Below are positions 1-64,000 of a stretch of 64,000 nt of DNA, one piece after another. Where the stretch lies: NCBI GenBank assembly GCA_023511915.1, contig JAIMAN010000005.1, positions 8,465 to 72,464 on the forward strand. The letters run 5' to 3'. Numbering within the stretch: position 1 is the first letter of the stretch; the number at the start of each line of letters is the position of its first letter. Below the pieces are notes generated by a model that saw only the letters and a list, made by a program, of their open reading frames with translations, was not told where the DNA came from and did no database searches. A program made the position numbers and the translations under genes. This stretch comes from Armatimonadota bacterium (GTDB lineage Bacteria; Armatimonadota; Fimbriimonadia; Fimbriimonadales; GBS-DC).

Positions 1-1
1 T

Positions 2-2167
2 ATCGACCCTGTGCTGCCGACCTACGGCGCGCCCCCACGCAAACAAGAAACCCAAGACGCCCCACCCGCAGGCGATACCTTCGAGGATCTGTTTTACATG
101 GCGCAGCCCAAGCCCAAGCCCGAACCCAAGCCGCGCAGAATCCCCGAAGCGCCGCAGAAAGACCTGCTGCTGTTTGTTCGCGACCACTCGCGCGTGCTGG
201 AAGACTGGCAACGCGACATCATCAGCATGATTCGCGAGGAGATGCTTTACTTTTTACCGCAAATTAAGACAAAGATAATTAACGAGGGCTGGGCATGTGC
301 GACAGGCGACTCGCTGCTGATTACCTCGCGCGGGATTATGCGCTTTGACGCCCTTTACGCCGAGCGTCAGTCGCCTGTGTCGGTCGCCGTCGGCGAGCCG
401 TCGGCGTCCTGCGCTGTGCTGGATTATCACTGCCAGCCTGACACGCCCACGATACGCATCACGACGAAGCGCGGTTTCACGATTGAGGGAGCGCGCCAGC
501 ATCGGGTGCTGCTGCGCGACGGTCGCTGGGTGTATCTGCAAGATATTGCCATAGGCGATGAGGTCGCGTTAGCCGTGGGTACGGAGGTGTGGTCAGAGTC
601 GTATCAGCCGCTGCCAACCGCACGCAGCCGTTCTGCAACCCTCGCCGATGTGGCGCGCGAGGCTGGCGTTTCGTACTACACAGTCTTGCGCCACCTGCGC
701 GGGCGCAAGACCCTTCGCGCGGCGGCAATTGAGCAAGCCCTGAAACGCTACAACATTCAACCCACGAAACATGGGCGTGTCCTCACTACACGCCATAACC
801 TGTGCTTGCCCGAATACTTGAATGAGGAGTTTGCCTACCTGTTGGGGTATTTCGTTGGCGACGGAAACTTCACCAAATCGGGGATCGGCTTTACGACGGG
901 CGACGCCGAAATCGTGGAGCGGCTGACAAGCCTGCTGCGCGGCTGGGGATGCAACCCGCGCGTGAAGTATGACCTGCAAAACAACAGCGCACGCTGGCGC
1001 ATCGCGGTTCACTCGCGCACGCTGCGCGAACTGCTCATCGCGATTGGGCTGTCCCCCGAACGCAAGGCGCGTCAGAAAATCGTACCGCCGATTGTGCTGC
1101 AGTCCCCGCGCGAGGTGGTTGCGGCGTTCCTGCGCGGCTACTTCGACGCCGACGCCTACGCAGGCAGCGCAGGGGTGATTCTCTCCAGCGCATCCGAGTC
1201 GCTGATTCGCACCGTGCAGACGATCCTACTCAACTTCGGCGTGCTCTCGTCGATCAGTCCGCCCCAACAAGGCGTTTACCAACTGGCGATTCGCGGCGTG
1301 TGGGCGCGCGTCTTCGCCGATAAAATCGGCTTCGGACTCAAACGCAAGGTGGAAGCCCTGCAGCGGTATGTCGAAAACCGTCGCTGGTTCTGCCAGCAAG
1401 AGCCGTTCGATCCCGTAGTCACAATCGAGCGAGGGCGCGCCGATGTGTACGACATCACTGTCGCCGACGCGCACCGCTATGTCGCCAACGGGATGATTCA
1501 CCACAACTCGTTCTGGCACGAGCGCATTCTGGAAGACCTCCCCCTCACCCCCGACGAGCATGTGCAGTTCCGCAAGATGCACTCGGCGGTGATTCAGCCC
1601 GGCTCGCGCATGAACCTGAACCCCTACTATGTCGGCTACAAGGTGCTGCGCGACATCGAGCGGCGCTGGAACGGCGAGGTTGACCCCGACGAGGCGGAGA
1701 CCGACTGGATGGGCTACCGCATCGAGCGCCCCGTCGGGCAGGGCATGCAGAAACTGTTCGAAGTGCGCACGCTGGAGTGCGACCAGACCTTCCTGCACAA
1801 GTACCTCACGGAGAAACTGGTGCGCGAGTTAGACCTCTACACCTACCGCGTGGAAGAGCATAACGGCGAGCTGGTGTGGGTGGTGGACGAGACCGACTGG
1901 CGCATCGTGCGCAACACGCTGGTAGACAACATGACCAACTTCGGCGCGCCTGTCATCACGGTCGAAGACGGCGACTGGGAGCATCGGGGCGAACTGTACC
2001 TGAAGCACCACTACGACGGCAAGCCGCTCGATATGCAACGCACGACGCGCTGCCTGCGCTATTTGGTGCGCCTGTGGGGACGCCCCGTGCATCTGGAGAC
2101 CGTGATCGACGACGAGCAGGTGCTGCTCAGTTGCGACGGGAACGCGATTGCGCAGCGCGCGTTGTAA
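2..2167 (+). CDS. spoVR: SpoVR family protein (5' truncated by window edge), interrupted by an intein
   Basis: SpoVR motifs LEDWQRDIISMIREEMLYFLPQIKTKIINEGWA|SFWH and NPYYVG, C-terminal LYLKHHYDGKPLD; frame is open from position 2. Confidence 0.9.
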   Translation: MDPVLPTYGAPPRKQETQDAPPAGDTFEDLFYMAQPKPKPEPKPRRIPEAPQKDLLLFVRDHSRVLEDWQRDIISMIREEMLYFLPQIKTKIINEGWACATGDSLLITSRGIMRFDALYAERQSPVSVAVGEPSASCAVLDYHCQPDTPTIRITTKRGFTIEGARQHRVLLRDGRWVYLQDIAIGDEVALAVGTEVWSESYQPLPTARSRSATLADVAREAGVSYYTVLRHLRGRKTLRAAAIEQALKRYNIQPTKHGRVLTTRHNLCLPEYLNEEFAYLLGYFVGDGNFTKSGIGFTTGDAEIVERLTSLLRGWGCNPRVKYDLQNNSARWRIAVHSRTLRELLIAIGLSPERKARQKIVPPIVLQSPREVVAAFLRGYFDADAYAGSAGVILSSASESLIRTVQTILLNFGVLSSISPPQQGVYQLAIRGVWARVFADKIGFGLKRKVEALQRYVENRRWFCQQEPFDPVVTIERGRADVYDITVADAHRYVANGMIHHNSFWHERILEDLPLTPDEHVQFRKMHSAVIQPGSRMNLNPYYVGYKVLRDIERRWNGEVDPDEAETDWMGYRIERPVGQGMQKLFEVRTLECDQTFLHKYLTEKLVRELDLYTYRVEEHNGELVWVVDETDWRIVRNTLVDNMTNFGAPVITVEDGDWEHRGELYLKHHYDGKPLDMQRTTRCLRYLVRLWGRPVHLETVIDDEQVLLSCDGNAIAQRAL
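296..1507 (+). mobile_element. Intein (404 aa) with LAGLIDADG homing endonuclease and an inserted LacI-like HTH
   Basis: Starts with Cys (CATGDS) right after EGWA, ends VYDITV...YVANGMIHHN followed by Ser+1; LAGLIDADG-like motifs AYLLGYFVGDG and AFLRGYFDADA; removing it restores EGWASFWH. Confidence 0.93.
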
Positions 2168-2170
2168 GGC

Positions 2171-3283
2171 TCAGCCGCGCGTCAGCCTGCGGTACAACGG
2201 CGCGGTCTGCTCGACGGTGTGGCGGATGTGGAACCGCTCGGCGGTCTGCAGCGCGTTGCGGGCGAACTGCTGGGCGAGGGCGCGGTCGTTGAGCAGGCGC
2301 AGCGCGGCGTTCCCCAGCGCGTCGGGGTCGTCGGGCGGAACCAGCAGCCCCGTGCGCTCGTGTTCGACCAAGCGGCGCATCGCGGGGATGTCGGTCGCCA
2401 CCACGGGCAGCCCGCAGGCAATCGCCTCCATCGTCGAAAGCCCCAGCCCCGCATCGCGCGCGGGCGCGAGCAGCACATCGGCGGCGGCGTACAACTCTTC
2501 CACCGCGCTCCAGTAGCCGAAGAAGCGCACATGGTGCGGGCGACGGCAGGCGGCGATCAGTTTCACCAAGCGCGTGTTGTCGGGTCCGTCGCCCGCCAGC
2601 CACAGGTCGGCGTCGGGCAAGCACTCCCACACCCGCTCCATCGCCCGGATCGCCACATCGAAGCCCTTGTAGCGCATGAACCGCCCCACACACAGCAGAA
2701 TCGGGCGGTCGGCGGGCACGAAAAACTGCTCGCGCATTGCCTCGCGGCGGGGCAGTTTTTCGAACCGCTCCAAGTCGATGCCGCCAGGCACGACCTCGAT
2801 GCGTTCGCTGGGCACGCCGCCGCGCGTGAGTCCCGCCTTGACCTGCTCCGAGACGGCGGTAATGACGCGCGGGAACTTCGCAATCCAGCGCCACAGGGCG
2901 CGCACCAGCGCGCTCTTGCTGAGCAGCAGGTGATGCACCGTCCACAGCCACGGGTACTGGTCGCGGAACGCCCACGCGCAGACCCAGCCTGCCCGCACCC
3001 CATGGCAGTGGACGAACGGGAACTCGTCGGCGTAGGCGCGCAGGGTGCGCACCGCGCGCGAGTCGGCAACAACGCCCGCGCGGTCGCGAATGAAGTCGGG
3101 TCCCGTGAGCGTCGGCGCATAGCCGAACTCGGGCAGGTACTTGATGAGCCCCTGCACATGGCGCAGCATGCCGCTGCTGCTGGGGCGCACGACAATCAGC
3201 ACGGGCGTGCGCTCGCGTCCGTCGCCCGAATCGTCGGGCGCGTCACGCAGTTGCGGCGGGCGTTCCAACAGCAGGCTACTCAT
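2171..3283 (-). CDS. GT4 (GT-B) glycosyltransferase
   Basis: VGRFMRYKG, GLGLSTMEAIACGLPVVATD, TGLLVPPDD motifs. Confidence 0.85.
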   Translation of the reverse strand: MSSLLLERPPQLRDAPDDSGDGRERTPVLIVVRPSSSGMLRHVQGLIKYLPEFGYAPTLTGPDFIRDRAGVVADSRAVRTLRAYADEFPFVHCHGVRAGWVCAWAFRDQYPWLWTVHHLLLSKSALVRALWRWIAKFPRVITAVSEQVKAGLTRGGVPSERIEVVPGGIDLERFEKLPRREAMREQFFVPADRPILLCVGRFMRYKGFDVAIRAMERVWECLPDADLWLAGDGPDNTRLVKLIAACRRPHHVRFFGYWSAVEELYAAADVLLAPARDAGLGLSTMEAIACGLPVVATDIPAMRRLVEHERTGLLVPPDDPDALGNAALRLLNDRALAQQFARNALQTAERFHIRHTVEQTAPLYRRLTRG

Positions 3284-4239
3284 CGCGGCACAGGCGTCGC
3301 CTCCAAAATGCTGGACAGGATACGGTCAGCGTTCAGCCCTTCCACCTCCGCTTCGGGCTTGAGGATCAGGCGATGGCGCAGCACGGGCGTCGCCATCTGC
3401 TTCACATCGTCGGGGGTCACAAACGCGCGCCCGCGAATCGCCGCCAGCGCCTTGCTCACCAGCAGCAGCGCGACGCCCGCGCGCGGGCTTGCCCCAACCA
3501 GCAAATACTCGTTCTGGCGCGTGCGGCGCACAATCTGCAGGATGTAGTCGCGCACCTCATCGGCGACTTGAATCTCGCGCACCACCGCGCGCAGCCGCTC
3601 CAGTTCCTCCGCGCTCATCACAGGCTCCAGCCCGACCTGCTCCAGTTGGTGCGTGCGGAAGCCCTCGTCGTGCAGGCGCAGAATCGCCCGCTCCTCGTCT
3701 TCGGCGGGGTAGTCCATCACCACCTTGAGCAGGAATCGGTCTAACTGCGCTTCGGGCAGCGGGTAGGTGCCCTCGTACTCGATGGGGTTCTGCGTGGCGA
3801 ACACCATAAACGGGCGGGGCAGCGCGTGCGAGACGCCGTCGATGGTCACCTTGCGCTCCTCCATCGCCTCCAGCAGCGCGGACTGCGTTTTGGGCGGCGT
3901 GCGGTTCACCTCGTCCGCCAGCACGATGTTGGCGAAGATGGGTCCGTAGCGCACGCGGAACTCGCCCGACTGCGCGTCGAAAATCGTCGTGCCGATGAGG
4001 TCGGAGGGCATCAGGTCGGGCGTGAACTGCACGCGGCGAAACTGCAGTCCCAGCGTCTGGGCGATTACGCGCACCAGCAGCGTCTTGGCAATGCCCGGCA
4101 CGCCCTCAATCAGGATGTGCCCATCGGCGAGCAGGGCGCACAGCGCCTGCTCGATCACGCGCTGCTGCCCGATAATCACGCGCCCGATTTGCGCCTCTAC
4201 CCGCTGCAGCGAGTCGCCCACAGAGTCGATGGTAATCAC
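3280..4239 (-). CDS. moxR: MoxR family AAA+ ATPase
   Basis: GVPGIAKT Walker A, RVQFTPDLMPSD, LADEVNRTPPKTQSALLEAMEE, EGTYPLPEAQLDRF. Confidence 0.93.
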   Translation of the reverse strand: MITIDSVGDSLQRVEAQIGRVIIGQQRVIEQALCALLADGHILIEGVPGIAKTLLVRVIAQTLGLQFRRVQFTPDLMPSDLIGTTIFDAQSGEFRVRYGPIFANIVLADEVNRTPPKTQSALLEAMEERKVTIDGVSHALPRPFMVFATQNPIEYEGTYPLPEAQLDRFLLKVVMDYPAEDEERAILRLHDEGFRTHQLEQVGLEPVMSAEELERLRAVVREIQVADEVRDYILQIVRRTRQNEYLLVGASPRAGVALLLVSKALAAIRGRAFVTPDDVKQMATPVLRHRLILKPEAEVEGLNADRILSSILEATPVPR

Positions 4240-4308
4240 GCTTGCGCCCCGTGCTGCGTGCGCCCTCGCGCACGCGGAATCATTCTACCCCACGCGGGGG
4301 CGACTCTG

Positions 4309-5271
4309 TCAGTAGCGCGGGTCATGGTGGAAGTGGTGGTGCGTCTCCAGCCAGCGGATGGTGCCGCTACGCGAGCGCATCACGACCGAGTGGGTGATTG
4401 CGCCCCAGCCTGTGTAGCGCACGCCGCCGAGCAGGTTGCCGCCCGTGATGCCCGTCGCGGCGAACACCACATTGCCCCACGCGAGGTCTTCCAAGGTCAG
4501 CACGCGGTCAACATCCTCTGTGCCGAGCAGTTGCTTGGCGCGCTCGCGCTCCTGCTCGTTGCGGAACACCAGTCGCGCCTGAATCTCGCCGCCCATGCAC
4601 AGCGCGGCAGCCGCCGACAGCGCCCCTTCGGGCGCGCCGCCGATGCCCATCAGCACATCGATCTCGCCCTGCGGGTCTAACGCCTCCAGCGCGAGCGACA
4701 AATCGCCGTCGGACACCAAGCGGATGCGCGCCCCCGCCTGCCGAATCTCGCGAATCAGTTGCTCGTGGCGCGGGCGATCGAGCATCCCGACGGTCAGGTC
4801 TTGCACCTCCTTGCCGAGGCTCTTGGCGATGACCTTGAGGTTCATGCGTGGCGGGAGCGTGATGTCCACCGCGCCTTTGGCGGCGGGACCGACGACGAGT
4901 TTGTCCATGTAGATGTCGGGCGCGCGGAGCAGTTTGCCCTCGCCTTCCATCGCGGCGGCGACGACGCTGATTGCGCCAGGCTGCCCCGTGGCGACGAGGT
5001 TCGTGCCCTCCACAGGGTCTACGGCGATTTGCACCGCGTAGCCGTTGCCCGTGCCGAGTTCCTCGCCGATATAGAGCATCGGCGCCTCGTCGCGTTCGCC
5101 CTCGCCGATGACCACGACGCCCTTCATGTCGATGTCGCCGAGCGTGCGGCGCATCGCCTCACACGCGGCTTGGTCTACCGCGTGTCGGTCGCCCTTGCCA
5201 ACCCAACGCCCCGAACTGAGCGCCGCCGCCTCAGTCGCGCGTACAAAATCCATGCCCAAATTGCGATCCAT
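4309..5271 (-). CDS. glpX: Class II fructose-1,6-bisphosphatase
   Basis: VVIGEGERDEAPML, AVDPVEGT, GIGGAPEG; start MDRNL has a GAGGTG RBS. Confidence 0.93.
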   Translation of the reverse strand: MDRNLGMDFVRATEAAALSSGRWVGKGDRHAVDQAACEAMRRTLGDIDMKGVVVIGEGERDEAPMLYIGEELGTGNGYAVQIAVDPVEGTNLVATGQPGAISVVAAAMEGEGKLLRAPDIYMDKLVVGPAAKGAVDITLPPRMNLKVIAKSLGKEVQDLTVGMLDRPRHEQLIREIRQAGARIRLVSDGDLSLALEALDPQGEIDVLMGIGGAPEGALSAAAALCMGGEIQARLVFRNEQERERAKQLLGTEDVDRVLTLEDLAWGNVVFAATGITGGNLLGGVRYTGWGAITHSVVMRSRSGTIRWLETHHHFHHDPRY

Positions 5272-5316
5272 AGCCATTCTCACCTCGTGTGCAGTGTCTG
5301 CATCGACGGGGAAGAT

Positions 5317-5343
5317 GTTCGGCGGCGGCGCGAAACTTCCTGC
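5317..5343 (-). promoter_or_regulatory. Sigma-H-like promoter of glpX (GCAGGAA-N16-GAAC)
   Basis: Motif recurs with the same spacing in about 10 intergenic positions. Confidence 0.55.
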
Positions 5344-5353
5344 CGCGTGTTCT

Positions 5354-5384
5354 AAAAAAGCAAAAGCCCCGCCGAGTGCGGGGC
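5354..5384 (-). terminator. Rho-independent terminator after the prepilin-type gene
   Basis: GCCCCGC/GCGGGGC stem with 5-nt loop, followed on the minus strand by TTTTGCTTTTTT. Confidence 0.75.
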
Positions 5385-5391
5385 GTGAGAC

Positions 5392-6183
5392 TTATTGGTT
5401 GCAGTTGCCGGGGTTGTTGCGGTTCGGGCAGTTGCGGCAGGGTGTGCCGTTCGCGCGGCGCGCGGCGACGCCCCACAGGTTGAACTGACCCTGATACGGA
5501 CCGACCTCGCCGACATCGAAGATGCGCGCCTGCTTGCCGTCCCAAGTGGTTGCCGTGCTGCCCGCGCCCTCGCGCACGCGCCCCTTGACCGTGCGGGCAT
5601 GCCCGTCCACGAAGTTCGCGCCCGCCAGCCCGTTATGGCGCGCCTGCAGGTACGACTGAATCGTCGTGGGCGGTCCCAGCGTGCCGTCGTACAGCATCGA
5701 GGTCTCCACAGGGAACTCAATCTGCGCAATCGAGACCACAGGGTTGCCCGCCAGCAATCCCGGCACAACGCCGTCCTCGAACACGCACCAGTTGAAGATG
5801 TAGCCCGTGTAGCGGAAGTTCGGCAGCGCGCACACGGGCACCCCGAACGCGCCGAAGCTGCCCACAACATCGAACGCCTGACGATCCGACGGGCATAACA
5901 GCACATCAGTATTCTTAATGTAGGGGTACATCGCGTTGTACAGGGTGAAGATACACGGCTGGTTGTTCTGGGTCGTCAGGTAGATGCTCATCGGGAACCG
6001 CTCGTCGTAGTCTTGGATGTATTGCAGCACGGCGAGCGCGTTCTGCTTCATGTTGTTCGTACACTGGGTCTGTCGCGCCTTCTCACGCGCCTGCGCAAAC
6101 ACAGGGAACAGAATCGCCGCGAGAATCGCGATGATCGCAATCACGACCAGCAACTCGATCAGGGTGAAGCCATGTCGTCGCAT
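5392..6183 (-). CDS. Prepilin-type N-terminal cleavage/methylation and H-X9-DG domain protein (DUF1559-like)
   Basis: [38 protein letters not shown]; CPSD; [14 protein letters not shown]. Confidence 0.9.
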
Positions 6184-6195
6184 AATAGACATTAG

Positions 6196-6223
6196 ATTCG
6201 GCAAGGGCTATTTTTGTTCCTGC
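6196..6223 (-). promoter_or_regulatory. Sigma-H-like promoter (GCAGGAA-N17-GAAT)
   Basis: Recurrent motif, directly upstream of the ATG at 6183. Confidence 0.5.
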
Positions 6224-6260
6224 CAGTTTTAATGCGAGTTTCACAATCTTTGCGGGGTTT

Positions 6261-8921
6261 CTATCCGCGCAGTTGTTGCGCCACGAGTTGGGGCGTTTGC
6301 GCCAGCGCGTCGGCGAGGTGTTCGGGGTGTTTGCCGCCCGCTTGGGCGAAGTCGGGTCGCCCGCCGCCAGAGCCGCCGACCGCCTGCGCAATCTGGCGGA
6401 TGAGGTTGCCCGCGTGGATGCCCCGCTCGATCCACTGAGGCGCGACCTTGACCACCAGCGCGACCTTGCCGTCGTGCGCTGTGCCCAGCGCGGCGACGCC
6501 GACCCCGCGCTGTATCAGCCGATCGGCGACCGCGCCCAGCGACTTGGCGTCCACGCCCTGTACCGCTTGCGCCACCACAGGCACGCCGTCCACTTCGATG
6601 GGCGTGAGGCTCTCCACCGCTTGGCTGGCGGCGCGCTGCTTGAGTTGCTCCAGTTCGGTCTGCAGCGCGTCCAGTTGGCGTTGCAGGCGTTCTACGGCGG
6701 CGGGCAGTTCGGGCACGGGCGTCTGCATGCGTTCGGCGGCGGCGCGGATGGCATGCTCGCGCTCGCGCAGCCACTGATAAAGCGCGCGTCCCGTCAGCGC
6801 CTCGATACGCCGCACCCCTGCCGCGACGCTGCCCTCATGCACGATTTTGAACAGCCCCGCCTCCACCGTGCTGCGCAAGTGCGTGCCGCCGCACAACTCC
6901 AGCGAGAAGCCCGGAATCTCTACCATGCGCACGCGCTCGCCGTACTTCTCGCCGAACAGCATCATCGCGCCGCGCCGACGCGCCTCGTCGATGGGCACAT
7001 CGGGATACACGCGCACCTCCAACGCCTGCAGCAGTTTTTCGTTCACCAGCGATTCGATGCGCTCCAGTTCGTCGGGGGTCACGGCGCGCGGGTGCGTGAA
7101 GTCGAAGCGCAGTCGGTCGGGGGCGACCAGCGACCCCGCCTGCGCGACATGGGTTCCCAGCACTTGGCGCAGTGCGGCGTGCAGCAGGTGCGTGGCGGTG
7201 TGGTTGCGCTGGATGTCAAGCCTGCGCTCGGCGTCCACTTGCGCCTGCACGGTCTCGCCCAAGCGCAGCGCGCCCTCAAGGATCCGCGCGTGGTGGAAGT
7301 AGTAGTCGTTCGCTTTTTGGGTGTCCAGCACCTGCGCGCGTCCGCCCTGCCACTCGATAACGCCCGTGTCGCCGACCTGTCCGCCCGACTCGGCGTAAAA
7401 CGGCGTGCGGTTCAGCACAATCTCGACGGTCTCGCCCGCGTGCGCTTCGGGAATCAAGTCGCCCCCGCGCACGAGTCCGACCACCTGCGCCTCGCATGCG
7501 AGTTGCTCGTAGCCGACGAACGCGGTGGGCGGGGCGTGTTGCGCCAGTTCCGCCAGCGCCGCGCCCGTCTGCACGAACAGTTTCTCGGAGATGCCGCTTG
7601 CTTCGCGGGCGCGTTGGCGTTGCGCCGCCATCGCCCGCTCGAAGCCCTGCATATCGACGGCAATCCCGCGCTCGGCGGCGATTTCCTGCGTCAACTCCAC
7701 AGGGAAGCCGAAGGTGTCGTACAGGGTGAACACGCGCGCGCCCGCCAGCGTGCGGGTCTGTTGCGTCTCGGCGTCCGTCAGCATCTCCTCCAGCCGCGCC
7801 AGCCCCGCCTGCACCGTGTGGCGGAAGCGTTGCTCCTCGTAGCGCAGGGTGGTCGTGATGTAGTCCTGCCGTTGGGCGAGTTCGGGGTACTGCTCGTCCA
7901 GCGCGTCGACGACGGCGGGCGCAAGGTCGGCGAAAAACGGCGCTTCGATGCGCAGCACGCGCTGCCCGCGCAGAATCGCGCGACGGATGATGCGCCGCAG
8001 CACATAGCCGCGCCCCTCGTTCTGCGGGATGACGCCGTCGGCAATTGTGACGGTCGCCGCGCGGATGTGGTCGGCAATCAGGCGAATGGCGGTGTCGGTC
8101 GGCTCGCCCTGCTTGTAGCGCACGCCCGCGATTTGCTCGATGCGCCGCACAATCGGCTCGAACACATCGGTCTCGAACGGGCTTTCCAGCCCCATCAGCA
8201 CGGCGGCGGTGCGCTCCAGCCCCATGCCTGTGTCGATGTTCTGCTTCGGCAGCGGGGTCAGTTTCGGTTTGCCGTTCTCCTCGCTGCGCTCGTACTGCAT
8301 AAACACAAGGTTCCAAATCTCCAGCCAGCGCCCACAATCGCACGCGGGACCGCAGTTGGGGTTATTGCATCCGGTGTCGATGCGTGTGTCGTAGAAAATC
8401 TCGGAACAGGGACCGCAGGGACCGTTGGGACCCTCGGTGATGGCGTTGGCGGGCCAGAAGTTGGTCTTCTCGCCCAGTCGCCAGATGCGGTTTTCGGGGA
8501 TGCCCACCTCGCGATGCCAGATGGTGAACGCCTCGTCGTCGTCTTGGAACACGGTGAACTGCAGGCGGTCGGTGTCTACCTTCAGCCGCTCGGTCAGGAA
8601 CTCCCACGCGAACAGGATTGCCTCGCGCTTGAAGTAGTCGCCGAAGCTGAAGTTGCCCAGCATCTCAAAAAAGGTCAGGTGCGACAGGTCGCCGACCGAT
8701 TCGATGTCGGTGGTGCGCAGGCATTTCTGCACGGTGGTCACGCGCGGGGCAGGAGGCTGCGCCGCGCCCAGAAAGTAGGGCTTGAACTGCACCATGCCCG
8801 CGCTGGTGAACAGCAGCGACGGGTCTTTCGGCACGAGGCTGTCCGAGGGCAGCAGCAAGTGCCCCTTGTCCTGAAAGTAGCCCAAAAATGCCCGTCGCAG
8901 CGCGCTCGCGTTCCAGTGCAT
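6261..8921 (-). CDS. alaS: Alanine--tRNA ligase
   Basis: LLFTSAGMVQFK, TFFEMLGNFSFGDYFK, TPFYAESGGQVGD, HTATHLLH, ELCGGTH, GGGGRPDFAQAGG. Confidence 0.98.
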   Translation of the reverse strand: MHWNASALRRAFLGYFQDKGHLLLPSDSLVPKDPSLLFTSAGMVQFKPYFLGAAQPPAPRVTTVQKCLRTTDIESVGDLSHLTFFEMLGNFSFGDYFKREAILFAWEFLTERLKVDTDRLQFTVFQDDDEAFTIWHREVGIPENRIWRLGEKTNFWPANAITEGPNGPCGPCSEIFYDTRIDTGCNNPNCGPACDCGRWLEIWNLVFMQYERSEENGKPKLTPLPKQNIDTGMGLERTAAVLMGLESPFETDVFEPIVRRIEQIAGVRYKQGEPTDTAIRLIADHIRAATVTIADGVIPQNEGRGYVLRRIIRRAILRGQRVLRIEAPFFADLAPAVVDALDEQYPELAQRQDYITTTLRYEEQRFRHTVQAGLARLEEMLTDAETQQTRTLAGARVFTLYDTFGFPVELTQEIAAERGIAVDMQGFERAMAAQRQRAREASGISEKLFVQTGAALAELAQHAPPTAFVGYEQLACEAQVVGLVRGGDLIPEAHAGETVEIVLNRTPFYAESGGQVGDTGVIEWQGGRAQVLDTQKANDYYFHHARILEGALRLGETVQAQVDAERRLDIQRNHTATHLLHAALRQVLGTHVAQAGSLVAPDRLRFDFTHPRAVTPDELERIESLVNEKLLQALEVRVYPDVPIDEARRRGAMMLFGEKYGERVRMVEIPGFSLELCGGTHLRSTVEAGLFKIVHEGSVAAGVRRIEALTGRALYQWLREREHAIRAAAERMQTPVPELPAAVERLQRQLDALQTELEQLKQRAASQAVESLTPIEVDGVPVVAQAVQGVDAKSLGAVADRLIQRGVGVAALGTAHDGKVALVVKVAPQWIERGIHAGNLIRQIAQAVGGSGGGRPDFAQAGGKHPEHLADALAQTPQLVAQQLRG

Positions 8922-8976
8922 CGCTCCCTCCGCTGTTGCGCAGGATAGTATACCTAAGCGTGAGTGAGCCGCCTGC

Positions 8977-10197
8977 CTATTTTGCGCGGGATTGACGCAG
9001 GGCGAGCGCGCTGAGCAGCAGGCTCACCAGCCACGCGCCGACGGCGACGCTGAGGATGCCCGCCTGAAAGTCGCCCGTAAGCGCGACCAGCGTGCCTGGA
9101 ATGAACGAGCCGCCGACCCCGCCCAGCAGCACGGTCGTCCCGTTGTATAGCCCCGTGCCCGCGCCGACGCGCTCTGCGGGCAGCATCCCCTGCAAGGTCG
9201 CAAACTCCTGCGCGTTGAAACTGCTCTGCAGGAACACCCCCAGCGCCAGCAGCGCAATCACCATCGCGTTGGCGTCTACATACGCCGTTAGCAGCACACA
9301 CAGCCCTGCCAGCAGCAGCCCCGCACTGGCGAACGGCACACGCCTGCCCGTGCGGTCGCCCCAGTACGCCCAGAAAAACACGCCCGCAGTCCCCGCGATG
9401 AACACCCCGAACAGCGGCAGGCTCAACTCGCCGAACGGGATGCCGCGCGTGCGGTTCAGATAACTGGGCAGCCAGTTCAGGATGCCGAACACGCAGAAGG
9501 CGTTGCACACGCCCGCCGCAAGGTACAGCCAGAACGCCAGCGGATCGCGTGCGCCGTATGCCCGCAGCGCGTCGGCGAGATGCAGGCGCGCGCCCGAACC
9601 CTGCGACGGCTGCCAATCGGGCGGCTGGTCGCTGATGCAGCGCACCACCAACGGTAGACTAACTGCCATCCCCGCCGCGCCCAGCAGTAGAAAGGTCGCC
9701 CGCCAGCCGAACCGCTCCGCCAGCGGCACCACAATCAGCGGCGCAACCGCCAGCGCGACCAAGATGCCCGCCACATAGATCGAGTTTGCCCGCCCGCGCT
9801 CGTGCGGGGCGAACCACCGCCCGACCAGCGCGCTGTTCATCGGCATATGCACGCTCTCCGCCGCGCCCAAGAGCAGGCGCAGCGCAATCAGCGCGCCCAG
9901 CGAGCCACCCAACGGGTAAAACAGCATCGTGCAGACCGAAAAGCCCACCACCGACGCCATCAGGCTGCGCTTGACGCCCCACCGCTCCGCCAGCGGGCTA
10001 AGGATCACCTGCGCTACGCCGAAGGTCAGGTAGAACGCGCCCAGCAGCAGGTTGCCGTAATGCCCGATTTGGCGGTCGTCCCAGCCGAACTCGCGTGCAA
10101 CCTGCGGCAGCACAATCGCCAAGTTGTTGCGATCCAAGTAATGCACGAACACCGTGACCGCCAGCACCAGCGGGATTGTCCATCGGTTGCGCGTCAT
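8977..10197 (-). CDS. MFS transporter (ACS-like)
   Basis: YLDRNN, RLLLGAAES, WFAPHERGRA, FGWR; about 12 hydrophobic segments. Confidence 0.85.
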   Translation of the reverse strand: MTRNRWTIPLVLAVTVFVHYLDRNNLAIVLPQVAREFGWDDRQIGHYGNLLLGAFYLTFGVAQVILSPLAERWGVKRSLMASVVGFSVCTMLFYPLGGSLGALIALRLLLGAAESVHMPMNSALVGRWFAPHERGRANSIYVAGILVALAVAPLIVVPLAERFGWRATFLLLGAAGMAVSLPLVVRCISDQPPDWQPSQGSGARLHLADALRAYGARDPLAFWLYLAAGVCNAFCVFGILNWLPSYLNRTRGIPFGELSLPLFGVFIAGTAGVFFWAYWGDRTGRRVPFASAGLLLAGLCVLLTAYVDANAMVIALLALGVFLQSSFNAQEFATLQGMLPAERVGAGTGLYNGTTVLLGGVGGSFIPGTLVALTGDFQAGILSVAVGAWLVSLLLSALALRQSRAK

Positions 10198-10212
10198 GGT
10201 GGGGGAGTATAC

Positions 10213-10755
10213 CTACCGCCTCCGAATCAGTCGCCAAAACAGATAACTCGCCAGCGCGCCGCCGACCAGCCCGCCCAGCAGCGACGCCAGCAGCGGGGGC
10301 AGCTGCATCTGCCCAAACAGCCACGCCAGCGGCAGCGAGAGGAGAACAATCAGCCCCAGCGTGTTGAGCAGCGCGCGGCGCGCTGTGCGCTGGGCGGCGC
10401 GCTCCAGCCGAAGCATTGCCTCGAAGTCCGCCGCGCCGTGCTGCAGGTACTCGTTCAAGCCGCGCAACTCCGCCACAATCAGGTCGGCGTCCTGCGCGCT
10501 GAGCGTGCGCACCGAGCGCGGGAAGTCGAAGGTCACATCGACCAGCGTCTGCGCGCCCCACGGCTGCACCTTCGCATCCACGATGATGGGCAACTGGCGC
10601 GGCGACATCGTGAGCAGGGCTTTCCACAGGCTTCCCCGCGCCCAGCGCAACTCCGACGGCAAAGTCCGATAGCCCACCGCGCCGAAGTAGTCGTTCAGCC
10701 GCGCGGTAGCGGTCTGCGCATCGCACGCCGTCGCGCCCGACCAGCGGAACTTCAT
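10213..10755 (-). CDS. Hypothetical membrane protein (two C-terminal TM helices)
   Basis: ATG overlaps the tdk stop codon; typical codon use. Confidence 0.6.
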
Positions 10756-11378
10756 GGCGTCTCCCCTGCGCGTCGGATACCCCGCAGCAGCCGCTTGCGA
10801 TAGGCAGGCGGTACGCGGCGCACCTGATGGCAGTTGCGGCAGCGCGCCTCGTAGTGGTCGTCCGCGCCGACCAGAATCGTCGGCTCGTCCCACGCGGCAG
10901 GGCGACCGTCCACCAGCCGCTGCGTGTGGCTCGCAGGGCGACCGCACTGCACGCAAATCGCGCGGAGCTTAATCACCTCGTCCGCGTGCGCCATCAGCAA
11001 CGGCATAATCCCGAACGGCTGGCGACGGAAGTCCTGATCCAGCCCCGCCACGATGACCGTCTTGCCCGCATCCGCCAGCTCCACGCACAGGCGCACCAAC
11101 TCCTCGTCGAAAAACTGCGCCTCCTCGATGGCGACGACCTCCGTGTCGGCGTCCAGATGGCACAGCAACTCGCGCGTGTTGCGCACGGGGATGGCTTCCC
11201 ACTGCACGCCGTTGTGCGTCGCGACGGCAGTGTGCGCGAAGCGGTCATCCAGCGCGTGTTTGAACACCTGCACCTTCTTGCGGGCATACATCGCGCGGCG
11301 CACAAGGCGTATCAGCTCCTCCGACTTGCCCGCGAACATACTGCCGCAAATCACGGTTAGTTGACCCAGCGGTTTCAT
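10752..11378 (-). CDS. tdk: Thymidine kinase
   Basis: [28 protein letters not shown] zinc site and YEARCRNC. Confidence 0.95.
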
Positions 11379-11392
11379 GCGTGCACCTTCGA

Positions 11393-11419
11393 ATTCCCGA
11401 ACCCACACGCAATTCCTGC
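11393..11419 (-). promoter_or_regulatory. Sigma-H-like promoter of tdk (GCAGGAA-N16-GAAT)
   Basis: Recurrent motif. Confidence 0.55.
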
Positions 11420-11455
11420 AGGGCATGGGTACAATACTGCGGGAGGATACCGACG

Positions 11456-11905
11456 ATGCGATTGCCGTTCAAGAAAATCCTTGCGCCGACGGACTTCAGC
11501 GAGCCGTCCTACTATGCGCTCGATATGGCAGTGGAGCTGGCGGAGCATTTCAACGCCGAGTTGCACCTGCTGCATGTGGTGCCGCCGTTGCATGTGGTGC
11601 CCGTGCCCGTGAATGTGGAGATTCCGCTGTACGAAAGCGAGATGCGCGAGGCGGCGGAGCGCTCGATGGAAGAACTGATGGAGCAGCGCATCCCCAAGTC
11701 GCTGACCGTGTTCGCCAGCGTGATTTGGGGCGACCCCGCCGACGAGATTATCGCCTACCAGAAGGAGAAGGGGATTGACCTCATCGTAATCGCCACGCAC
11801 GGGCGCAGCGGTTGGAAGCGATGGGTCTTCGGCTCTGTCACCGAGAAGGTCGTGCGCATCCCGACCTGCCCCGTGCTGACCATCAACGCGCCACAGGAGG
11901 GCTAA
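11456..11905 (+). CDS. Universal stress protein
   Basis: [31 protein letters not shown]; GGAGG RBS. Confidence 0.92.
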
Positions 11906-11908
11906 GCC

Positions 11909-12637
11909 ATGCGGTTCTGGGACGGCAAGCGCCCGCAGATTTGGGCGCATCGCGGCGCGAGCATGCACGCCCCCGAAAACACGCTGTCCGCGTTCCGCCT
12001 CGCGCTGGAGATGGGCGCGGACTGCCTCGAACTGGACATCACCCCCAGCGCAGACGGCGCGCCGATGGTGATTCACGACCCCAACTTGGAGCGCACGACC
12101 AACGGCGCAGGCGATGTGCGCCAACTCAGCGCGGCGGAAATCCAACGCTACGACGCGGGCGTCAAGTTCGGCGCGAAATTCGCGGGCGAGCGCATCCCCA
12201 CCCTCAACGAGGTCTTCGAGGCGTTCGGCAACCGCACACGCTACAACATCGACATGAAGACCTTCTACCCCGAAGACCGCCCGATTGTGCGCACCGTGCT
12301 GGCGCTCATCGAAGAGTACCGCCTGATGCCGAATGTAATCATCTCGTCGTTCAGTTTGGACACGCTGCGCTGGTTTACGGAAGAGTCGCGCCGCATCCGC
12401 TTGGGCGTGCTGATTAGCCAATATACGCCCCACATGCTGTTGGAGGATGGGCGACGGTGGCAGGTGCGCTACGAGGCATTGCATCCCGAACACACGCTGG
12501 TAGACCCAGAGGCGATGCGCCGCGCCCGCCAACAGCGCAAAAAGATGGTCGTCTGGACGGTGAACGACGCGGAGCGCAAGCGCGAACTCGCCCAACTCGG
12601 CGTGGACGCCATTATCACGGATGACCCTGTGCGGTAG
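11909..12637 (+). CDS. Glycerophosphodiester phosphodiesterase
   Basis: AHRGAS, PENTLSAF, ELD, VIHD, WTVND, IITDDP. Confidence 0.92.
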   Translation: MRFWDGKRPQIWAHRGASMHAPENTLSAFRLALEMGADCLELDITPSADGAPMVIHDPNLERTTNGAGDVRQLSAAEIQRYDAGVKFGAKFAGERIPTLNEVFEAFGNRTRYNIDMKTFYPEDRPIVRTVLALIEEYRLMPNVIISSFSLDTLRWFTEESRRIRLGVLISQYTPHMLLEDGRRWQVRYEALHPEHTLVDPEAMRRARQQRKKMVVWTVNDAERKRELAQLGVDAIITDDPVR

Positions 12638-12643
12638 GTGGGA

Positions 12644-13492
12644 CTATCCCCCCTCGCGCCGACCTGCCTGCACGCCCTGCCAGACAATCTCCATCGGCTC
12701 GCCGTCGGGCGTGCAGTTGTAGACCGAGAAGTCCGTGACGCCCGCCTCGCGCAGCAGGTCTTCGTCGATCCACGCTTTGCCCGTGCAGGTGTGCGGCTCG
12801 CGGCGCACCAACTCGTACACGGCGTCCGCCATAATGTCCGCCTTGCGCCACTGCTGGGGCGTGCCCAGCCCCCACGCAATCGTCGCTTGGCTCTCAATCA
12901 GCGTGCGGGGCCACAGCGCGTTCACCGCGATATTATGCTCGCGCACCTCCTCCGCCAGCCCCAACGCCAGCATCGTCATCCCGAACTTGGAAATCATATA
13001 AGCGACCTTGCCGGGCAGCACGCTGAGGTCTATCGGTGGTGACATGTTGATAATGTGCCCCCAGCGCTGCTGAATCATCGTGGGCAGCACGAGTTGGGAG
13101 GCGACGAAACTCGCCCGCAGGTTCACCTGCATCACGAGGTCGAAGCGTTTGGGCGGCGTCTCCAGCGCGGGGTACCACCACAGCGCGCCCGCGTTGTTGA
13201 CCAAGATGTCGATGCGCCCGAAGGTCTCCAGCGTGGCGTCCACCATGCGCTGCAGGGCGTTCTCGTCGCGCACATCGACTTGGAGGGGCAGCGCACGCCC
13301 GCCCAGCGCGGCGACCTCCTCCGCGACGGTGTAGATGGTGCCGGGCAGGCGCGGGTCAGGCTCGGCGGTCTTGGCAGCGATGACCACCGCGACGCCCTCC
13401 TTCGCCAAGCGCAGCGCAATCGCGCGCCCAATCCCGCGACTCGCGCCCGTGATAATCGCCACGCGCCCCTGCAAATCGGTGTAGGTCGGCAT
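12644..13492 (-). CDS. SDR oxidoreductase (HSDL2-like)
   Basis: ITGASRGIG, AAKTAEPDPRLPGTI, NNAG, YMISK. Confidence 0.88.
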   Translation of the reverse strand: MPTYTDLQGRVAIITGASRGIGRAIALRLAKEGVAVVIAAKTAEPDPRLPGTIYTVAEEVAALGGRALPLQVDVRDENALQRMVDATLETFGRIDILVNNAGALWWYPALETPPKRFDLVMQVNLRASFVASQLVLPTMIQQRWGHIINMSPPIDLSVLPGKVAYMISKFGMTMLALGLAEEVREHNIAVNALWPRTLIESQATIAWGLGTPQQWRKADIMADAVYELVRREPHTCTGKAWIDEDLLREAGVTDFSVYNCTPDGEPMEIVWQGVQAGRREGG

Positions 13493-13544
13493 AGCAATAG
13501 CATACCCCGTTCGGGTACACTGTATGCCGACTCTGGAGGCTGGC

Positions 13545-14573
13545 ATGAAGACGACCAAACGCGCGAAGACCGCCACGAACTCGAAATCGGCGCAGCGGGC
13601 ATACACCCCGACCACGCAAGAGATTGTCGATTTGTATAAGCAGATGCTGTTTATCCGTCGCTTCGAGGAACACTGCGACAAGGCGTACCGCCAAGACAAA
13701 ATCGGCGGCTATTTGCACCTGTATATTGGGCAGGAGGCGCTCGCGCTGGGCTTTATCCACCACCTGCGCCCTGAAGACCGCGTGCTGGGGCACTATCGCG
13801 ACCACGCCTATGTGCTGGCGCTGGGCAGCGACCCGCGCGCGGTGATGGCGGAACTGTACGGCAAGGTCACGGGGCTGTGTCGCGGCAAGGGCGGCTCGAT
13901 GCACCTGTACGACAAGGCGAAGAACTTCCTCGGCGGCTACGGCATTGTGGGCGATGTGACGGGCATCGCTACAGGCGTCGCCTTCGCCCAGAAGTACGAG
14001 GAGACAGGGGGCATCACGCTCTGCTTCTTCGGCGACGGCGGCATGAACGCGGGACTGCTCCACGAATCGCTCAACATGGCGGGGCTGTGGAAACTGCCCG
14101 TGATTTACATCGTCGAGAACAACAAGTACGCCATGGGCACGCCCGTCGAACTGCACTCCGCTGTGCCGAACCTCGCGCAACGCGCCAGCGTCTACGGCTT
14201 CCCCAGCAAGCAGATCGACGGGATGGACATGTTTAATGTGCTGGACGAGGCGAAGGCGATTATCGACCATGTGCGCACGCACCAAGAGCCGTACTTCGTG
14301 GAGGCGATTGTGTACCGTTTTGTGGGGCACGGCGCGGCGGACATCACGGACCCCGGCTCGTACCGCACGCGCGAGGAGGTCGACGAGTGGCGCAAGCGCG
14401 ACCCGCTCACCAATCTCCAGCAGTACCTGTTAGCGCACAACTTGGCGACGGAGGCGGACTTGAAAGTCTGGGACGAGCAGGCGCGTGAGCAGGTCGCCGA
14501 CGCCGCCCGCTTCGCCGACGAAAGCCCCGACCCCGACCCCAGCGAACTCTCCATGCATGTGCTGGCGGATTAG
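13545..14573 (+). CDS. pdhA: Pyruvate dehydrogenase E1 alpha subunit
   Basis: IGGYLHLYIGQEA, GKGGSMH, FFGDGG, ENNKYAMGT, YRFVGH; GGAGG RBS. Confidence 0.9.
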   Translation: MKTTKRAKTATNSKSAQRAYTPTTQEIVDLYKQMLFIRRFEEHCDKAYRQDKIGGYLHLYIGQEALALGFIHHLRPEDRVLGHYRDHAYVLALGSDPRAVMAELYGKVTGLCRGKGGSMHLYDKAKNFLGGYGIVGDVTGIATGVAFAQKYEETGGITLCFFGDGGMNAGLLHESLNMAGLWKLPVIYIVENNKYAMGTPVELHSAVPNLAQRASVYGFPSKQIDGMDMFNVLDEAKAIIDHVRTHQEPYFVEAIVYRFVGHGAADITDPGSYRTREEVDEWRKRDPLTNLQQYLLAHNLATEADLKVWDEQAREQVADAARFADESPDPDPSELSMHVLAD

Positions 14574-14595
14574 GGCATCCTCTGCCGCGTAATCG

Positions 14596-14641
14596 GCAGG
14601 AATCGCTGTCGGGGGCAGGAATCATGTATCTTCCCCCGAAC
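14596..14641 (+). promoter_or_regulatory. Two interlocked sigma-H-like promoters
   Basis: GCAGGAA(14596)-N16-GAAT(14619) and GCAGGAA(14615)-N16-GAAC(14638). Confidence 0.55.
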
Positions 14642-14682
14642 CGAAACGCTATCTGGGGCGCAAGAACAGGGAGGTTATCTCG

Positions 14683-15498
14683 ATGCGCGATTCACTGAAA
14701 GACATGCCGTTGTCCACCGCGCTGCTGGTGGTCGTCACGCTGTTCGTGCTGGCGGGCAGCGTCCACCATGTGGCGTACACTTTTAGCACCTTAGAGGGCG
14801 GCAACCTGATTTGGGGCTATGTGCAGGCGTTAGGGATTGACTTGGGTATTCTGGGGCTGGCGTATGGCATCCAGTTGCGCAAGCGGCAGGGGCGCCCGAC
14901 GCTGCCCTTGTGGGGCGTGCTGATTCTGGTGACCTTCATCAGCGCGTATGCGAACTACCTGTACGGGATTATGCACCAGCAGCCGCTGCAGACCGCCAGC
15001 GCGTTCGACCAGATGGTGGTGTTCCTGCGTCCGTTCCTGCTGTCGGTGACGCTGCCGATTATTATGTTCGCGCTCATCGAAATCATCGGCGAGGATCGCA
15101 ACTACGCGCTGAAGGTGCAGGCGCAGTCGGAGTCCGCGCCTACGGAGCCGCCGCCCCAGCCTGAAGCGTCCGAGACTGCGCCGCGCGAGCCAGAGCCTGT
15201 GTACGCGCTGGTGCAGCCGATGGAGCGCAACGGCAACGGGCACGCCAGAGAAGCCACGATGGAGCAACTGCTGTGGCTGCTGTATGAGCAGCCGAACTTG
15301 CCGCGCACCAAACTCGCCGAGACGCTCGGTTGCTCGCGCCAGACGCTGTATAACTACCTGCAGGAACTCGAATCGCGCGGCTACATCCGACGCACCACCC
15401 ACGGCTACGAGACCGTCGTGACCCCGCTGCCCCGCAACGGCGCACGCAACGGAACCCGCACTTCTGCCAGTTTTCGCGACTCACGCGATTCGACTTGA
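14683..15498 (+). CDS. Membrane protein (4 TM, DUF2637-like) with C-terminal HTH
   Basis: Four hydrophobic helices incl. ALGIDLG and ISAYAN, Pro/Glu linker, PRTKLAETLGCSRQTLYNYLQELESRGYI HTH; GGAGG RBS. Confidence 0.7.
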   Translation: MRDSLKDMPLSTALLVVVTLFVLAGSVHHVAYTFSTLEGGNLIWGYVQALGIDLGILGLAYGIQLRKRQGRPTLPLWGVLILVTFISAYANYLYGIMHQQPLQTASAFDQMVVFLRPFLLSVTLPIIMFALIEIIGEDRNYALKVQAQSESAPTEPPPQPEASETAPREPEPVYALVQPMERNGNGHAREATMEQLLWLLYEQPNLPRTKLAETLGCSRQTLYNYLQELESRGYIRRTTHGYETVVTPLPRNGARNGTRTSASFRDSRDST

Positions 15499-15548
15499 CA
15501 CACGCGCCTACCCAGCGGGTATAATCCCTTTACTACCAAAGGAGGTCT

Positions 15549-15770
15549 ATGCCGATGGACACGAGACTGACGGAGCGTGAGCGGAACATTCTGCATCTGT
15601 TTGCGCAGGGGCATGACGCCGAAGCGATTGCTGACCAGTTGGGGATTACCACGGAACAGGTTGAACAAGCCTCACTGAATGTCCTGTATAAGCTCTTTGG
15701 CAGCTCGCTCAACTGTACGCTGGAGCCCGAAAGCGTCGCCGAGGAGCGCGAACTCGTCGGAGTATCGTAG
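15549..15770 (+). CDS. Small stand-alone LuxR/GerE-type HTH protein
   Basis: LTERERNILHLFAQG..IADQLGIT; AAGGAGG RBS; TTGACA-N19-TATAAT at 15495-15525. Confidence 0.75.
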   Translation: MPMDTRLTERERNILHLFAQGHDAEAIADQLGITTEQVEQASLNVLYKLFGSSLNCTLEPESVAEERELVGVS

Positions 15771-15802
15771 ACAAGGAAAATACCTGTACCCGTCGCCAGC
15801 GG

Positions 15803-15826
15803 ACGCCCCTGAGACTTCAGGGGCGT
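15803..15826. terminator. Hairpin between convergent genes
   Basis: ACGCCCCTGA-gact-TCAGGGGCGT perfect 10-bp stem. Confidence 0.65.
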
Positions 15827-15831
15827 TTGGC

Positions 15832-16182
15832 TTACTTGAAGTAGACAATCTGTCGCTGCGCCATCTCGTTGGACGGGTCGCGCCGTAGCACCTCCTCCAG
15901 CTCGCGCTTGGCTTCTGGCTCGTAGCCCAGCATCGAGTAGGTCAGCGCCAAGTCCAAGCGCGGTTGAATCGCTTCGGGGTTTAGCCGCACGGAGGTCTCC
16001 AGCTCCTGGATTGACTCGTCAAACAGCCCCGTGAAGCAGTAGACCAGCCCCAGCAGGTGGTGCGCCTCTGCCGAGTGCGGATTGCGCTGCAGCGCCTGCT
16101 TCAGCAGTTGCTCTGCTTCCTCGTAGCGCCCTTCGTTTTTGAGCGCGAACGCTTGCTCAATCAGTTGTTTCAGGTCGCCCAT
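15832..16182 (-). CDS. Tetratricopeptide repeat protein
   Basis: Three TPR-like units (AEAHHLLGLVY, RLDLALTY); GGAGG RBS. Confidence 0.85.
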   Translation of the reverse strand: MGDLKQLIEQAFALKNEGRYEEAEQLLKQALQRNPHSAEAHHLLGLVYCFTGLFDESIQELETSVRLNPEAIQPRLDLALTYSMLGYEPEAKRELEEVLRRDPSNEMAQRQIVYFK

Positions 16183-16374
16183 GTCTCGTGCCTACCTCCA
16201 TAGGATGCGATAATCACCGATAAGAGCTCCTTTGTTGCACGAGCGGCGCAAGTACCGTCGCCGTATTATACCCCAATTCGCGATTGTGTATACGCCGCCC
16301 AATCGCCGATTCCTGCCGATTCAGGGCGGCGACTTCGTGAAACCCGTATGAAAAACGGGTACACTATCGGGCGC

Positions 16375-17007
16375 ATGCTGCGAATCTATCTGGTGCGACA
16401 CGGGCAGACCGCGTGGAACCAAGTGGGACGCATTCAGGGACACTCCGACACTCCGTTAGACGCGGTGGGGCAGCGTCAGGCGCAGCAGGCGGCGCAGTGG
16501 CTATCCGTGCGCATCCAGAAACCCGTCGCCGTCTACAGCAGCGACCTGCAGCGGGCGTGGCGCACCGCGCAGGCGATTGCCGACGCACTGGGCGCGCCGC
16601 TGCACCCTGAACCCGCCCTGCGCGAGCGACACTGGGGACTGTGGGAAGGCTTGACCAGCGACGAAATCCAGCAGCGCTTCCCCGACCACCACTTCACCTA
16701 CCTGTACGACCCGATGATGGGCACGCCCCCCGAAGCCGAGCCGATGCAGGCGTTCTGGCAGCGTGTGCGCGCGTTCGGACACCGCCTGCTGGAACAGCAC
16801 CCCAGCGGCGAGGTGGTCGTCGTCGGGCACGGCGGCAGCCTGCGCATCCTGCTCTGCGAGGCGCTGTCAGGCGACATCCAGACCTATCGGCGCATCCGAC
16901 TGGACAACACGGGCGTCTCCGTCGTCGAGCGGGCAGGGGAGCGGCTCTATGTGAGCCTGCTGAACTACACCGACCACCTGAACGACCCCTCAGTGGACGG
17001 GTTCTGA
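16375..17007 (+). CDS. Histidine phosphatase (phosphoglycerate mutase family)
   Basis: LVRHGQTAWN, YSSDLQRA, LRERHWGLWEG, VGHGG. Confidence 0.9.
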   Translation: MLRIYLVRHGQTAWNQVGRIQGHSDTPLDAVGQRQAQQAAQWLSVRIQKPVAVYSSDLQRAWRTAQAIADALGAPLHPEPALRERHWGLWEGLTSDEIQQRFPDHHFTYLYDPMMGTPPEAEPMQAFWQRVRAFGHRLLEQHPSGEVVVVGHGGSLRILLCEALSGDIQTYRRIRLDNTGVSVVERAGERLYVSLLNYTDHLNDPSVDGF

Positions 17008-17081
17008 TAAGGTATACTACCCCGCGGTTTTAGGCTTAGGCGACGCAGGTCGCCACACGCAACGAAGGAGGAGCGACGAAC

Positions 17082-18155
17082 TTGAGTAAGATAGGCGTAG
17101 GCTTTATCGGAGCAGGCGGAATCGCGCAAGGGCAGCATATGCCCAGCTATGCGAAACTCTCCGACCGCGTGGAGTTGGTAGCCGTTGCCGATGTGAATGA
17201 AGCGGGCGCACGCGCTGCCGCCGAGCGGTTCCATATCCCCCATGTCTATACCGACTATCGCGAGATGATCCAGCGCGACGACATCCAGGTTGTGGTCGTG
17301 GCGACGCCCAACTTCCTGCACAGGGATACGACCATCGCCGCGCTGGAGGCGGGCAAGCATGTACATTGCGAGAAGCCGCTGGCGCGCAACGCGCACGAGG
17401 CGCGCGAGATGGTGCAAACCGCGCGGCGCGTGGGCAAGCTACTCCATGTGTCGCTGCAGTGGCGGTTTTCGGGCGTCGCGCAGTTCCTGCACAAATACAT
17501 CGTGCAGGAGGGCAATCTCGGCGAGGTCTATTACGCACGCGCCCACGCGCTGCGCCGACGCGGAATCCCAGGCTGGGGCGTGTTCATCGACAAGCAGAAG
17601 CAAGGCGGCGGACCGCTGATTGATATTGGCGTGCATATTCTGGACACGACCCTGTGGCTGATGGGCTACCCCAAGCCCGTAGCGGCGTTCGGCGCGACCT
17701 ACACCAAGTTCGGCAACCGTCCCGATGTCGTCGGGCTGATGGGACAGTGGGATCACACCAAGTTCACCGTGGAGGACTTCGCCGTCGGGCTAATCCGACT
17801 TGAAAACGGCGCGACCGTGACGCTGGAGTCGAGCTTCTGCGCGAATATCGAGCGCGACGAGTTCAACACGCTGCTGCTGGGCGACAAGGGCGGCGTGTTC
17901 GCTGACCCGATGAGCGAGCGTCCTGTGCGTATCGCGACCGAGCAGAACCGCACGCTGTATAATGTGGAGCCTGCGAACCTGCCGAATGTCAACTCGTATC
18001 AGGCGAATGTGGAGGCGTTCGTGGACGCGGTGCTGCACAACACGCCCGCGCCCATTCCGGGCGAGCATGGCTACTACCTGAACGCGATTATGGACGCGAT
18101 TTACGAGTCGTCGGCGACGGGGCGCGAGGCGCGCATCGATGTCGGGTTAGACTGA
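17082..18155 (+). CDS. Gfo/Idh/MocA oxidoreductase
   Basis: IGAGGIA, GKHVHCEKP, GGGPLIDIGVH; TTG start with AAGGAGG RBS. Confidence 0.9.
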   Translation: MSKIGVGFIGAGGIAQGQHMPSYAKLSDRVELVAVADVNEAGARAAAERFHIPHVYTDYREMIQRDDIQVVVVATPNFLHRDTTIAALEAGKHVHCEKPLARNAHEAREMVQTARRVGKLLHVSLQWRFSGVAQFLHKYIVQEGNLGEVYYARAHALRRRGIPGWGVFIDKQKQGGGPLIDIGVHILDTTLWLMGYPKPVAAFGATYTKFGNRPDVVGLMGQWDHTKFTVEDFAVGLIRLENGATVTLESSFCANIERDEFNTLLLGDKGGVFADPMSERPVRIATEQNRTLYNVEPANLPNVNSYQANVEAFVDAVLHNTPAPIPGEHGYYLNAIMDAIYESSATGREARIDVGLD

Positions 18156-18171
18156 GCGGCGGGCGCGCCCT

Positions 18172-19407
18172 TTGCGGATTGTGAAGTCGCTCTCGGCGTT
18201 CTGGGCGCTGGTGGTGATGGCGGGCTTCGCCGAGCTGGGCTATGTGACGCTCAACATCTCGGCGATGCCCGTCTATTTGCGGGAAGTGGTCGGGCTGGGC
18301 GAGTCGACCATTACGGTGGTCGGCTCGGCGTTCCTGCTTATGGAGGCGATTTTCCGCGCGCCGATGGGGATGCTGAGCGACCATATCGGCAGGCGTCGGC
18401 TGATCGTGCTGGGACCGCTGCTGACGGTGTTCACCTCGATGGCGACGCTTGTCGCAAGCCACCCACTGCAATTTATTGCGCTGCGCGCGCTGGACGGTCT
18501 GGGCGCGGCGATGCTCTGGCCCGCCGTCTACGCCGCGATCGGCGACTCCGTGCCCCTTCACAAGCGGGCATGGGCGATGAGCTTTCTGAACATGACCTAC
18601 ATGTCGGGCATCGCGCTGGGACCGCTGGCAGGCGGGCTGGTGAACGACCTCACGGGCGCGAAGCAAGCCTCGTTCTATCTCACCGCGTGCCTATTCACCG
18701 CAGCGACGCTGATTGCGTGGCGGTTCTACCCGCGCGATGGGCGCGCGCCCAACAGCGCGGACGGCGAATCGGGCGAGAAACTCTCGCTACGGGCGTTCCT
18801 GAACGCGCTGCGGATTGCGCCTGGGCACATGCTGCTGGCGTTCGTGGTGTTCTTCGGCATCGGGCTGATTATGCTGCTGGTCAAGCTCTACGCGATGGAT
18901 GAGTTCGGGGTGAGCGAGACTTTGTTTGGGGTGGGGTTAGTCGCGCCTGCGCTGGCGATTGCCGCGCTGAGCCTGCCGCTGGGACGGCTCGCTGATCGGC
19001 TGGGACGCACGCGCAGCATCCGTCTTGGGCTGACGCTGGCGGCGGGCGTGGTGTGGAGCGTGGTCGCGCCCTCGCAACCGCCGCTGGCATGGGTGCTGGT
19101 CGCCGCCGCGCTGGGCGCGATTAGCTTCGTGCTGACTTTCGCCGCATGGATGGCGGAGCTAAGCGAGATTGACCCCGAACGGCGCGGGGTGATGCTGGGC
19201 GCAGCAGGCACGGCGCAGGGCGTCGGCAGCATCCTCGGCGCGCTGCTCGGCGGGTTTTTGTACGAGCATGTGCCCCTGACGCTGGGCGACATTGCTATCC
19301 CCGCGCACCGCACGCCATTTATTGGCTGCGCCCTGATGCTCACGCTCGGCGCCGCGCTCAGCTGGCTCGTGCTGAAACGCGAGCGTGCGACCAGTATCGG
19401 CGGGTAG
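18172..19407 (+). CDS. MFS transporter
   Basis: GMLSDHIGRR and GRLADRLGR motif A; about 12 TM segments. Confidence 0.85.
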   Translation: MRIVKSLSAFWALVVMAGFAELGYVTLNISAMPVYLREVVGLGESTITVVGSAFLLMEAIFRAPMGMLSDHIGRRRLIVLGPLLTVFTSMATLVASHPLQFIALRALDGLGAAMLWPAVYAAIGDSVPLHKRAWAMSFLNMTYMSGIALGPLAGGLVNDLTGAKQASFYLTACLFTAATLIAWRFYPRDGRAPNSADGESGEKLSLRAFLNALRIAPGHMLLAFVVFFGIGLIMLLVKLYAMDEFGVSETLFGVGLVAPALAIAALSLPLGRLADRLGRTRSIRLGLTLAAGVVWSVVAPSQPPLAWVLVAAALGAISFVLTFAAWMAELSEIDPERRGVMLGAAGTAQGVGSILGALLGGFLYEHVPLTLGDIAIPAHRTPFIGCALMLTLGAALSWLVLKRERATSIGG

Positions 19408-19416
19408 AATTGTGTT

Positions 19417-20433
19417 ATGGCAGCACGGAAGCGCGCCGCCCAACGCAAACGGCATGACCAAGACAGCCCGTGGAAGGAACTGATTCGTCTCTTCTTCCCG
19501 CAGCTGATTGAGATGATCCACCCAGAACTCCACGGGCTGATAGACTGGCAGCGCGGGTACGAATTTCTGGACGCGGAACTACAGCGCATCGCGCGTCAAA
19601 GCCGCACAGGACGCCAGACGGTTGATAAACTTGTGCGGGTCTATTTCACAGATGGGATGGAACAGTGGATTTTGATACACATTGAAGTGCAGTCGCGTCC
19701 AGATCGCCTGTTCCCTGAACGCACTTACACCTATGACGCTGCGCTATGGCTGTATTATCGCCGTCCCATCGTCACGATAGCGATTTTAGCAGACAAGAAT
19801 CCGCACTGGCGTCCAACGAAGTACGAGCGTTCGCTGGCAGGTTGTCGCCTGGAGTTCGAGTTTTACACCGTGAAGCTCCTCGAGTGGGACGAGGCGGAAC
19901 TGCTGGCGAACCCCAATCCGTGCGCGTTGCTGTTTGTGGCGTTTCGTCGGGCGCAGGCGTCGTCCGATGCGGAGTTCATGCTGCAGTCGCGGCTGGAGCT
20001 GGTGCGTCTGGCGTTGGATCGAGGGTATACTGAAGAGCAGGTTGGAGAGCTGATACGCTTACTGGAGTGGGTTATGGTGCTACCGGAGTTATTTGAGGAG
20101 CGCTACGAGCAGCTGCTGGAAGAGGTGAAGCGCGAGAAGGGCACGCCGTACCTGTCTGTTTCGGAGCGGAAGGCGCTGCGCGACGGCTTACAGCAGGGCT
20201 TACAGCAGGGCTTGGAACAAGGCATCGAGCGCGGCTTGGAACGCGGTTTACAGGATGGCTTGCTGAAGATCCTGCGGGGGCTGTACGGCGATGTGCCTGA
20301 GTCGTTGGAGGCGCAGGTGCGCTCGGTTCACGATGTGGCGCAGCTAAACGCGCTGTACGATGTCGCGCTGTCGGCAGGCAATCTGCAGGCGTTCGCCGAG
20401 CGGTTGAGCCGCCTATTGGAAGAGCAGGTGTAG
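19417..20433 (+). CDS. Rpn/YhgA-like PD-(D/E)XK protein (putative transposase/nuclease, DUF4351-like C-terminus)
   Basis: DQDSPWKE, FLDAEL, VDKLV, LIHIEVQS, NP motif, GLQQG repeats. Confidence 0.85.
   Translation: MAARKRAAQRKRHDQDSPWKELIRLFFPQLIEMIHPELHGLIDWQRGYEFLDAELQRIARQSRTGRQTVDKLVRVYFTDGMEQWILIHIEVQSRPDRLFPERTYTYDAALWLYYRRPIVTIAILADKNPHWRPTKYERSLAGCRLEFEFYTVKLLEWDEAELLANPNPCALLFVAFRRAQASSDAEFMLQSRLELVRLALDRGYTEEQVGELIRLLEWVMVLPELFEERYEQLLEEVKREKGTPYLSVSERKALRDGLQQGLQQGLEQGIERGLERGLQDGLLKILRGLYGDVPESLEAQVRSVHDVAQLNALYDVALSAGNLQAFAERLSRLLEEQV
20185..20259 (+). repeat. Degenerate 12-bp tandem coding repeat (GLQQ/GLEQ/GIER/GLER)
   Basis: ggcttacagcag x2 followed by degenerate copies. Confidence 0.7.
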
Positions 20434-20467
20434 GGGCAAGGAGCGCGCCCCCTGCCCCCTGTACGCC

Positions 20468-21505
20468 CTACCCGCGCTCGAAGGCGGCGTCGAACGCCAC
20501 GCGCGACGGCTCGAAATCGATGTGGCGCACGAACTGACACGCCTCACGCGCGCCGTGCTCGCGATCCATCCCGCTGTCTTCCCACTCCACGGAGAGCGGT
20601 CCCTGATAGCCGATTTCGTTCAGCGCGCGAATGATCTCCTCGAAGTCCACCGAGCCGCGCCCCGGCGAGCGGAAGTCCCAGTACCGACGCGAGTCGCCGA
20701 AGTTCAGATGCCCGCCAAACACGCCCGACAGGCGCGGCGTCTCTGACCACCAGACATCTTTCACATGCATGTGGAAGATGCGGTCGCGGAAGCGGCGGAT
20801 GAACGCCACATAGTCCACGCCCTGATAGCCCAAGTGGCTGGGGTCGTAGTTGAAGCCGAAGCGCGGGTGTCCATCGACCGCCTCAATCGCGCGTTCCGCC
20901 GTGACGATGTCGTAGGCGATTTCCGTTGGGTGTACCTCCAGCGCGAAGTAGACATCCTCTTGCGCGAACACATCCAAAATCGGCTTCCAGCGCGCGGCGA
21001 AGTCGGCGAAGCCCTTCTCCACCAAGTCGGGCGGGTTTGGCGGGAACGAGTAGAGATACTGCCAGATGCTGCTGCCCGTGAAGCCGTTGACCACCACGCG
21101 CGTGAGTTGGCGTTTGACTTCGTCGGGGGCGCAGTTGAAGAGCCTGCGGGCGGCGCGGGCGGTGTTTTTCATCTCCTCGGCGGCGCGTTGACGCACGCCT
21201 TCGGGGTCGCCGTCGCCCCACACCCGCGCAGGCAAAATCGCCTTGTGTCGTTCGTCAATCAGGTCGCATACCGCCTGCCCCACAAGGTGGTTGCTAATCG
21301 CGAAGCACTTCAAGCCGTATCGCCCCAGAATCTCCCAGCGCGATTCGCAGTAGCCGTCGTGCGTAAGGGCTTTCTCGACATCGAAGTGGTCGCCCCAGCA
21401 CGCCAACTCCAGCCCGTCGTAGCCGAACTCGCGTGCTTTTTGCGCCATCGTTTCAAGGGGCAGGTCTGCCCACTGTCCTGTGAATAAGGTCACTGGTCGC
21501 GCCAT
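20468..21505 (-). CDS. Sugar phosphate isomerase/epimerase (xylose isomerase-like TIM barrel)
   Basis: [39 protein letters not shown]; GGAGG RBS. Confidence 0.88.
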
Positions 21506-21529
21506 CGTCGTCGTACCTCCGCCGTTGGA

Positions 21530-21556
21530 TTTCCCCGCGCGGCGCGAGTTTCCTGC
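21530..21556 (-). promoter_or_regulatory. Sigma-H-like promoter (GCAGGAA-N16-GAAA)
   Basis: Recurrent motif. Confidence 0.45.
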
Positions 21557-21606
21557 CGACCGACTTGAATTCTGCGCCCGCATGGTATAATAGGTTCGTG
21601 GAGGCG

Positions 21607-22122
21607 ATGATGAAACGGTACCTATTACCCGTGGCACTGTTAGGCTTAGCCGTGTTTCTGTACGCGACGATGCCGTCGGGTGCGCAGCTGCGCGTCGGGC
21701 AGAAGATGCCTGAGATGACCTTCAAGGACCTCAACGGCAAGGAGGTCAAACTCGGCGGCAAGCAGGACAAGGTGTACTTGGTGGACTTCTGGGCGACTTG
21801 GTGCGGACCGTGCCGCGCGGCGATACCCTATCTGCAGGAGCTGCACGACAAATATAGCAGTCGCGGGCTGGTCGTGGTGGGCGTCGCCCTCGACTCGGGT
21901 ACGCCCGACGAAGTACGCGCGTTTGTCGAGCAGAACAAGATGACCTATCCCATCGTGATCCCGCCGAACGAGCAGGAAGTGATGCGTCGTGCCCGTGTGA
22001 AAGCCTTCCCCACGATGTATATCGTGGACAAGAAGGGCGTCATCCGCTACGCCGAGGAGGGCTTCGCGCCCGAAGTGATGGAGGACATTCTGCGCGTGCT
22101 CGGTCAGACGCTGATTGAGTAG
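21607..22122 (+). CDS. TlpA/ResA-type thiol-disulfide oxidoreductase
   Basis: N-terminal TM/signal segment, [13 protein letters not shown] cis-Pro loop. Confidence 0.9.
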
Positions 22123-22148
22123 ACCAACAAAGCGAGGGTGAGGGAGCC

Positions 22149-22811
22149 ATTCAGAAGGAACTGAGGATCAACAACCGAATCCGCGCCCGCGAGGTGCGCG
22201 TCATCGATTCGGACGGGAAGCAGTTGGGCGTGATGCCCACGCGTCGCGCCGTGAGAATTGCCCAAGAGCAGGGCTTAGACCTGGTGGAAGTCGCGCCGAC
22301 CGCGAACCCGCCCGTGTGCAAGATCTTAGACTACGGGCGGTACCGCTATGAGCAGGAGAAGCTGGCGAAGGAAGCCAAAAAGAAGCAAAAAGGCGGCGAC
22401 ATCAAAACCATCCGCCTGCGCCCTGCCATCGGCGCACACGACATCGAAACCAAGATTCGCAACGCGATCGAGTTTTTGCAGGAAGGCGATAAGGTAAAAT
22501 TCGTGGTCATCTTCCGCAGTCGCGAGTTCGGACGCCCCCAAATCGCCGAATCGCTGCTACGGAAGATTGCCGAAACGGTGCAGGACTACGGCGTCGTCGA
22601 AAAGCCGCCAGGCATGGAGGGCAGACAGATGATTATGGTCGTCGCGCCCGCCAAAAAGCCTGCAGCGAAGCCGAAAGCGCCGCCTGCAGAAGGAGGTTCT
22701 ACCGATGCCAAAAATGAAGACGAGCAAGACAGCCGCCAAGCGCTTCAAGCGCACAGCGACGGGCAAACTGATGCACAAGAAAGCCGGGAACAGCCACCTG
22801 TTCCTGAGTAA
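22149..22811 (+). CDS. infC: Translation initiation factor IF-3 (ATT start)
   Basis: In-frame ATT gives IQKELRINNRIRAREVRVID; LDLVEVAP..PPVCKILDYG; precedes rpmI-rplT. Confidence 0.93.
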   Translation: MQKELRINNRIRAREVRVIDSDGKQLGVMPTRRAVRIAQEQGLDLVEVAPTANPPVCKILDYGRYRYEQEKLAKEAKKKQKGGDIKTIRLRPAIGAHDIETKIRNAIEFLQEGDKVKFVVIFRSREFGRPQIAESLLRKIAETVQDYGVVEKPPGMEGRQMIMVVAPAKKPAAKPKAPPAEGGSTDAKNEDEQDSRQALQAHSDGQTDAQESREQPPVPE

Positions 22812-22902
22812 ATCGCCCGCACGCAAACGCCGACTCGACCAAGAAGGCGCACTCTTCGAGGGCGAGTATCGGCGCGTCAATCGCCTATTAGCAGGCAAGT
22901 AA
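22705..22902 (+). CDS. rpmI: 50S ribosomal protein L35
   Basis: MPKMKTSKTAAKRFKRTATGK; AAGGAGG RBS. Confidence 0.95.
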   Translation: MPKMKTSKTAAKRFKRTATGKLMHKKAGNSHLFLSKSPARKRRLDQEGALFEGEYRRVNRLLAGK

Positions 22903-22914
22903 GGAGGAGATGCT

Positions 22915-23268
22915 ATGGCACGAGTGAAAGGCGGTACGGTGACCCGCCGTCGCCATAAGAAGGTGCTGAAACTCGCGGAAGGCTACTACGGCGCAAAAAG
23001 CCGCCTGTTCCGCAAGGCGAACGAGCAGGTGATGAAGTCCCTGCAGTACGCCTATCGCGATAGGCGACAACGCAAGCGCGACTTCCGACGCCTGTGGATC
23101 ACCCGCATCAACGCCGCATGCCGCATGCACGGCATGCGCTACCACGAGTTCATCCACGCGCTGACCGAGCGCGGCATCGAAGTGAACCGCAAGCAACTCG
23201 CGGAGATGGCAGTGCGCGACCCCGAAGCGTTCGAGATGCTGGTGCAGTCGGTACGCCCCAGCCCGTAA
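22915..23268 (+). CDS. rplT: 50S ribosomal protein L20
   Basis: [31 protein letters not shown]. Confidence 0.97.
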
Positions 23269-23276
23269 GCGTCGCC

Positions 23277-24281
23277 GTGGAGAGCATCCAGCCGATTCTG
23301 GACGAGGCGGAACGCGCGATTGCGCAGGCGGCGTCCCTTGGTGACCTGCAGGCGGTGGAGACGCACTACTTGGGGCGCAAGGGCGTCGTCGGGCAACTGC
23401 TGCGCCAACTGGGCGCCCTGCCCCCCGAACAGCGACCCCAGTTCGGGCAGCAGGTGAACGCCGCCCGCGAACACTTGGAGCGACTCTTCGCCGAGCGACG
23501 CGCCGCGCTGGAGCAGGCGGAACTCGCCCAGCGCATTGAAGCCGAGCGACTGGACATCACGCTGCCTGGCGCGCCCCTGCGCCCCGCACGCCTGCACCCG
23601 CTGACGCTGACCATGCAGCGGGTCAAACGCGCCCTGACGGGGCTGGGCTTTGAATTCGTGGACGGATACGACTTGGAGCGGTTCGACTACAACTTCGGCG
23701 CACTGAACTACCCCGACGACCACCCCGCGATGGACGAGCAGAACTCGTTCCACATCGCGCCAGGCTACCTGCTGCGCACGCAGACCACCTCGATTCAGGG
23801 GCGTGTCTTCGAGCAACTGCAGCGCGGCGAGCGTCGCCTGCCCATCCGCATCGCCATCATCGGGCGATGCTATCGCTACGAGAATGTGGACGCCACCCAC
23901 TCGCACACCTTCCACCAAGTGGACGCCTTCATGGTGGACGAAGGGGTGAGCATGGCGCACCTGAAAGGCGTGCTGACGCAGTTCGCGCAACTGATGTTCG
24001 GCGCGGAAGTGCGCGTGCGCTTCCGACCCGACTACTTCCCGTTTGTGGAGCCAGGAGTGGACTTCGCGATTTCGTGGAAGGGCGGCTGGCTCGAACTCGG
24101 CGGCGCTGGGCTGATTCACCCCAACATTCTGGAACGCTACGGCATCGACACGGAGCGCTACAGCGGCTTCGCGTTCGGGCTGGGCATCGAGCGCATCCCG
24201 ATGCTGCAGTACGGCGTGGACGACCTGCGCCTGTTTCTGGAAAACGACTTGCGCTTTCTGGAGCAGTTTCCGCTGTTGTAA
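23277..24281 (+). CDS. pheS: Phenylalanine--tRNA ligase alpha subunit
   Basis: HPAMD, LLRTQT, DATHSHTFHQ, YFPFVEP, GFAFGLGIER; start approximate. Confidence 0.95.
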   Translation: MESIQPILDEAERAIAQAASLGDLQAVETHYLGRKGVVGQLLRQLGALPPEQRPQFGQQVNAAREHLERLFAERRAALEQAELAQRIEAERLDITLPGAPLRPARLHPLTLTMQRVKRALTGLGFEFVDGYDLERFDYNFGALNYPDDHPAMDEQNSFHIAPGYLLRTQTTSIQGRVFEQLQRGERRLPIRIAIIGRCYRYENVDATHSHTFHQVDAFMVDEGVSMAHLKGVLTQFAQLMFGAEVRVRFRPDYFPFVEPGVDFAISWKGGWLELGGAGLIHPNILERYGIDTERYSGFAFGLGIERIPMLQYGVDDLRLFLENDLRFLEQFPLL

Positions 24282-24330
24282 GCGTCGGGCGCACCCGACG
24301 CATACGGGGCGTTCGCCGAACGCCCTTACA
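24282..24330. repeat. Two adjacent palindromes (REP-like or terminator)
   Basis: GCGTCGGG-cgca-CCCGACGC, then GGGCGTTC-gcc-GAACGCCC-TTACA. Confidence 0.55.
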
Positions 24331-24346
24331 TAGGGAGGCAAACACG

Positions 24347-25273
24347 ATGAAGGTAGGAATCGTTGGCGGCGGCGGGCGCGTCGGCTCGAACGCCGCGTTC
24401 ACACTACAACTTATCGGCGCGGTCTCGGAAGTGCTGCTGCTGGATGTGAACCGCGACGCCGCCGAAGGCGAAGCGTTAGACCTGCGGCACGGCGCAGCCT
24501 ACTCGCAGCCCATCCGATTCCGCGCGGGCGACTACGCCGACCTCAACGGCGCGCACATGGTCATCATCACCGCAGGCTTGCGCCGACGCCCCGACGAGAG
24601 CCGACTGGAACTCATCAACCGCAATGTCGGGCTGTTCCGCGAGATTCTGGGCAACCTCAAAGGCGTCGCGCTTGCCGACGACGCGATTATCCTGGTCGTT
24701 TCGAACCCTGTGGACATCCTGACCTACTTGGCGGTCAAGGAATCGGGGCTGCCCGCCGAGCGCGTGATCGGGCTGGGCACGGTGCTGGACACCTGCCGCT
24801 TCCGTTCGTTTCTGGCGGAGCATTTCGGCGTGGCGGCGACCGATGTGGACGCGCTGATTCTGGGCGAACACGGCGATTCGATGGTGCCCGCGTGGAGTTG
24901 CGCGACGATTGCGGGCGTGCCCCTCAAGGACTATCCTGGCTACAGCACGGAGGCGATGGACGCCGTCTTTGAGCGCACGAAAAATTCGGGCGCGGAGGCG
25001 ATTCGCCTCAAAGGGGGCGCAGGCTACGCCGTGGGCGTCTCCATCGCGCAGGTCGTGAACGCGATTGCGCTGGACACGCGCCAAGTGCTGCCTGTGTCCA
25101 CCCTGCAGACGGGCGCGTTGGGCATCAGCGAGGTGTGCTTCTCGTTGCCGACGCGCGTCGGACGCAAGGGCGTCGAAGCGGTCATCGAAATCGGCGTCTC
25201 GGATGAGGAGCGCGCCGCCCTGCAAACTTCGGCAAGCGTTCTCAAGGAGACGCTGCAGAAGGTGATGAGCTGA
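24347..25273 (+). CDS. LDH/MDH family dehydrogenase, probably malate-specific
   Basis: GGGGRVG, ITAGLRRRPDESRLEL, VSNPVD, GTVLDTCR, GEHGDSM. Confidence 0.88.
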   Translation: MKVGIVGGGGRVGSNAAFTLQLIGAVSEVLLLDVNRDAAEGEALDLRHGAAYSQPIRFRAGDYADLNGAHMVIITAGLRRRPDESRLELINRNVGLFREILGNLKGVALADDAIILVVSNPVDILTYLAVKESGLPAERVIGLGTVLDTCRFRSFLAEHFGVAATDVDALILGEHGDSMVPAWSCATIAGVPLKDYPGYSTEAMDAVFERTKNSGAEAIRLKGGAGYAVGVSIAQVVNAIALDTRQVLPVSTLQTGALGISEVCFSLPTRVGRKGVEAVIEIGVSDEERAALQTSASVLKETLQKVMS

Positions 25274-25602
25274 TGCCACTCTACGAGTATCGCTGCCTGA
25301 AGTGTCGGAAGCGGTTCTCGAGGTTGCTGGCGATTGCGCAGCGGGATGCGCCGCAGGCATGCCCCGCCTGTGGCGCGACGGAGTCGAAGCGGCTCGTCTC
25401 GCGCGTGGCGCGCCTGCGCTCGGAAGACCAGATGCTCGACGACCTTGCCGACAGCCTGGAGTTCGCGGGCGACCCCGACGACCCGCAGACAATGCGCCGC
25501 TTCATGCGCGAGATGAGCGCGGCGATGGACGAAGACCCCTACGAGATGGAGGAAATCTTCGAGGAGGAACTCGCCGCCGAGTCGGCAGGGGACGACGAAT
25601 GA
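25273..25602 (+). CDS. FmdB family zinc-ribbon protein
   Basis: MPLYEYRCLKC...CPACG. Confidence 0.88.
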   Translation: MPLYEYRCLKCRKRFSRLLAIAQRDAPQACPACGATESKRLVSRVARLRSEDQMLDDLADSLEFAGDPDDPQTMRRFMREMSAAMDEDPYEMEEIFEEELAAESAGDDE

Positions 25603-26009
25603 ACCTATCGCCCACCGAGCAGGCGTTGGTGCAGGCGGCGCGGGCGGCGCGGGCGCACGCCTACGCGCCCTACTCGAGCTACGCCGTCGGCGCGGCGGTG
25701 CTGACCGACGACGGGCGCGTCTTCGCGGGCTGCAATGTGGAGAACGCCAGCTACGGCTTGAGCCTCTGCGCCGAGCGCGTCGCGGTCTTCAGTGCAGTGG
25801 CTTCGGGCGCACGGCGACTCGTGGCGGCGGCGGTCTGCACGCCCGATGGCGGAACCCCCTGCGGCGCGTGCCGACAGGTGCTGCTGGAGTTCGCCGACGC
25901 GCCCGAATCGTTCGCCGTGTGGGTCGTCTCGCCCGACCGCGTGATTGCCCGCTACACGCTTGCCGACCTGATTCCGCACGGCTTTCGGCTGGCGCCCGAA
26001 GGCGGTTAG
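25599..26009 (+). CDS. cdd: Cytidine deaminase
   Basis: AYAPYS, GCNVENASY, CAER, PCGACRQ. Confidence 0.93.
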   Translation: MNLSPTEQALVQAARAARAHAYAPYSSYAVGAAVLTDDGRVFAGCNVENASYGLSLCAERVAVFSAVASGARRLVAAAVCTPDGGTPCGACRQVLLEFADAPESFAVWVVSPDRVIARYTLADLIPHGFRLAPEGG

Positions 26010-27079
26010 CCGTCCCGTAGGGGTTCGCCGAGTTCCGTGCCGTCGGGCAGGATGCGCAGGTAGCCCAACTGCACCCAGCGCACAGGGTCTACCGAGCGCA
26101 CAGGCGACAGCAGCCCCAGCGTGCGCGCCTTGAAGTCCAGCGATTCAATCAGCCCCAGCCCGTAGCACCGCCCCGTGTAGTCGATCAGCCCCACCAGCAG
26201 GTTGTGATACGCCGACTGGGGCAGCATCACCAGTTTGTCGACGCTTGCGAGCGTCATCAGCGTTTCGATTTGCGCGTCGCTGAGCGGCTGGCGCACGATG
26301 AGGTGCAGCGAGTCGCCGACCATCTCGGCGTGCAGCAGTTCGGCGCGCACTTGGTCGGCGAGGTAGCGTCGTCGCGCGTCGGAAATCGGCTGCCCCCCGC
26401 CCAGCCGCCTGCCGATGAAACTGAACTGCTCGAGCGGGAGCGTGTGCGACTGCGCCCGTTCGAAGTAGCGGGCGAAGGCGGCGCGCCGATGTTGGGCACG
26501 GAACGGCGGCGACTTGCGCAAAATCGCCTGTGGCACAGGCAACTCGTGCAGGTTCCAGTCGGCGCGGCGGCGCAAGGCGTCCAAAATCGGCGTGAGTTCG
26601 TCCTTGCGCTGCAGCGCGACAATCACCTGCGGGCGCAACAGGTCAATCAGCATCAGTTTGTAGGCGCGTCCGTGCCAGCCGCCGATGTAGCCGTCGGTGT
26701 CAATCACCAGGCTGTCGGGCTGGAGCAGCGTCAGGTCGTCCAGCACGCGCCGCGCCCCCGCCAGCGCAAGCGCCCCATGGCGCACGGGCGACACATCGCC
26801 CAGAAACGCCAAACTGTCGGGCGTCAGGTCTTGCAGCAACTCATAGGGCTTGCGTATTACCACGCTGCTGAACGCGGCGGGCGGTCCGACCGTCGTCTGA
26901 CCCGCATCCAAGTCCACAAAGCCCACCTGCATCCCCGCCTGATGCTTGAGCTTAAGGAGCAACGAGCAGAAGGTGGTTTTGCCCGAATCGATACCGCCCA
27001 GCACCAGCACGGTCTCACGGCTGGCGACCAGTTCGTCCACCGCCTGCTGCCATTCGGGGTAGAGTTCGCGCCAGCGCAT
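26006..27079 (-). CDS. Clp1/Nol9/Grc3 family polynucleotide 5'-OH kinase
   Basis: LGGIDSGKTT P-loop, VDLDAGQTTVGPP, IDTDG, R..R...F..YF lid, LLVGL..GLG C-terminal domain. Confidence 0.8.
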   Translation of the reverse strand: MRWRELYPEWQQAVDELVASRETVLVLGGIDSGKTTFCSLLLKLKHQAGMQVGFVDLDAGQTTVGPPAAFSSVVIRKPYELLQDLTPDSLAFLGDVSPVRHGALALAGARRVLDDLTLLQPDSLVIDTDGYIGGWHGRAYKLMLIDLLRPQVIVALQRKDELTPILDALRRRADWNLHELPVPQAILRKSPPFRAQHRRAAFARYFERAQSHTLPLEQFSFIGRRLGGGQPISDARRRYLADQVRAELLHAEMVGDSLHLIVRQPLSDAQIETLMTLASVDKLVMLPQSAYHNLLVGLIDYTGRCYGLGLIESLDFKARTLGLLSPVRSVDPVRWVQLGYLRILPDGTELGEPLRDG

Positions 27080-27081
27080 GG

Positions 27082-27921
27082 CTAAAACTCCAGGTGCATC
27101 GGCAGGATGGGCGCGGAGTGGGTAATCGCGCCGACGGAGATGTAGTCCACGCCCATTTCGGCGACCGCGCGGACGGTCTCCAGCGTGACGCCGCCCGACG
27201 CCTCCAGAAAGCGCACGCGCCCTTTGGCAAGGCGCACTGCCTCGCGCAGCGTTTCGGGGGGCATGTTGTCGAGCAGGATGCCGTCCGCGCCTGCGGCGAC
27301 GGCTTGCTCAACCTGTGTGAGCGTCGTGCATTCCACCTCGACGGCGAGCAGGTGATGCGCATGCTGGCGTGCGCGGCGCACGGCTTCGGCGATGTCGCCC
27401 CCCAGCGCGGCGAGGTGGTTGTCCTTGATGAGGATGCCGTCGTACAGCCCAACGCGGTGATTGCGCCCGCCGCCGATGCGCACGGCGTACTTCTCCAGCA
27501 GGCGCAGGGCGGGGGTCGTCTTGCGCGTGTCCACAATCTGCGCGCCTGTGCCCGCGACGGCGTCCACGAACTGGCGTGTGCGCGTGGCGATGCCTGACAG
27601 GTGCTGCAAAAAGTTCAGCGCGGTGCGTTCCGCCTTCAGGATCGCGCGCGTGTTGCCCTCAAGCGTCAGCACGGGCGTATCGGGCGCGAGGCGCGCGCCG
27701 TCTGTCAGCGCGTTAGGGAAGCGCGCTTCAGAGTCCAGCCGCTGGAACACACGCTTGGCAATCTCCACCCCGCACAAAATGCCCTCTGCCTGGGCAAAGA
27801 TGGCGCATCGGGTCTGGTGGTCAGGGGGAATCAGGCTGTCGGTTGTCCAGTCGCCCGCGCCGAGGTCTTCCTGCAGGGCGAGTTCGATGAGCGTCTCCAC
27901 TGCGCGCACATCCAGCGTCAT
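27082..27921 (-). CDS. nadC: Nicotinate-nucleotide pyrophosphorylase (quinolinate PRTase)
   Basis: AERTALN, DTRKTTP, NHR, LIKDNH, EVEC, LLDNM, EASGG. Confidence 0.95.
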   Translation of the reverse strand: MTLDVRAVETLIELALQEDLGAGDWTTDSLIPPDHQTRCAIFAQAEGILCGVEIAKRVFQRLDSEARFPNALTDGARLAPDTPVLTLEGNTRAILKAERTALNFLQHLSGIATRTRQFVDAVAGTGAQIVDTRKTTPALRLLEKYAVRIGGGRNHRVGLYDGILIKDNHLAALGGDIAEAVRRARQHAHHLLAVEVECTTLTQVEQAVAAGADGILLDNMPPETLREAVRLAKGRVRFLEASGGVTLETVRAVAEMGVDYISVGAITHSAPILPMHLEF

Positions 27922-27950
27922 GCAGCCGAAGTATACCCCAGTAGGCGGCG

Positions 27951-29399
27951 TCAATACTCGCGATACTGCATTTGAAACAGCAGCAGCGCGACGCCGTGCG
28001 CGTGCAGCCCGCTTACGGGGCGGAAGTAGACCGCGTCCTCGCCTTCCAGGTAGCCGAACAGCGCGTCCCACGGGTGGCGCAACAGCGCCTCTTCAGGCAG
28101 CCACGGCTTGGGCATTTGGGGCGGGACATAGTTCTCCAGCAACTCATGGGCTTGCGGTGAAGACACCAAGCTCCACGATACTTCGCGAGGCGTTTGCGGG
28201 CGGTCTTGAGGCGTCAGCACTGCCAGTGGCACAAGCCGTCCCTGTGCGTCTGCCAGCCACGCTTGCCCATCCTGCCACGCGATGGCGTGATAGCGCACTA
28301 TGCAGGGCATCTCGCGCGGGGCAAACGGGTCGAGCCGCTGCTGGATGTAGCGTTCCAGCAGGGGCTGCCACTCGGTGTGGGCGTGCTGAAGCGCCTGCGC
28401 CGTTAGTGCGCCGCGCGGCTCGTTCAGCGGCTGCGCGTCGTAAATCTTGACGCGCTTGGGCGCGTAGCCAGGGTAGACCCCCACGCGCGTCGCCAGAAAC
28501 GGCGCGGGACGGCGCGGTTTGAACGCCTGCGCCTCGCGCCCGCCTGTGTGCAGTGGGGCAATCTTCATCTCGCGCAGCAACTCGCCCGAATCGAGGTCAA
28601 TCAGCGTGCTGATGTCCAGTCGGAAGCCCGTCGCCAGCTTGATGTTCTCGTAGGCAAGCTCCATCAGGCGCAGGTTCTCGCGGATGGCGAAGTCCTTGTC
28701 GCGCCAAGTGCGCCCAAGCATCTCTTCCAGTTGCTCTTCGGGCAGGGGGCGTCGCTCGGCGAAATGCTCCTCGATGGCGCGCGCCGTGACCCACAAGTCC
28801 AGAAAGGCGCGGGTGTAGTCCTGCTCGGAGAGGGGGTTCTCGCGCGAGGCTTCGATCAGGCGCACGAGGTTGCGGATGCGCTGTTGCAGGCGGCGGGTCT
28901 TGAGGGACGCGAGATTCTCTGCGCTGTCGAGCAGTTGCTTGAGGAACGCTTCCTGCACGCCCGTTGCGCCGCGTTCGGCGAGTTCTTGGGCGAGGCGGAG
29001 CGTCTGCTCGAGGGCTTGCGTCTGCAGGTCAGCGCGTTCGGCGGTCGCTTTGGCGGCGCGTTTGCCCCCGCGTTTGGGCGCGGCGGGCGGGGTCTCCACC
29101 AGCGTCTGCTGCCCGTAGGCGAACCGTTCAGGCGACTGCGCCCACACAATCAGCACGGCAATCGCGTGCTTGCAGAACTTGTTGAAGCGTGCGGCGGGGC
29201 AGGTGCATTTCGCGCTCGGCGCGCCGTCCTTGAACTCGATGCGCACCGTGTAGGGCTTGGAGCCTTGCACCTGCGCGTACAGCGTCGTGTCCGAGCGCGC
29301 CAAGTGCAGCAACTGGTCGCCTGCCGCAATCTGCTCGGCGTTGCGGTAGGTCGCCATATCGCACAGCGCGCGCACCTCGTCCAGCGTCATCGGCGTCAT
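27951..29399 (-). CDS. SWIM zinc-finger protein (YehQ-like)
   Basis: VQGSKPYTV..CTCP....FCKH. Confidence 0.8.
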   Translation of the reverse strand: MTPMTLDEVRALCDMATYRNAEQIAAGDQLLHLARSDTTLYAQVQGSKPYTVRIEFKDGAPSAKCTCPAARFNKFCKHAIAVLIVWAQSPERFAYGQQTLVETPPAAPKRGGKRAAKATAERADLQTQALEQTLRLAQELAERGATGVQEAFLKQLLDSAENLASLKTRRLQQRIRNLVRLIEASRENPLSEQDYTRAFLDLWVTARAIEEHFAERRPLPEEQLEEMLGRTWRDKDFAIRENLRLMELAYENIKLATGFRLDISTLIDLDSGELLREMKIAPLHTGGREAQAFKPRRPAPFLATRVGVYPGYAPKRVKIYDAQPLNEPRGALTAQALQHAHTEWQPLLERYIQQRLDPFAPREMPCIVRYHAIAWQDGQAWLADAQGRLVPLAVLTPQDRPQTPREVSWSLVSSPQAHELLENYVPPQMPKPWLPEEALLRHPWDALFGYLEGEDAVYFRPVSGLHAHGVALLLFQMQYREY

Positions 29400-30572
29400 T
29401 CAGCGGCGCACCCCCTTCAGAATCTGCTCCATCAGTTCCAGCAGTTTGTTGGGCGTGGCGGCGACGGTCGGGATGTCGAGCGCGGCGACCTGTCGCGCCA
29501 GCGTCTTGTGGTACACAGGCTTGTCGTCCTCCAGCGCGAGCAGGCACAGCACCTGTACCTTGCTCTCGCGCAGGGCGCGCAGGCGCGTCAGCAGCGCGGC
29601 TTCGTCGCCCCCCTCATAAAGGTCGGTAATCAGCACGAAGATGCACTTTTCGGGGCGCTTGACCAGATTCGCGCCGTAGGCAACCGCCTGCGCGATGTCC
29701 GTGCCTCCGCCCAACTGCAGGCTGAACAGCAACTCCACAGGGTCGCCGCTCAGGTACGGCGTCAAGTCCACGATGCTGGTGTCGAACACCACCAAGTGCG
29801 TCTCCAGCACCTGCAGCGAGGCGAAGATGCACGCCATCAGGCTCGCGTAAATCGCCGAGTTCGCCATGCTGCTGCTCTGGTCAACGAGAATGATAATCTG
29901 CCAGTCGCGGTAGCGCTTCTCGTTCGCCCAGAAGTAGAGCCGTTCGGGGATAATCGTCTTGCGTTCGGGCAGGTAGTTCTTGAGGTTGCTTTTGAGGGTG
30001 CGTCGCCAGTCGAGGTTGCGTGCGCTGCGGATGGGCGAGTAGCGGTTGCGTTGCAGCGCGCCGATGACGGTCTGCACGATTTGCGTCTCCAGTTTGCGGC
30101 GCAGTTCGTCGACCACTTGGCGAATCAGGTCGCGGGCGGTTTGTTTCACCTCGTCGGGGATCTGCTCCTTGAAGCTCAGGATGGTTGCGGCAAGGCGCAC
30201 ATCGGGTTGCAAGCGCGGCGCGATTTCGGGCTGCAGCAGTAGTTCCGCCAGCCCTGTGCGCTCGAAGGCGTCGCGCTGCACCATCGCCAGCGTGGACTGG
30301 TTGAACAGCGCACGCATCTGCTCCAGCCACTGGGGGACATACGGCGCGGAGTCGCCCGTGCCGCCGAGGCGTTCGTTGCTGTCGTACACGAAGCTCAGCG
30401 CGCGATCCAGCGCGGTCAGCCCCATCCCTGCGGGTAGGGCGCGTTGCAGGGGGGCGTCGCCCGATTCACTCGGCTCGTCCTTGCCCCCAAGGCGGAACGC
30501 GGGGTTCGCCTGCTCCGCCCGCTGCCCCAGAATCAGCCGCCAGCGCGTCAGCGCGTCGTCGTGTGTGGACAT
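29400..30572 (-). CDS. VWA/CoxE-like protein (YehP-like)
   Basis: RWRLILG N-terminus, DWRRT, LVDQSSSM, QLGGGTDI, LITDLYEG. Confidence 0.85.
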   Translation of the reverse strand: MSTHDDALTRWRLILGQRAEQANPAFRLGGKDEPSESGDAPLQRALPAGMGLTALDRALSFVYDSNERLGGTGDSAPYVPQWLEQMRALFNQSTLAMVQRDAFERTGLAELLLQPEIAPRLQPDVRLAATILSFKEQIPDEVKQTARDLIRQVVDELRRKLETQIVQTVIGALQRNRYSPIRSARNLDWRRTLKSNLKNYLPERKTIIPERLYFWANEKRYRDWQIIILVDQSSSMANSAIYASLMACIFASLQVLETHLVVFDTSIVDLTPYLSGDPVELLFSLQLGGGTDIAQAVAYGANLVKRPEKCIFVLITDLYEGGDEAALLTRLRALRESKVQVLCLLALEDDKPVYHKTLARQVAALDIPTVAATPNKLLELMEQILKGVRR

Positions 30573-30722
30573 GTGAGAGGAGTATACCTGCTATCGTTTT
30601 TGATCGCGTTCGATGCACTCTAAAGCGCACCTGCGGGGATAACGGAGGCGGCGTCCAACGATTTTGTGTGGGCATCCCAGCGCGCTAACACAACTTTCCT
30701 CTCGGCACGGCGCGCGGGGGCG

Positions 30723-31667
30723 TCATAGACCAGAATATCTGTGCGACCAAAGACCTGGATAAGTGCCCTCAGTCTTCTGTAGGATGAGGATGAATTCGTG
30801 AACCTTATTCACGCGGAACACTGCGGGATAGCCTAACGGACGCAAGTTGTTATACTCATGACGCCGATCCCAGATAATCAGGTCGTCATAGATGAAGCCA
30901 ATTTCCTCAAGGCTGTTGGCTAAATCGCTGTGGAAGGGGTAGAAGCGACTCTTTTTGCGAATGTCCATGACTACAACGCAGCAGTAAGCGTCAGGCTTCA
31001 TCACGGCGTGAACTTTTCGGAAGATTGATTGTAGCGCGCCGAGAAACAGACGATAATCGCGGATTTTGCCAAGGTCTTTCTCTTCGTCGCCGTAGTGGCG
31101 TATCGGTTTGTAGTCCGCCGTGCGCTTTTCGAGCAGGATGTCCCAGTAGGGCGGCGAGGTGACAACAAGATCGACGCTCTCAGGGGCGACAAATTGGTCA
31201 ATATCATTCGCGTCGGCTACATAGACGCGGCTCGTTGTGGCGCAAGAGTCGTCTGCCCACTCCTGTTCAAGGGTGAGGGTATTCAAGCGTTGCTCAGCGA
31301 TTTGCGCGTATTCGGGGTTCAGTTCAACGCCTATGCCGTGCCTGCCCAACCGTTTCGCTGCCAGCAGAGTGCTGCCTACACCCATAAACGGATCCAGCAC
31401 GGTCATTCCCCTGCGCGTGAAGCATTCAATCAGGCGTGCGGGCAGCGCCATCGGGAACATCGCAGGATGCTTCAGCGCCGCTTCTTCGGGGGTCTTGCGC
31501 AGGTCGCTCCAAATAGAGATCGAGTAGCGCGTCCAAGTCGCCCCGTCGAGGTCATTCGCGCGTTTCGTCGCGTACAGTGTGGAGGCTTCCGCGACCTGCT
31601 CTGCGTACAGCGGTTCAAGGTCTGCGGGCACAAGCGTCTCCTCCAGAGGGTACAGAGAGTCTTGCAT
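30723..31667 (-). CDS. Orphan N4/N6 DNA methyltransferase with permuted motif order
   Basis: HPAMFP, then VLDPFMGVGST (motif I), then TSPPYW (motif IV), IIWD, HEFILI; lower GC than flanks. Confidence 0.88.
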   Translation of the reverse strand: MQDSLYPLEETLVPADLEPLYAEQVAEASTLYATKRANDLDGATWTRYSISIWSDLRKTPEEAALKHPAMFPMALPARLIECFTRRGMTVLDPFMGVGSTLLAAKRLGRHGIGVELNPEYAQIAEQRLNTLTLEQEWADDSCATTSRVYVADANDIDQFVAPESVDLVVTSPPYWDILLEKRTADYKPIRHYGDEEKDLGKIRDYRLFLGALQSIFRKVHAVMKPDAYCCVVVMDIRKKSRFYPFHSDLANSLEEIGFIYDDLIIWDRRHEYNNLRPLGYPAVFRVNKVHEFILILQKTEGTYPGLWSHRYSGL

Positions 31668-31701
31668 AGAGTTGATTATACCTGCACACGGAAGGGGGAT
31701 G

Positions 31702-32430
31702 TCAGTACGCTCCTGTCTCGTTGGGCAGCAGGAGGTGCAGCCGAATGTCGCGGCTGCCCAGCATGCGCTCGTGTTGGCGCGGCTTTTGGCGCACCCGCGC
31801 GATGACCACCTGCGCGCGGTAGGCGGTGAGTTTGCCCTTCTGCACCAGCGCCCACGCATCCTCGTCGACGCCGATCCCGACGAGGCTTGGATGCTCCAGT
31901 AGGGCGCACAGCAGGCGCGGCAGCCGCTGCCGCTTGAGGAAGTGCTGGTCGACGATAGCGTTCGGCAGTACGCCGATTGCGGGCGCGGTGGGGCTTGCGC
32001 CGACTTTGAGGTCGCCGTCGGGCGCGTGGTCGCCTGTGGGCATGCGCGCGCCCATCAGCGACGCGCCCGCGCTCGTGCCGCCCACCACCCCGCCCCGCGC
32101 CACGACGCCCCGAATCGCTTCCAGCAACGCCGTCGCACTGCCCAACCGCTCCGTGAAGCGGTTCTGGTCGCCGCCGGGGATCCAAACGCCCCGCGCCGAC
32201 TGCACCAGCGCAACCAGTTCGCCCGCGTCCAGCGTATCGGGCGCGACGACATCCTGTGCGCCGTTCTCGGCGAAAAACGCGGCGGATCGCTGCCCGCCCC
32301 GCGCGACATCCGCCTGCGTATGCGCCAAGATGACAATCCGCGCGTTCGCGCCGCCCGCCAGCCGCAGCATCGTCTGGGGCACTTCGGGCGGTGTGCTGCC
32401 CCCGCCCGCCACGATGACCGCGCCGCTCAT
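31702..32430 (-). CDS. Cyanophycinase-like peptidase S51
   Basis: IPGGDQ, GGTSAGA, VDQHF..RQR, GIGVDED. Confidence 0.82.
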   Translation of the reverse strand: MSGAVIVAGGGSTPPEVPQTMLRLAGGANARIVILAHTQADVARGGQRSAAFFAENGAQDVVAPDTLDAGELVALVQSARGVWIPGGDQNRFTERLGSATALLEAIRGVVARGGVVGGTSAGASLMGARMPTGDHAPDGDLKVGASPTAPAIGVLPNAIVDQHFLKRQRLPRLLCALLEHPSLVGIGVDEDAWALVQKGKLTAYRAQVVIARVRQKPRQHERMLGSRDIRLHLLLPNETGAY

Positions 32431-33158
32431 AGCCACTCCAGCAACGGGCGCAGGTCGCGCAGGTCGGGCACGCCGCTGGCAGGGTCGGGGTGCGGCTCGC
32501 CCTCGCGGTTCACCCACGCCGCGCGCCAGCCCACATTCCGCGCGCCCTGCACATCGTGCGCCCACGAGTTGCCCACAAACAGAATCTGCTCGCTGGGCAG
32601 CCCCAGTTCGCGCTGCACCCCCTCGAAAATCGGCGCGTGCGGCTTGCCGACGCCTACCTCGCCCTCAATCGCAACGATATCGAGCAGCCCCTCCAGCCCC
32701 AGCACCTGCAACTCGCGCCGCTGCTCGTAGGCGGGACCGTTCGTGATGACAAACAGCGGGTAGCGTCCCCGCAGCGCGTGCAGTACCTCCAGCGTCTCCG
32801 CGTGCAGGTGGAGCATCTGCTCGCGCAGGGCGGCGTACTCCTCGCTGATGCGCTCCGCCAGCCCGTCGGCGTCGAGGTTCAGGCTTCGTAGCAGGCGGCG
32901 GAAGGTCTCCGTGCGCGTCGCGCGCCCCTCTCGCAGATACAGCGGATACCACCGCTCCGTGTGCAGTTCCTCCAGCACGCTGTGGAACGCCCGCTTGTAG
33001 TGCTGATCGAGTGTCTCAATCGGCAGTCCCGTCTGGGGCGCGAGGTAGCGCTCCATCATCGCCCGACGCGCCTGCACCGCAACGGGCATGTAGACGCACA
33101 GCGTGTCGTCCAAGTCGAAGCCGACCGCCCGCACCTGACCGAAGGGCGTCTCTCTCAT
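32427..33158 (-). CDS. HAD superfamily hydrolase
   Basis: FDLDDTL, ITNG, KP, VGNSWAHDVQGA. Confidence 0.88.
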   Translation of the reverse strand: MRETPFGQVRAVGFDLDDTLCVYMPVAVQARRAMMERYLAPQTGLPIETLDQHYKRAFHSVLEELHTERWYPLYLREGRATRTETFRRLLRSLNLDADGLAERISEEYAALREQMLHLHAETLEVLHALRGRYPLFVITNGPAYEQRRELQVLGLEGLLDIVAIEGEVGVGKPHAPIFEGVQRELGLPSEQILFVGNSWAHDVQGARNVGWRAAWVNREGEPHPDPASGVPDLRDLRPLLEWL

Positions 33159-33871
33159 GGCGATAGCACCCGCGCGAGGGGCGTCTGCCCGCCGTAGACC
33201 TGCGCGCCCGTGTGCGTGAGAATCTCCACCGCCCGCGAGAAGATTACAAGGTCTACCTGACTGCCGCGCTCGATGAACGAGAGTTTCTGCGCAGGCTTGA
33301 CGCACTGCCCCTCGTGCACATAGGTCGTGATTTTGTTGACGAACTTGTCGGCGATTTCCACCATCGCGAGGCGCACCTGCTCGCCCTCGATAAAAATCGT
33401 CTGCCGCTCGTTCTGCAGGTGATACCGTTTGCCCAGCAGGTCAACCGCGCGGCGCAGCCACGCCATGCTCACATACTCCCACAAGTCCACCATCGGCAGG
33501 TTGGCGCGGGCGGGCGTGTAGACGATGCGCCGTATCGTGCCCGCAATCGGCGCGTAGTTGTAATGCACATCGAGCGGACTCATGTAGACGCCAATCAGCC
33601 AGCCTTCGGGCGCGACACCTTCCCAGTCGGCGCGGGTGATTTCGGTGATGGGGATGGCGCGCCCCAGTTTCTCGGCGAAGACCGTGCCGTCCGCGCTGAC
33701 GGGGCGGATGTAGACCACCTTGCCGTCGCACGGCGCGAGGATCAGGTTCGGGTCGGGCGGCGGGATGCGCAACGGGTCGCGGTAGAACCACACCTTGCGC
33801 AGAAACCAGTTCGCGCCCGCGACCGCCGCGCCGACGCCTGCGGCCACTTTCAGCCATGCTGGGATACGCAC
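33155..33871 (-). CDS. psd: Phosphatidylserine decarboxylase family proenzyme
   Basis: FYRDP, APCDGKV, YMSPLDVHYN, NER, RGSQVD self-cleavage motif. Confidence 0.85.
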   Translation of the reverse strand: MRIPAWLKVAAGVGAAVAGANWFLRKVWFYRDPLRIPPPDPNLILAPCDGKVVYIRPVSADGTVFAEKLGRAIPITEITRADWEGVAPEGWLIGVYMSPLDVHYNYAPIAGTIRRIVYTPARANLPMVDLWEYVSMAWLRRAVDLLGKRYHLQNERQTIFIEGEQVRLAMVEIADKFVNKITTYVHEGQCVKPAQKLSFIERGSQVDLVIFSRAVEILTHTGAQVYGGQTPLARVLSP

Positions 33872-33894
33872 GCGGTATAGTGTACCCGTTGTGA

Positions 33895-33921
33895 ACAGGA
33901 ACCCGCCCCCGCGCGTCGAAC
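33895..33921 (+). promoter_or_regulatory. Sigma-H-like promoter (ACAGGAA-N16-GAAC)
   Basis: Recurrent motif. Confidence 0.45.
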
Positions 33922-33931
33922 CATGCCTGTG

Positions 33932-35200
33932 ATGAGACCAAGCCTTGTGTTATGCATCGGGCTGTTGGCGGTCGCTGCGGCGTGTGCGCAGGAGTCGCTG
34001 AGTCTGGACGACGCGCTGCGCTTGGCGTTGCAGAACAACGGGCTGGCGCGCGCCGCGCTCGCCGAGACCGACGCCGCCGACGCCCGCCTCGCCGCCGCAC
34101 GCGCGAACCTGTACCCCAGCATCGACCTCAGCAGCAGCACGACCCGCACGCGCATCGAAGGCGGGGGCGCAACCGCCGACACGACCCAGCGCCAGAACGG
34201 CTTCGGGCTGGAGTGGCTGCTGCTGGACAACGGGCAGCGCGAGGTGCGCATCCGCCAGAGTTCGCGCACCGCACAAGCCACGCGCCAAAACACGCGCGAG
34301 ACTCTGCGCCGCGTGCTGTTCCAGACCGCACGCGCCTACTACGAGGTACTGCGCCGCAAGGAGTTGCTGCAGGTCGCCGACACTGCCGTGCGCCGCGCTG
34401 AGACGCTGCTGGAGGTCGCCAAAGCGCAGGCGGAGGTCGGCGCCGCGCCCCAGAAAGATGTGCTGCAAGCCGAAGCCGACCTTGCCAACGCCCGCGTGCA
34501 GCAGATTCAGGCGCGCAACGCCCTGCGCCTGGCGGAGACCGACCTCAAGCGGCTCATCGGCTGGGAGGCGCAGAAACCCCTGCCCGACCTGACCGCGCCC
34601 GACGCGCCGCCGACGCCCGACCCCGCGCTCAGCGTCGAGCAACTGTGGCAGCGCGCCCGCCTGCAACGCCCCGACCTGCGCGACGCCGAACTGCGCCTGC
34701 AGATCAGCCGACTGGGGCTGGACGCCGCGCGGCTCAACAGCCTGCTGCGCCTGCAAATCAGCGTGCGCGGCTTCCGCGAATATGAGCCGAATAGCCGCAC
34801 GCAAGGCAGCATCAGCATCATCGCCTCGTACCCGCTGTTCGACGGCGGGCTGACCCGCGCGAGCCTGCGCGAGGCGGAAGCGAGCCTGCAGAGTGCGCAG
34901 TTCCGCCTGCAGCAAGCCGAGCGCGACGCCTACGCCGAAGTGGAGAGCGCGCTGCTGAGCATACGCGAGGCGTCCGAGCGGCTGGAGGCGTCCCGGATCG
35001 CTGTCGCCGCCGCGCAGCGCAACTTTGACGCCGCGCAAGAGTCGCTGCGCGAGGGCGTCGGCACGATTGTGGAGGTGCTGACCGCGCAACTCGCGCTGAT
35101 TACCGCCGAGACGAACCTCGTGCAGGCGACCTACGACGCCGCCGTCGCCGAACTGCAACTGCGCCTCGCTACGGGCGAGCGGCTGCCTGTGGAGCCATGA
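33932..35200 (+). CDS. TolC family outer-membrane efflux protein
   Basis: Signal peptide, LSLDDALRLALQNN, RPDL, YPLFDGG, GVGTIVEVLTAQ. Confidence 0.88.
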   Translation: MRPSLVLCIGLLAVAAACAQESLSLDDALRLALQNNGLARAALAETDAADARLAAARANLYPSIDLSSSTTRTRIEGGGATADTTQRQNGFGLEWLLLDNGQREVRIRQSSRTAQATRQNTRETLRRVLFQTARAYYEVLRRKELLQVADTAVRRAETLLEVAKAQAEVGAAPQKDVLQAEADLANARVQQIQARNALRLAETDLKRLIGWEAQKPLPDLTAPDAPPTPDPALSVEQLWQRARLQRPDLRDAELRLQISRLGLDAARLNSLLRLQISVRGFREYEPNSRTQGSISIIASYPLFDGGLTRASLREAEASLQSAQFRLQQAERDAYAEVESALLSIREASERLEASRIAVAAAQRNFDAAQESLREGVGTIVEVLTAQLALITAETNLVQATYDAAVAELQLRLATGERLPVEP

Positions 35201-35203
35201 CGG

Positions 35204-35232
35204 GGAACTTTTCGGGACTGTGCGCTGTCCAA
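35204..35232 (+). promoter_or_regulatory. ECF (sigma-E type) promoter
   Basis: GGAACTT-N16-GTCCAA upstream of the 35270 gene. Confidence 0.5.
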
Positions 35233-35269
35233 AAACTGGTGTATAATACCGATTGAAGGAGGCACACTG

Positions 35270-36496
35270 ATGAGACGATTGCTGATTGTAGCAGGCGTGC
35301 TGGCGACTGTAGGTCAACTATTCGCGCAGGATAACTCGTGGAAACCGCTCGGCGGGTGGCGACTCATCGAGCGACTGGACGATGTGCAGGTGGTGAAGGT
35401 GCTGCGCGCCAGCGACCTTACGCTCGCGATTTTCCCGCCCAAGCCGACTTGGCAGCCTGATGACGGCGACTTTTTCCCCGCTTCCGATGTGCTGCTGTAC
35501 CGACGCATGCCCACCTCCACAGGACAGCAGCAATACTACGCCTACGAGAGCTACAACATCGTGCTGGACGATGCGAACATTCGGCGCGTGTACGACCCTG
35601 CAGGCGTGGGGCGGTTCCGCATCGGGCGCGTGGAGATTGCGGTTTACTTTCCGTTCGCTGGATTCTATAGGATTCAGGGCTTTTGGACAGGTTCTGACGA
35701 CGACCTGCCGCCCTTCCCGACCAGCGATCCGCCGAATACCTTTCTGCGCAGCAATCAGGGACCACACACCCTGTTTGTGCCGCAGGCGGGTGTATGGCGG
35801 CTTGCCACGGATACGGATGCCGACCAGTTCAACGAGGTGTTCACCGTGCAGTGTGGTGTGCTGGATGCTTCGCTCGACCCCCAGCAGCGATTCAATTGTT
35901 ATGTGGGGATTCAAGTGGAGCCGCCAGGCGCGTGGGTGTGCGGCGCCCTTCCAGGTACAGACCTGAATCTGAACTACTTCCTCGAGCACGACAGCAGTGG
36001 CTACGAAGCGTACCAGTTGCAAGGCGGCATACCTGCGACCTTCGCGCTACAGTTGGGCGGCAACGCGACGCCGTCGCTGTACGGCAGGATCACGATAGCA
36101 GGCTACACGGGTAGCTTGGAGGGCAAGGTCGCCACTATCCGCGTGAAGCAGGGAACCCAGACCCGCACCTACACCGCGACGCTTGCCGCCAACGGGCAAT
36201 ATAGCGTGCCCATCGATCTGTCGGGCAACATCGAGGTGCTGGCGCAGGTCGCACCAGGATTGGCGCGGAAGGTCAACCTCAGCAATGTGTCGGGTCCCGT
36301 GCAGCAGAACTTTCTCGATCTCACCAACGGCGATGTGAACGGCGATAATGTGGTCGACGACGCCGACCTGCTGCAGGTGCTGTTCAACTTCGGCGGTTCC
36401 GACTCCGCCAGCGATGTGAACGGCGACAGCACGGTGGATGACGCTGACCTGTTGATTGTGCTGTTCAACTTCGGCAGTGCAGGCGATAGCTTCTGA
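35270..36496 (+). CDS. Secreted protein with C-terminal dockerin-like Ca-binding repeats
   Basis: Signal peptide; GDVNGDNVVDDADLLQVLFNFG and SDVNGDSTVDDADLLIVLFNFG; AAGGAGG RBS. Confidence 0.82.
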   Translation: MRRLLIVAGVLATVGQLFAQDNSWKPLGGWRLIERLDDVQVVKVLRASDLTLAIFPPKPTWQPDDGDFFPASDVLLYRRMPTSTGQQQYYAYESYNIVLDDANIRRVYDPAGVGRFRIGRVEIAVYFPFAGFYRIQGFWTGSDDDLPPFPTSDPPNTFLRSNQGPHTLFVPQAGVWRLATDTDADQFNEVFTVQCGVLDASLDPQQRFNCYVGIQVEPPGAWVCGALPGTDLNLNYFLEHDSSGYEAYQLQGGIPATFALQLGGNATPSLYGRITIAGYTGSLEGKVATIRVKQGTQTRTYTATLAANGQYSVPIDLSGNIEVLAQVAPGLARKVNLSNVSGPVQQNFLDLTNGDVNGDNVVDDADLLQVLFNFGGSDSASDVNGDSTVDDADLLIVLFNFGSAGDSF

Positions 36497-36818
36497 CGCG
36501 CGGCGGGTCTACGCGCTGGTGCGCCAGATTCCGCACGGCAAGGTGATGAGCTACGGGCAGGTCGCATGCGCCTGCCCGCCGCTTACCCCACGCCAAGTGG
36601 GACGCCTGATGGCTGCCGCGCTGGACGACGACATCCCGTGGTGGCGCGTGGTGGGCAGCGACGGCAGCCTGCGCATCCACAAGCGCGACCCCATGCTCGC
36701 CCAGCTCCAACAATCGCTCCTGCAGCAGGAAGGCGTGCCCTTCACCCCCAACGGGCGCGTACCCATGACCCCCGAATATGTCGCCGAGCCTGCAACCTTC
36801 GAGGTACAATTGCGGTAG
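36477..36818 (+). CDS. Alkyltransferase-like (Atl/YbaZ) protein
   Basis: IPHGKVMSYGQVA, RQVG, PWWRVV (Trp replaces the catalytic Cys), LQQEGV; start uncertain. Confidence 0.82.
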   Translation: MQAIASDARRVYALVRQIPHGKVMSYGQVACACPPLTPRQVGRLMAAALDDDIPWWRVVGSDGSLRIHKRDPMLAQLQQSLLQQEGVPFTPNGRVPMTPEYVAEPATFEVQLR

Positions 36819-36844
36819 TATCATGGTGAGGAGGTCTTATCCGA

Positions 36845-38527
36845 ATGGCACGCCGTTATGACGACGAGTTCGAATTGCCCGAGACGCAAATCCGCGCTCT
36901 GGCGATTCTGGAAGAGATTATGCGACTCGCGCCCCGCGACGACCTGCGCCTGCGCCAGATGCTCCGCCTGCTGCAACACCAACTGGAAGTCGACGAGCAG
37001 CAGATGCAGGAGGCAATCCAGGCGATTCAGGAGTACGAGGAGGCGTATCAGAAACTGACCAGCCCCGCCAACCGAATCGGCGTCTTTCTGGGTCAGCCAG
37101 ACGAGGGCGTCGCGATGGTCGCGCTGGGCGACAGCGAATACTATGCTAATATTGACCCCAAGTTAGAGAACCCCGACTTCAAAGTGGGCACGCGCGTGAA
37201 GGTCAACGAAGCGTTTGCCGTCATCGGCGACCTGGGCTATCACCCTGCGGGACCGATTGTCAAGGTGCAAGAGGTGCTGGAGGGGGATCGCCTGCGCGTC
37301 GGGTCGGACCCGCAAGGGATGACCTCGCGCATCGTGTTCCGCTCGACCGACCTGTCGGAGGTTCTCATCAAGCCTGGCGACGAGGTGCGCCTCGAACCCA
37401 ACTACAAGGTCGCCATCGAACACATCCCCCACCAAGAGGTGCGCGACTACTACTTCGAAGAGGTTCCGCCCATCGAGTGGAGCCAAATCGGCGGGCAGGA
37501 AGAGGCGATTCGGCTCATCCGCGAGACCATCGAACTGCCCCTGCTACACCCCGAAGTGTTCAAGCGCTTTGAGAAGCAGCCGCTCAAGGGCATCCTGCTC
37601 TACGGACCGCCAGGCTGCGGCAAGACGCTCATCGGCAAGGCGACCGCCTACAACCTCACGCGCCAGTATTCCGAACGGATGGGCAAGCCCGTGAAGGAAT
37701 ACTTCATGTATATCAGCGGTCCCAAGATTCTGAACATGTGGCTGGGCGAGACGGAGCGCATGGTGCGCGAAATCTTCTCGATTGCCCGCGAAAAAGCGCG
37801 CGAGGGCTACCTCGTGTTCATCTTCATCGACGAGGCGGAGTCGATTCTGCGCACGCGCAGTTCGGGCAGGTGGCTCAACATCTCCAACACCGTCGTGCCG
37901 CAGTTCTGCGCCGAGATGGACGGGCTGGTGAGCCTCGAGAATGTGGTGGTGATGCTCACCTCCAACCGCCCCGACTATATCGACCCCGCGATTCTGCGTC
38001 CGGGGCGCATCGACCGCAAGGTGAAGGTGCGCCGTCCCGACCGCGACGCCACGCGCGAGATTTTCGGGATTTACCTCACGCCGACGCTGCCGCTGGATCC
38101 CGAATTCGTGCGCGAGTACGACACGCCCGCCGAAGCGCGCGAGTGCCTGATTGAGCAGGGGGTGCAGTACCTCTGGCGCAAGGCGCCCGACACCGAGTTC
38201 CTGCAGGTGTATCTGCGCAACGGCGGCGTCGAGACGCTCCACTGGCGCGATATGGTCAGCGGCGCGCTCATCAAGTCGGTCGTGGATCGCGCGAAAGAGT
38301 TCGCTATCCGCCGCGCGATTGAGGAGCCGAGCGTCGAACACGGCATCCGCCCCGACGACCTCAAGCGCGCCATCGAGATGGAGTACCGCGAGAACGAAAT
38401 CTTCCCCAAGTCGGATGTAATGGAGGACTGGCTCAAACTCATCGACTACGAGCCTGAGTATGTCGCCAGCGTCAAGCCCATCCGTCCGGGCGCAACGGGC
38501 GAAGACTTGCGGCGCACGGTCATCTAA
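36845..38527 (+). CDS. arc: ARC/Mpa-type proteasome-associated AAA ATPase
   Basis: N-terminal coiled coil and OB-like segments, IGG..IELPLLHP, GPPGCGKT, GETER, IFIDEAE, NTVVPQF, SNRPDYIDPAILRPGR, VSGALI. Confidence 0.85.
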   Translation: MARRYDDEFELPETQIRALAILEEIMRLAPRDDLRLRQMLRLLQHQLEVDEQQMQEAIQAIQEYEEAYQKLTSPANRIGVFLGQPDEGVAMVALGDSEYYANIDPKLENPDFKVGTRVKVNEAFAVIGDLGYHPAGPIVKVQEVLEGDRLRVGSDPQGMTSRIVFRSTDLSEVLIKPGDEVRLEPNYKVAIEHIPHQEVRDYYFEEVPPIEWSQIGGQEEAIRLIRETIELPLLHPEVFKRFEKQPLKGILLYGPPGCGKTLIGKATAYNLTRQYSERMGKPVKEYFMYISGPKILNMWLGETERMVREIFSIAREKAREGYLVFIFIDEAESILRTRSSGRWLNISNTVVPQFCAEMDGLVSLENVVVMLTSNRPDYIDPAILRPGRIDRKVKVRRPDRDATREIFGIYLTPTLPLDPEFVREYDTPAEARECLIEQGVQYLWRKAPDTEFLQVYLRNGGVETLHWRDMVSGALIKSVVDRAKEFAIRRAIEEPSVEHGIRPDDLKRAIEMEYRENEIFPKSDVMEDWLKLIDYEPEYVASVKPIRPGATGEDLRRTVI

Positions 38528-38571
38528 GCCGTCGTCGGTCATGGTATACTCTCCCGCGACGGAGAGAGACC

Positions 38572-40440
38572 ATGGCTGGATACGCCCCTGAATTGATTGC
38601 CGCGCTTCAGGCGAAAGCGAGCCTTCTGCGCATCCACTCGATACGCACGACTACCCGCGCGGGGTCGGGACACCCGACGACCTGTATGTCGGCGGCGGAT
38701 TTGGTCGCTGGGCTGTTTTTCCATGCGCTGCGGGCGGATGTACGGAACCCGCGCCACCCGCTGAACGACCGCGTGATTTTCTCTAAGGGGCACGCCGCGC
38801 CGTTGTTGTATGCAGCGTGGGCGGAGGCGGGCGCGTTCCCGATTGAGCATCTGGACACCCTGCGCGAGTTCACGAGCGATTTGGAGGGGCACCCGACGCC
38901 GCATTTTCAGTGGTACGGCGCAGCCACAGGCTCGCTGGGGCAGGGGCTGTCGATTGCGGCGGGGATGGCGCTCGCGCTCAAGCGGGACGGGCTGCCCCCG
39001 CGCGTCTACTGCCTGATGGGTGACGGTGAGACCGCCGAAGGCGCGGTGTGGGAAGCCGCCGCCTTCGCCAGCCACTACGCGCTCAACAACCTGATTGCGC
39101 TGGTGGACATCAACCGTCAGGGACAGAGCCAGCCCACGATGCTGCAGCACGACCTGCAGACCTACCGCGCCCGCTTCGAGGCGTTCGGCTGGCAGACGGC
39201 AGTCATTGACGGGCACGACATGACCGCGATTCTGGACGCGCTCACCGCAGCGCAATCGGCGGAGCGTCCGTTCGCGATACTGGCGCGCACGCTCAAGGGC
39301 AAGGGCGCGTCCGCTGTGGAGGACAAGGAGGGCTGGCACGGCAAGCCGCTGCCGTCCGACCTCGCGGAGCAGGCGATTGCGGAACTCACCCCGCCAGCCG
39401 CCCTGCAGGCGGCTGCGGCGCAGTTGCGTGTGCTGCCCCCCTACGACGCGCCGCTGCCCGAACCCGTCGCGCCCAAGTCGCCCAGCCTGCCCACCTACAC
39501 GCTGGGACAAGAGGTCGCCACGCGCGAGGCATACGGCGACGCGCTCGTCGCGCTCGGCAACGCCGACCCGCGAATCTATGCCCTCGACGGCGATGTGAAA
39601 AACTCCACCTTCGCCGAGAAGTTCCTCAAGGCACACCCTGACCGCTTCGTGGAGTGCTTCATTGCTGAGCAGAACATGGCGGGCGCGGCGGTCGGCGTCG
39701 CCGAGTGCGGCAAAATCCCCTTCGCCTCCAGTTTCGCCTGCTTCCTCACCCGCGCCTACGACTTCATCCGCATGGCAGCGATTGGCAGGGCGAATGTGAA
39801 GTTCTGCGGCTCGCACGCGGGCGTCTCCATCGGCGAGGACGGCCCGTCGCAGATGGGGCTGGAAGACCTCGCGATGTTCCGCGTCATCCCCGAGGCGGTG
39901 GTGCTGTACCCCAGCGACGCGGTCTCCACCGTGAAACTTGTGGCGGAGGCGGCGCGGTATCACGGCATCGCCTACATCCGCACCACGCGCCCCAAAACGC
40001 CCGCGATTTACCCCAACGACGAGCCGTTCCCCATCGGCGGGTGCAAAATCGTGCGCCAGTCGCCCAGCGATGTGGCGACCGTCGTCGCAGCGGGCATCAC
40101 GCTGCACGAGGCGCTCAAGGCGCACCAAATCCTGCAGCAAGAGGGCATTAGCATCCGCGTGATTGACCTCTACAGCGTCAAGCCGCTGGACGCCGAGACG
40201 CTGATTCGCTGCGCCCACGAGACGAACGGCGTGATCATCACGGTGGAAGACCACTACCCCGAAGGCGGGCTTGGCGAGGCGGTTGCGGCGGCGGTGAACG
40301 GGCACGGGGTGCGCGTCCATCGGCTGGCGGTGCGCGAGATCCCGCGCTCAGGCAAGCCCGACACGCTGCTGGAGGCGTATGGGATTAACGCCCGCGCGAT
40401 TGTGGAAGCGGTGCGGGCTGTGGCGCAAGGGGTGGCTTAG
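38572..40440 (+). CDS. tkt: Transketolase (short, animal-like type)
   Basis: AGSGHPTT, SKGHAAP, TGSLGQG, GDGETAEG, IAEQN, GEDGPSQM, TVEDH. Confidence 0.93.
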   Translation: MAGYAPELIAALQAKASLLRIHSIRTTTRAGSGHPTTCMSAADLVAGLFFHALRADVRNPRHPLNDRVIFSKGHAAPLLYAAWAEAGAFPIEHLDTLREFTSDLEGHPTPHFQWYGAATGSLGQGLSIAAGMALALKRDGLPPRVYCLMGDGETAEGAVWEAAAFASHYALNNLIALVDINRQGQSQPTMLQHDLQTYRARFEAFGWQTAVIDGHDMTAILDALTAAQSAERPFAILARTLKGKGASAVEDKEGWHGKPLPSDLAEQAIAELTPPAALQAAAAQLRVLPPYDAPLPEPVAPKSPSLPTYTLGQEVATREAYGDALVALGNADPRIYALDGDVKNSTFAEKFLKAHPDRFVECFIAEQNMAGAAVGVAECGKIPFASSFACFLTRAYDFIRMAAIGRANVKFCGSHAGVSIGEDGPSQMGLEDLAMFRVIPEAVVLYPSDAVSTVKLVAEAARYHGIAYIRTTRPKTPAIYPNDEPFPIGGCKIVRQSPSDVATVVAAGITLHEALKAHQILQQEGISIRVIDLYSVKPLDAETLIRCAHETNGVIITVEDHYPEGGLGEAVAAAVNGHGVRVHRLAVREIPRSGKPDTLLEAYGINARAIVEAVRAVAQGVA

Positions 40441-40512
40441 CCCGCGTTGAGGCGCGCGGTACCAGCTCCGCGATCCAGCCGCACTTGAACCGCTAAGTGG
40501 AGCCCGTTCCGT

Positions 40513-41442
40513 TTATGCTCCACCCGCACGATTCGACAGCTTACCTGTTTTGCCCTCGAACAAAGCCAGCTGCGTCTTTTGACCCCACTGAAGGCTAGTC
40601 TGGATGCTCCAGATCTCGTCCAAGTTAGTCGTGAAGCGGTAGTAGGCGCGTAGGGGGAGAATTGCGTCTGCCTCGCGCTGAGCCGCCAAGCGATGCTTTA
40701 TCATCGCGACATTTTCGGGGTCTATCTCGATTGCGACGCAGTGGCGTCTTAGTTGCGTTGCAACAACGGCGGTTGTACCCGTGCCTGCAAACGGGTCTAA
40801 GACCCAGTCCTCAGGCAAACTCGCTGCAAGCAGAATGCGCAGGAGCAACGCGATTGGCGATTGCTGCTTGTGGAACCGTTCGCCTGTCGGTGTGCGCAAC
40901 GCCTCCGCGCCTGCAAAGTAGCCTGAAGTCAGCTCGCGGATGTCGTCCCACACATCCGTGAGGAACATACCGTTTTCTCGGGCGTAGCGATACTCTGGGC
41001 GCAACGGCGCGTCAATCCGCAAGCGGTTGAACACGCGCGGCTTGCGCCCTTTCGTCGCGAACGCGATGATCTGATAACTCTTGCCAAAACGCCATTCGTT
41101 GGGGACAGCCGAGGTACGCTTCGTCCAGATGATGAGGTTCTGCAGATGGAACCCCGCCTCACGCAGCACGCGCAGCGTCGGCTCGGCGTTCTTCTCACGC
41201 TGCATAAAAAACACCGCCCCGCCGTCCTGGGTGAGTGCGTAGACTTGCTCACAAACCTGATGCATCCACTGCCAATACTCGTCTTCGGGAAGGCTATCGT
41301 AGAAGTAGTTATATTCCTTACCCTGATTGAATGGTGGATCCAAAAAAGTTAGAGCAAAGCGATAGCCCTCCTGCTGCAGTTGCGTCAGTTCCTGCAAGCA
41401 GTCTCCCTGCCGCACCACTACCTGCCCTAACTCCTGACTCAT
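40513..41442 (-). CDS. Orphan beta-class amino DNA methyltransferase
   Basis: GDCL, FLDPPFN (motif IV), LIIW, DVW, VLDPFAGTGTT (motif I); lower GC than flanks. Confidence 0.88.
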   Translation of the reverse strand: MSQELGQVVVRQGDCLQELTQLQQEGYRFALTFLDPPFNQGKEYNYFYDSLPEDEYWQWMHQVCEQVYALTQDGGAVFFMQREKNAEPTLRVLREAGFHLQNLIIWTKRTSAVPNEWRFGKSYQIIAFATKGRKPRVFNRLRIDAPLRPEYRYARENGMFLTDVWDDIRELTSGYFAGAEALRTPTGERFHKQQSPIALLLRILLAASLPEDWVLDPFAGTGTTAVVATQLRRHCVAIEIDPENVAMIKHRLAAQREADAILPLRAYYRFTTNLDEIWSIQTSLQWGQKTQLALFEGKTGKLSNRAGGA

Positions 41443-41489
41443 ATGCCTGCAGTATACCATGCAGTCTGGCACGCTTTGGTGATGCGGCG

Positions 41490-41515
41490 CGCCTGTCGCC
41501 GTGATGCGACAGGCG
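41490..41515. repeat. Inverted repeat between divergent promoters
   Basis: CGCCTGTCGC-cgtgat-GCGACAGGCG. Confidence 0.55.
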
Positions 41516-41540
41516 TGTCCAAATAGGTACACTTACCCCG

Positions 41541-42527
41541 ATGATTCAAGAGACCGCACCCTGGCTCTCGGAGGCGGAGGCGCGCGAGGTCGCCGAACAG
41601 GCGCACGCCGTCGCACGCGCCGTCGAACAGGTGATTCTGGGCAAGAGCGACACCGTGCGCCTGATGATTATCGGACTGCTCAGCGGCGGACACCTGCTGA
41701 TTGAGGACATCCCCGGCGTGGGCAAGACGACGCTCGCCCGCGCGATTGCCAAAGCCATCGGCGGACAGTTCCGACGCATCCAGTTCACGCCTGACCTGCT
41801 GCCCGCCGATGTCACTGGCTCGGTGATTTACAACCAAGCGCGCGGCGCGTTCGAGTTCCACCCTGGTCCCATCTTCGCGAACATCGTGCTGGCAGACGAA
41901 ATCAACCGCGCCACGCCCAAGACGCAATCCGCGCTGCTGGAGGCGATGGAGGAGCGCACGGTGTCGGTGGAGGGCGAGTCGCACCCGCTGCCGCAGCCGT
42001 TTCTGGTGATTGCCACGCAGAACAACATCGAGATGGTGGGCACCTACCCGCTGCCCGAAGCGCAGATGGATCGCTTTTTCGCGCGGGCGTCGCTGGGCTA
42101 CCCGTCGCCTGAAGTAGAGACGCAGATTCTGGAGGCGCGTCAACTACAAGCGCCGCTGGAACACCTGCAGCCTGTGCTGACGCCCGACCAACTGATGGCG
42201 CTGCAGCAGCAGACGCGCCGTCTGTATGTTAGCCCTGCGGTGCGGCGGTATATCGTGGATGTGGTGAACGCGACGCGCCGCCACCCGAAGGTGATGCTGG
42301 GCGCAAGCCCGCGCGCGTCGATTGCGCTGATGCTGGGCGCGCAGGCGCATGCGCTGCTCGCGGGCAGGCACTACACTACCCCCGACGATGTGCAGCAGAT
42401 GGCGACCCCTGTGCTGGCGCATCGGCTGATGCTCCGCTCCGACACGACCAGCCCCACCCGCGCCGAGAGCATCATTCGCGAGATTCTGTCGCAAGTGCCC
42501 GTGCCGATTGGAGGCGACACGCCGTGA
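41541..42527 (+). CDS. moxR: MoxR family AAA+ ATPase
   Basis: EDIPGVGKT, RIQFTPDLLPAD, DEINRATPKTQSALLEAM, GTYPLPEAQMDRF. Confidence 0.93.
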   Translation: MIQETAPWLSEAEAREVAEQAHAVARAVEQVILGKSDTVRLMIIGLLSGGHLLIEDIPGVGKTTLARAIAKAIGGQFRRIQFTPDLLPADVTGSVIYNQARGAFEFHPGPIFANIVLADEINRATPKTQSALLEAMEERTVSVEGESHPLPQPFLVIATQNNIEMVGTYPLPEAQMDRFFARASLGYPSPEVETQILEARQLQAPLEHLQPVLTPDQLMALQQQTRRLYVSPAVRRYIVDVVNATRRHPKVMLGASPRASIALMLGAQAHALLAGRHYTTPDDVQQMATPVLAHRLMLRSDTTSPTRAESIIREILSQVPVPIGGDTP

Positions 42528-43591
42528 GAGAATACAAACTGACCGCGCTGATGGCGGCGACCTCGTTTCTGCTCTGTTCGGGGCTGATGACGAACAACCG
42601 CCAGATGTATTGGATGGCGTGCGTGCTGGGCGCGCTGATGGGGGGCGCGTACCTGCTGGTGCGGCGCGGGGTGCAACAGACCACCGTGCAACGCCACTGC
42701 CCCACCGAACTGATGGAGGGCGAAACGGTCGATGCGCAGGTCGTCGTCGCGACGCGCGCACGCTGGGGGCTGCTGTGGGTCAAAGCGGAAGAGACCGCCT
42801 CGGCAGGGCTTGCCGTCGAGCCGCTGCCGACCGAGCAGGACAGCCCCTTCACAGGCGTGATGCACTACCGCCTCACTGCGCTGCGACGCGGGGCGCAACG
42901 GCTGGGACCCGTGTACCTCACGCTGTCGGATCCGTTCGGGCTGTTTGTGCGCCAAGAGCGCGTGGACGACACGACGGAGGTGCTGGTGTTGCCGCGCCCG
43001 ATTGCGCTGCCGCGCTGGAACTGGGAGGGCGGCGGGCGCGGGCGGCTGATTGCCTCCACGCTGCACGGCAAGCGCGGCGAGGGTACCGACTGGCACGGCG
43101 TGCGCCCCTACACTCCTGGCGACCCGCTGCGCCGCATCCACTGGCGCGCCACCGCCCGACATGGCGACTGGCATGTCAAGGAGTTCGAGGTGAGCCAACT
43201 CGCGCCGACCGTGCTGGCGTTAGAGCAAGCCCCCACCTGGCGCGCGGACGGCGAGGCGTACCCCGACTTCGACCAAGCGATACGCCACCTCGCGTGGATT
43301 ATCCTCGAAGCGCCGCGGCAGGGCGTGTCGGTGATTCTGGTCGGGGCGAACTTGCCCGAAGTGCGCCTGACGCCCGAAAGCTACACTGACCCGCGCGCGC
43401 TGCTGCGCCTGCTGGCGCGCCTGCACCCTGACGCCGACCACTCGATTCTGGACGACCTGCCCCGCCTGATTCAGCAGTACGGCGAGCGGTATCGAATCGC
43501 GCTGTTCGCCCCGCCGCAGGAGTACGCCGTGTTCCATATGCGCGTGCAGGGCTATCAGGCGCAGGGCTATGCGGTAGAGGTCTATGCGTGA
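42524..43591 (+). CDS. DUF58 domain protein
   Basis: Two N-terminal TM, RRG, DPFGLF, VRPYTPGDPLRRIHWRATAR, VKEFE. Confidence 0.9.
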   Translation: MREYKLTALMAATSFLLCSGLMTNNRQMYWMACVLGALMGGAYLLVRRGVQQTTVQRHCPTELMEGETVDAQVVVATRARWGLLWVKAEETASAGLAVEPLPTEQDSPFTGVMHYRLTALRRGAQRLGPVYLTLSDPFGLFVRQERVDDTTEVLVLPRPIALPRWNWEGGGRGRLIASTLHGKRGEGTDWHGVRPYTPGDPLRRIHWRATARHGDWHVKEFEVSQLAPTVLALEQAPTWRADGEAYPDFDQAIRHLAWIILEAPRQGVSVILVGANLPEVRLTPESYTDPRALLRLLARLHPDADHSILDDLPRLIQQYGERYRIALFAPPQEYAVFHMRVQGYQAQGYAVEVYA

Positions 43592-44798
43592 GCCGTCGTC
43601 GGAGCCGCCCGCCAAGTGGACGCTGTACGGTATCCCGCTGCAGAAGGGGATTGCGCTGGGCATCGGCGCGCCGCTGTACCTGCCGACCTACGGCAACCCG
43701 ATATGGTTCGACCCGCGCATGTTCGCCCAAGACGAGGACGAGTGGCGCGACATTGATTACCGCATGCCGACCGAGCCTGTGGAGGTGATTGGGCTGACGC
43801 GCACGCTGGACGACATCCCGCCCGTGCTGGCGCCCTATGTGCGCGTGGTGGGCTGGATTGTGGAGCAGCCGCCTGAGCCGCCCCTGCCGACTGTGCCCGT
43901 GCTGCTTGCGCCGAAGTTGCCCACGCTGCTGCCCCCCGAAACGACGGTGGTGCTGGACGCGAACGCGGGCGTGGCGTACATCGAGCCGAGCGTCGCGGTG
44001 CTGGCGCGCTATCAGGCGCAGCTGCTGCGCACGGCAACCCACACGCGCTACCATCTGGAGGGCGCGCACCTGCCCGTGCGCACTTGGGACGACCGCCCAA
44101 TCCAGGTGGGTGGCGTCGCTACCGACTGGGACGCCGCGCCCGAAGTCGCGCAGGCAGGCGCGGAACTCGTGTGGCTGACCAGCGACACGCTGCCCGACGA
44201 CATCCGCGCGACGGCGCACGCGCTGGGAGGCAAACCCCTGTGGCTGCGCCTGACCGAACTCACTGCCGACGACGACGCCTACTGGCAGGGGCTGCTGCGC
44301 GCCAGCGCGGAGTTGAACCTGACGCTGTTCGTGGAGCAAGCGGACGCGCTGCACGAGGCGACCGACTCGCTGGCGGTCGCGCGGGAGGCGTTGCGGATGG
44401 AGCATGTGCCCATCGGCGCGCTGGAGGTCGGACTACTCGTGCACGAGGAGTTGCCCGACACGCTGGAGCCGCCGCCCTACGCGGTCGTTTGGGAGGTTGG
44501 GGCGTGGACGCAGGCGTTGGCGGAGCGTCTATGGGAGGCGCAGGCGACGGCGCGTGCGCTGGGCGTGCGCCGCGCGATTGTTGCGCCCGACACCGACGCC
44601 GAGACGCTCGCCCTCGCGCTGGGGCTGGAGCCGCACACGCTGATTGTGCCCGCAGACGCCCTTTCCGCCGCCAAGACGCGCCTTGCACTGCTGAGCGTCG
44701 CCGAGTGCCGCGAGTGGCTGCTGCTGCGCCTGCGCGATTGGGCGAACCTTGCGCTGCGTCGTCAGCCCGATGCATGGCTCACCTCGCGCGCCCTGTGA
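43584..44798 (+). CDS. Degenerate PTS Enzyme I (PtsI)-like protein lacking catalytic motifs
   Basis: Colinear similarity to PtsI recognised by eye (GIPLQKGIALG, VLDANAG..IEP, LPVRTWD, GLLRASA, ALGL...AKTRL..LSVAECRE); no SH, RTE or CGE motifs. Confidence 0.62.
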   Translation: MREPSSEPPAKWTLYGIPLQKGIALGIGAPLYLPTYGNPIWFDPRMFAQDEDEWRDIDYRMPTEPVEVIGLTRTLDDIPPVLAPYVRVVGWIVEQPPEPPLPTVPVLLAPKLPTLLPPETTVVLDANAGVAYIEPSVAVLARYQAQLLRTATHTRYHLEGAHLPVRTWDDRPIQVGGVATDWDAAPEVAQAGAELVWLTSDTLPDDIRATAHALGGKPLWLRLTELTADDDAYWQGLLRASAELNLTLFVEQADALHEATDSLAVAREALRMEHVPIGALEVGLLVHEELPDTLEPPPYAVVWEVGAWTQALAERLWEAQATARALGVRRAIVAPDTDAETLALALGLEPHTLIVPADALSAAKTRLALLSVAECREWLLLRLRDWANLALRRQPDAWLTSRAL

Positions 44799-44844
44799 GA
44801 AGAACCGTAGGTATAAGCACACTTGGGTACAATTTCTCGACGCG

Positions 44845-46233
44845 ATGAATCGCCGATGGGTTGGCGCGACGCTGCTCAGCGCGGTGGGGTTATTGGGGCT
44901 GGGCGCGGGCGCGCTTTTGTGGACAGTTAGCCGTGACGCGCCGTTCCCCAGCGGGGTGCAGCTGGCGGGCTACTCGTTGGCGGGGGTGCGCCCCAGCCAA
45001 CTCGGTCGCCACTTAGAGACGCTGCGCGCCGTGCTTGCCGAGCAGCCGATTGTCGTCGCGCAGGCGCCCCAGCGCGCCACGCGCCTCAAACAGTGGGGCG
45101 TCGAACTCGATGTCGCCGCCATGCAGCAGGCGGTGCTGGATGCGTGGGCGCGCGTGCCGCTGTGGGAGCGTCTGTTCGGCGCGCCGCGCGTGCAGGTCGC
45201 CCCGCAGTGGGCTGCCATTCCCGAACTGTTCCAGACGCAACTGGAGCGCTACCGTTTTCTGGAGCGCGCCCCGCGCGACGCCCGCGTGCGCTTCGTCAAC
45301 GGCGTCGTGGAAGTCATCCCCAGCCAGTCGGGGCAGACGCTGGAACTGGAGCCGAGCCTGCAGAACCTGCTGGCTGCGCTGCGCGAGTTGCCCGCCGCGC
45401 AGACGCGCTTCGAGCTGGCGATGCGCCCCACGCCCCCGCGCATCTCCACCACAGTCGCCCGCGCCATCACGGGCGTGATGGCAAGCTACACGACGCGCTT
45501 TCCAGGCTATCAGGTCTCGCGCAACCACAACATTCGGCTGGCGGCAAGCGCACTCGACGGGCGTATCTTGCTGCCTGGCGAGCGGCTCTCGTACAATCAG
45601 GCGGTCGGCAAGCGCACGCTCAAGCAAGGGTTCCGCCCCGCGCCTGTAATCCTGTATGGCGAGAAGCGGCTGGGCGTCGGCGGCGGCATCTGCCAAGTCT
45701 CCTCCACGCTGTATAACGCCGCGCTCCTAAGCGAACTCAAAATCGTGCGCCGCGTGAACCACTCGATCCCTGTGGACTATGTGCCCCTCGGACGCGACGC
45801 CGCCGTGACCGACACGGGCATCGACTTCGTGATCGAGAACCCGCACGACCACCCGATTGCGCTCGCGACCGAGTTGGGTCGCTCCTCGCTAACGATACGG
45901 GTGCTGGGGCAGCCTGTGGCGGGCAGGACGGTCGTGCTGAAGACCGAGCGCGGTCAGCCGAAGTCGCCGCCCATCACGCGCATCCCTGACCCGAACCTGC
46001 CTGTGGGCAAGGAGCGCGTCATCAAGAAGGGCGCGGCAGGCGTGCGCGTCGTACTCTGGCGCGAGGTGTACGAGAACGGCGTGTTGGTTGCGCGCGAGCG
46101 CGTGGCGACCAGCGTTTACCGCGCCCAGCCGCGCGTGATTGCCGTCGGTACGAAGCAAACGCCGAGCCAGTCGCCTGCGCCGACGCCTGATGCAGACGCC
46201 TCGCTGACAAGTCCGATCGCTCCCGACGAGTGA
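44845..46233 (+). CDS. VanW family protein with G5 domain
   Basis: N-terminal TM, RNHNI..A, GVGGGICQVSSTLYNA, NHS..YVPLGRDA, C-terminal G5 (VIAVGT). Confidence 0.9.
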   Translation: MNRRWVGATLLSAVGLLGLGAGALLWTVSRDAPFPSGVQLAGYSLAGVRPSQLGRHLETLRAVLAEQPIVVAQAPQRATRLKQWGVELDVAAMQQAVLDAWARVPLWERLFGAPRVQVAPQWAAIPELFQTQLERYRFLERAPRDARVRFVNGVVEVIPSQSGQTLELEPSLQNLLAALRELPAAQTRFELAMRPTPPRISTTVARAITGVMASYTTRFPGYQVSRNHNIRLAASALDGRILLPGERLSYNQAVGKRTLKQGFRPAPVILYGEKRLGVGGGICQVSSTLYNAALLSELKIVRRVNHSIPVDYVPLGRDAAVTDTGIDFVIENPHDHPIALATELGRSSLTIRVLGQPVAGRTVVLKTERGQPKSPPITRIPDPNLPVGKERVIKKGAAGVRVVLWREVYENGVLVARERVATSVYRAQPRVIAVGTKQTPSQSPAPTPDADASLTSPIAPDE

Positions 46234-46269
46234 AGCTGGCAGTGCAGACGGCGCGCCGTGTGTGGAATT

Positions 46270-46521
46270 GTACCCCCCTCCTGACCGCTGGCTCCCTCGC
46301 CCGCGAGGGGGCGCGGGGGATTATGAAGCTTCCGCCCACGCTGAAGCTAACGCTTCAGCACTCCAAACAGGTCGGCGCGCGGCTCACCCCTCTCCCACCC
46401 TGTGGGAGAGGGGCTGGGGGTGAGGGCAGAAAGTGGGCGCACCCTGCACACAGCGAACCCAAGCGATGTACCCTTAGCGAAGATTCCGCCCATGCTGAAG
46501 CTGACGCTTCAGCACTCCAAA
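46270..46521. repeat. Cluster of REP-like palindromes incl. a 38-bp direct repeat pair
   Basis: TTCCGCCCAYGCTGAAGCTRACGCTTCAGCACTCCAAA at 46330-46367 and 46484-46521, flanking CCCCTCTCCCACcctGTGGGAGAGGGGCTGGGGGTGAGGG. Confidence 0.75.
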
Positions 46522-46546
46522 TGAGGGTTAGGGTGGTGCAACGCGC

Positions 46547-47488
46547 CTACCGTCGCCAGCTGAAGGAGCGGGGCGCAGGGCGTCCACCTGCACTGGCAGA
46601 CATCCGCGACGAGCCGCCGCCCGTACCACCCGCGCGCAGCGTGCTTTGCGCCAGCGACAGCAAATAGCCCTTCAGACGCTCCAAATCGCGCAGCTCCACA
46701 ATCGCCAGATACTGCACCCCCTGATTGAACCGCACGCCGCTGACCCGATTGCGACGGCACAACTTCGCCAACTTGCCCGCAATCACCCAGTCGGCGGTCT
46801 TCTCGTCGATCTCGTCGCTCAAGAGCGGTCCTATCCGCCGAATCCATGTGTCCACAGGCTGCAGGTAGTGATAGTCGCCCGCGTCGATTCGGCTCTCCAA
46901 GTCGTACAGGGCGACCATATCGCGCAGCACGAGTGCGCCGACCTTGGGACCGATGCCCTTGATCTCGGTGATTTGCTGGTAGATCGGCTCCACGCGCCCC
47001 GACTGCACAATCGCCTGCTGGATGTCCATCCAGATGTTGCCAATGGTGTCTTCGGCGTACAGGCGCGCGGCGTAGCCCGCCAGCCCCTCAATCAGCCCGC
47101 GGTTCAGCTGCTCGTTGATTTTGCGCTGGTTCTCTTGGCACACCGCAACGAATGCGTTCCAGAGTTGTTCGGGCGCGTTGCCCGACGCCAGAAACGCGCT
47201 GAAGTTCGCCTTGTCGCCCCGCAGCACTTTGTCTAGCGCCTGCAGCGCGAAGCCCGAATATTCCACGCGGTCGTTCCCGCGTTTGGCGAACGCATAGTAG
47301 CCCAGCATCGCGCGGAAGGCGTAGTACGGGTCTGCCAGCGCGTCGCGCACCGCTTGACTGTCGGGCAGTTGGGTGCGCATCGCGCGCGACAGCTGCGGGA
47401 ACAGCACCTCGTGCTGGAACTTCTCCGCCTTCTCGCCCGCCAGACGGTTCAGTATCGCCTCAACCTCCATCATTGTGAACTTCGCCAT
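46547..47488 (-). CDS. Uncharacterised HhH-GPD (DNA glycosylase-like) superfamily protein
   Basis: IKGIGPKVGALVLRD HhH motif and PVDTWIRR; AGGAGG RBS. Confidence 0.6.
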   Translation of the reverse strand: MAKFTMMEVEAILNRLAGEKAEKFQHEVLFPQLSRAMRTQLPDSQAVRDALADPYYAFRAMLGYYAFAKRGNDRVEYSGFALQALDKVLRGDKANFSAFLASGNAPEQLWNAFVAVCQENQRKINEQLNRGLIEGLAGYAARLYAEDTIGNIWMDIQQAIVQSGRVEPIYQQITEIKGIGPKVGALVLRDMVALYDLESRIDAGDYHYLQPVDTWIRRIGPLLSDEIDEKTADWVIAGKLAKLCRRNRVSGVRFNQGVQYLAIVELRDLERLKGYLLSLAQSTLRAGGTGGGSSRMSASAGGRPAPRSFSWRR

Positions 47489-47635
47489 GTCACGCCTCCT
47501 GTAAGTTTGTGATAGTTGTTGCCCCATAAAATCGCAGATTCCGCTGGTTAGACGGCTGGAACCTTCTCGGGGTTGCTGCCGAAATCCCGCGCTGGAGACT
47601 CCCATCTATATTATACGGAAAATCGCGCGAAAAAT

Positions 47636-48757
47636 TCACCCGTAGTGCAGGAAAGGCTCGCGTCGGCGTCGGAAGGCGTCCTCGTCGCGGGCGCAGCGTT
47701 GCAGGATGCGCTCAGGCTCCGCGCCGTCCATCAGCATGGCATGCACCTCGCGGTTCGCCAGCAGCCCCAGCGACTTGTGCGCCTCCCACTCGCGCGGATA
47801 GAGTTTGCGCAGGCAGTACGCCAGCCCGATTCCGAAGGCGAAGGGGCGCAGCTGCTCGCGATTCGTGATGAACACCGACACGCCCTGACACTCGATGCCC
47901 TTGTAGACGCTGCTGGTCGGGGTAAACACCATCGGCACGGCGCGTGCGCCCGCGCTGGTGGGCAGCTCGTTCAGCATCCATGCCAGCGCGCGCCCATCAA
48001 TCCACGGCGCGCCGACCAGCTCGAAGGGGGTGTCCGTGCCGCGCCCGACGGACAGGTTCGTGCCCTCCCACACGCCGACGCCGATATACAGGAACGCCTG
48101 TTGCAGGCGGCGCATGTTCGGCGACGGGTTCGTCCAATACAGCCCGCAGGCGTCGTAGGTCATGTGCCGTTTCCAGCCCTCGCATGGGATGACCGTAAGG
48201 TCTGCACCGATGCCGCGCTCCGTGTTGAACATCTGCGCCAGCTCGCCGACGGTCATCCCGTGCCGCAGGGCAATCGTGTGGTAGGCGGTGAACGAGAGGC
48301 GGTCGGGGTCAGCCAAGGGTCCCTCCACCTGCCCGCCGATGGGGTTCACCCGATCCAGCACATAGAACGGGATTTTGCGCTCGGCGGCGGCTTCCATCGC
48401 CAGCCCCATCGTGGAGATGTAGGTGTAGTACCGCGCGCCGATGTCTTGGATGTCGAACAGCAGCGCGTCCAGGCTCGCCAGCTGCTGCGGGGTGGGCTTT
48501 TTGCGCTCGCCGTAGAGGCTGTAAATCGGCAGCCCTGTGCGCTCGTCGACGCCGTCGGGCACAGTCTCGTCCAGCTGCCCGCGAATGCCGTGTTCGGGGC
48601 TGAACAGCGCGCCGACCGTGATGCCCAGCCGTCGCAGCAGGTCAATTAGTGGCTCGCGTGTGGCGGTCAGCCCCGTGTGGTTGGTGATCACGCCTACTCG
48701 CGCCTTGCGCAACGGCTCCAGATGCGACTCCAGTCGGTCAATCCCGTTTCGAACCAT
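47636..48757 (-). CDS. DUF1343 / NamZ-type exo-beta-N-acetylmuramidase
   Basis: ITNHTG, FSPEHG, YSLYG, FDIQDIGARYYTY, HGMTVGE, PSPNM, SVGRGT. Confidence 0.9.
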   Translation of the reverse strand: MVRNGIDRLESHLEPLRKARVGVITNHTGLTATREPLIDLLRRLGITVGALFSPEHGIRGQLDETVPDGVDERTGLPIYSLYGERKKPTPQQLASLDALLFDIQDIGARYYTYISTMGLAMEAAAERKIPFYVLDRVNPIGGQVEGPLADPDRLSFTAYHTIALRHGMTVGELAQMFNTERGIGADLTVIPCEGWKRHMTYDACGLYWTNPSPNMRRLQQAFLYIGVGVWEGTNLSVGRGTDTPFELVGAPWIDGRALAWMLNELPTSAGARAVPMVFTPTSSVYKGIECQGVSVFITNREQLRPFAFGIGLAYCLRKLYPREWEAHKSLGLLANREVHAMLMDGAEPERILQRCARDEDAFRRRREPFLHYG

Positions 48758-48803
48758 GCCTGCGCCTCCTGCGAAATTTGCCCCGCGACTCCCTTCGCGA
48801 ATG

Positions 48804-48830
48804 GCAGGAGGAGTATACCTGCTGGCGAAT
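48804..48830 (+). promoter_or_regulatory. Sigma-H-like promoter (GCAGGAG-N16-GAAT) overlapping a divergent GGTATACT -10
   Basis: Recurrent motif. Confidence 0.45.
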
Positions 48831-48856
48831 TGCGCAGGCACAGGGGAGGCGTCGCC

Positions 48857-49267
48857 ATGACCGATCAGAAATTCGCTACGCTGAAGCGCAAGCTGCAGCA
48901 GGAACCGAACCACGCCGATGTGATGCACTACTTTTTTGACCACTTCGCCGACCATCAGGCGTTTATCAAGATGAGTGAGCCTGTTTCGGACGAGCAGCGG
49001 CAAAAGGCGATTCACACCATGCTGCTGATTAACCTGCAGGTGCTGCTGGGCAAGCCGAATGTCGCGCTGATTAATCCGTTCGTTCTTGCCGTACCGAAGC
49101 ACCGCTTGTTGCACGGCGCGTTTCTCACAGAGGGGATGAGTGTGGGCGCGTTCTTCTACTTCGAGGACATCGACTCGGGGCTGGTCGGCGTTTCGGGCGG
49201 GCGACTGGGCGACCAGCTTTTGACGGCGCGGTTCACGCTGGGTTTGCTGCCGCTTAGTACCGAATAG
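48857..49267 (+). CDS. Hypothetical protein
   Basis: GGGAGG RBS, 136-aa ORF with normal codon use. Confidence 0.65.
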   Translation: MTDQKFATLKRKLQQEPNHADVMHYFFDHFADHQAFIKMSEPVSDEQRQKAIHTMLLINLQVLLGKPNVALINPFVLAVPKHRLLHGAFLTEGMSVGAFFYFEDIDSGLVGVSGGRLGDQLLTARFTLGLLPLSTE

Positions 49268-50000
49268 CCATCTGCAAGCCGCGCGCGTCGTAGGCGGGGT
49301 CGCCGAGGCACAGTTCGGACTCGCCGCGGGTGTGGCGCAGTGCGCTCCATGCGAGGGCGCAGGCGTCGAGCAGGTCGTCGATGCCCGCGTGCGTGGGCGC
49401 GACTGCCTGCCGAAACGCCGTCAGCAGGCTCGCCAGCGCGTCGCCCGATTCGCCCAGCGCGCGGCGCAGGGCGTCCATCCGCACGGCTTGCCCCGCTTCC
49501 GTGCGCTTCGGGTAGGCGATGGGCGCGCCCGTCATCGCCAGAAAGCTCAGCTCAGGGTGCGCCTCCCACACCCGCGCCTGCAGGTCGGGGGTCAGCAGCG
49601 CGTCCAGCTCGCGGATGCGCGGAATCAGGTGGTACGCCTGCACGCTCAAGCCCAGCGCGCGCAGCGGCGCATACGACTCGGCGCACAGCATCGCGCGGGT
49701 CGGCGGGATGAACACGCAGCAGGCGCGCTTGCCCAGCCGCTGACGCGCGATGTGGTCGCACGGGCGCATCCGTGCCCGCCCCGACTCGTGCAGCCCAATC
49801 GGCATATCCACCGCGATTGCTCCTGCGTCGGGGTGTTGCTCCAGAATCGGCGCGAAGCGCGGGTGCAGCGCGTAGTCCAGCGTGAGGCGTCCGCCCGCTG
49901 CCTCCGCAAGGCGCACCGCCAGCCAGCCCGCCCGACAGCCGTCCACACCCAGCGCGACGCGCGAGGATTCAGAATTGTTATTGCGTATACCTGTGCGCAC
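49254..50000 (-). CDS. DUF429 family protein (predicted RNase H-like nuclease)
   Basis: GVDGCRAGW, VDMPIGL, EAHPE, DDLLDA; start uncertain. Confidence 0.82.
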   Translation of the reverse strand: MRTGIRNNNSESSRVALGVDGCRAGWLAVRLAEAAGGRLTLDYALHPRFAPILEQHPDAGAIAVDMPIGLHESGRARMRPCDHIARQRLGKRACCVFIPPTRAMLCAESYAPLRALGLSVQAYHLIPRIRELDALLTPDLQARVWEAHPELSFLAMTGAPIAYPKRTEAGQAVRMDALRRALGESGDALASLLTAFRQAVAPTHAGIDDLLDACALAWSALRHTRGESELCLGDPAYDARGLQMAIRY

Positions 50001-50119
50001 TGCGCGGGTTAATATACCAGAGGGCACGCGCGCTGCAACGCTCGGTTGCGGACGCTGAAGTCTCAGCACTTAAACGCTCCACTGCAGAAAGCCTGACCCC
50101 GCGCCGATAATGCCCGCTG

Positions 50120-50845
50120 ATGCTACGCGGACTGTATGTGGCTGCCGAGGGAATGGCTGCCCGACAAAAAGCGCAGGACGCGATTGCCAACAATCTGGCG
50201 AATCTGAACACCACCGGCTTCAAGGCAGACCGCCCCGCCTTCGAGGCGGTCTACGAACGGCAACTGTACCGCGTGCAGGGGGCACGCTCGCAGCCGATTG
50301 GCGCGCTTTCGGCGGGGGCAATCCTGCGCGACCTCTACACCGACCTGCAGCAGGGCGCGCTCACCACGACGGGCAACCCGCTCGATGTCGCCATCGACGG
50401 CGCGGGCTTTTTCGCAGTGCAGACCGCGCAGGGCGTCCGCTACACGCGCAACGGCGCGTTCCAACGGAATGCGGGCGGCATCCTCACCACCCGCGCGGGC
50501 GACCCCGTGCTGGGCGAGGGCAACCAGCCGATTCGTGTGCCGCCGAACGCGACCGTGCACATCGGCGAGGACGGCGCAGTGCTGGCGAACGGGGCGCGCG
50601 TCGGAAGGCTGCTGATTGTGCAGGGCGACCTCGCCAAAGCGCCCGACGGCGACTTCATCGGCGCGGCGCAACCCGTCGCCAACCCGCGCGTCGTCGCAGG
50701 CGCCCTCGAAGCCTCGAATGTGAACATGGTGCGCGAGATGGTCACGATGATCGAACTCATCCGCGCCTACGAAACGCACCAGAAAATCATCCACGCGCAC
50801 GACAGCACGCTCGAACGCGCCATCAACGAACTACCGAAGGTATAG
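50120..50845 (+). CDS. flgF: Flagellar basal-body rod protein FlgF
   Basis: IANNLANLNTTGFK, TGNPLDVAI, YTRNG, LEASNVN. Confidence 0.88.
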   Translation: MLRGLYVAAEGMAARQKAQDAIANNLANLNTTGFKADRPAFEAVYERQLYRVQGARSQPIGALSAGAILRDLYTDLQQGALTTTGNPLDVAIDGAGFFAVQTAQGVRYTRNGAFQRNAGGILTTRAGDPVLGEGNQPIRVPPNATVHIGEDGAVLANGARVGRLLIVQGDLAKAPDGDFIGAAQPVANPRVVAGALEASNVNMVREMVTMIELIRAYETHQKIIHAHDSTLERAINELPKV

Positions 50846-50856
50846 GAGGCAACCCG

Positions 50857-51645
50857 ATGATACGCGCACTCCACACTGCCGCCGCAGGCATGGAATCGCA
50901 GCAGTTCAATATCGATGTGATTGCGAACAACTTGGCTAATGTGAACACGAACGGCTTCAAGACCGTGCGTGCGGACTTTGAGGACTTGCTGTACCAGACG
51001 CTGCGTCCTGCAGGGGCGACGGCGGCTGGGGGCACGCAGCTGCCCAGCGGCTTGCAGGTCGGGCTGGGGTCGCGCCCAGCGGCGACCTACGGGCTGTTCA
51101 CGACAGGCGCGCTGCAGGTCACGGGCAACCCGCTCGATATGGCGATTGAGGGCGATGGCTTTTTCAAGGTGCTGCTGCCCGACGGCGCAATCGCCTACAC
51201 GCGCGACGGCGGGTTCAAAATGGACGCGCAGGGCAGGCTGGTCACCTCCAACGGCTACCCGCTGGAACCCGAAATCATCATCCCGCCCGACGCCGAACAA
51301 ATCATGATCGGGCGCGACGGGGTGATTAGCGTGCGGCGCGGCGGGCAAGACGGCGTCGAGGAACTCGGACAAATCACGCTCGTGCGGTTTGTGAACCCTG
51401 CGGGGCTGAATCGGATTGGCATGAACCTCTACCGCCTCACGCCCGCCGCAGGCGAACCGATTGAGGGCGCGCCCGGCACGAACGGCATCGGCAGCATCGC
51501 AAGCAGCGCGCTGGAAGCCTCGAATGTGCAAATCGTCGACGAGATGGTGCGCCTGATTATGGCGCAGCGCGCCTACGAGGTCAACTCCCGCGCGATTCAG
51601 ACCGCCGACGAGATGCTCAGCGTGGCGAAGGACTTGAAGCGGTAA
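50857..51645 (+). CDS. flgG: Flagellar basal-body rod protein FlgG
   Basis: MIRALHTAAAGM, FEDLLYQ, GLQVGLG, YTRDG, LEASNV, AQRAYE. Confidence 0.93.
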   Translation: MIRALHTAAAGMESQQFNIDVIANNLANVNTNGFKTVRADFEDLLYQTLRPAGATAAGGTQLPSGLQVGLGSRPAATYGLFTTGALQVTGNPLDMAIEGDGFFKVLLPDGAIAYTRDGGFKMDAQGRLVTSNGYPLEPEIIIPPDAEQIMIGRDGVISVRRGGQDGVEELGQITLVRFVNPAGLNRIGMNLYRLTPAAGEPIEGAPGTNGIGSIASSALEASNVQIVDEMVRLIMAQRAYEVNSRAIQTADEMLSVAKDLKR

Positions 51646-53193
51646 TCACTCCCACTCAATCGTCGCAGGCGGCTTGGAACTGAGGTCGTACAGCACGCGG
51701 TTGACGCCGGGCGCCTCGTTGCTGATGCGGTTGGCGACGCGCAGCAGCAGGTCCCACGGCAACTCGGCAGGCTCGGCGGTCATCGCGTCCTCGCTATGCA
51801 CCACGCGCAGCACAATCGGGTACTGGTAGGTGCGCTGGTCGCCCATCACGCCGACCGAGCGCACATCGGGCAGCACGGCGAACGCTTGCCAGACGCGCTG
51901 CGCCCAGCCCGTGCGGGTGAGTTCCTCGTTCAGAATCGCGTCCGCCGCGCGCACAATCGCCAACTTCTCCGCCGTTACTTCGCCCAGCACGCGCACTGCC
52001 AAGCCCGGTCCAGGGAACGGCTGCCGCCACACGATTTCGGGGGGCAGCCCCAACTCCTGCGCGACGCGGCGCACCTCGTCCTTGAACAGGTAGCGCAGCG
52101 GCTCGATGAGTTCCATACGCATCCAGTCGGGCAGCCCGCCGACATTGTGGTGCGTCTTGATTTTCGCGGCGAGGCGCGTGCCGCTCTCGATGACATCGGG
52201 GTACAGCGTGCCCTGCGCCAAGTAGCGGCACTGCCCAATCGCGTCGGCGTGCGCTTCGAACACGCGCACGAACTCCTCGCCGATGACCTTGCGCTTCTGC
52301 TCGGGGTCAACGACGCCCCGCAGTCGCTGCAGGAACCGCTCGCGGGCGTCCACGAAAATCAGGCGGCTGGGGAAGTGCTGCGTGAACAGCGTCCGCACCT
52401 GCTCCGCCTCGCCCGCGCGCATCAGCCCGTGATCGACGAAGATGCAGGTGAGTTGCTCGCCGATGGCGCGTTGCACCAGCGCGGCGACCGTGCAGGAGTC
52501 GACGCCGCCGCTGACGGCGCACAGCACGCGCTCGCTGCCCACCTGCGCGCGGATGCGGGCGACGCTCTCGTCGATGAAGTTGCGCATCGTCCAGTCGCCC
52601 TTGCAGCCGCACACCGCATACAGGAACTGGCGCAGCAGGTGCATGCCGAACGGCGTGTGCGCCACTTCGGGATGGAACTGCACGCCGTAGAGATGTCGCT
52701 GCAGGTCGCCCATCGCCGCGACGGGCGTGTTCTCGGTCTCCGCCAGCACTACAAAACCTGGCGGGGGCGTCTGCACCATGTCGCCGTGGCTCATCCAGCA
52801 GGTCAGGTGGAAGTCCAGTTGCTCGAACAGCGGTTCGGCATGCACGACGGTCAGCAGCGTGCGCCCGTACTCGCGCTGTGCAGCAGGCTGCACGACGCCG
52901 CCCAGCAGGTGCGCCATCAACTGATGCCCGTAGCAGATGCCCAGCACAGGCACGCCCAGCGTGAACAGTTCGGGGTCGACGCGCGGGGCGTTCGGCTCAT
53001 AGACGCTCGCGGGACCGCCCGACAGGATAATGCCCTTTGGCTGGCGGGCGCGTAGGGCGTGCAGGGGCGTATCATACGGCAGAATCTCGCAGAACACATT
53101 GCACTCGCGCACGCGCCGCGCAATCAACTGCGTGTATTGCCCGCCGAAGTCCAGAATCGCGACCTGCTCGTGCGCGCCGATTGGGGTCTCCAT
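51646..53193 (-). CDS. guaA: GMP synthase (glutamine-hydrolysing)
   Basis: [45 protein letters not shown]. Confidence 0.98.
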
Positions 53194-53250
53194 CGGGGAA
53201 TAGGATACCATGCAATCCACGGGCGGCACAATCGCCGTCGACGCCGCGTA

Positions 53251-53277
53251 GCAGGAATCCCCGCGCCCGCGCCGAAT
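53251..53277 (+). promoter_or_regulatory. Sigma-H-like promoter (GCAGGAA-N16-GAAT)
   Basis: Recurrent motif, 12 nt before the ATG. Confidence 0.55.
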
Positions 53278-53289
53278 GCCCATAGCGCC

Positions 53290-54507
53290 ATGCTACGCAC
53301 GATATTCGGCTTCGAGATGCCGACGCGCCTGCTGTTTGGGCAGGGCGCAGTGGAGAACTTGGGCTTCGAGTGCAGTTTGAACGGTTGGGCAAGCGCGCTC
53401 ATCGTCACGGACGCGGGCGTCCACAAGGCGGGGCTGACGCAGCCAGTGGAGGCGCAGTTGCAGGCGCAGGGTGTGCGCTACCGCCACTACACGGGCGTCG
53501 TGCCGAACCCTACGATTGAGAGCATCGAGGCGGCGGTACCCGACGCGCAGGCGGTCGATGTGGTGATTGCCGTCGGCGGGGGCAGCGTGATGGACAGCGC
53601 GAAGCTCATCAACGCTATTCGCACGCACGGCGGGCGCGTGCGCGACTACGAGGGCACGGACACCGTCCCCGCGCCGTGCAAGCCGCTGGTCGCTATCCCC
53701 ACCACCGCAGGCACGGGCAGCGAGGTCACTTTCATCGCGATGTTCACCGACGCGGGCAAACGCCAAAAAATGCCCGTGCTGAGTCGCCACCTCGCGCCCC
53801 ACTTGGCGATTGTTGACCCTGAGATGACGCGCAACCTGCCCCCCGACGCCACCGCGCAGACGGGGCTGGACGCGCTCACGCACGCCATCGAAGCGATTGT
53901 CGACCTGCAGGCGAACCCGTTCTCGGACATGCTGGCGTTCGAGGCGATACGGCTGATCACGCGCTACTTGCCGCGCGCGGTCGCCGACGGGCGCGAGGAC
54001 ATCGAAGCGCGCGGGGCGATGGCGTTTGCCGCGACGATTGCAGGCGCAGCGTTCAACAACAGCATGGTCGGGCTGGCGCACGCGATGGCGCACGCGTTGG
54101 GCGGGCTGTATGACCTCCCGCACGGGCTGTGCTGCGCGCTCGCGCTGCCGGTGGCGATGCACTTCAACCTCGAAAGCCGACGCGAGCGGTTCGAGGAAAT
54201 CGCGCAGGTGATGGGCTACGCGCACACCCAATCAGAGGTCGTGCCGATGCCCGGCGCAGTGGTGCAAGGCAGCGTGTGGGACAAGACCTTCACCGCCGAA
54301 GACGCGGTTCTGCGCGTGCGCCAACTGATGAGCGAGGTCGGGCTGCCCGCGCACCTGATCGATGTCGGCGTGGAAGTTTCCGAGAGCGACTTGGAGACGC
54401 TTGCCGACCTGACGCTGGCGGACGGCTCGATTCTGTTCAATCCTGTCCCGCCGACGCGCGAGCAGGTGAAAGACCTGCTGCGCCATATCGCTACCTACAC
54501 GGAGTGA
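53290..54507 (+). CDS. Iron-containing alcohol dehydrogenase
   Basis: [33 protein letters not shown]. Confidence 0.93.
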
Positions 54508-54511
54508 CCGC

Positions 54512-56176
54512 ATGCTACGGAGGGAGATTCTGGGTATCCCGCTTGGGATTTGGCTGGGCAGCGTCGTGTACGCGCTGCTGTGCATCGTGTTGCGCTCGTA
54601 CTATATCGACTACGAGGGTCTGCGGCAGATTGCGGCGGTTTCGGAGGGCATCAGTCGCGCCTCGACGACCTGGTGGAGCGGGCAGAGCGTGCTGGGCGTG
54701 CTGATGCTGTGGCTGGTCACGCTGCCGCTGAAGTTCGTGCTGCCGTTGGTGGACGCGGCGCAGAGTGTAGGCGCGCTGAGCATCTGGGCGTCGGGGCTTA
54801 TCCTGTATCGGATCCTGCGCTTGGCGGGGCTAAGCGTTGGGCTGTGCGGCTGGCTCACCTTTCTGTTCTACGGCGCGAATGTCGCGTGGGTGAGCGCGAC
54901 GATGTTGCCTGTGGCGGCGCTGTCGCTGCTACTGACCGCGTGGTGGGGGCTGAACGCGATTCGCTGGCTGGCGGAGCGTGAGTTGGATGCGGCGGGCGGG
55001 ACGCGGCTGGGCGTGCTGGCGGGCGTGCTGGGGCTGGTGAACCTGTTCGCGCTGCTGCCTGCGTTGGCGGTCGGCATTCTCGGGCTGCGTCGGGGCAGTG
55101 GCGCGGGGCTGTTGGGCGCGGCAGCAGGTGTCGCGCTCGTGGGCTACCTAATCGTCTACTTCGCCGTCTTGCCCAGCACGGTGCAGGTCGGCGGCGCGAC
55201 GCGACCCAAACCGTCGATTGTGGAGTGGTTCTGGACGGGCGAAGGCGCAAGCGCGGCGGACATTCCGCGCTATTCGGGGCTGTATTGGCGCGCGATGGGC
55301 GAGCAGGCACAAAACGCGATTCTCGCGCTGGGGCAGCCGTTCCGCGTGCGCGATGTGTACCAATACTATGTGCAAGGGCGGTTCATCACGCTGATCAAGG
55401 GGCTGTTTCTGCTGCTGGCGCTGGCGTTCGTGATTGTGCTGGGGGTGATACGGTTGTCGGGCGAGCGCGTGCCGACTGAGCGGCTGGTGAGTGCGGTGCG
55501 CGGCGTGGGCGGGCTTACGCTGCTGCTCGCGCTGATTGTGCTGGTCGCGTGGCAGGGCGATCGGCAGGCGTTCTATTTATGGACGCTGTTTTGGGCGATT
55601 GTGGGGCTGGGCGGCTGGCTCGGCAGTTATGTGGACGAGGATGTGCGCCGTCTCAGCCTGGCTGCGCCTGCACTGGTAGCGGTGATGCTGTTGTTCGGAC
55701 TGATAAAGGTCGCAACCCTGCGCTCCACCGAGTACGACACCGAGCGTCAAGAGGCGGAGGCGTTCGCGCCTGGCATTCGCGCGGGCGATGTGATGGTCGC
55801 CGCCACACGCTTGGCGGAGTGGCTGCGCTACTACAGCGCAGGCAGGGCGCGCGCCATCGACGCTGCTTGCTGGCTTAACCCCGAAACCGACCTCAAGTCG
55901 CTGCTCCAAGAAGTGCAGCAAGCGACCGAGCGCGCTTCTGAAGCCGAGCCAACAGTCGCCCGCATCATCCTATGGGGCTACGCGCTCGACCCCAACCCCC
56001 TCAAAGAGGCGGGGTTCAATTCCAACCCAGCGTGGCTCGAATCGCTGGGCAAGGCGCAGGAACTGGCGCGCAACTCAGGCGGCGCGTACCGTCGGCGCTA
56101 TGTGAACATGGTGGCATATCCTACCCTGATTCAACAGACAGGCGAGGTGCATACTTTCGGCAAGTCGCGTAATTAA
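54512..56176 (+). CDS. Polytopic membrane protein of unknown function
   Basis: About 10 hydrophobic segments plus a soluble C-terminal domain. Confidence 0.65.
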   Translation: MLRREILGIPLGIWLGSVVYALLCIVLRSYYIDYEGLRQIAAVSEGISRASTTWWSGQSVLGVLMLWLVTLPLKFVLPLVDAAQSVGALSIWASGLILYRILRLAGLSVGLCGWLTFLFYGANVAWVSATMLPVAALSLLLTAWWGLNAIRWLAERELDAAGGTRLGVLAGVLGLVNLFALLPALAVGILGLRRGSGAGLLGAAAGVALVGYLIVYFAVLPSTVQVGGATRPKPSIVEWFWTGEGASAADIPRYSGLYWRAMGEQAQNAILALGQPFRVRDVYQYYVQGRFITLIKGLFLLLALAFVIVLGVIRLSGERVPTERLVSAVRGVGGLTLLLALIVLVAWQGDRQAFYLWTLFWAIVGLGGWLGSYVDEDVRRLSLAAPALVAVMLLFGLIKVATLRSTEYDTERQEAEAFAPGIRAGDVMVAATRLAEWLRYYSAGRARAIDAACWLNPETDLKSLLQEVQQATERASEAEPTVARIILWGYALDPNPLKEAGFNSNPAWLESLGKAQELARNSGGAYRRRYVNMVAYPTLIQQTGEVHTFGKSRN

Positions 56177-56178
56177 GA

Positions 56179-56760
56179 ATGATGAGCGACGACACTTACT
56201 TGATTGAGGCAGCCAAGCAGGGCGACAACGAGGCGTTCGATCGGTTGTGGGCGCGCCATCGCGACAAGGTGTTCCGCTCGCTGCTGCGCGCCTGCGGGGG
56301 CAACCCCGACACGACGCACGATGTATTGCAAGACGCGCTGCTGAACGCCTTCAAGGCGCTGCAGCAGTTTCGGGGGGACGCCAACTTCGCCACATGGCTG
56401 TACACTATCGCGCGGCGGCTGTGCATCCGCGCCCGACGCGACTTAGACCGCTTCTACTCGCTGGACGACCCGCTGAACACCGAAGAGGGGCAAGCCATCC
56501 TGCGCCAACTGATTGACCAGCATGCGCAAGACCCCGAAGCGCTCGTGATTGAGAACGACCTGCGCGAGCGCGTGCAGCAGGCAGTGGCGGAGCTGCCCGA
56601 CTCGCTGCGCCCCGTGCTGGTGCTGCGCGATATCGAGGAACTCTCCACCGAAGAGACGGCGCAACGGCTGGGCATCACGCAAGCGGCGGTCAAAGCGCGC
56701 CTGCACCGCGCCCGCGAACTGCTCCGCCAAAAACTGGAGGCGTACCTGCACGAGCCATGA
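56179..56760 (+). CDS. ECF sigma factor
   Basis: DVLQDALL, FRGDANFATWLYTIA, LVLRDIEELS..ETA..LG..VKARLHRAR. Confidence 0.92.
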   Translation: MMSDDTYLIEAAKQGDNEAFDRLWARHRDKVFRSLLRACGGNPDTTHDVLQDALLNAFKALQQFRGDANFATWLYTIARRLCIRARRDLDRFYSLDDPLNTEEGQAILRQLIDQHAQDPEALVIENDLRERVQQAVAELPDSLRPVLVLRDIEELSTEETAQRLGITQAAVKARLHRARELLRQKLEAYLHEP

Positions 56761-56826
56761 ACGCCCAGCAACGCCTATAAGTAGTGGATTTTCGGGCGGA
56801 TTCCCCCCACATAGCCGCCCAACCCC

Positions 56827-56855
56827 TTGACAAAACGGCGTTTTCTTGTTATAAT
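56827..56855 (+). promoter_or_regulatory. Consensus sigma70 promoter
   Basis: TTGACA-N17-TATAAT with extended TG; a second TATAAT at 56942. Confidence 0.75.
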
Positions 56856-57046
56856 TTCAGGGGGCAACGCCGACGGGGGCGTCCACCCTGTGAAATTTTG
56901 TTCGAGAAACGCCGATTAAGCAGGAAAAACGCGCGTTGGGTTATAATTAAGACTCGGCGTCTCCTGCAGTGGAACTCACGGCAAGGGCGAATCGTATACC
57001 CTTGCAGGTAGGAACGCATGATATGAAAACCAACGCGCGGGCGAGA

Positions 57047-57064
57047 TTGTGAACAAGTTCACAA
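57047..57064. promoter_or_regulatory. Rex operator
   Basis: Perfect palindrome TTGTGAA-caag-TTCACAA equal to the Rex consensus; rex gene lies downstream on the same strand. Confidence 0.85.
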
Positions 57065-57094
57065 ACGCGCCCGTCCATAGGAGGTGTTATCGAA

Positions 57095-58357
57095 GTGCCC
57101 GTATTGGATGAGGAGATGGAAATTTTGATGGATACGCAGGCAACGGCTCGTCTGAGCAAGGCGGGGCGGGACTCGCTCTACGACGACCCGCTCGGACTGG
57201 AGATGGAGTCGCCCGAACTGGACGACCTCGATGTGCTGGACGACGACTTCTCGTCGCTGAGCATCGGCGGTCTGGAACTGGGCGACGAGCTGGGCGGCGA
57301 AGAGGAAGTGGACTTCTGGGGCGGCGTCGGCGAGGAGACCCCGCACGAGGACGACAGCGTCGAAGTCGAACTCTGGATGCTCCAGAGCCGACGCTCACAA
57401 CTGCTCACGCCCGAAGAGGAGATCCGATTCTCGCAGCAGGTGCAAGAGGGGGAACGGCTCTACAAAATCCGCAAGCAGATTGCCGACAAGCGCAAGGTAG
57501 ACCCAGAGAGCATCAGCGAGGAAGACTGGGCAAAGGCGGCGAACCTGCCCGCGTGGGAACTCGCCGTGCGCATCCAAGAAGCCGAAGAGGCGAAGCGACG
57601 GCTGATTGAATCGAACCTGCGCTTGGTGGTCAGCATCGCCAAGCGGTACGCCTCGCGCGGCATCTCGCTCGCCGACCTGATTCAGGAAGGCAACTTGGGG
57701 CTGATTCGCGCCGTCGAGAAGTTCGACCCCGAACGCGGGTTCCGATTTAGCACCTACGCCACTTGGTGGATTCGGCGCGCGATTGCCCGCGCGGTCATCA
57801 ACAACAGCCGCACCATCCGAATCCCCGTGTATGTGGCGGAACTCATCAACAAGGTCATCAAGACCGAGTTGCGCCTGCAGCAGATTCTGCAGCGGGAGCC
57901 GACCGACGAGGAAATCGCCGCCGAGACGAAAATGTCCGTCGAGCGCGTGCGCGAAATCCGACGCGCAGCGGTGGAGCCAATCTCCATCGAAAGCCCCGTC
58001 GGCGAGCGCGACAACGCCACGCTGGGCGAGTTCATCCCGTCCAGCGACATCGTGCCCACGCCCGAAGATGTCACGGAGCGGCTCATCCTGCGCGAGCAGA
58101 TCGACATGATTCTGGAGAAGTTGCAGCCGCGCGAGCGCGATGTGGTGCGCCTGCGCTTCGGGCTGGATGACGGACACCAGCGCACGCTCGAAGAGGTCGG
58201 CGCGGAACTCAAAATCACGCGCGAGCGCGTGCGCCAACTCGAACTGCGCGCCCTGCGCAAACTGCGCCAAATCGGCGAGCGCATCGAAGACCTGCGCCGC
58301 AATCAGGGGCTCGAACTCGAAGACGCGCTCGCGCTCATCGACACGGACTTCCAGTAA
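57095..58357 (+). CDS. RpoD/SigA-family sigma70 factor with divergent region 2.4
   Basis: SNLRLVVSIAKRY, DLIQEGNLGLIRAVEKFD, FSTYATWWIR, RTLEEVG..ITRERVRQLE; AGGAGG RBS. Confidence 0.9.
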   Translation: MPVLDEEMEILMDTQATARLSKAGRDSLYDDPLGLEMESPELDDLDVLDDDFSSLSIGGLELGDELGGEEEVDFWGGVGEETPHEDDSVEVELWMLQSRRSQLLTPEEEIRFSQQVQEGERLYKIRKQIADKRKVDPESISEEDWAKAANLPAWELAVRIQEAEEAKRRLIESNLRLVVSIAKRYASRGISLADLIQEGNLGLIRAVEKFDPERGFRFSTYATWWIRRAIARAVINNSRTIRIPVYVAELINKVIKTELRLQQILQREPTDEEIAAETKMSVERVREIRRAAVEPISIESPVGERDNATLGEFIPSSDIVPTPEDVTERLILREQIDMILEKLQPRERDVVRLRFGLDDGHQRTLEEVGAELKITRERVRQLELRALRKLRQIGERIEDLRRNQGLELEDALALIDTDFQ

Positions 58358-58363
58358 TCGCCA

Positions 58364-58393
58364 GCGTCGGGCAGGGCGCCTCCTGCCCGACGC
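58364..58393. repeat. 12-bp stem hairpin between the sigma gene and rex
   Basis: GCGTCGGGCAGG-gcgcct-CCTGCCCGACGC; no U-tract. Confidence 0.6.
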
Positions 58394-58405
58394 CGTTCAA
58401 TCGCT

Positions 58406-59080
58406 ATGACAGAGACGCGCGTGCCTGTGCCGACGCTCGAACGGTTAGCCATCTACCTGCGCGTGCTGCTGGACGCCCACGAATCGGGCATCCAGACGCT
58501 CTCCTCGCAAGAGATGGAGCAGCATTCGGGCATCAGCGCAGCGCAGTTCCGCAAAGACCTCTCCTACTTCGGCGAGTTCGGCAAGCCAGGCGTCGGCTAC
58601 TCGGTGCAGGGGCTGATCGCGTGCATCGAGCGCATCCTGCGCTTGGACGAGGAGCAGCCGATTCTGTTGGTTGGCGCGGGCAACATCGGCTCCGCGCTGG
58701 TGGGCTACCCGAACTTTCGGGCGCACCGCCTGCGCATCGCCGCCGTGTTCGACAACAACTTCGTCAAAATCGGACGCCCCTTCGGCGACCTGATCATCGA
58801 GGACATCGCCCGCATCCGTGAGGTGAACGCGCAGATTGGCGCGCGGCTGGGCATTATCGCGGTGCCTGCGCACGCCGCGCAAGAGGTCGCCGACGCGCTG
58901 GTCGACGCGGGCGTCACGGGCATCCTGAACTTCGCGCCGACCATCCTGCGCACGCCCCCGCATGTGCATGTGCGCAATGTGTCGTTCCTGCAGGAGTTGG
59001 CGGTGCTGTCCTATCACGCGGTTGAGGACGCGCTCTGCGTGAACGGGCAGGCGCGCCGCGGAGGCGACGATGGAGTATGA
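58406..59080 (+). CDS. rex: Redox-sensing transcriptional repressor Rex
   Basis: TLERLAIYLR, FRKDLSYFGEFGKPGVGY, VGAGNIG, GILNFAP. Confidence 0.95.
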   Translation: MTETRVPVPTLERLAIYLRVLLDAHESGIQTLSSQEMEQHSGISAAQFRKDLSYFGEFGKPGVGYSVQGLIACIERILRLDEEQPILLVGAGNIGSALVGYPNFRAHRLRIAAVFDNNFVKIGRPFGDLIIEDIARIREVNAQIGARLGIIAVPAHAAQEVADALVDAGVTGILNFAPTILRTPPHVHVRNVSFLQELAVLSYHAVEDALCVNGQARRGGDDGV

Positions 59081-60647
59081 CTTTCTGGTGCTGGGCAGCG
59101 GGATGGCGGGGCTGACCTTCGCGCTGAACGCCGCGCCGCACGGCACAGTCGCCATCCTCACCAAAAAACAACGCTCCGAGTCAAACACGAACTACGCGCA
59201 GGGCGGCATCGCCGCCGCGATGGGCGCGGACGACTCGTGGGAACTGCACCTGCACGACACGCTGATTGCGGGCGCAGGGCTGTGTGAGCGCGAAGCCGTC
59301 GAGGTGCTGGTGCGCGAAGGACCGCGCATGGTGCAGTGGCTCATCGAACTCGGCGCGCAGTTCGATCGCAATCCCGACGGCAGCCTTGCGCTGGGACGCG
59401 AGGGCGGACACACGCGCAACCGCATCCTGCACGCCGCCGACCACACAGGCTACGAAATCGAGCGCACGCTGCTCATCGCCGCCCGCAAAACGCCGCACAT
59501 CACCGTCTTGGAACACTACCAGGCGTTGGACTTGGTGCTGCAGGACGGCGCGTGTGTGGGTGTGCGCGTGCTGGACACGCTCACGGGCGACCTGTTCGAG
59601 ATTCGGGCGCGGGCGGTGCTGCTGGCGACGGGCGGCTGCGGACAGGTCTACCTGCACACGAGCAACCCGCCGATTGCCACAGGCGACGGCATCGCGATGG
59701 CATGGCGCGCGGGCGCGGTCATCGCCAACATGGAGTTCATCCAGTTCCACCCGACGACGCTGTACCACACGGACGCGCCGTCGTTCCTGATTTCGGAGGC
59801 GGTGCGCGGCGAGGGCGGACTGCTCAAGCGACGCGACGGCTACCGCTTCATGCCCGACTACGACCCGCGCGCCGAACTCGCCCCGCGCGATATCGTCGCC
59901 CGCGCCATCGACGCCGAACTCAAAAAGACGGGCGACCCGTGCGTCTACCTCGACATCACGCATCTGGATGCCGACTTCATCCAGCGGCGCTTCCCGACGA
60001 TTTACCAGACCTGCCTGCAGTACGGCATCGACATCACGCGCGAGCCGATTCCCGTCGTGCCCGCGGCGCACTACACCTGCGGCGGGGTGTGGACGGACTT
60101 GCACGGGCGCACGACGATTCCGCGCCTGTACGCCTGCGGCGAGGTCGCCTACACGGGCGTGCATGGGGCGAACCGCTTGGCGAGCAACTCGCTGCTGGAG
60201 GCGTTGGTGTTCGCCGAGCGCGCGGCGATTCACGCGACGACCCGCTTGGACGAGCCGCCACCGCAGCCGAAGCCGTCGTGCATCACCGCGCATCTTGCGC
60301 CCCCGACGCCTGCCCCCACACTCGACGCCCACGCCGACAACTGGGACGCCGCGCGGCTGCGCATCCGCCAACTGATGCACAAGCGCGTGGGCATCGTGCG
60401 CACGGTCGCCCGCCTGCAGGAGGCGTTCTGCGCGCTGGAGACGCTTGCCGCACAACTCGAAGCCGCCTACCGTCAGACGCCCATCACCGTCGACTCGTGT
60501 GAGGCGCGCAACCTCGCCGCGTGCGCCCTGCTAATTACCCAGAGCGCGCTCGCCCGCAAAGAGAGCCGCGGGCTGCACTATGTGCTGGACTATCCCGAAT
60601 CGCGCGACGAGTACGCCGTGTGCCCCACGCTGATTACGCCCGTATGA
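59070..60647 (+). CDS. nadB: L-aspartate oxidase
   Basis: GSGMAGL, YAQGGIA, REGGH, EFIQFHPT, LISEAVRGEG, AHYTCGG, GVHGANRLASNSLLE, ESRGLH. Confidence 0.95.
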   Translation: MEYDFLVLGSGMAGLTFALNAAPHGTVAILTKKQRSESNTNYAQGGIAAAMGADDSWELHLHDTLIAGAGLCEREAVEVLVREGPRMVQWLIELGAQFDRNPDGSLALGREGGHTRNRILHAADHTGYEIERTLLIAARKTPHITVLEHYQALDLVLQDGACVGVRVLDTLTGDLFEIRARAVLLATGGCGQVYLHTSNPPIATGDGIAMAWRAGAVIANMEFIQFHPTTLYHTDAPSFLISEAVRGEGGLLKRRDGYRFMPDYDPRAELAPRDIVARAIDAELKKTGDPCVYLDITHLDADFIQRRFPTIYQTCLQYGIDITREPIPVVPAAHYTCGGVWTDLHGRTTIPRLYACGEVAYTGVHGANRLASNSLLEALVFAERAAIHATTRLDEPPPQPKPSCITAHLAPPTPAPTLDAHADNWDAARLRIRQLMHKRVGIVRTVARLQEAFCALETLAAQLEAAYRQTPITVDSCEARNLAACALLITQSALARKESRGLHYVLDYPESRDEYAVCPTLITPV

Positions 60648-60979
60648 AAAAAGTGGACTGCATCATTCGCCCGCACACGCTGGAGGCGGTCAAGACCGCG
60701 CTGAACGAACTCGGCGTCACGGGGATGACGGTCAGCGAGGTGCGCGGGTGCGGCAGCAGCCCGCCCGAAACCGACTGGTTCGGTGAGGAGACGCTGATTC
60801 GCCTGCCCATCCGCCTGCGCCTGGAGTTGGTCGTGCCCGACGAGCAGGTGGAGCCGATTATTGAGGCGGTGCTTCGCCACGCCCGCACGGGTCAGCCCGA
60901 CGACGGCAAAATCTTCGTATTGCCCTACGCCGACGCGATACGCATCCGCACGGAAGAGCGTGGCGAAGCCGCCCTGTAG
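60644..60979 (+). CDS. PII family protein with non-canonical T-loop
   Basis: MKKVDCIIRP, GMTVSEVRG, TGQPDDGKIFV, IRIRTEE; ATGA overlap with nadB. Confidence 0.88.
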   Translation: MKKVDCIIRPHTLEAVKTALNELGVTGMTVSEVRGCGSSPPETDWFGEETLIRLPIRLRLELVVPDEQVEPIIEAVLRHARTGQPDDGKIFVLPYADAIRIRTEERGEAAL

Positions 60980-60982
60980 CGA

Positions 60983-61300
60983 CTACACGCCCTCAATCCG
61001 CACGCCCAGCACCTGCAGGAACTTCGCCAGCCATTCGGGGTGCGCGGGCCATGCGGGCGCGGTGACGAGGTTGCCGTCCACGACCGCTTTGTCGGCGGAC
61101 ACTTCCTCGAAGCGCGCCCCTGCCAGCGTCAGTTCGGGACCGACGGCGGGGTAGGCGGTCGCCGTGCGCCCCTGCAGCACGCCTGCAGCGGTCAGCACCT
61201 GCAGCCCGTGGCAAATCGCCGCGACAGGCTTGTTCGCCTCAAAAAAGTGGCGCACCATCTCCAGCACCTTCGGCTCGCGGCGGATGTATTCGGGCGCGCG
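60983..61300 (-). pseudogene. 5'-truncated DJ-1/PfpI family gene (C-terminal half only)
   Basis: [32 protein letters not shown] present; homology stops at about 61300 and the frame reaches a stop at about 61361 without an ATG/GTG/TTG. Confidence 0.75.
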
Positions 61301-61353
61301 GAGGAATTCAGGGTTGTGGCAATCAACTGCCCATCGGGTATAACTCCCATGCC

Positions 61354-64000
61354 ATGCGTTTCACCGAGCCGTGGTATCTGCTATTGTTGCCTGTGGCGTG
61401 GGGCTGGGTCTGGTGGACGGGTCGGCGTCTGCTGGGGGTCAGTCGGGCGCGTCGGCGGGTGATTCTGGCGTTGCGGTTCGCGCTGGTGCTGCTGATTGTG
61501 CTGGCGCTGGCGGGGTGGCAGGGGGTCGGGTCGCTGCGCAGCGTCTGCACGGTGTTCGTGCTGGATCGGTCGGCGAGCATCTCGGACGAGGGGCGCGCCG
61601 CCGCGCAGCAGTACCTACAGGAAGCCCTCCGCCAAGCCCCCGACGACGCGCGGACGGGGCTGGTCGTCTTCGGCGCGGAGCCGATGGTGGAGTGGCTGCC
61701 CGCGCCGCGCAAGACGGTGGACAACCTGTACGCCAAGCCGAACCCCGACGGCACAGATATTGCCGCCGCGTTGCGCTTGGCGAGCGCGCTGTTCCCCGAC
61801 GGCTACGCGCGGCGCATCGTGCTGCTGACCGACGGCAACGAGACGGCAGGCGACGCCTACGCCGCCGCGCAGGTCGCTGCAGTGGAGGGCATCCCCATCG
61901 ATGTCGTGCCGCTGCCGACGGGCAAGGCGGGCAACGACGCGCTGATCGAAGCGCTGGAGGCGCCCAGTGTCGCCAAAGTCGGCGAGCCGTACACCGTGCG
62001 CATCGTGGTGCATTCCCAAAAGCACGCGGAGGGCGCCATCGCGCTTGACCGCGAAGGCGCGCCCCTCAAGCGCATCCCCGTCAAACTCTCGCCCGGCGCG
62101 AACCTGATTACGACCACGCTGCGGGCGGACAAGCCCGGCGTGCAGCGCATCCGCGCCGTGCTGGAGGCGCAGCCCGACAGCGACCCGCGCAACAATCTGG
62201 GGCTGGCGCTGACCCGCGTGCAGGGCAAGCCGCATGTGCTGATTGCGGAGGGTAGGGCAGGCGCGAGCGACGCGATTGCACGCGCCCTGCAGGCGAACGC
62301 GATTGCCGTCACGCGCGTGCGCGAGGGCAACTTCCCCGACCGACCCGAAAAACTGCTCGACTACGACGCGATTGTGTTCAACGACTTCCCCGCAACCGCG
62401 CTTAGCCCGCAGCAGATGGAAGCGGTGCAGTCCGCCGTGCGCGAGGGCGGCGTCGGCTTCGTGATGATTGGCGGCGAGAACGCCTACCAGCCGGGCGGCT
62501 ACTACGGCACGCCCATCGCCGAACTCCTGCCCGTGGACTTGGAGATCAAGCATCGGCAAATCCAGCATGCGGCGACGGTGGTGCTGATTGTGGACGCTTC
62601 GGGCAGTATGAACGAGTATATCGGGCAGCACAAGGTGGCGCACTTGGCGGCGGAGGCGTCCATCAAGACGCTGCAGATGCTGCGCCCGATTGACCGCTTC
62701 GGGGTGATTATCAGCAGTCACGGGTCGGACTGGCTGCTGCCCGATATGGCGCGCACGGGGTTCGACCCGTTCAGTTGCGACGGGCGCCAGTTTCAAGGCT
62801 GTCATGGGCAGCGGGCGGGTCAGCCGCCGAGCGCGATTTTCCCCGCCAGCGAGCGCGAGCCGATTATTGCCGTGCTGCAGAAGGTGTACGGCACAGGGGG
62901 CGGGATCTTCGTGCGCGGCAGTCTGGAGATGGCGATGCGCGGGATGCTGACCGAGCCGCCCGACCGCGCACGGCACATCATCATGCTGGCGGACGCCAAC
63001 GACTGCGACGAGCAGGAGGGGAGCATTGAAGTCGCGCAGCAGTTGCGTCGGCTTGGCGTGACGCTGAGCGTGGTGGCGTTCGGCGACGGCGACGCAACCA
63101 AATTCCTGAAGCAGCTGGCGCGGGTGGGCGGCGGGCAGTTCTATCAAACGCGCGACGCGAGTTCGCTGCCTCGCCTGTTCACCGCCGATGTGAGCGCGAT
63201 GACGCGCACGGCAATTGAGCAGGGCGCGTTCATCCCCAAAGTGAACACGGCGGACGAACGCCTGCGCGAGGTGGACTGGAGCCGCACGCCCGCGCTGCTG
63301 GCGTACAACTTGGTCTCGGAGCGACCGCTGGCGCAGACGCTGATGCGCACGCACAAAGACGACCCGCTGCTGGCGGTGTGGCGGTATGGGCTGGGCACGG
63401 CGATTGCGTTCACCTCGGACGCGCAGCCGCGCTGGGCGCAACGCTGGCTGGGCTGGGACGGCTACGCGGTCTTCTGGACGCAGGTCATCCGCAGCGCGAT
63501 GCGCCCCAGCGCACAGCCGAACCTCGGGCTGACGGCGACTGTGCGCAACGGGCAGGCGATTGTGGAACTGCAAGCGTTCACCCCGCAGGGCGAGCCAATC
63601 AACGGGCTGACGCCGAAACTGACGGTGGGCGCGCCGTCGGGCGAGACGACGGAACTGACGCTGAGCATGGAGGGCGCGGGACGCTACACGGCGCAGTTCC
63701 CGCTGCGGGGGCAGGGGCTGTATGTGCTAAGCACGCAGGGCGACTTCGGCACAGGGCGCACGGCGACGCTGACCGCCGCGCTGGCTGTGCCCTACCCGCT
63801 GGAGTACCGCTTCTACCGCCAGAACCGCCCGCTGCTGGAGCGGATAGCGTCGCTGACGGGCGGGCGCGTCGCGCCAGAGCCTGCCCGCGCCTACGAACCG
63901 CCGCCCGCGCCCCAGCGGTTCACGCGCGACTTGTGGACGCTGGCGCTGCTGCTGGCGCTCATGCTGCTAATGGTGGACATCACGGTACGGCGCGTGGTGA
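61354..64000 (+). CDS. Membrane-anchored VWA / glutamine amidotransferase-like domain protein (3' truncated by window edge)
   Basis: [54 protein letters not shown]; no stop found before window end. Confidence 0.85.

Follow-up and report, generated by a model that had tools for sequence, protein, structure and literature searches.

In one thermophilic family of the Fimbriimonadales, the redox-sensing repressor Rex probably autoregulates an operon in which a gene for a group-2-like sigma factor comes first, with rex, nadB and a gene for a PII-like protein behind it. The operon was found in a stretch of 64,000 nt (the window) from an uncultured member of the Fimbriimonadales (Armatimonadota) from hot springs. 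An earlier note on this DNA had described an exact Rex box downstream of a consensus sigma-70 promoter and just upstream of the ribosome-binding site of a sigma gene, with rex, nadB and a PII gene following on the same strand and the frames of nadB and the PII gene overlapping. The coordinates of the box were confirmed, and the genes were recovered by the ORF list, Pfam and NCBIfam. All features are listed in Table 1.

Table 1. Features of the sigma-rex-nadB-PII locus, in coordinates of the window.
Feature	Position	Strand	Basis
P1, sigma-70 promoter TTGACA-17-TATAAT, TG before the -10	56827-56855	+	12/12 score
TGTGAAA half-site, then a T run; some 160 nt 5' of the main box	56888-56899	+	Columns nearly invariant in genus alignment
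P2-like element: invariant CAGGA, then TATAAT (56942-56947)	56921-56947	+	Alignment
P3, ECF-type promoter-like motif GGAAC-N17-CGTATA	56971-56998	+	Conservation
Rex operator, exact palindrome TTGTGAA-N4-TTCACAA, 18 bp	57047-57064		Pattern scan and conservation
Shine-Dalgarno sequence GGAGG of the sigma gene	57080-57084	+	AGGAGGTG invariant in 14/14 aligned loci
Sigma-70-family gene (regions 1.2, 2, 3, 4)	57095-58357	+	ORF list, Pfam, NCBIfam
GC-rich hairpin between sigma stop and rex start, 12-bp stem, 6-nt loop	58364-58393	+	Covariation
rex, redox-sensing repressor, 224 aa	58406-59080	+	Pfam, NCBIfam, solved structures
nadB, L-aspartate oxidase, 525 aa	59070-60647	+	NCBIfam
PII-family protein, 111 aa, diverged T-loop	60644-60979	+	Pfam, NCBIfam

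The Rex operator and its conservation

The Rex operator is located 30 nt 5' of the GTG start codon of the sigma gene (57095) and is the only exact Rex box in the window as well as in the whole assembly of 2,729,659 bases. When up to two mismatches were allowed, six sites were detected in the genome compared to one for the reversed control pattern. Within the window, two sites with up to three mismatches were found against 0.56 expected; since 7 of 100 shuffles also reached two sites, only the exact site, together with its conservation, is given weight. Another three genomic sites with one or two mismatches (on contigs C27, C87 and C1) fall within coding regions and look like chance occurrences. 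The same type of box precedes a respiratory operon: in 19 of 24 family loci a multihaem cytochrome c gene has a box with at most two mismatches ahead of it, and in all 24 one with at most four. In genus g6, a full box with one mismatch is present at a distance comparable to that of the half-site upstream of the main box (Table 1), and this half-site is possibly a weak auxiliary Rex site.

Conservation of the box and of the gene order in relatives had been proposed as a check in the earlier note. At the same place, 44-52 nt 5' of the start of the sigma gene, 21 of the 24 rex-carrying family genomes have a box with at most two mismatches, and in 11 of these 21 it was exact. The distance of the box to the start codon is fixed in these genomes across five genera, while the leaders have otherwise diverged. 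In a set of named contigs, which overlaps largely with the genome set, the box was detected in 22 of 24 loci. The order sigma-rex-nadB was found in all 24 loci of this set, and the PII gene follows nadB in 23 of them, the remaining locus ending at a contig edge. The anatomy on which the earlier proposal of a Rex-gated sigma-rex-nadB-PII unit was built therefore stands, and the proposed gating is supported at the sequence level, since 21 of 24 genomes conserve both the box and the order of the genes. Three family genomes (G001, G006 and G018) have lost the box although rex is intact and the genes are still in the same order; control of the sigma gene by Rex is therefore dispensable.

In 31 of 56 Armatimonadota loci outside the family, rex has a box with at most two mismatches in the 300 nt upstream of it, compared to none of 134 control windows, and no sigma gene adjoins rex in the loci outside the family. 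As the box is upstream of rex elsewhere in the phylum, where no sigma gene adjoins rex, it corresponds to the usual autoregulatory operator of rex. The site is thus best read as an ordinary rex operator that in one family would also govern a sigma gene. Orthologues of the sigma gene in 15 loci of other families have no Rex box, the one match with two mismatches (L125) being unlike a Rex site. Exact boxes were absent from five genomes of sister family f3 without rex, whereas five rex-carrying genomes of the family contained four. Most orthologous boxes keep the TT/AA flanks and the inner A/T positions that typify Rex sites.

Promoters, leader and hairpin

P1 is positioned about 185 nt upstream of the Rex box. 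The loose criterion of the promoter scan performed at chance by itself (one found, 1.1 expected). Of the 22 family loci that extend far enough upstream, 18 have the exact P1 consensus and four, all of genus g2, lack it. In genus g1, 15 of the 16 loci with a sufficient upstream part carry the P2-like element, which has no canonical -35; none of 10 other loci does. P3 shows the pattern of ECF promoters, with a GGAAC-type -35, a CGT-type -10 and a spacing of 16-18 nt. GGAAC-N17-CGTAT was present in all 24 loci of genera g1, g2, g4 and g5, where it is located between -111 and -133 relative to the start codon, and absent from the single loci of g3 and g6; GGAAC-N16-18-CGTAT matched 12 times genome-wide. 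The consensus promoter described in the earlier note is thus present; it is distant from the box, however, and P3, about 50 nt upstream of the box, is conserved more widely.

A relaxed form of the P3 pattern was found ahead of 2 of 17 other sigma-family genes. The GGAAC-N17-CGTA form precedes only the ECF gene C62:21118-21729, and the gene on C107 has GAAAC-N16-CGTC. Ahead of the start of the neighbouring ECF gene (56179-56760) no such motif was detected. Judged by eye, an HtrA-type protease-like ORF is located downstream of the ECF gene on C62.

The operator is positioned at about +185, +93 and +42 from the three candidate start sites and overlaps no recognisable promoter. Rex would thus have to repress by acting as a roadblock, which is usually weaker.

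Downstream, the open reading frames of rex and nadB overlap by 11 nt, and those of nadB and the PII gene by 4 nt (ATGA). In the alignment of the hairpin between the sigma gene and rex, 88.8% of the cells were paired, compared to 33-45% in slid controls. Changes on both sides were seen in 8 of 12 pairs, and none of 500 shuffles reached the observed score. A clear U tract was not found at the hairpin, which is probably an attenuator or a stabiliser. In two of the four loci of genus g2 (L056 and L071), rex starts 5-8 nt past the sigma stop codon without a hairpin, making co-transcription hard to avoid there. Contigs from four metatranscriptome libraries cover the entire stretch, such contigs being no proof of transcription or of a single transcript. 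Two of them span the sigma-rex hairpin (X15, 58244-58612; X16, 58244-58762), and those over the leader begin at 56836, 56868 and 56871 and reach 57105.

The sigma factor

The sigma protein is 420 aa long and has, besides regions 1.2 to 4, an acidic extension at its N terminus. Pfam detected no Sigma70_r1_1 in it at E values up to 0.001; its paralogue next to dnaG contains region 1.1 (E 7.5e-13) and is encoded at the classic position after primase. The best RpoD scores of the Rex-linked sigma were 338.2 against a cut-off of 500, and 307.7 against 354 for RpoD_Cterm. It thereby falls below every RpoD equivalog cut-off of NCBIfam, and the dnaG-linked sigma likewise falls short of the cut-offs of 500 and 354. 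In a quick tree, the Rex-linked sigma falls within a 20-row clade (SH-aLRT 99) in which no member adjoins dnaG and which is separate from 14 other rows, 10 of them dnaG-linked. Arginine and alanine are found in region 2.4 of all 20 clade members, versus glutamine and threonine or serine in all 14 others. In none of the primary sigmas examined do the residues expected to read the -10 element at its upstream end match those of this sigma factor. Regions 1.2, 2, 3 and 4 without region 1.1, in a genome that encodes a separate primary sigma, place the Rex-linked protein by sequence as a group-2-like paralogue. The dnaG-linked sigma with region 1.1 is likely the primary one.

Rex, NadB and the PII-family protein

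By its sequence the Rex protein is canonical. It contains the domains Put_DNA-bind_N (PF06971, E 4.7e-15) and Rossmann-type CoA_binding (PF02629, E 9.4e-17), and scores above the NCBIfam cut-offs of NF003995 (240.6/126), NF003992 (227.4/226) and NF003993 (226.7/217). Eight solved Rex structures match with E values of 7e-42 to 3e-31, and in the alignment to solved Rex the glycine-rich Rossmann motif can be made out. NadB exceeds the cut-offs of NF006567 (639.4 vs 629) and TIGR00551 (608.4 vs 452.75); the SdhA/FrdA models stay below theirs, which distinguishes the protein from SdhA/FrdA. Of the other NAD genes, nadA is on another contig, with no Rex box in its vicinity at up to four mismatches, and nadC is about 30 kb off within the window.

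The last protein of the operon matches the PII family (PF00543, E 4.4e-27) and 41 solved PII chains, and scores below both NCBIfam PII cut-offs (93.2 vs 202 and 75.4 vs 181). Over about 17 positions, its T-loop departs from the T-loop of the canonical PII encoded in the same genome, and 17 orthologues of the family conserve this difference. By cut-off and T-loop it is thus not a canonical PII protein (GlnB/GlnK). Orthologues outside the family do not adjoin nadB.

Alternative explanations

The palindrome might be bound by a CRP-family regulator, with or without Rex, in which case the input to the operon would be a cyclic nucleotide or some other signal of the CRP type instead of NADH/NAD+. The TGTGA-N6-TCACA within the box is what we take to be the core of CRP-type sites, and the genome encodes one clear CRP/FNR-family protein (Pfam cNMP_binding, HTH_Crp_2, Crp), the recognition helix of which carries arginine, glutamate and arginine at the spacing that presumably reads TGTGA in E. 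coli CRP. However, the flanking and inner positions beyond this shared core fit Rex and are conserved as such in most orthologous boxes, the box accompanies rex genes across the phylum far beyond the control windows, and exact boxes occur in genomes with rex and in none of the five without it. We regard control by a CRP-type protein as highly improbable. Somewhat greater, yet still small, is the chance that Rex merely trims a sigma gene driven mainly by P1 and, at P3, by an envelope-stress ECF factor, the link to rex and nadB reflecting a chance arrangement of genes and having little redox significance for the sigma gene. The operator far 3' of P1 and clear of all promoters would fit this, as would an ECF-type motif more widespread than P1, the three family genomes that keep the sigma gene and gene order without the box, and the sigma orthologues of other families, one of them without rex, that work without any box. 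Against it stands the position of the box, which is fixed relative to the start codon in five genera with diverged leaders and hard to explain without selection for function there.

A further reading concerns the sigma factor itself, which could be the working principal sigma of the family, so that Rex would throttle housekeeping transcription. It outscores the dnaG-linked sigma on RpoD_Cterm (307.7 vs 255.7 bits) and against Thermus SigA (251 vs 213), with cyanobacterial SigA as best match (296). Its C-terminal part is 58% identical to distant Armatimonadota dnaG-linked sigmas, the genome's own dnaG-linked sigma, which is on a very long branch, reaching 36-45%, and its gene has an exact consensus promoter. 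Nevertheless, the missing region 1.1, which the dnaG-linked sigma has together with its place after primase, the separate clade apart from dnaG, the consistent difference in region 2.4 and the scores below all RpoD equivalog cut-offs make a principal role very unlikely indeed. A Rex operator that serves rex and a group-2-like sigma gene remains our preferred reading.

Proposed mechanism and significance

Rex is a known direct repressor of genes for fermentation, respiration and NAD. In the model that we infer here, for Rex binding and the roadblock as well as for promoter use, hairpin attenuation and the sigma regulon, a Rex dimer would occupy the palindrome before the sigma start codon at low NADH/NAD+ and would block RNA polymerase coming from the sigma-70 promoter and from the ECF-type promoter. 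When NADH rises, Rex would leave the DNA. More alternative sigma would be made, more Rex as negative feedback, and more L-aspartate oxidase, which would raise de novo NAD synthesis; the PII-like protein would be made too. The conserved hairpin after the sigma gene would probably let less transcript pass through rex-nadB-PII than over the sigma gene. More tentatively, and with considerable doubt on our side, NADH/NAD+ through Rex and an envelope-stress ECF signal may converge on the leader and set the sigma level, such that redox state rewires promoter choice genome-wide and the co-acquired PII-like protein modulates the sigma factor or NAD synthesis.

If true, placing a sigma factor under Rex would introduce a second tier in which NADH/NAD+ changes promoter use by RNA polymerase, and would explain wide effects from a small direct regulon, here of about three operons. 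The locus would show how an existing autoregulatory operator captures a new regulator gene, and the leader order of consensus promoter, ECF-type promoter, operator and putative attenuator hairpin would be a compact natural signal integration. With its diverged PII paralogue linked to nadB, the locus also presents a candidate new PII target. To our knowledge, there is almost no regulatory knowledge for the Armatimonadota.

Comparison with known systems

A Rex operator ahead of an operon that contains rex, giving negative feedback, is described in passages on S. coelicolor rex-hemACD and on Caldicellulosiruptor rex (PMC5355995, PMC6391272). The locus resembles these in its canonical operator before such an operon; here, however, the sigma gene comes first and the operator is located deep in a 235-nt leader, off any promoter. 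NAD biosynthesis is named among the Rex regulon's conserved members in a passage of PMC6391272, citing Ravcheev et al. 2012. Here nadB directly follows rex and is the sole linked NAD gene. In M. tuberculosis, expression of sigB is stated in part of PMC10027907 to depend almost wholly on SigE. The likeness is an ECF-type -35/-10 ahead of the gene for a principal-like non-primary sigma, represented here by the motif of a candidate ECF promoter, with a Rex operator as an addition 3' of it. Control of NAD synthesis by PII via NadE, as outlined in part of PMC7196632, likewise ties a PII-family gene to an NAD biosynthesis gene. Here the partner is nadB and not nadE, and the PII-like protein has a diverged T-loop and scores below both NCBIfam PII cut-offs.

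A literature search did not retrieve a Rex-gated sigma gene. The earlier note had not recognised the cascade as a described one, which does not hold for autoregulation and control of NAD synthesis, both in print in the relevant passages of PMC6391272, and holds better for the unusual cargo. What is unusual here as cargo of a Rex operon is the sigma gene and possibly also the gene for the PII-like protein. Judging from the sequence, redox state probably controls a sigma factor, an uncommon variation on a well-known circuit.

A sigma factor gene behind a predicted Rex operator

The genes for a sigma-70-family protein, Rex, L-aspartate oxidase (nadB) and a PII-family protein follow one another downstream of a palindrome which is predicted to be a Rex operator (see table). 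In its exact form this Rex box occurs once in the window and once in the entire 2.73-Mb, 122-contig assembly, and sites with at most two mismatches were found six times genome-wide versus once for the reversed control pattern. Rex aligned over its full length with solved Rex proteins (E-values 7e-42 to 3e-31). The nadB reading frame shares 11 nt with rex and 4 nt with the PII gene. What the earlier note had described here, namely the exact box, the consensus promoter P1, the ribosome-binding site, the four frames and the hairpin behind the sigma gene, was borne out at every point.

Features of the sigma-rex-nadB-PII region and related sites (positions without contig or locus prefix refer to the window; C, contig of the same genome; L, named locus)
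Feature	Position	Strand	Description
nadC domain match	27091-27591	-	quinolinate phosphoribosyltransferase
Cluster ahead of leader	53059-56760	+	iron-type alcohol dehydrogenase gene, 554-aa ORF, ECF sigma gene
P1 promoter	56827-56855		TTGACA-17-TATAAT, exact, TG extension; upstream of Rex box
ECF-type motif	56971-56998		GGAAC-N17-CGTATA; downstream of P1
Predicted Rex box	57047-57064		TTGTGAA-N4-TTCACAA, exact palindrome
GGAGG	57080-57084		downstream of Rex box
Start of sigma gene	57095		GTG
Sigma-70-family protein	57095-58357		Pfam regions 1.2, 2, 3, 4
Hairpin	58364-58393		12-bp stem; between sigma stop and rex start
Rex	58406-59080		three NCBIfam Rex models, scores above cut-off
L-aspartate oxidase (nadB)	59070-60647		scores above cut-off for two nadB equivalogs, below it for the SdhA/FrdA models
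PII-family protein	60644-60979		Pfam P-II
DJ-1/PfpI gene	60983-61300	-	3' half only
CRP/FNR-family regulator	L212:991-1746 (C23)
dnaG-linked sigma	L115:1616-2827 (C40)	-	carries region 1.1
Rex-type box, cytochrome c	C42:20353-20370		58 nt upstream of gene
Rex-type box, ubiE-type	C43:2405-2422		overlaps possible GTG start
ECF sigma gene on C62	C62:21118-21729		within region C62:21060-23831

Conservation and origin of the operator

Since the earlier note had named conservation in relatives as a check, the arrangement was followed through the family, in which rex was found in 23 of the 24 other species genomes. In all 24 rex-carrying family genomes, the window's own included, rex is directly preceded by the sigma gene and followed by nadB. 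Allowing for up to two mismatches, 21 of the 24 carry a Rex box 44-52 nt ahead of the sigma start. In 11 genomes this box is exact, and G021 has two boxes. No box was found ahead of the sigma gene in the remaining three (G001, G006 and G018); G001 and G006 show clear decay at the aligned position but retain an intact rex. In a set of named contigs, which largely overlaps with these genomes, the sigma-rex-nadB order was kept in 24/24 loci, the PII gene came next in 23 (in the other the contig stops short) and the box was present in 22. The sequencing runs containing the stretch are labelled as hot-spring, sediment and microbial-mat metagenomes.

Among the Armatimonadota loci outside the family, no sigma gene adjoining rex was found. 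However, 31 of 56 such loci have a Rex box (at most two mismatches) in the 300 nt preceding rex, versus 0 of 134 control windows drawn from the same loci. Judged from this distribution, the box belongs to rex as its autoregulatory operator, a known arrangement (PMC5355995, PMC6391272). The adjacency of rex and nadB predates the family, being present in 7/7 loci fetched from two other families, f2 and f5, as well as in three loci of Chthonomonadales; no Rex box with up to three mismatches was detected in those of f2 and f5. The window's family is the only one in which sigma and the PII-like gene have been added to rex-nadB. Orthologues of the sigma gene in other families had no Rex box within 1.5 kb (15 loci), and rex was not found in the six genomes of the sister family (f3), which also holds sigma orthologues. 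Exact Rex boxes were absent from five genomes of this sister family (counts 60 versus 36 for the control pattern), whereas five rex-carrying genomes of the window's family contained four (counts 52 versus 16).

Other candidate Rex targets

A Rex-type box precedes a multihaem cytochrome c gene and was recovered at up to four mismatches in 24/24 family loci, in 19 of them at up to two, which makes this operon a likely respiratory Rex target. The gene after it is taken to be of the molybdopterin-oxidoreductase type, and the pair presumably resembles Alternative Complex III. A third box, at the start of a ubiE-type methyltransferase gene, was found at up to four mismatches in 23/23 loci; because it overlaps a possible start codon, its conservation may be that of coding sequence. 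By eye, the ORF following the ubiE-type gene appeared to encode a polyprenyl synthase. The three other near-matches in the genome all lie within genes and look like chance.

Weighing the operator

The palindrome could instead be bound by a CRP-family regulator, as it includes the core of a CRP-type site. The genome encodes a single clear member of the CRP/FNR family, whose recognition helix might be able to bind the TGTGA half-sites that Rex would recognise. That the box accompanies rex genes speaks against this, and we favor Rex as the protein bound to it. How strongly Rex would act is a separate matter: since three family genomes have lost the box, Rex may merely trim expression of the operon, a reading to be set beside the retention of the box in the other 21. 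As the box overlaps none of the promoter elements of the leader, repression by Rex would operate as a roadblock.

Leader and promoters

The leader, which spans 335 nt from the upstream ECF sigma gene to the sigma start, is conserved at the DNA level. P1 matches the consensus exactly in 18 of the 22 loci with enough sequence and is absent in four loci of one genus (g2). The ECF-type motif GGAAC-N17-CGTAT was present at a nearly fixed distance in 24/24 loci of four genera and absent in the two most distant genera. A search of 55500-62000 against Rfam (E ≤1) gave no match in the leader, and RNAalifold on 14 sequences of the genus did not support a structure (covariation term -0.9; double changes in 4 of 38 pairs). 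The conservation was taken to be that of DNA rather than of a riboswitch or sRNA. A terminator-like hairpin at 56873-56891 was dropped, its structure not being conserved.

Genome-wide, the strict ECF motif had 12 matches, none of them near any sigma gene except the Rex-linked one. Another ECF sigma gene, on contig C62, has GGAAC-N17-CGTA about 30 nt ahead of its own start; as a lead rather than a finding, it could be an envelope-stress ECF factor driving the Rex-linked sigma. By eye, the ORF downstream of it appears to encode an HtrA-type protease. Immediately ahead of the leader, the alcohol dehydrogenase gene, the 554-aa ORF (no Pfam match) and the ECF sigma gene abut; no Rex box was found in this cluster, and one RNA-library contig spans its ECF gene into the leader.

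The sigma-rex hairpin and RNA libraries

Across 20 loci from three genera, 88.8% of the hairpin cells were paired, with changes on both sides in 8 of 12 pairs; none of 500 shuffles reached the observed covariation score and slid controls paired at 33-45%. No clear U tract was seen. In two of the four g2 loci the hairpin is absent and rex starts 5-8 nt past the sigma stop; of the other two, one differs in sequence and one (L054) forms its own, shorter GC stem. The hairpin might act as an attenuator or stabiliser setting the sigma-to-Rex ratio. Its match to PtaRNA1 in Rfam was below threshold (23.2 bits versus 47) and was discarded.

Contigs of four metatranscriptome libraries covered every bin of 56500-61300, two of them bridging sigma and rex and one bridging rex and nadB. 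Contigs in the leader started at 56836, 56868, 56871 (preceded by adapter-like letters) and 56900. Since the libraries may contain DNA, a bridging contig does not equal a single transcript and contig depth cannot rank genes, coverage was taken as presence only. On the same ground a 5-10x lower depth over rex-nadB than over sigma was dropped, and no claim was drawn from contigs of two libraries starting at 58399, for which there was no DNA run for comparison.

The Rex-linked sigma factor

Sigma-70 region 2 had 18 matches in the genome. One belongs to a second RpoD-like gene, which is the primary sigma by classic criteria because it directly follows the primase gene dnaG and carries region 1.1. 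In the Rex-linked sigma region 1.1 was not found; an acidic N-terminal stretch (34 acidic and 6 basic residues) takes its place. A quick maximum-likelihood tree placed the Rex-linked sigma in a clade of 20 rows (SH-aLRT 99), none adjoining dnaG, whereas 10 of the remaining 14 rows are dnaG-linked; the genome's own dnaG-linked sigma is unusually diverged, and its placement is unsure because of its long branch. Two positions of region 2.4 are arginine and alanine in 20/20 clade members versus glutamine and threonine or serine in 14/14 others. In E. coli sigma-70 these are the positions that recognise the upstream edge of the -10 element. Compared with RpoD models and with solved primary sigmas, the Rex-linked sigma outscored its dnaG-linked paralogue, which counts against a simple group-2 label and would fit a working principal sigma. 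With region 1.1 and primase adjacency belonging to its paralogue, we give that role a small probability.

The PII-like protein and NAD genes

A canonical PII is encoded elsewhere in the genome. The operon copy falls below both NCBIfam PII cut-offs and deviates throughout the T-loop and at one B-loop glycine, a difference kept in 17 family orthologues. Similar T-loops occur in three loci of the sister family and f5 (L224, L226 and L228), where the gene does not adjoin nadB, rex or sigma; the next gene in all three encodes a Big_7 plus TPR protein, a possible ancestral partner. A complex prediction of NadB with three PII-like copies (score 0.00, mark 0.32) speaks neither for nor against an interaction. 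The nadC match shares the contig with nadB, about 30 kb ahead of it; nadA, on another contig, adjoins an ORF that by eye resembles a NuoG-type iron-sulfur subunit.

Beyond the PII-like gene, the DJ-1/PfpI frame encodes 94 aa corresponding to profile positions 84-163 of 165, while a close relative has the gene at its full length, about 190-210 aa. In all four runs, RNA-library contigs carry other letters past 61297, which, reverse-complemented and read by eye, encode the missing part. An assembly deletion, rearrangement or chimeric join therefore lies near 61298.

Comparison with known systems

The earlier note had not recognised this cascade as described. That holds for its sigma part, as no sigma gene behind a Rex operator was found in the papers examined on Rex and sigma factors, although Ravcheev 2012 and supplements of papers, outside the literature covered, may list one. 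It does not hold for the autoregulation of Rex or for its control of NAD synthesis, both already published (PMC6391272). What appears new is thus the sigma gene behind the predicted operator. PII control of NadE is likewise known (PMC7196632). In Mycobacterium tuberculosis, SigE drives the group-2 gene sigB (PMC10027907); the C62-type motif ahead of the Rex-linked sigma recalls such an ECF factor driving a group-2 sigma and may serve as a lead.
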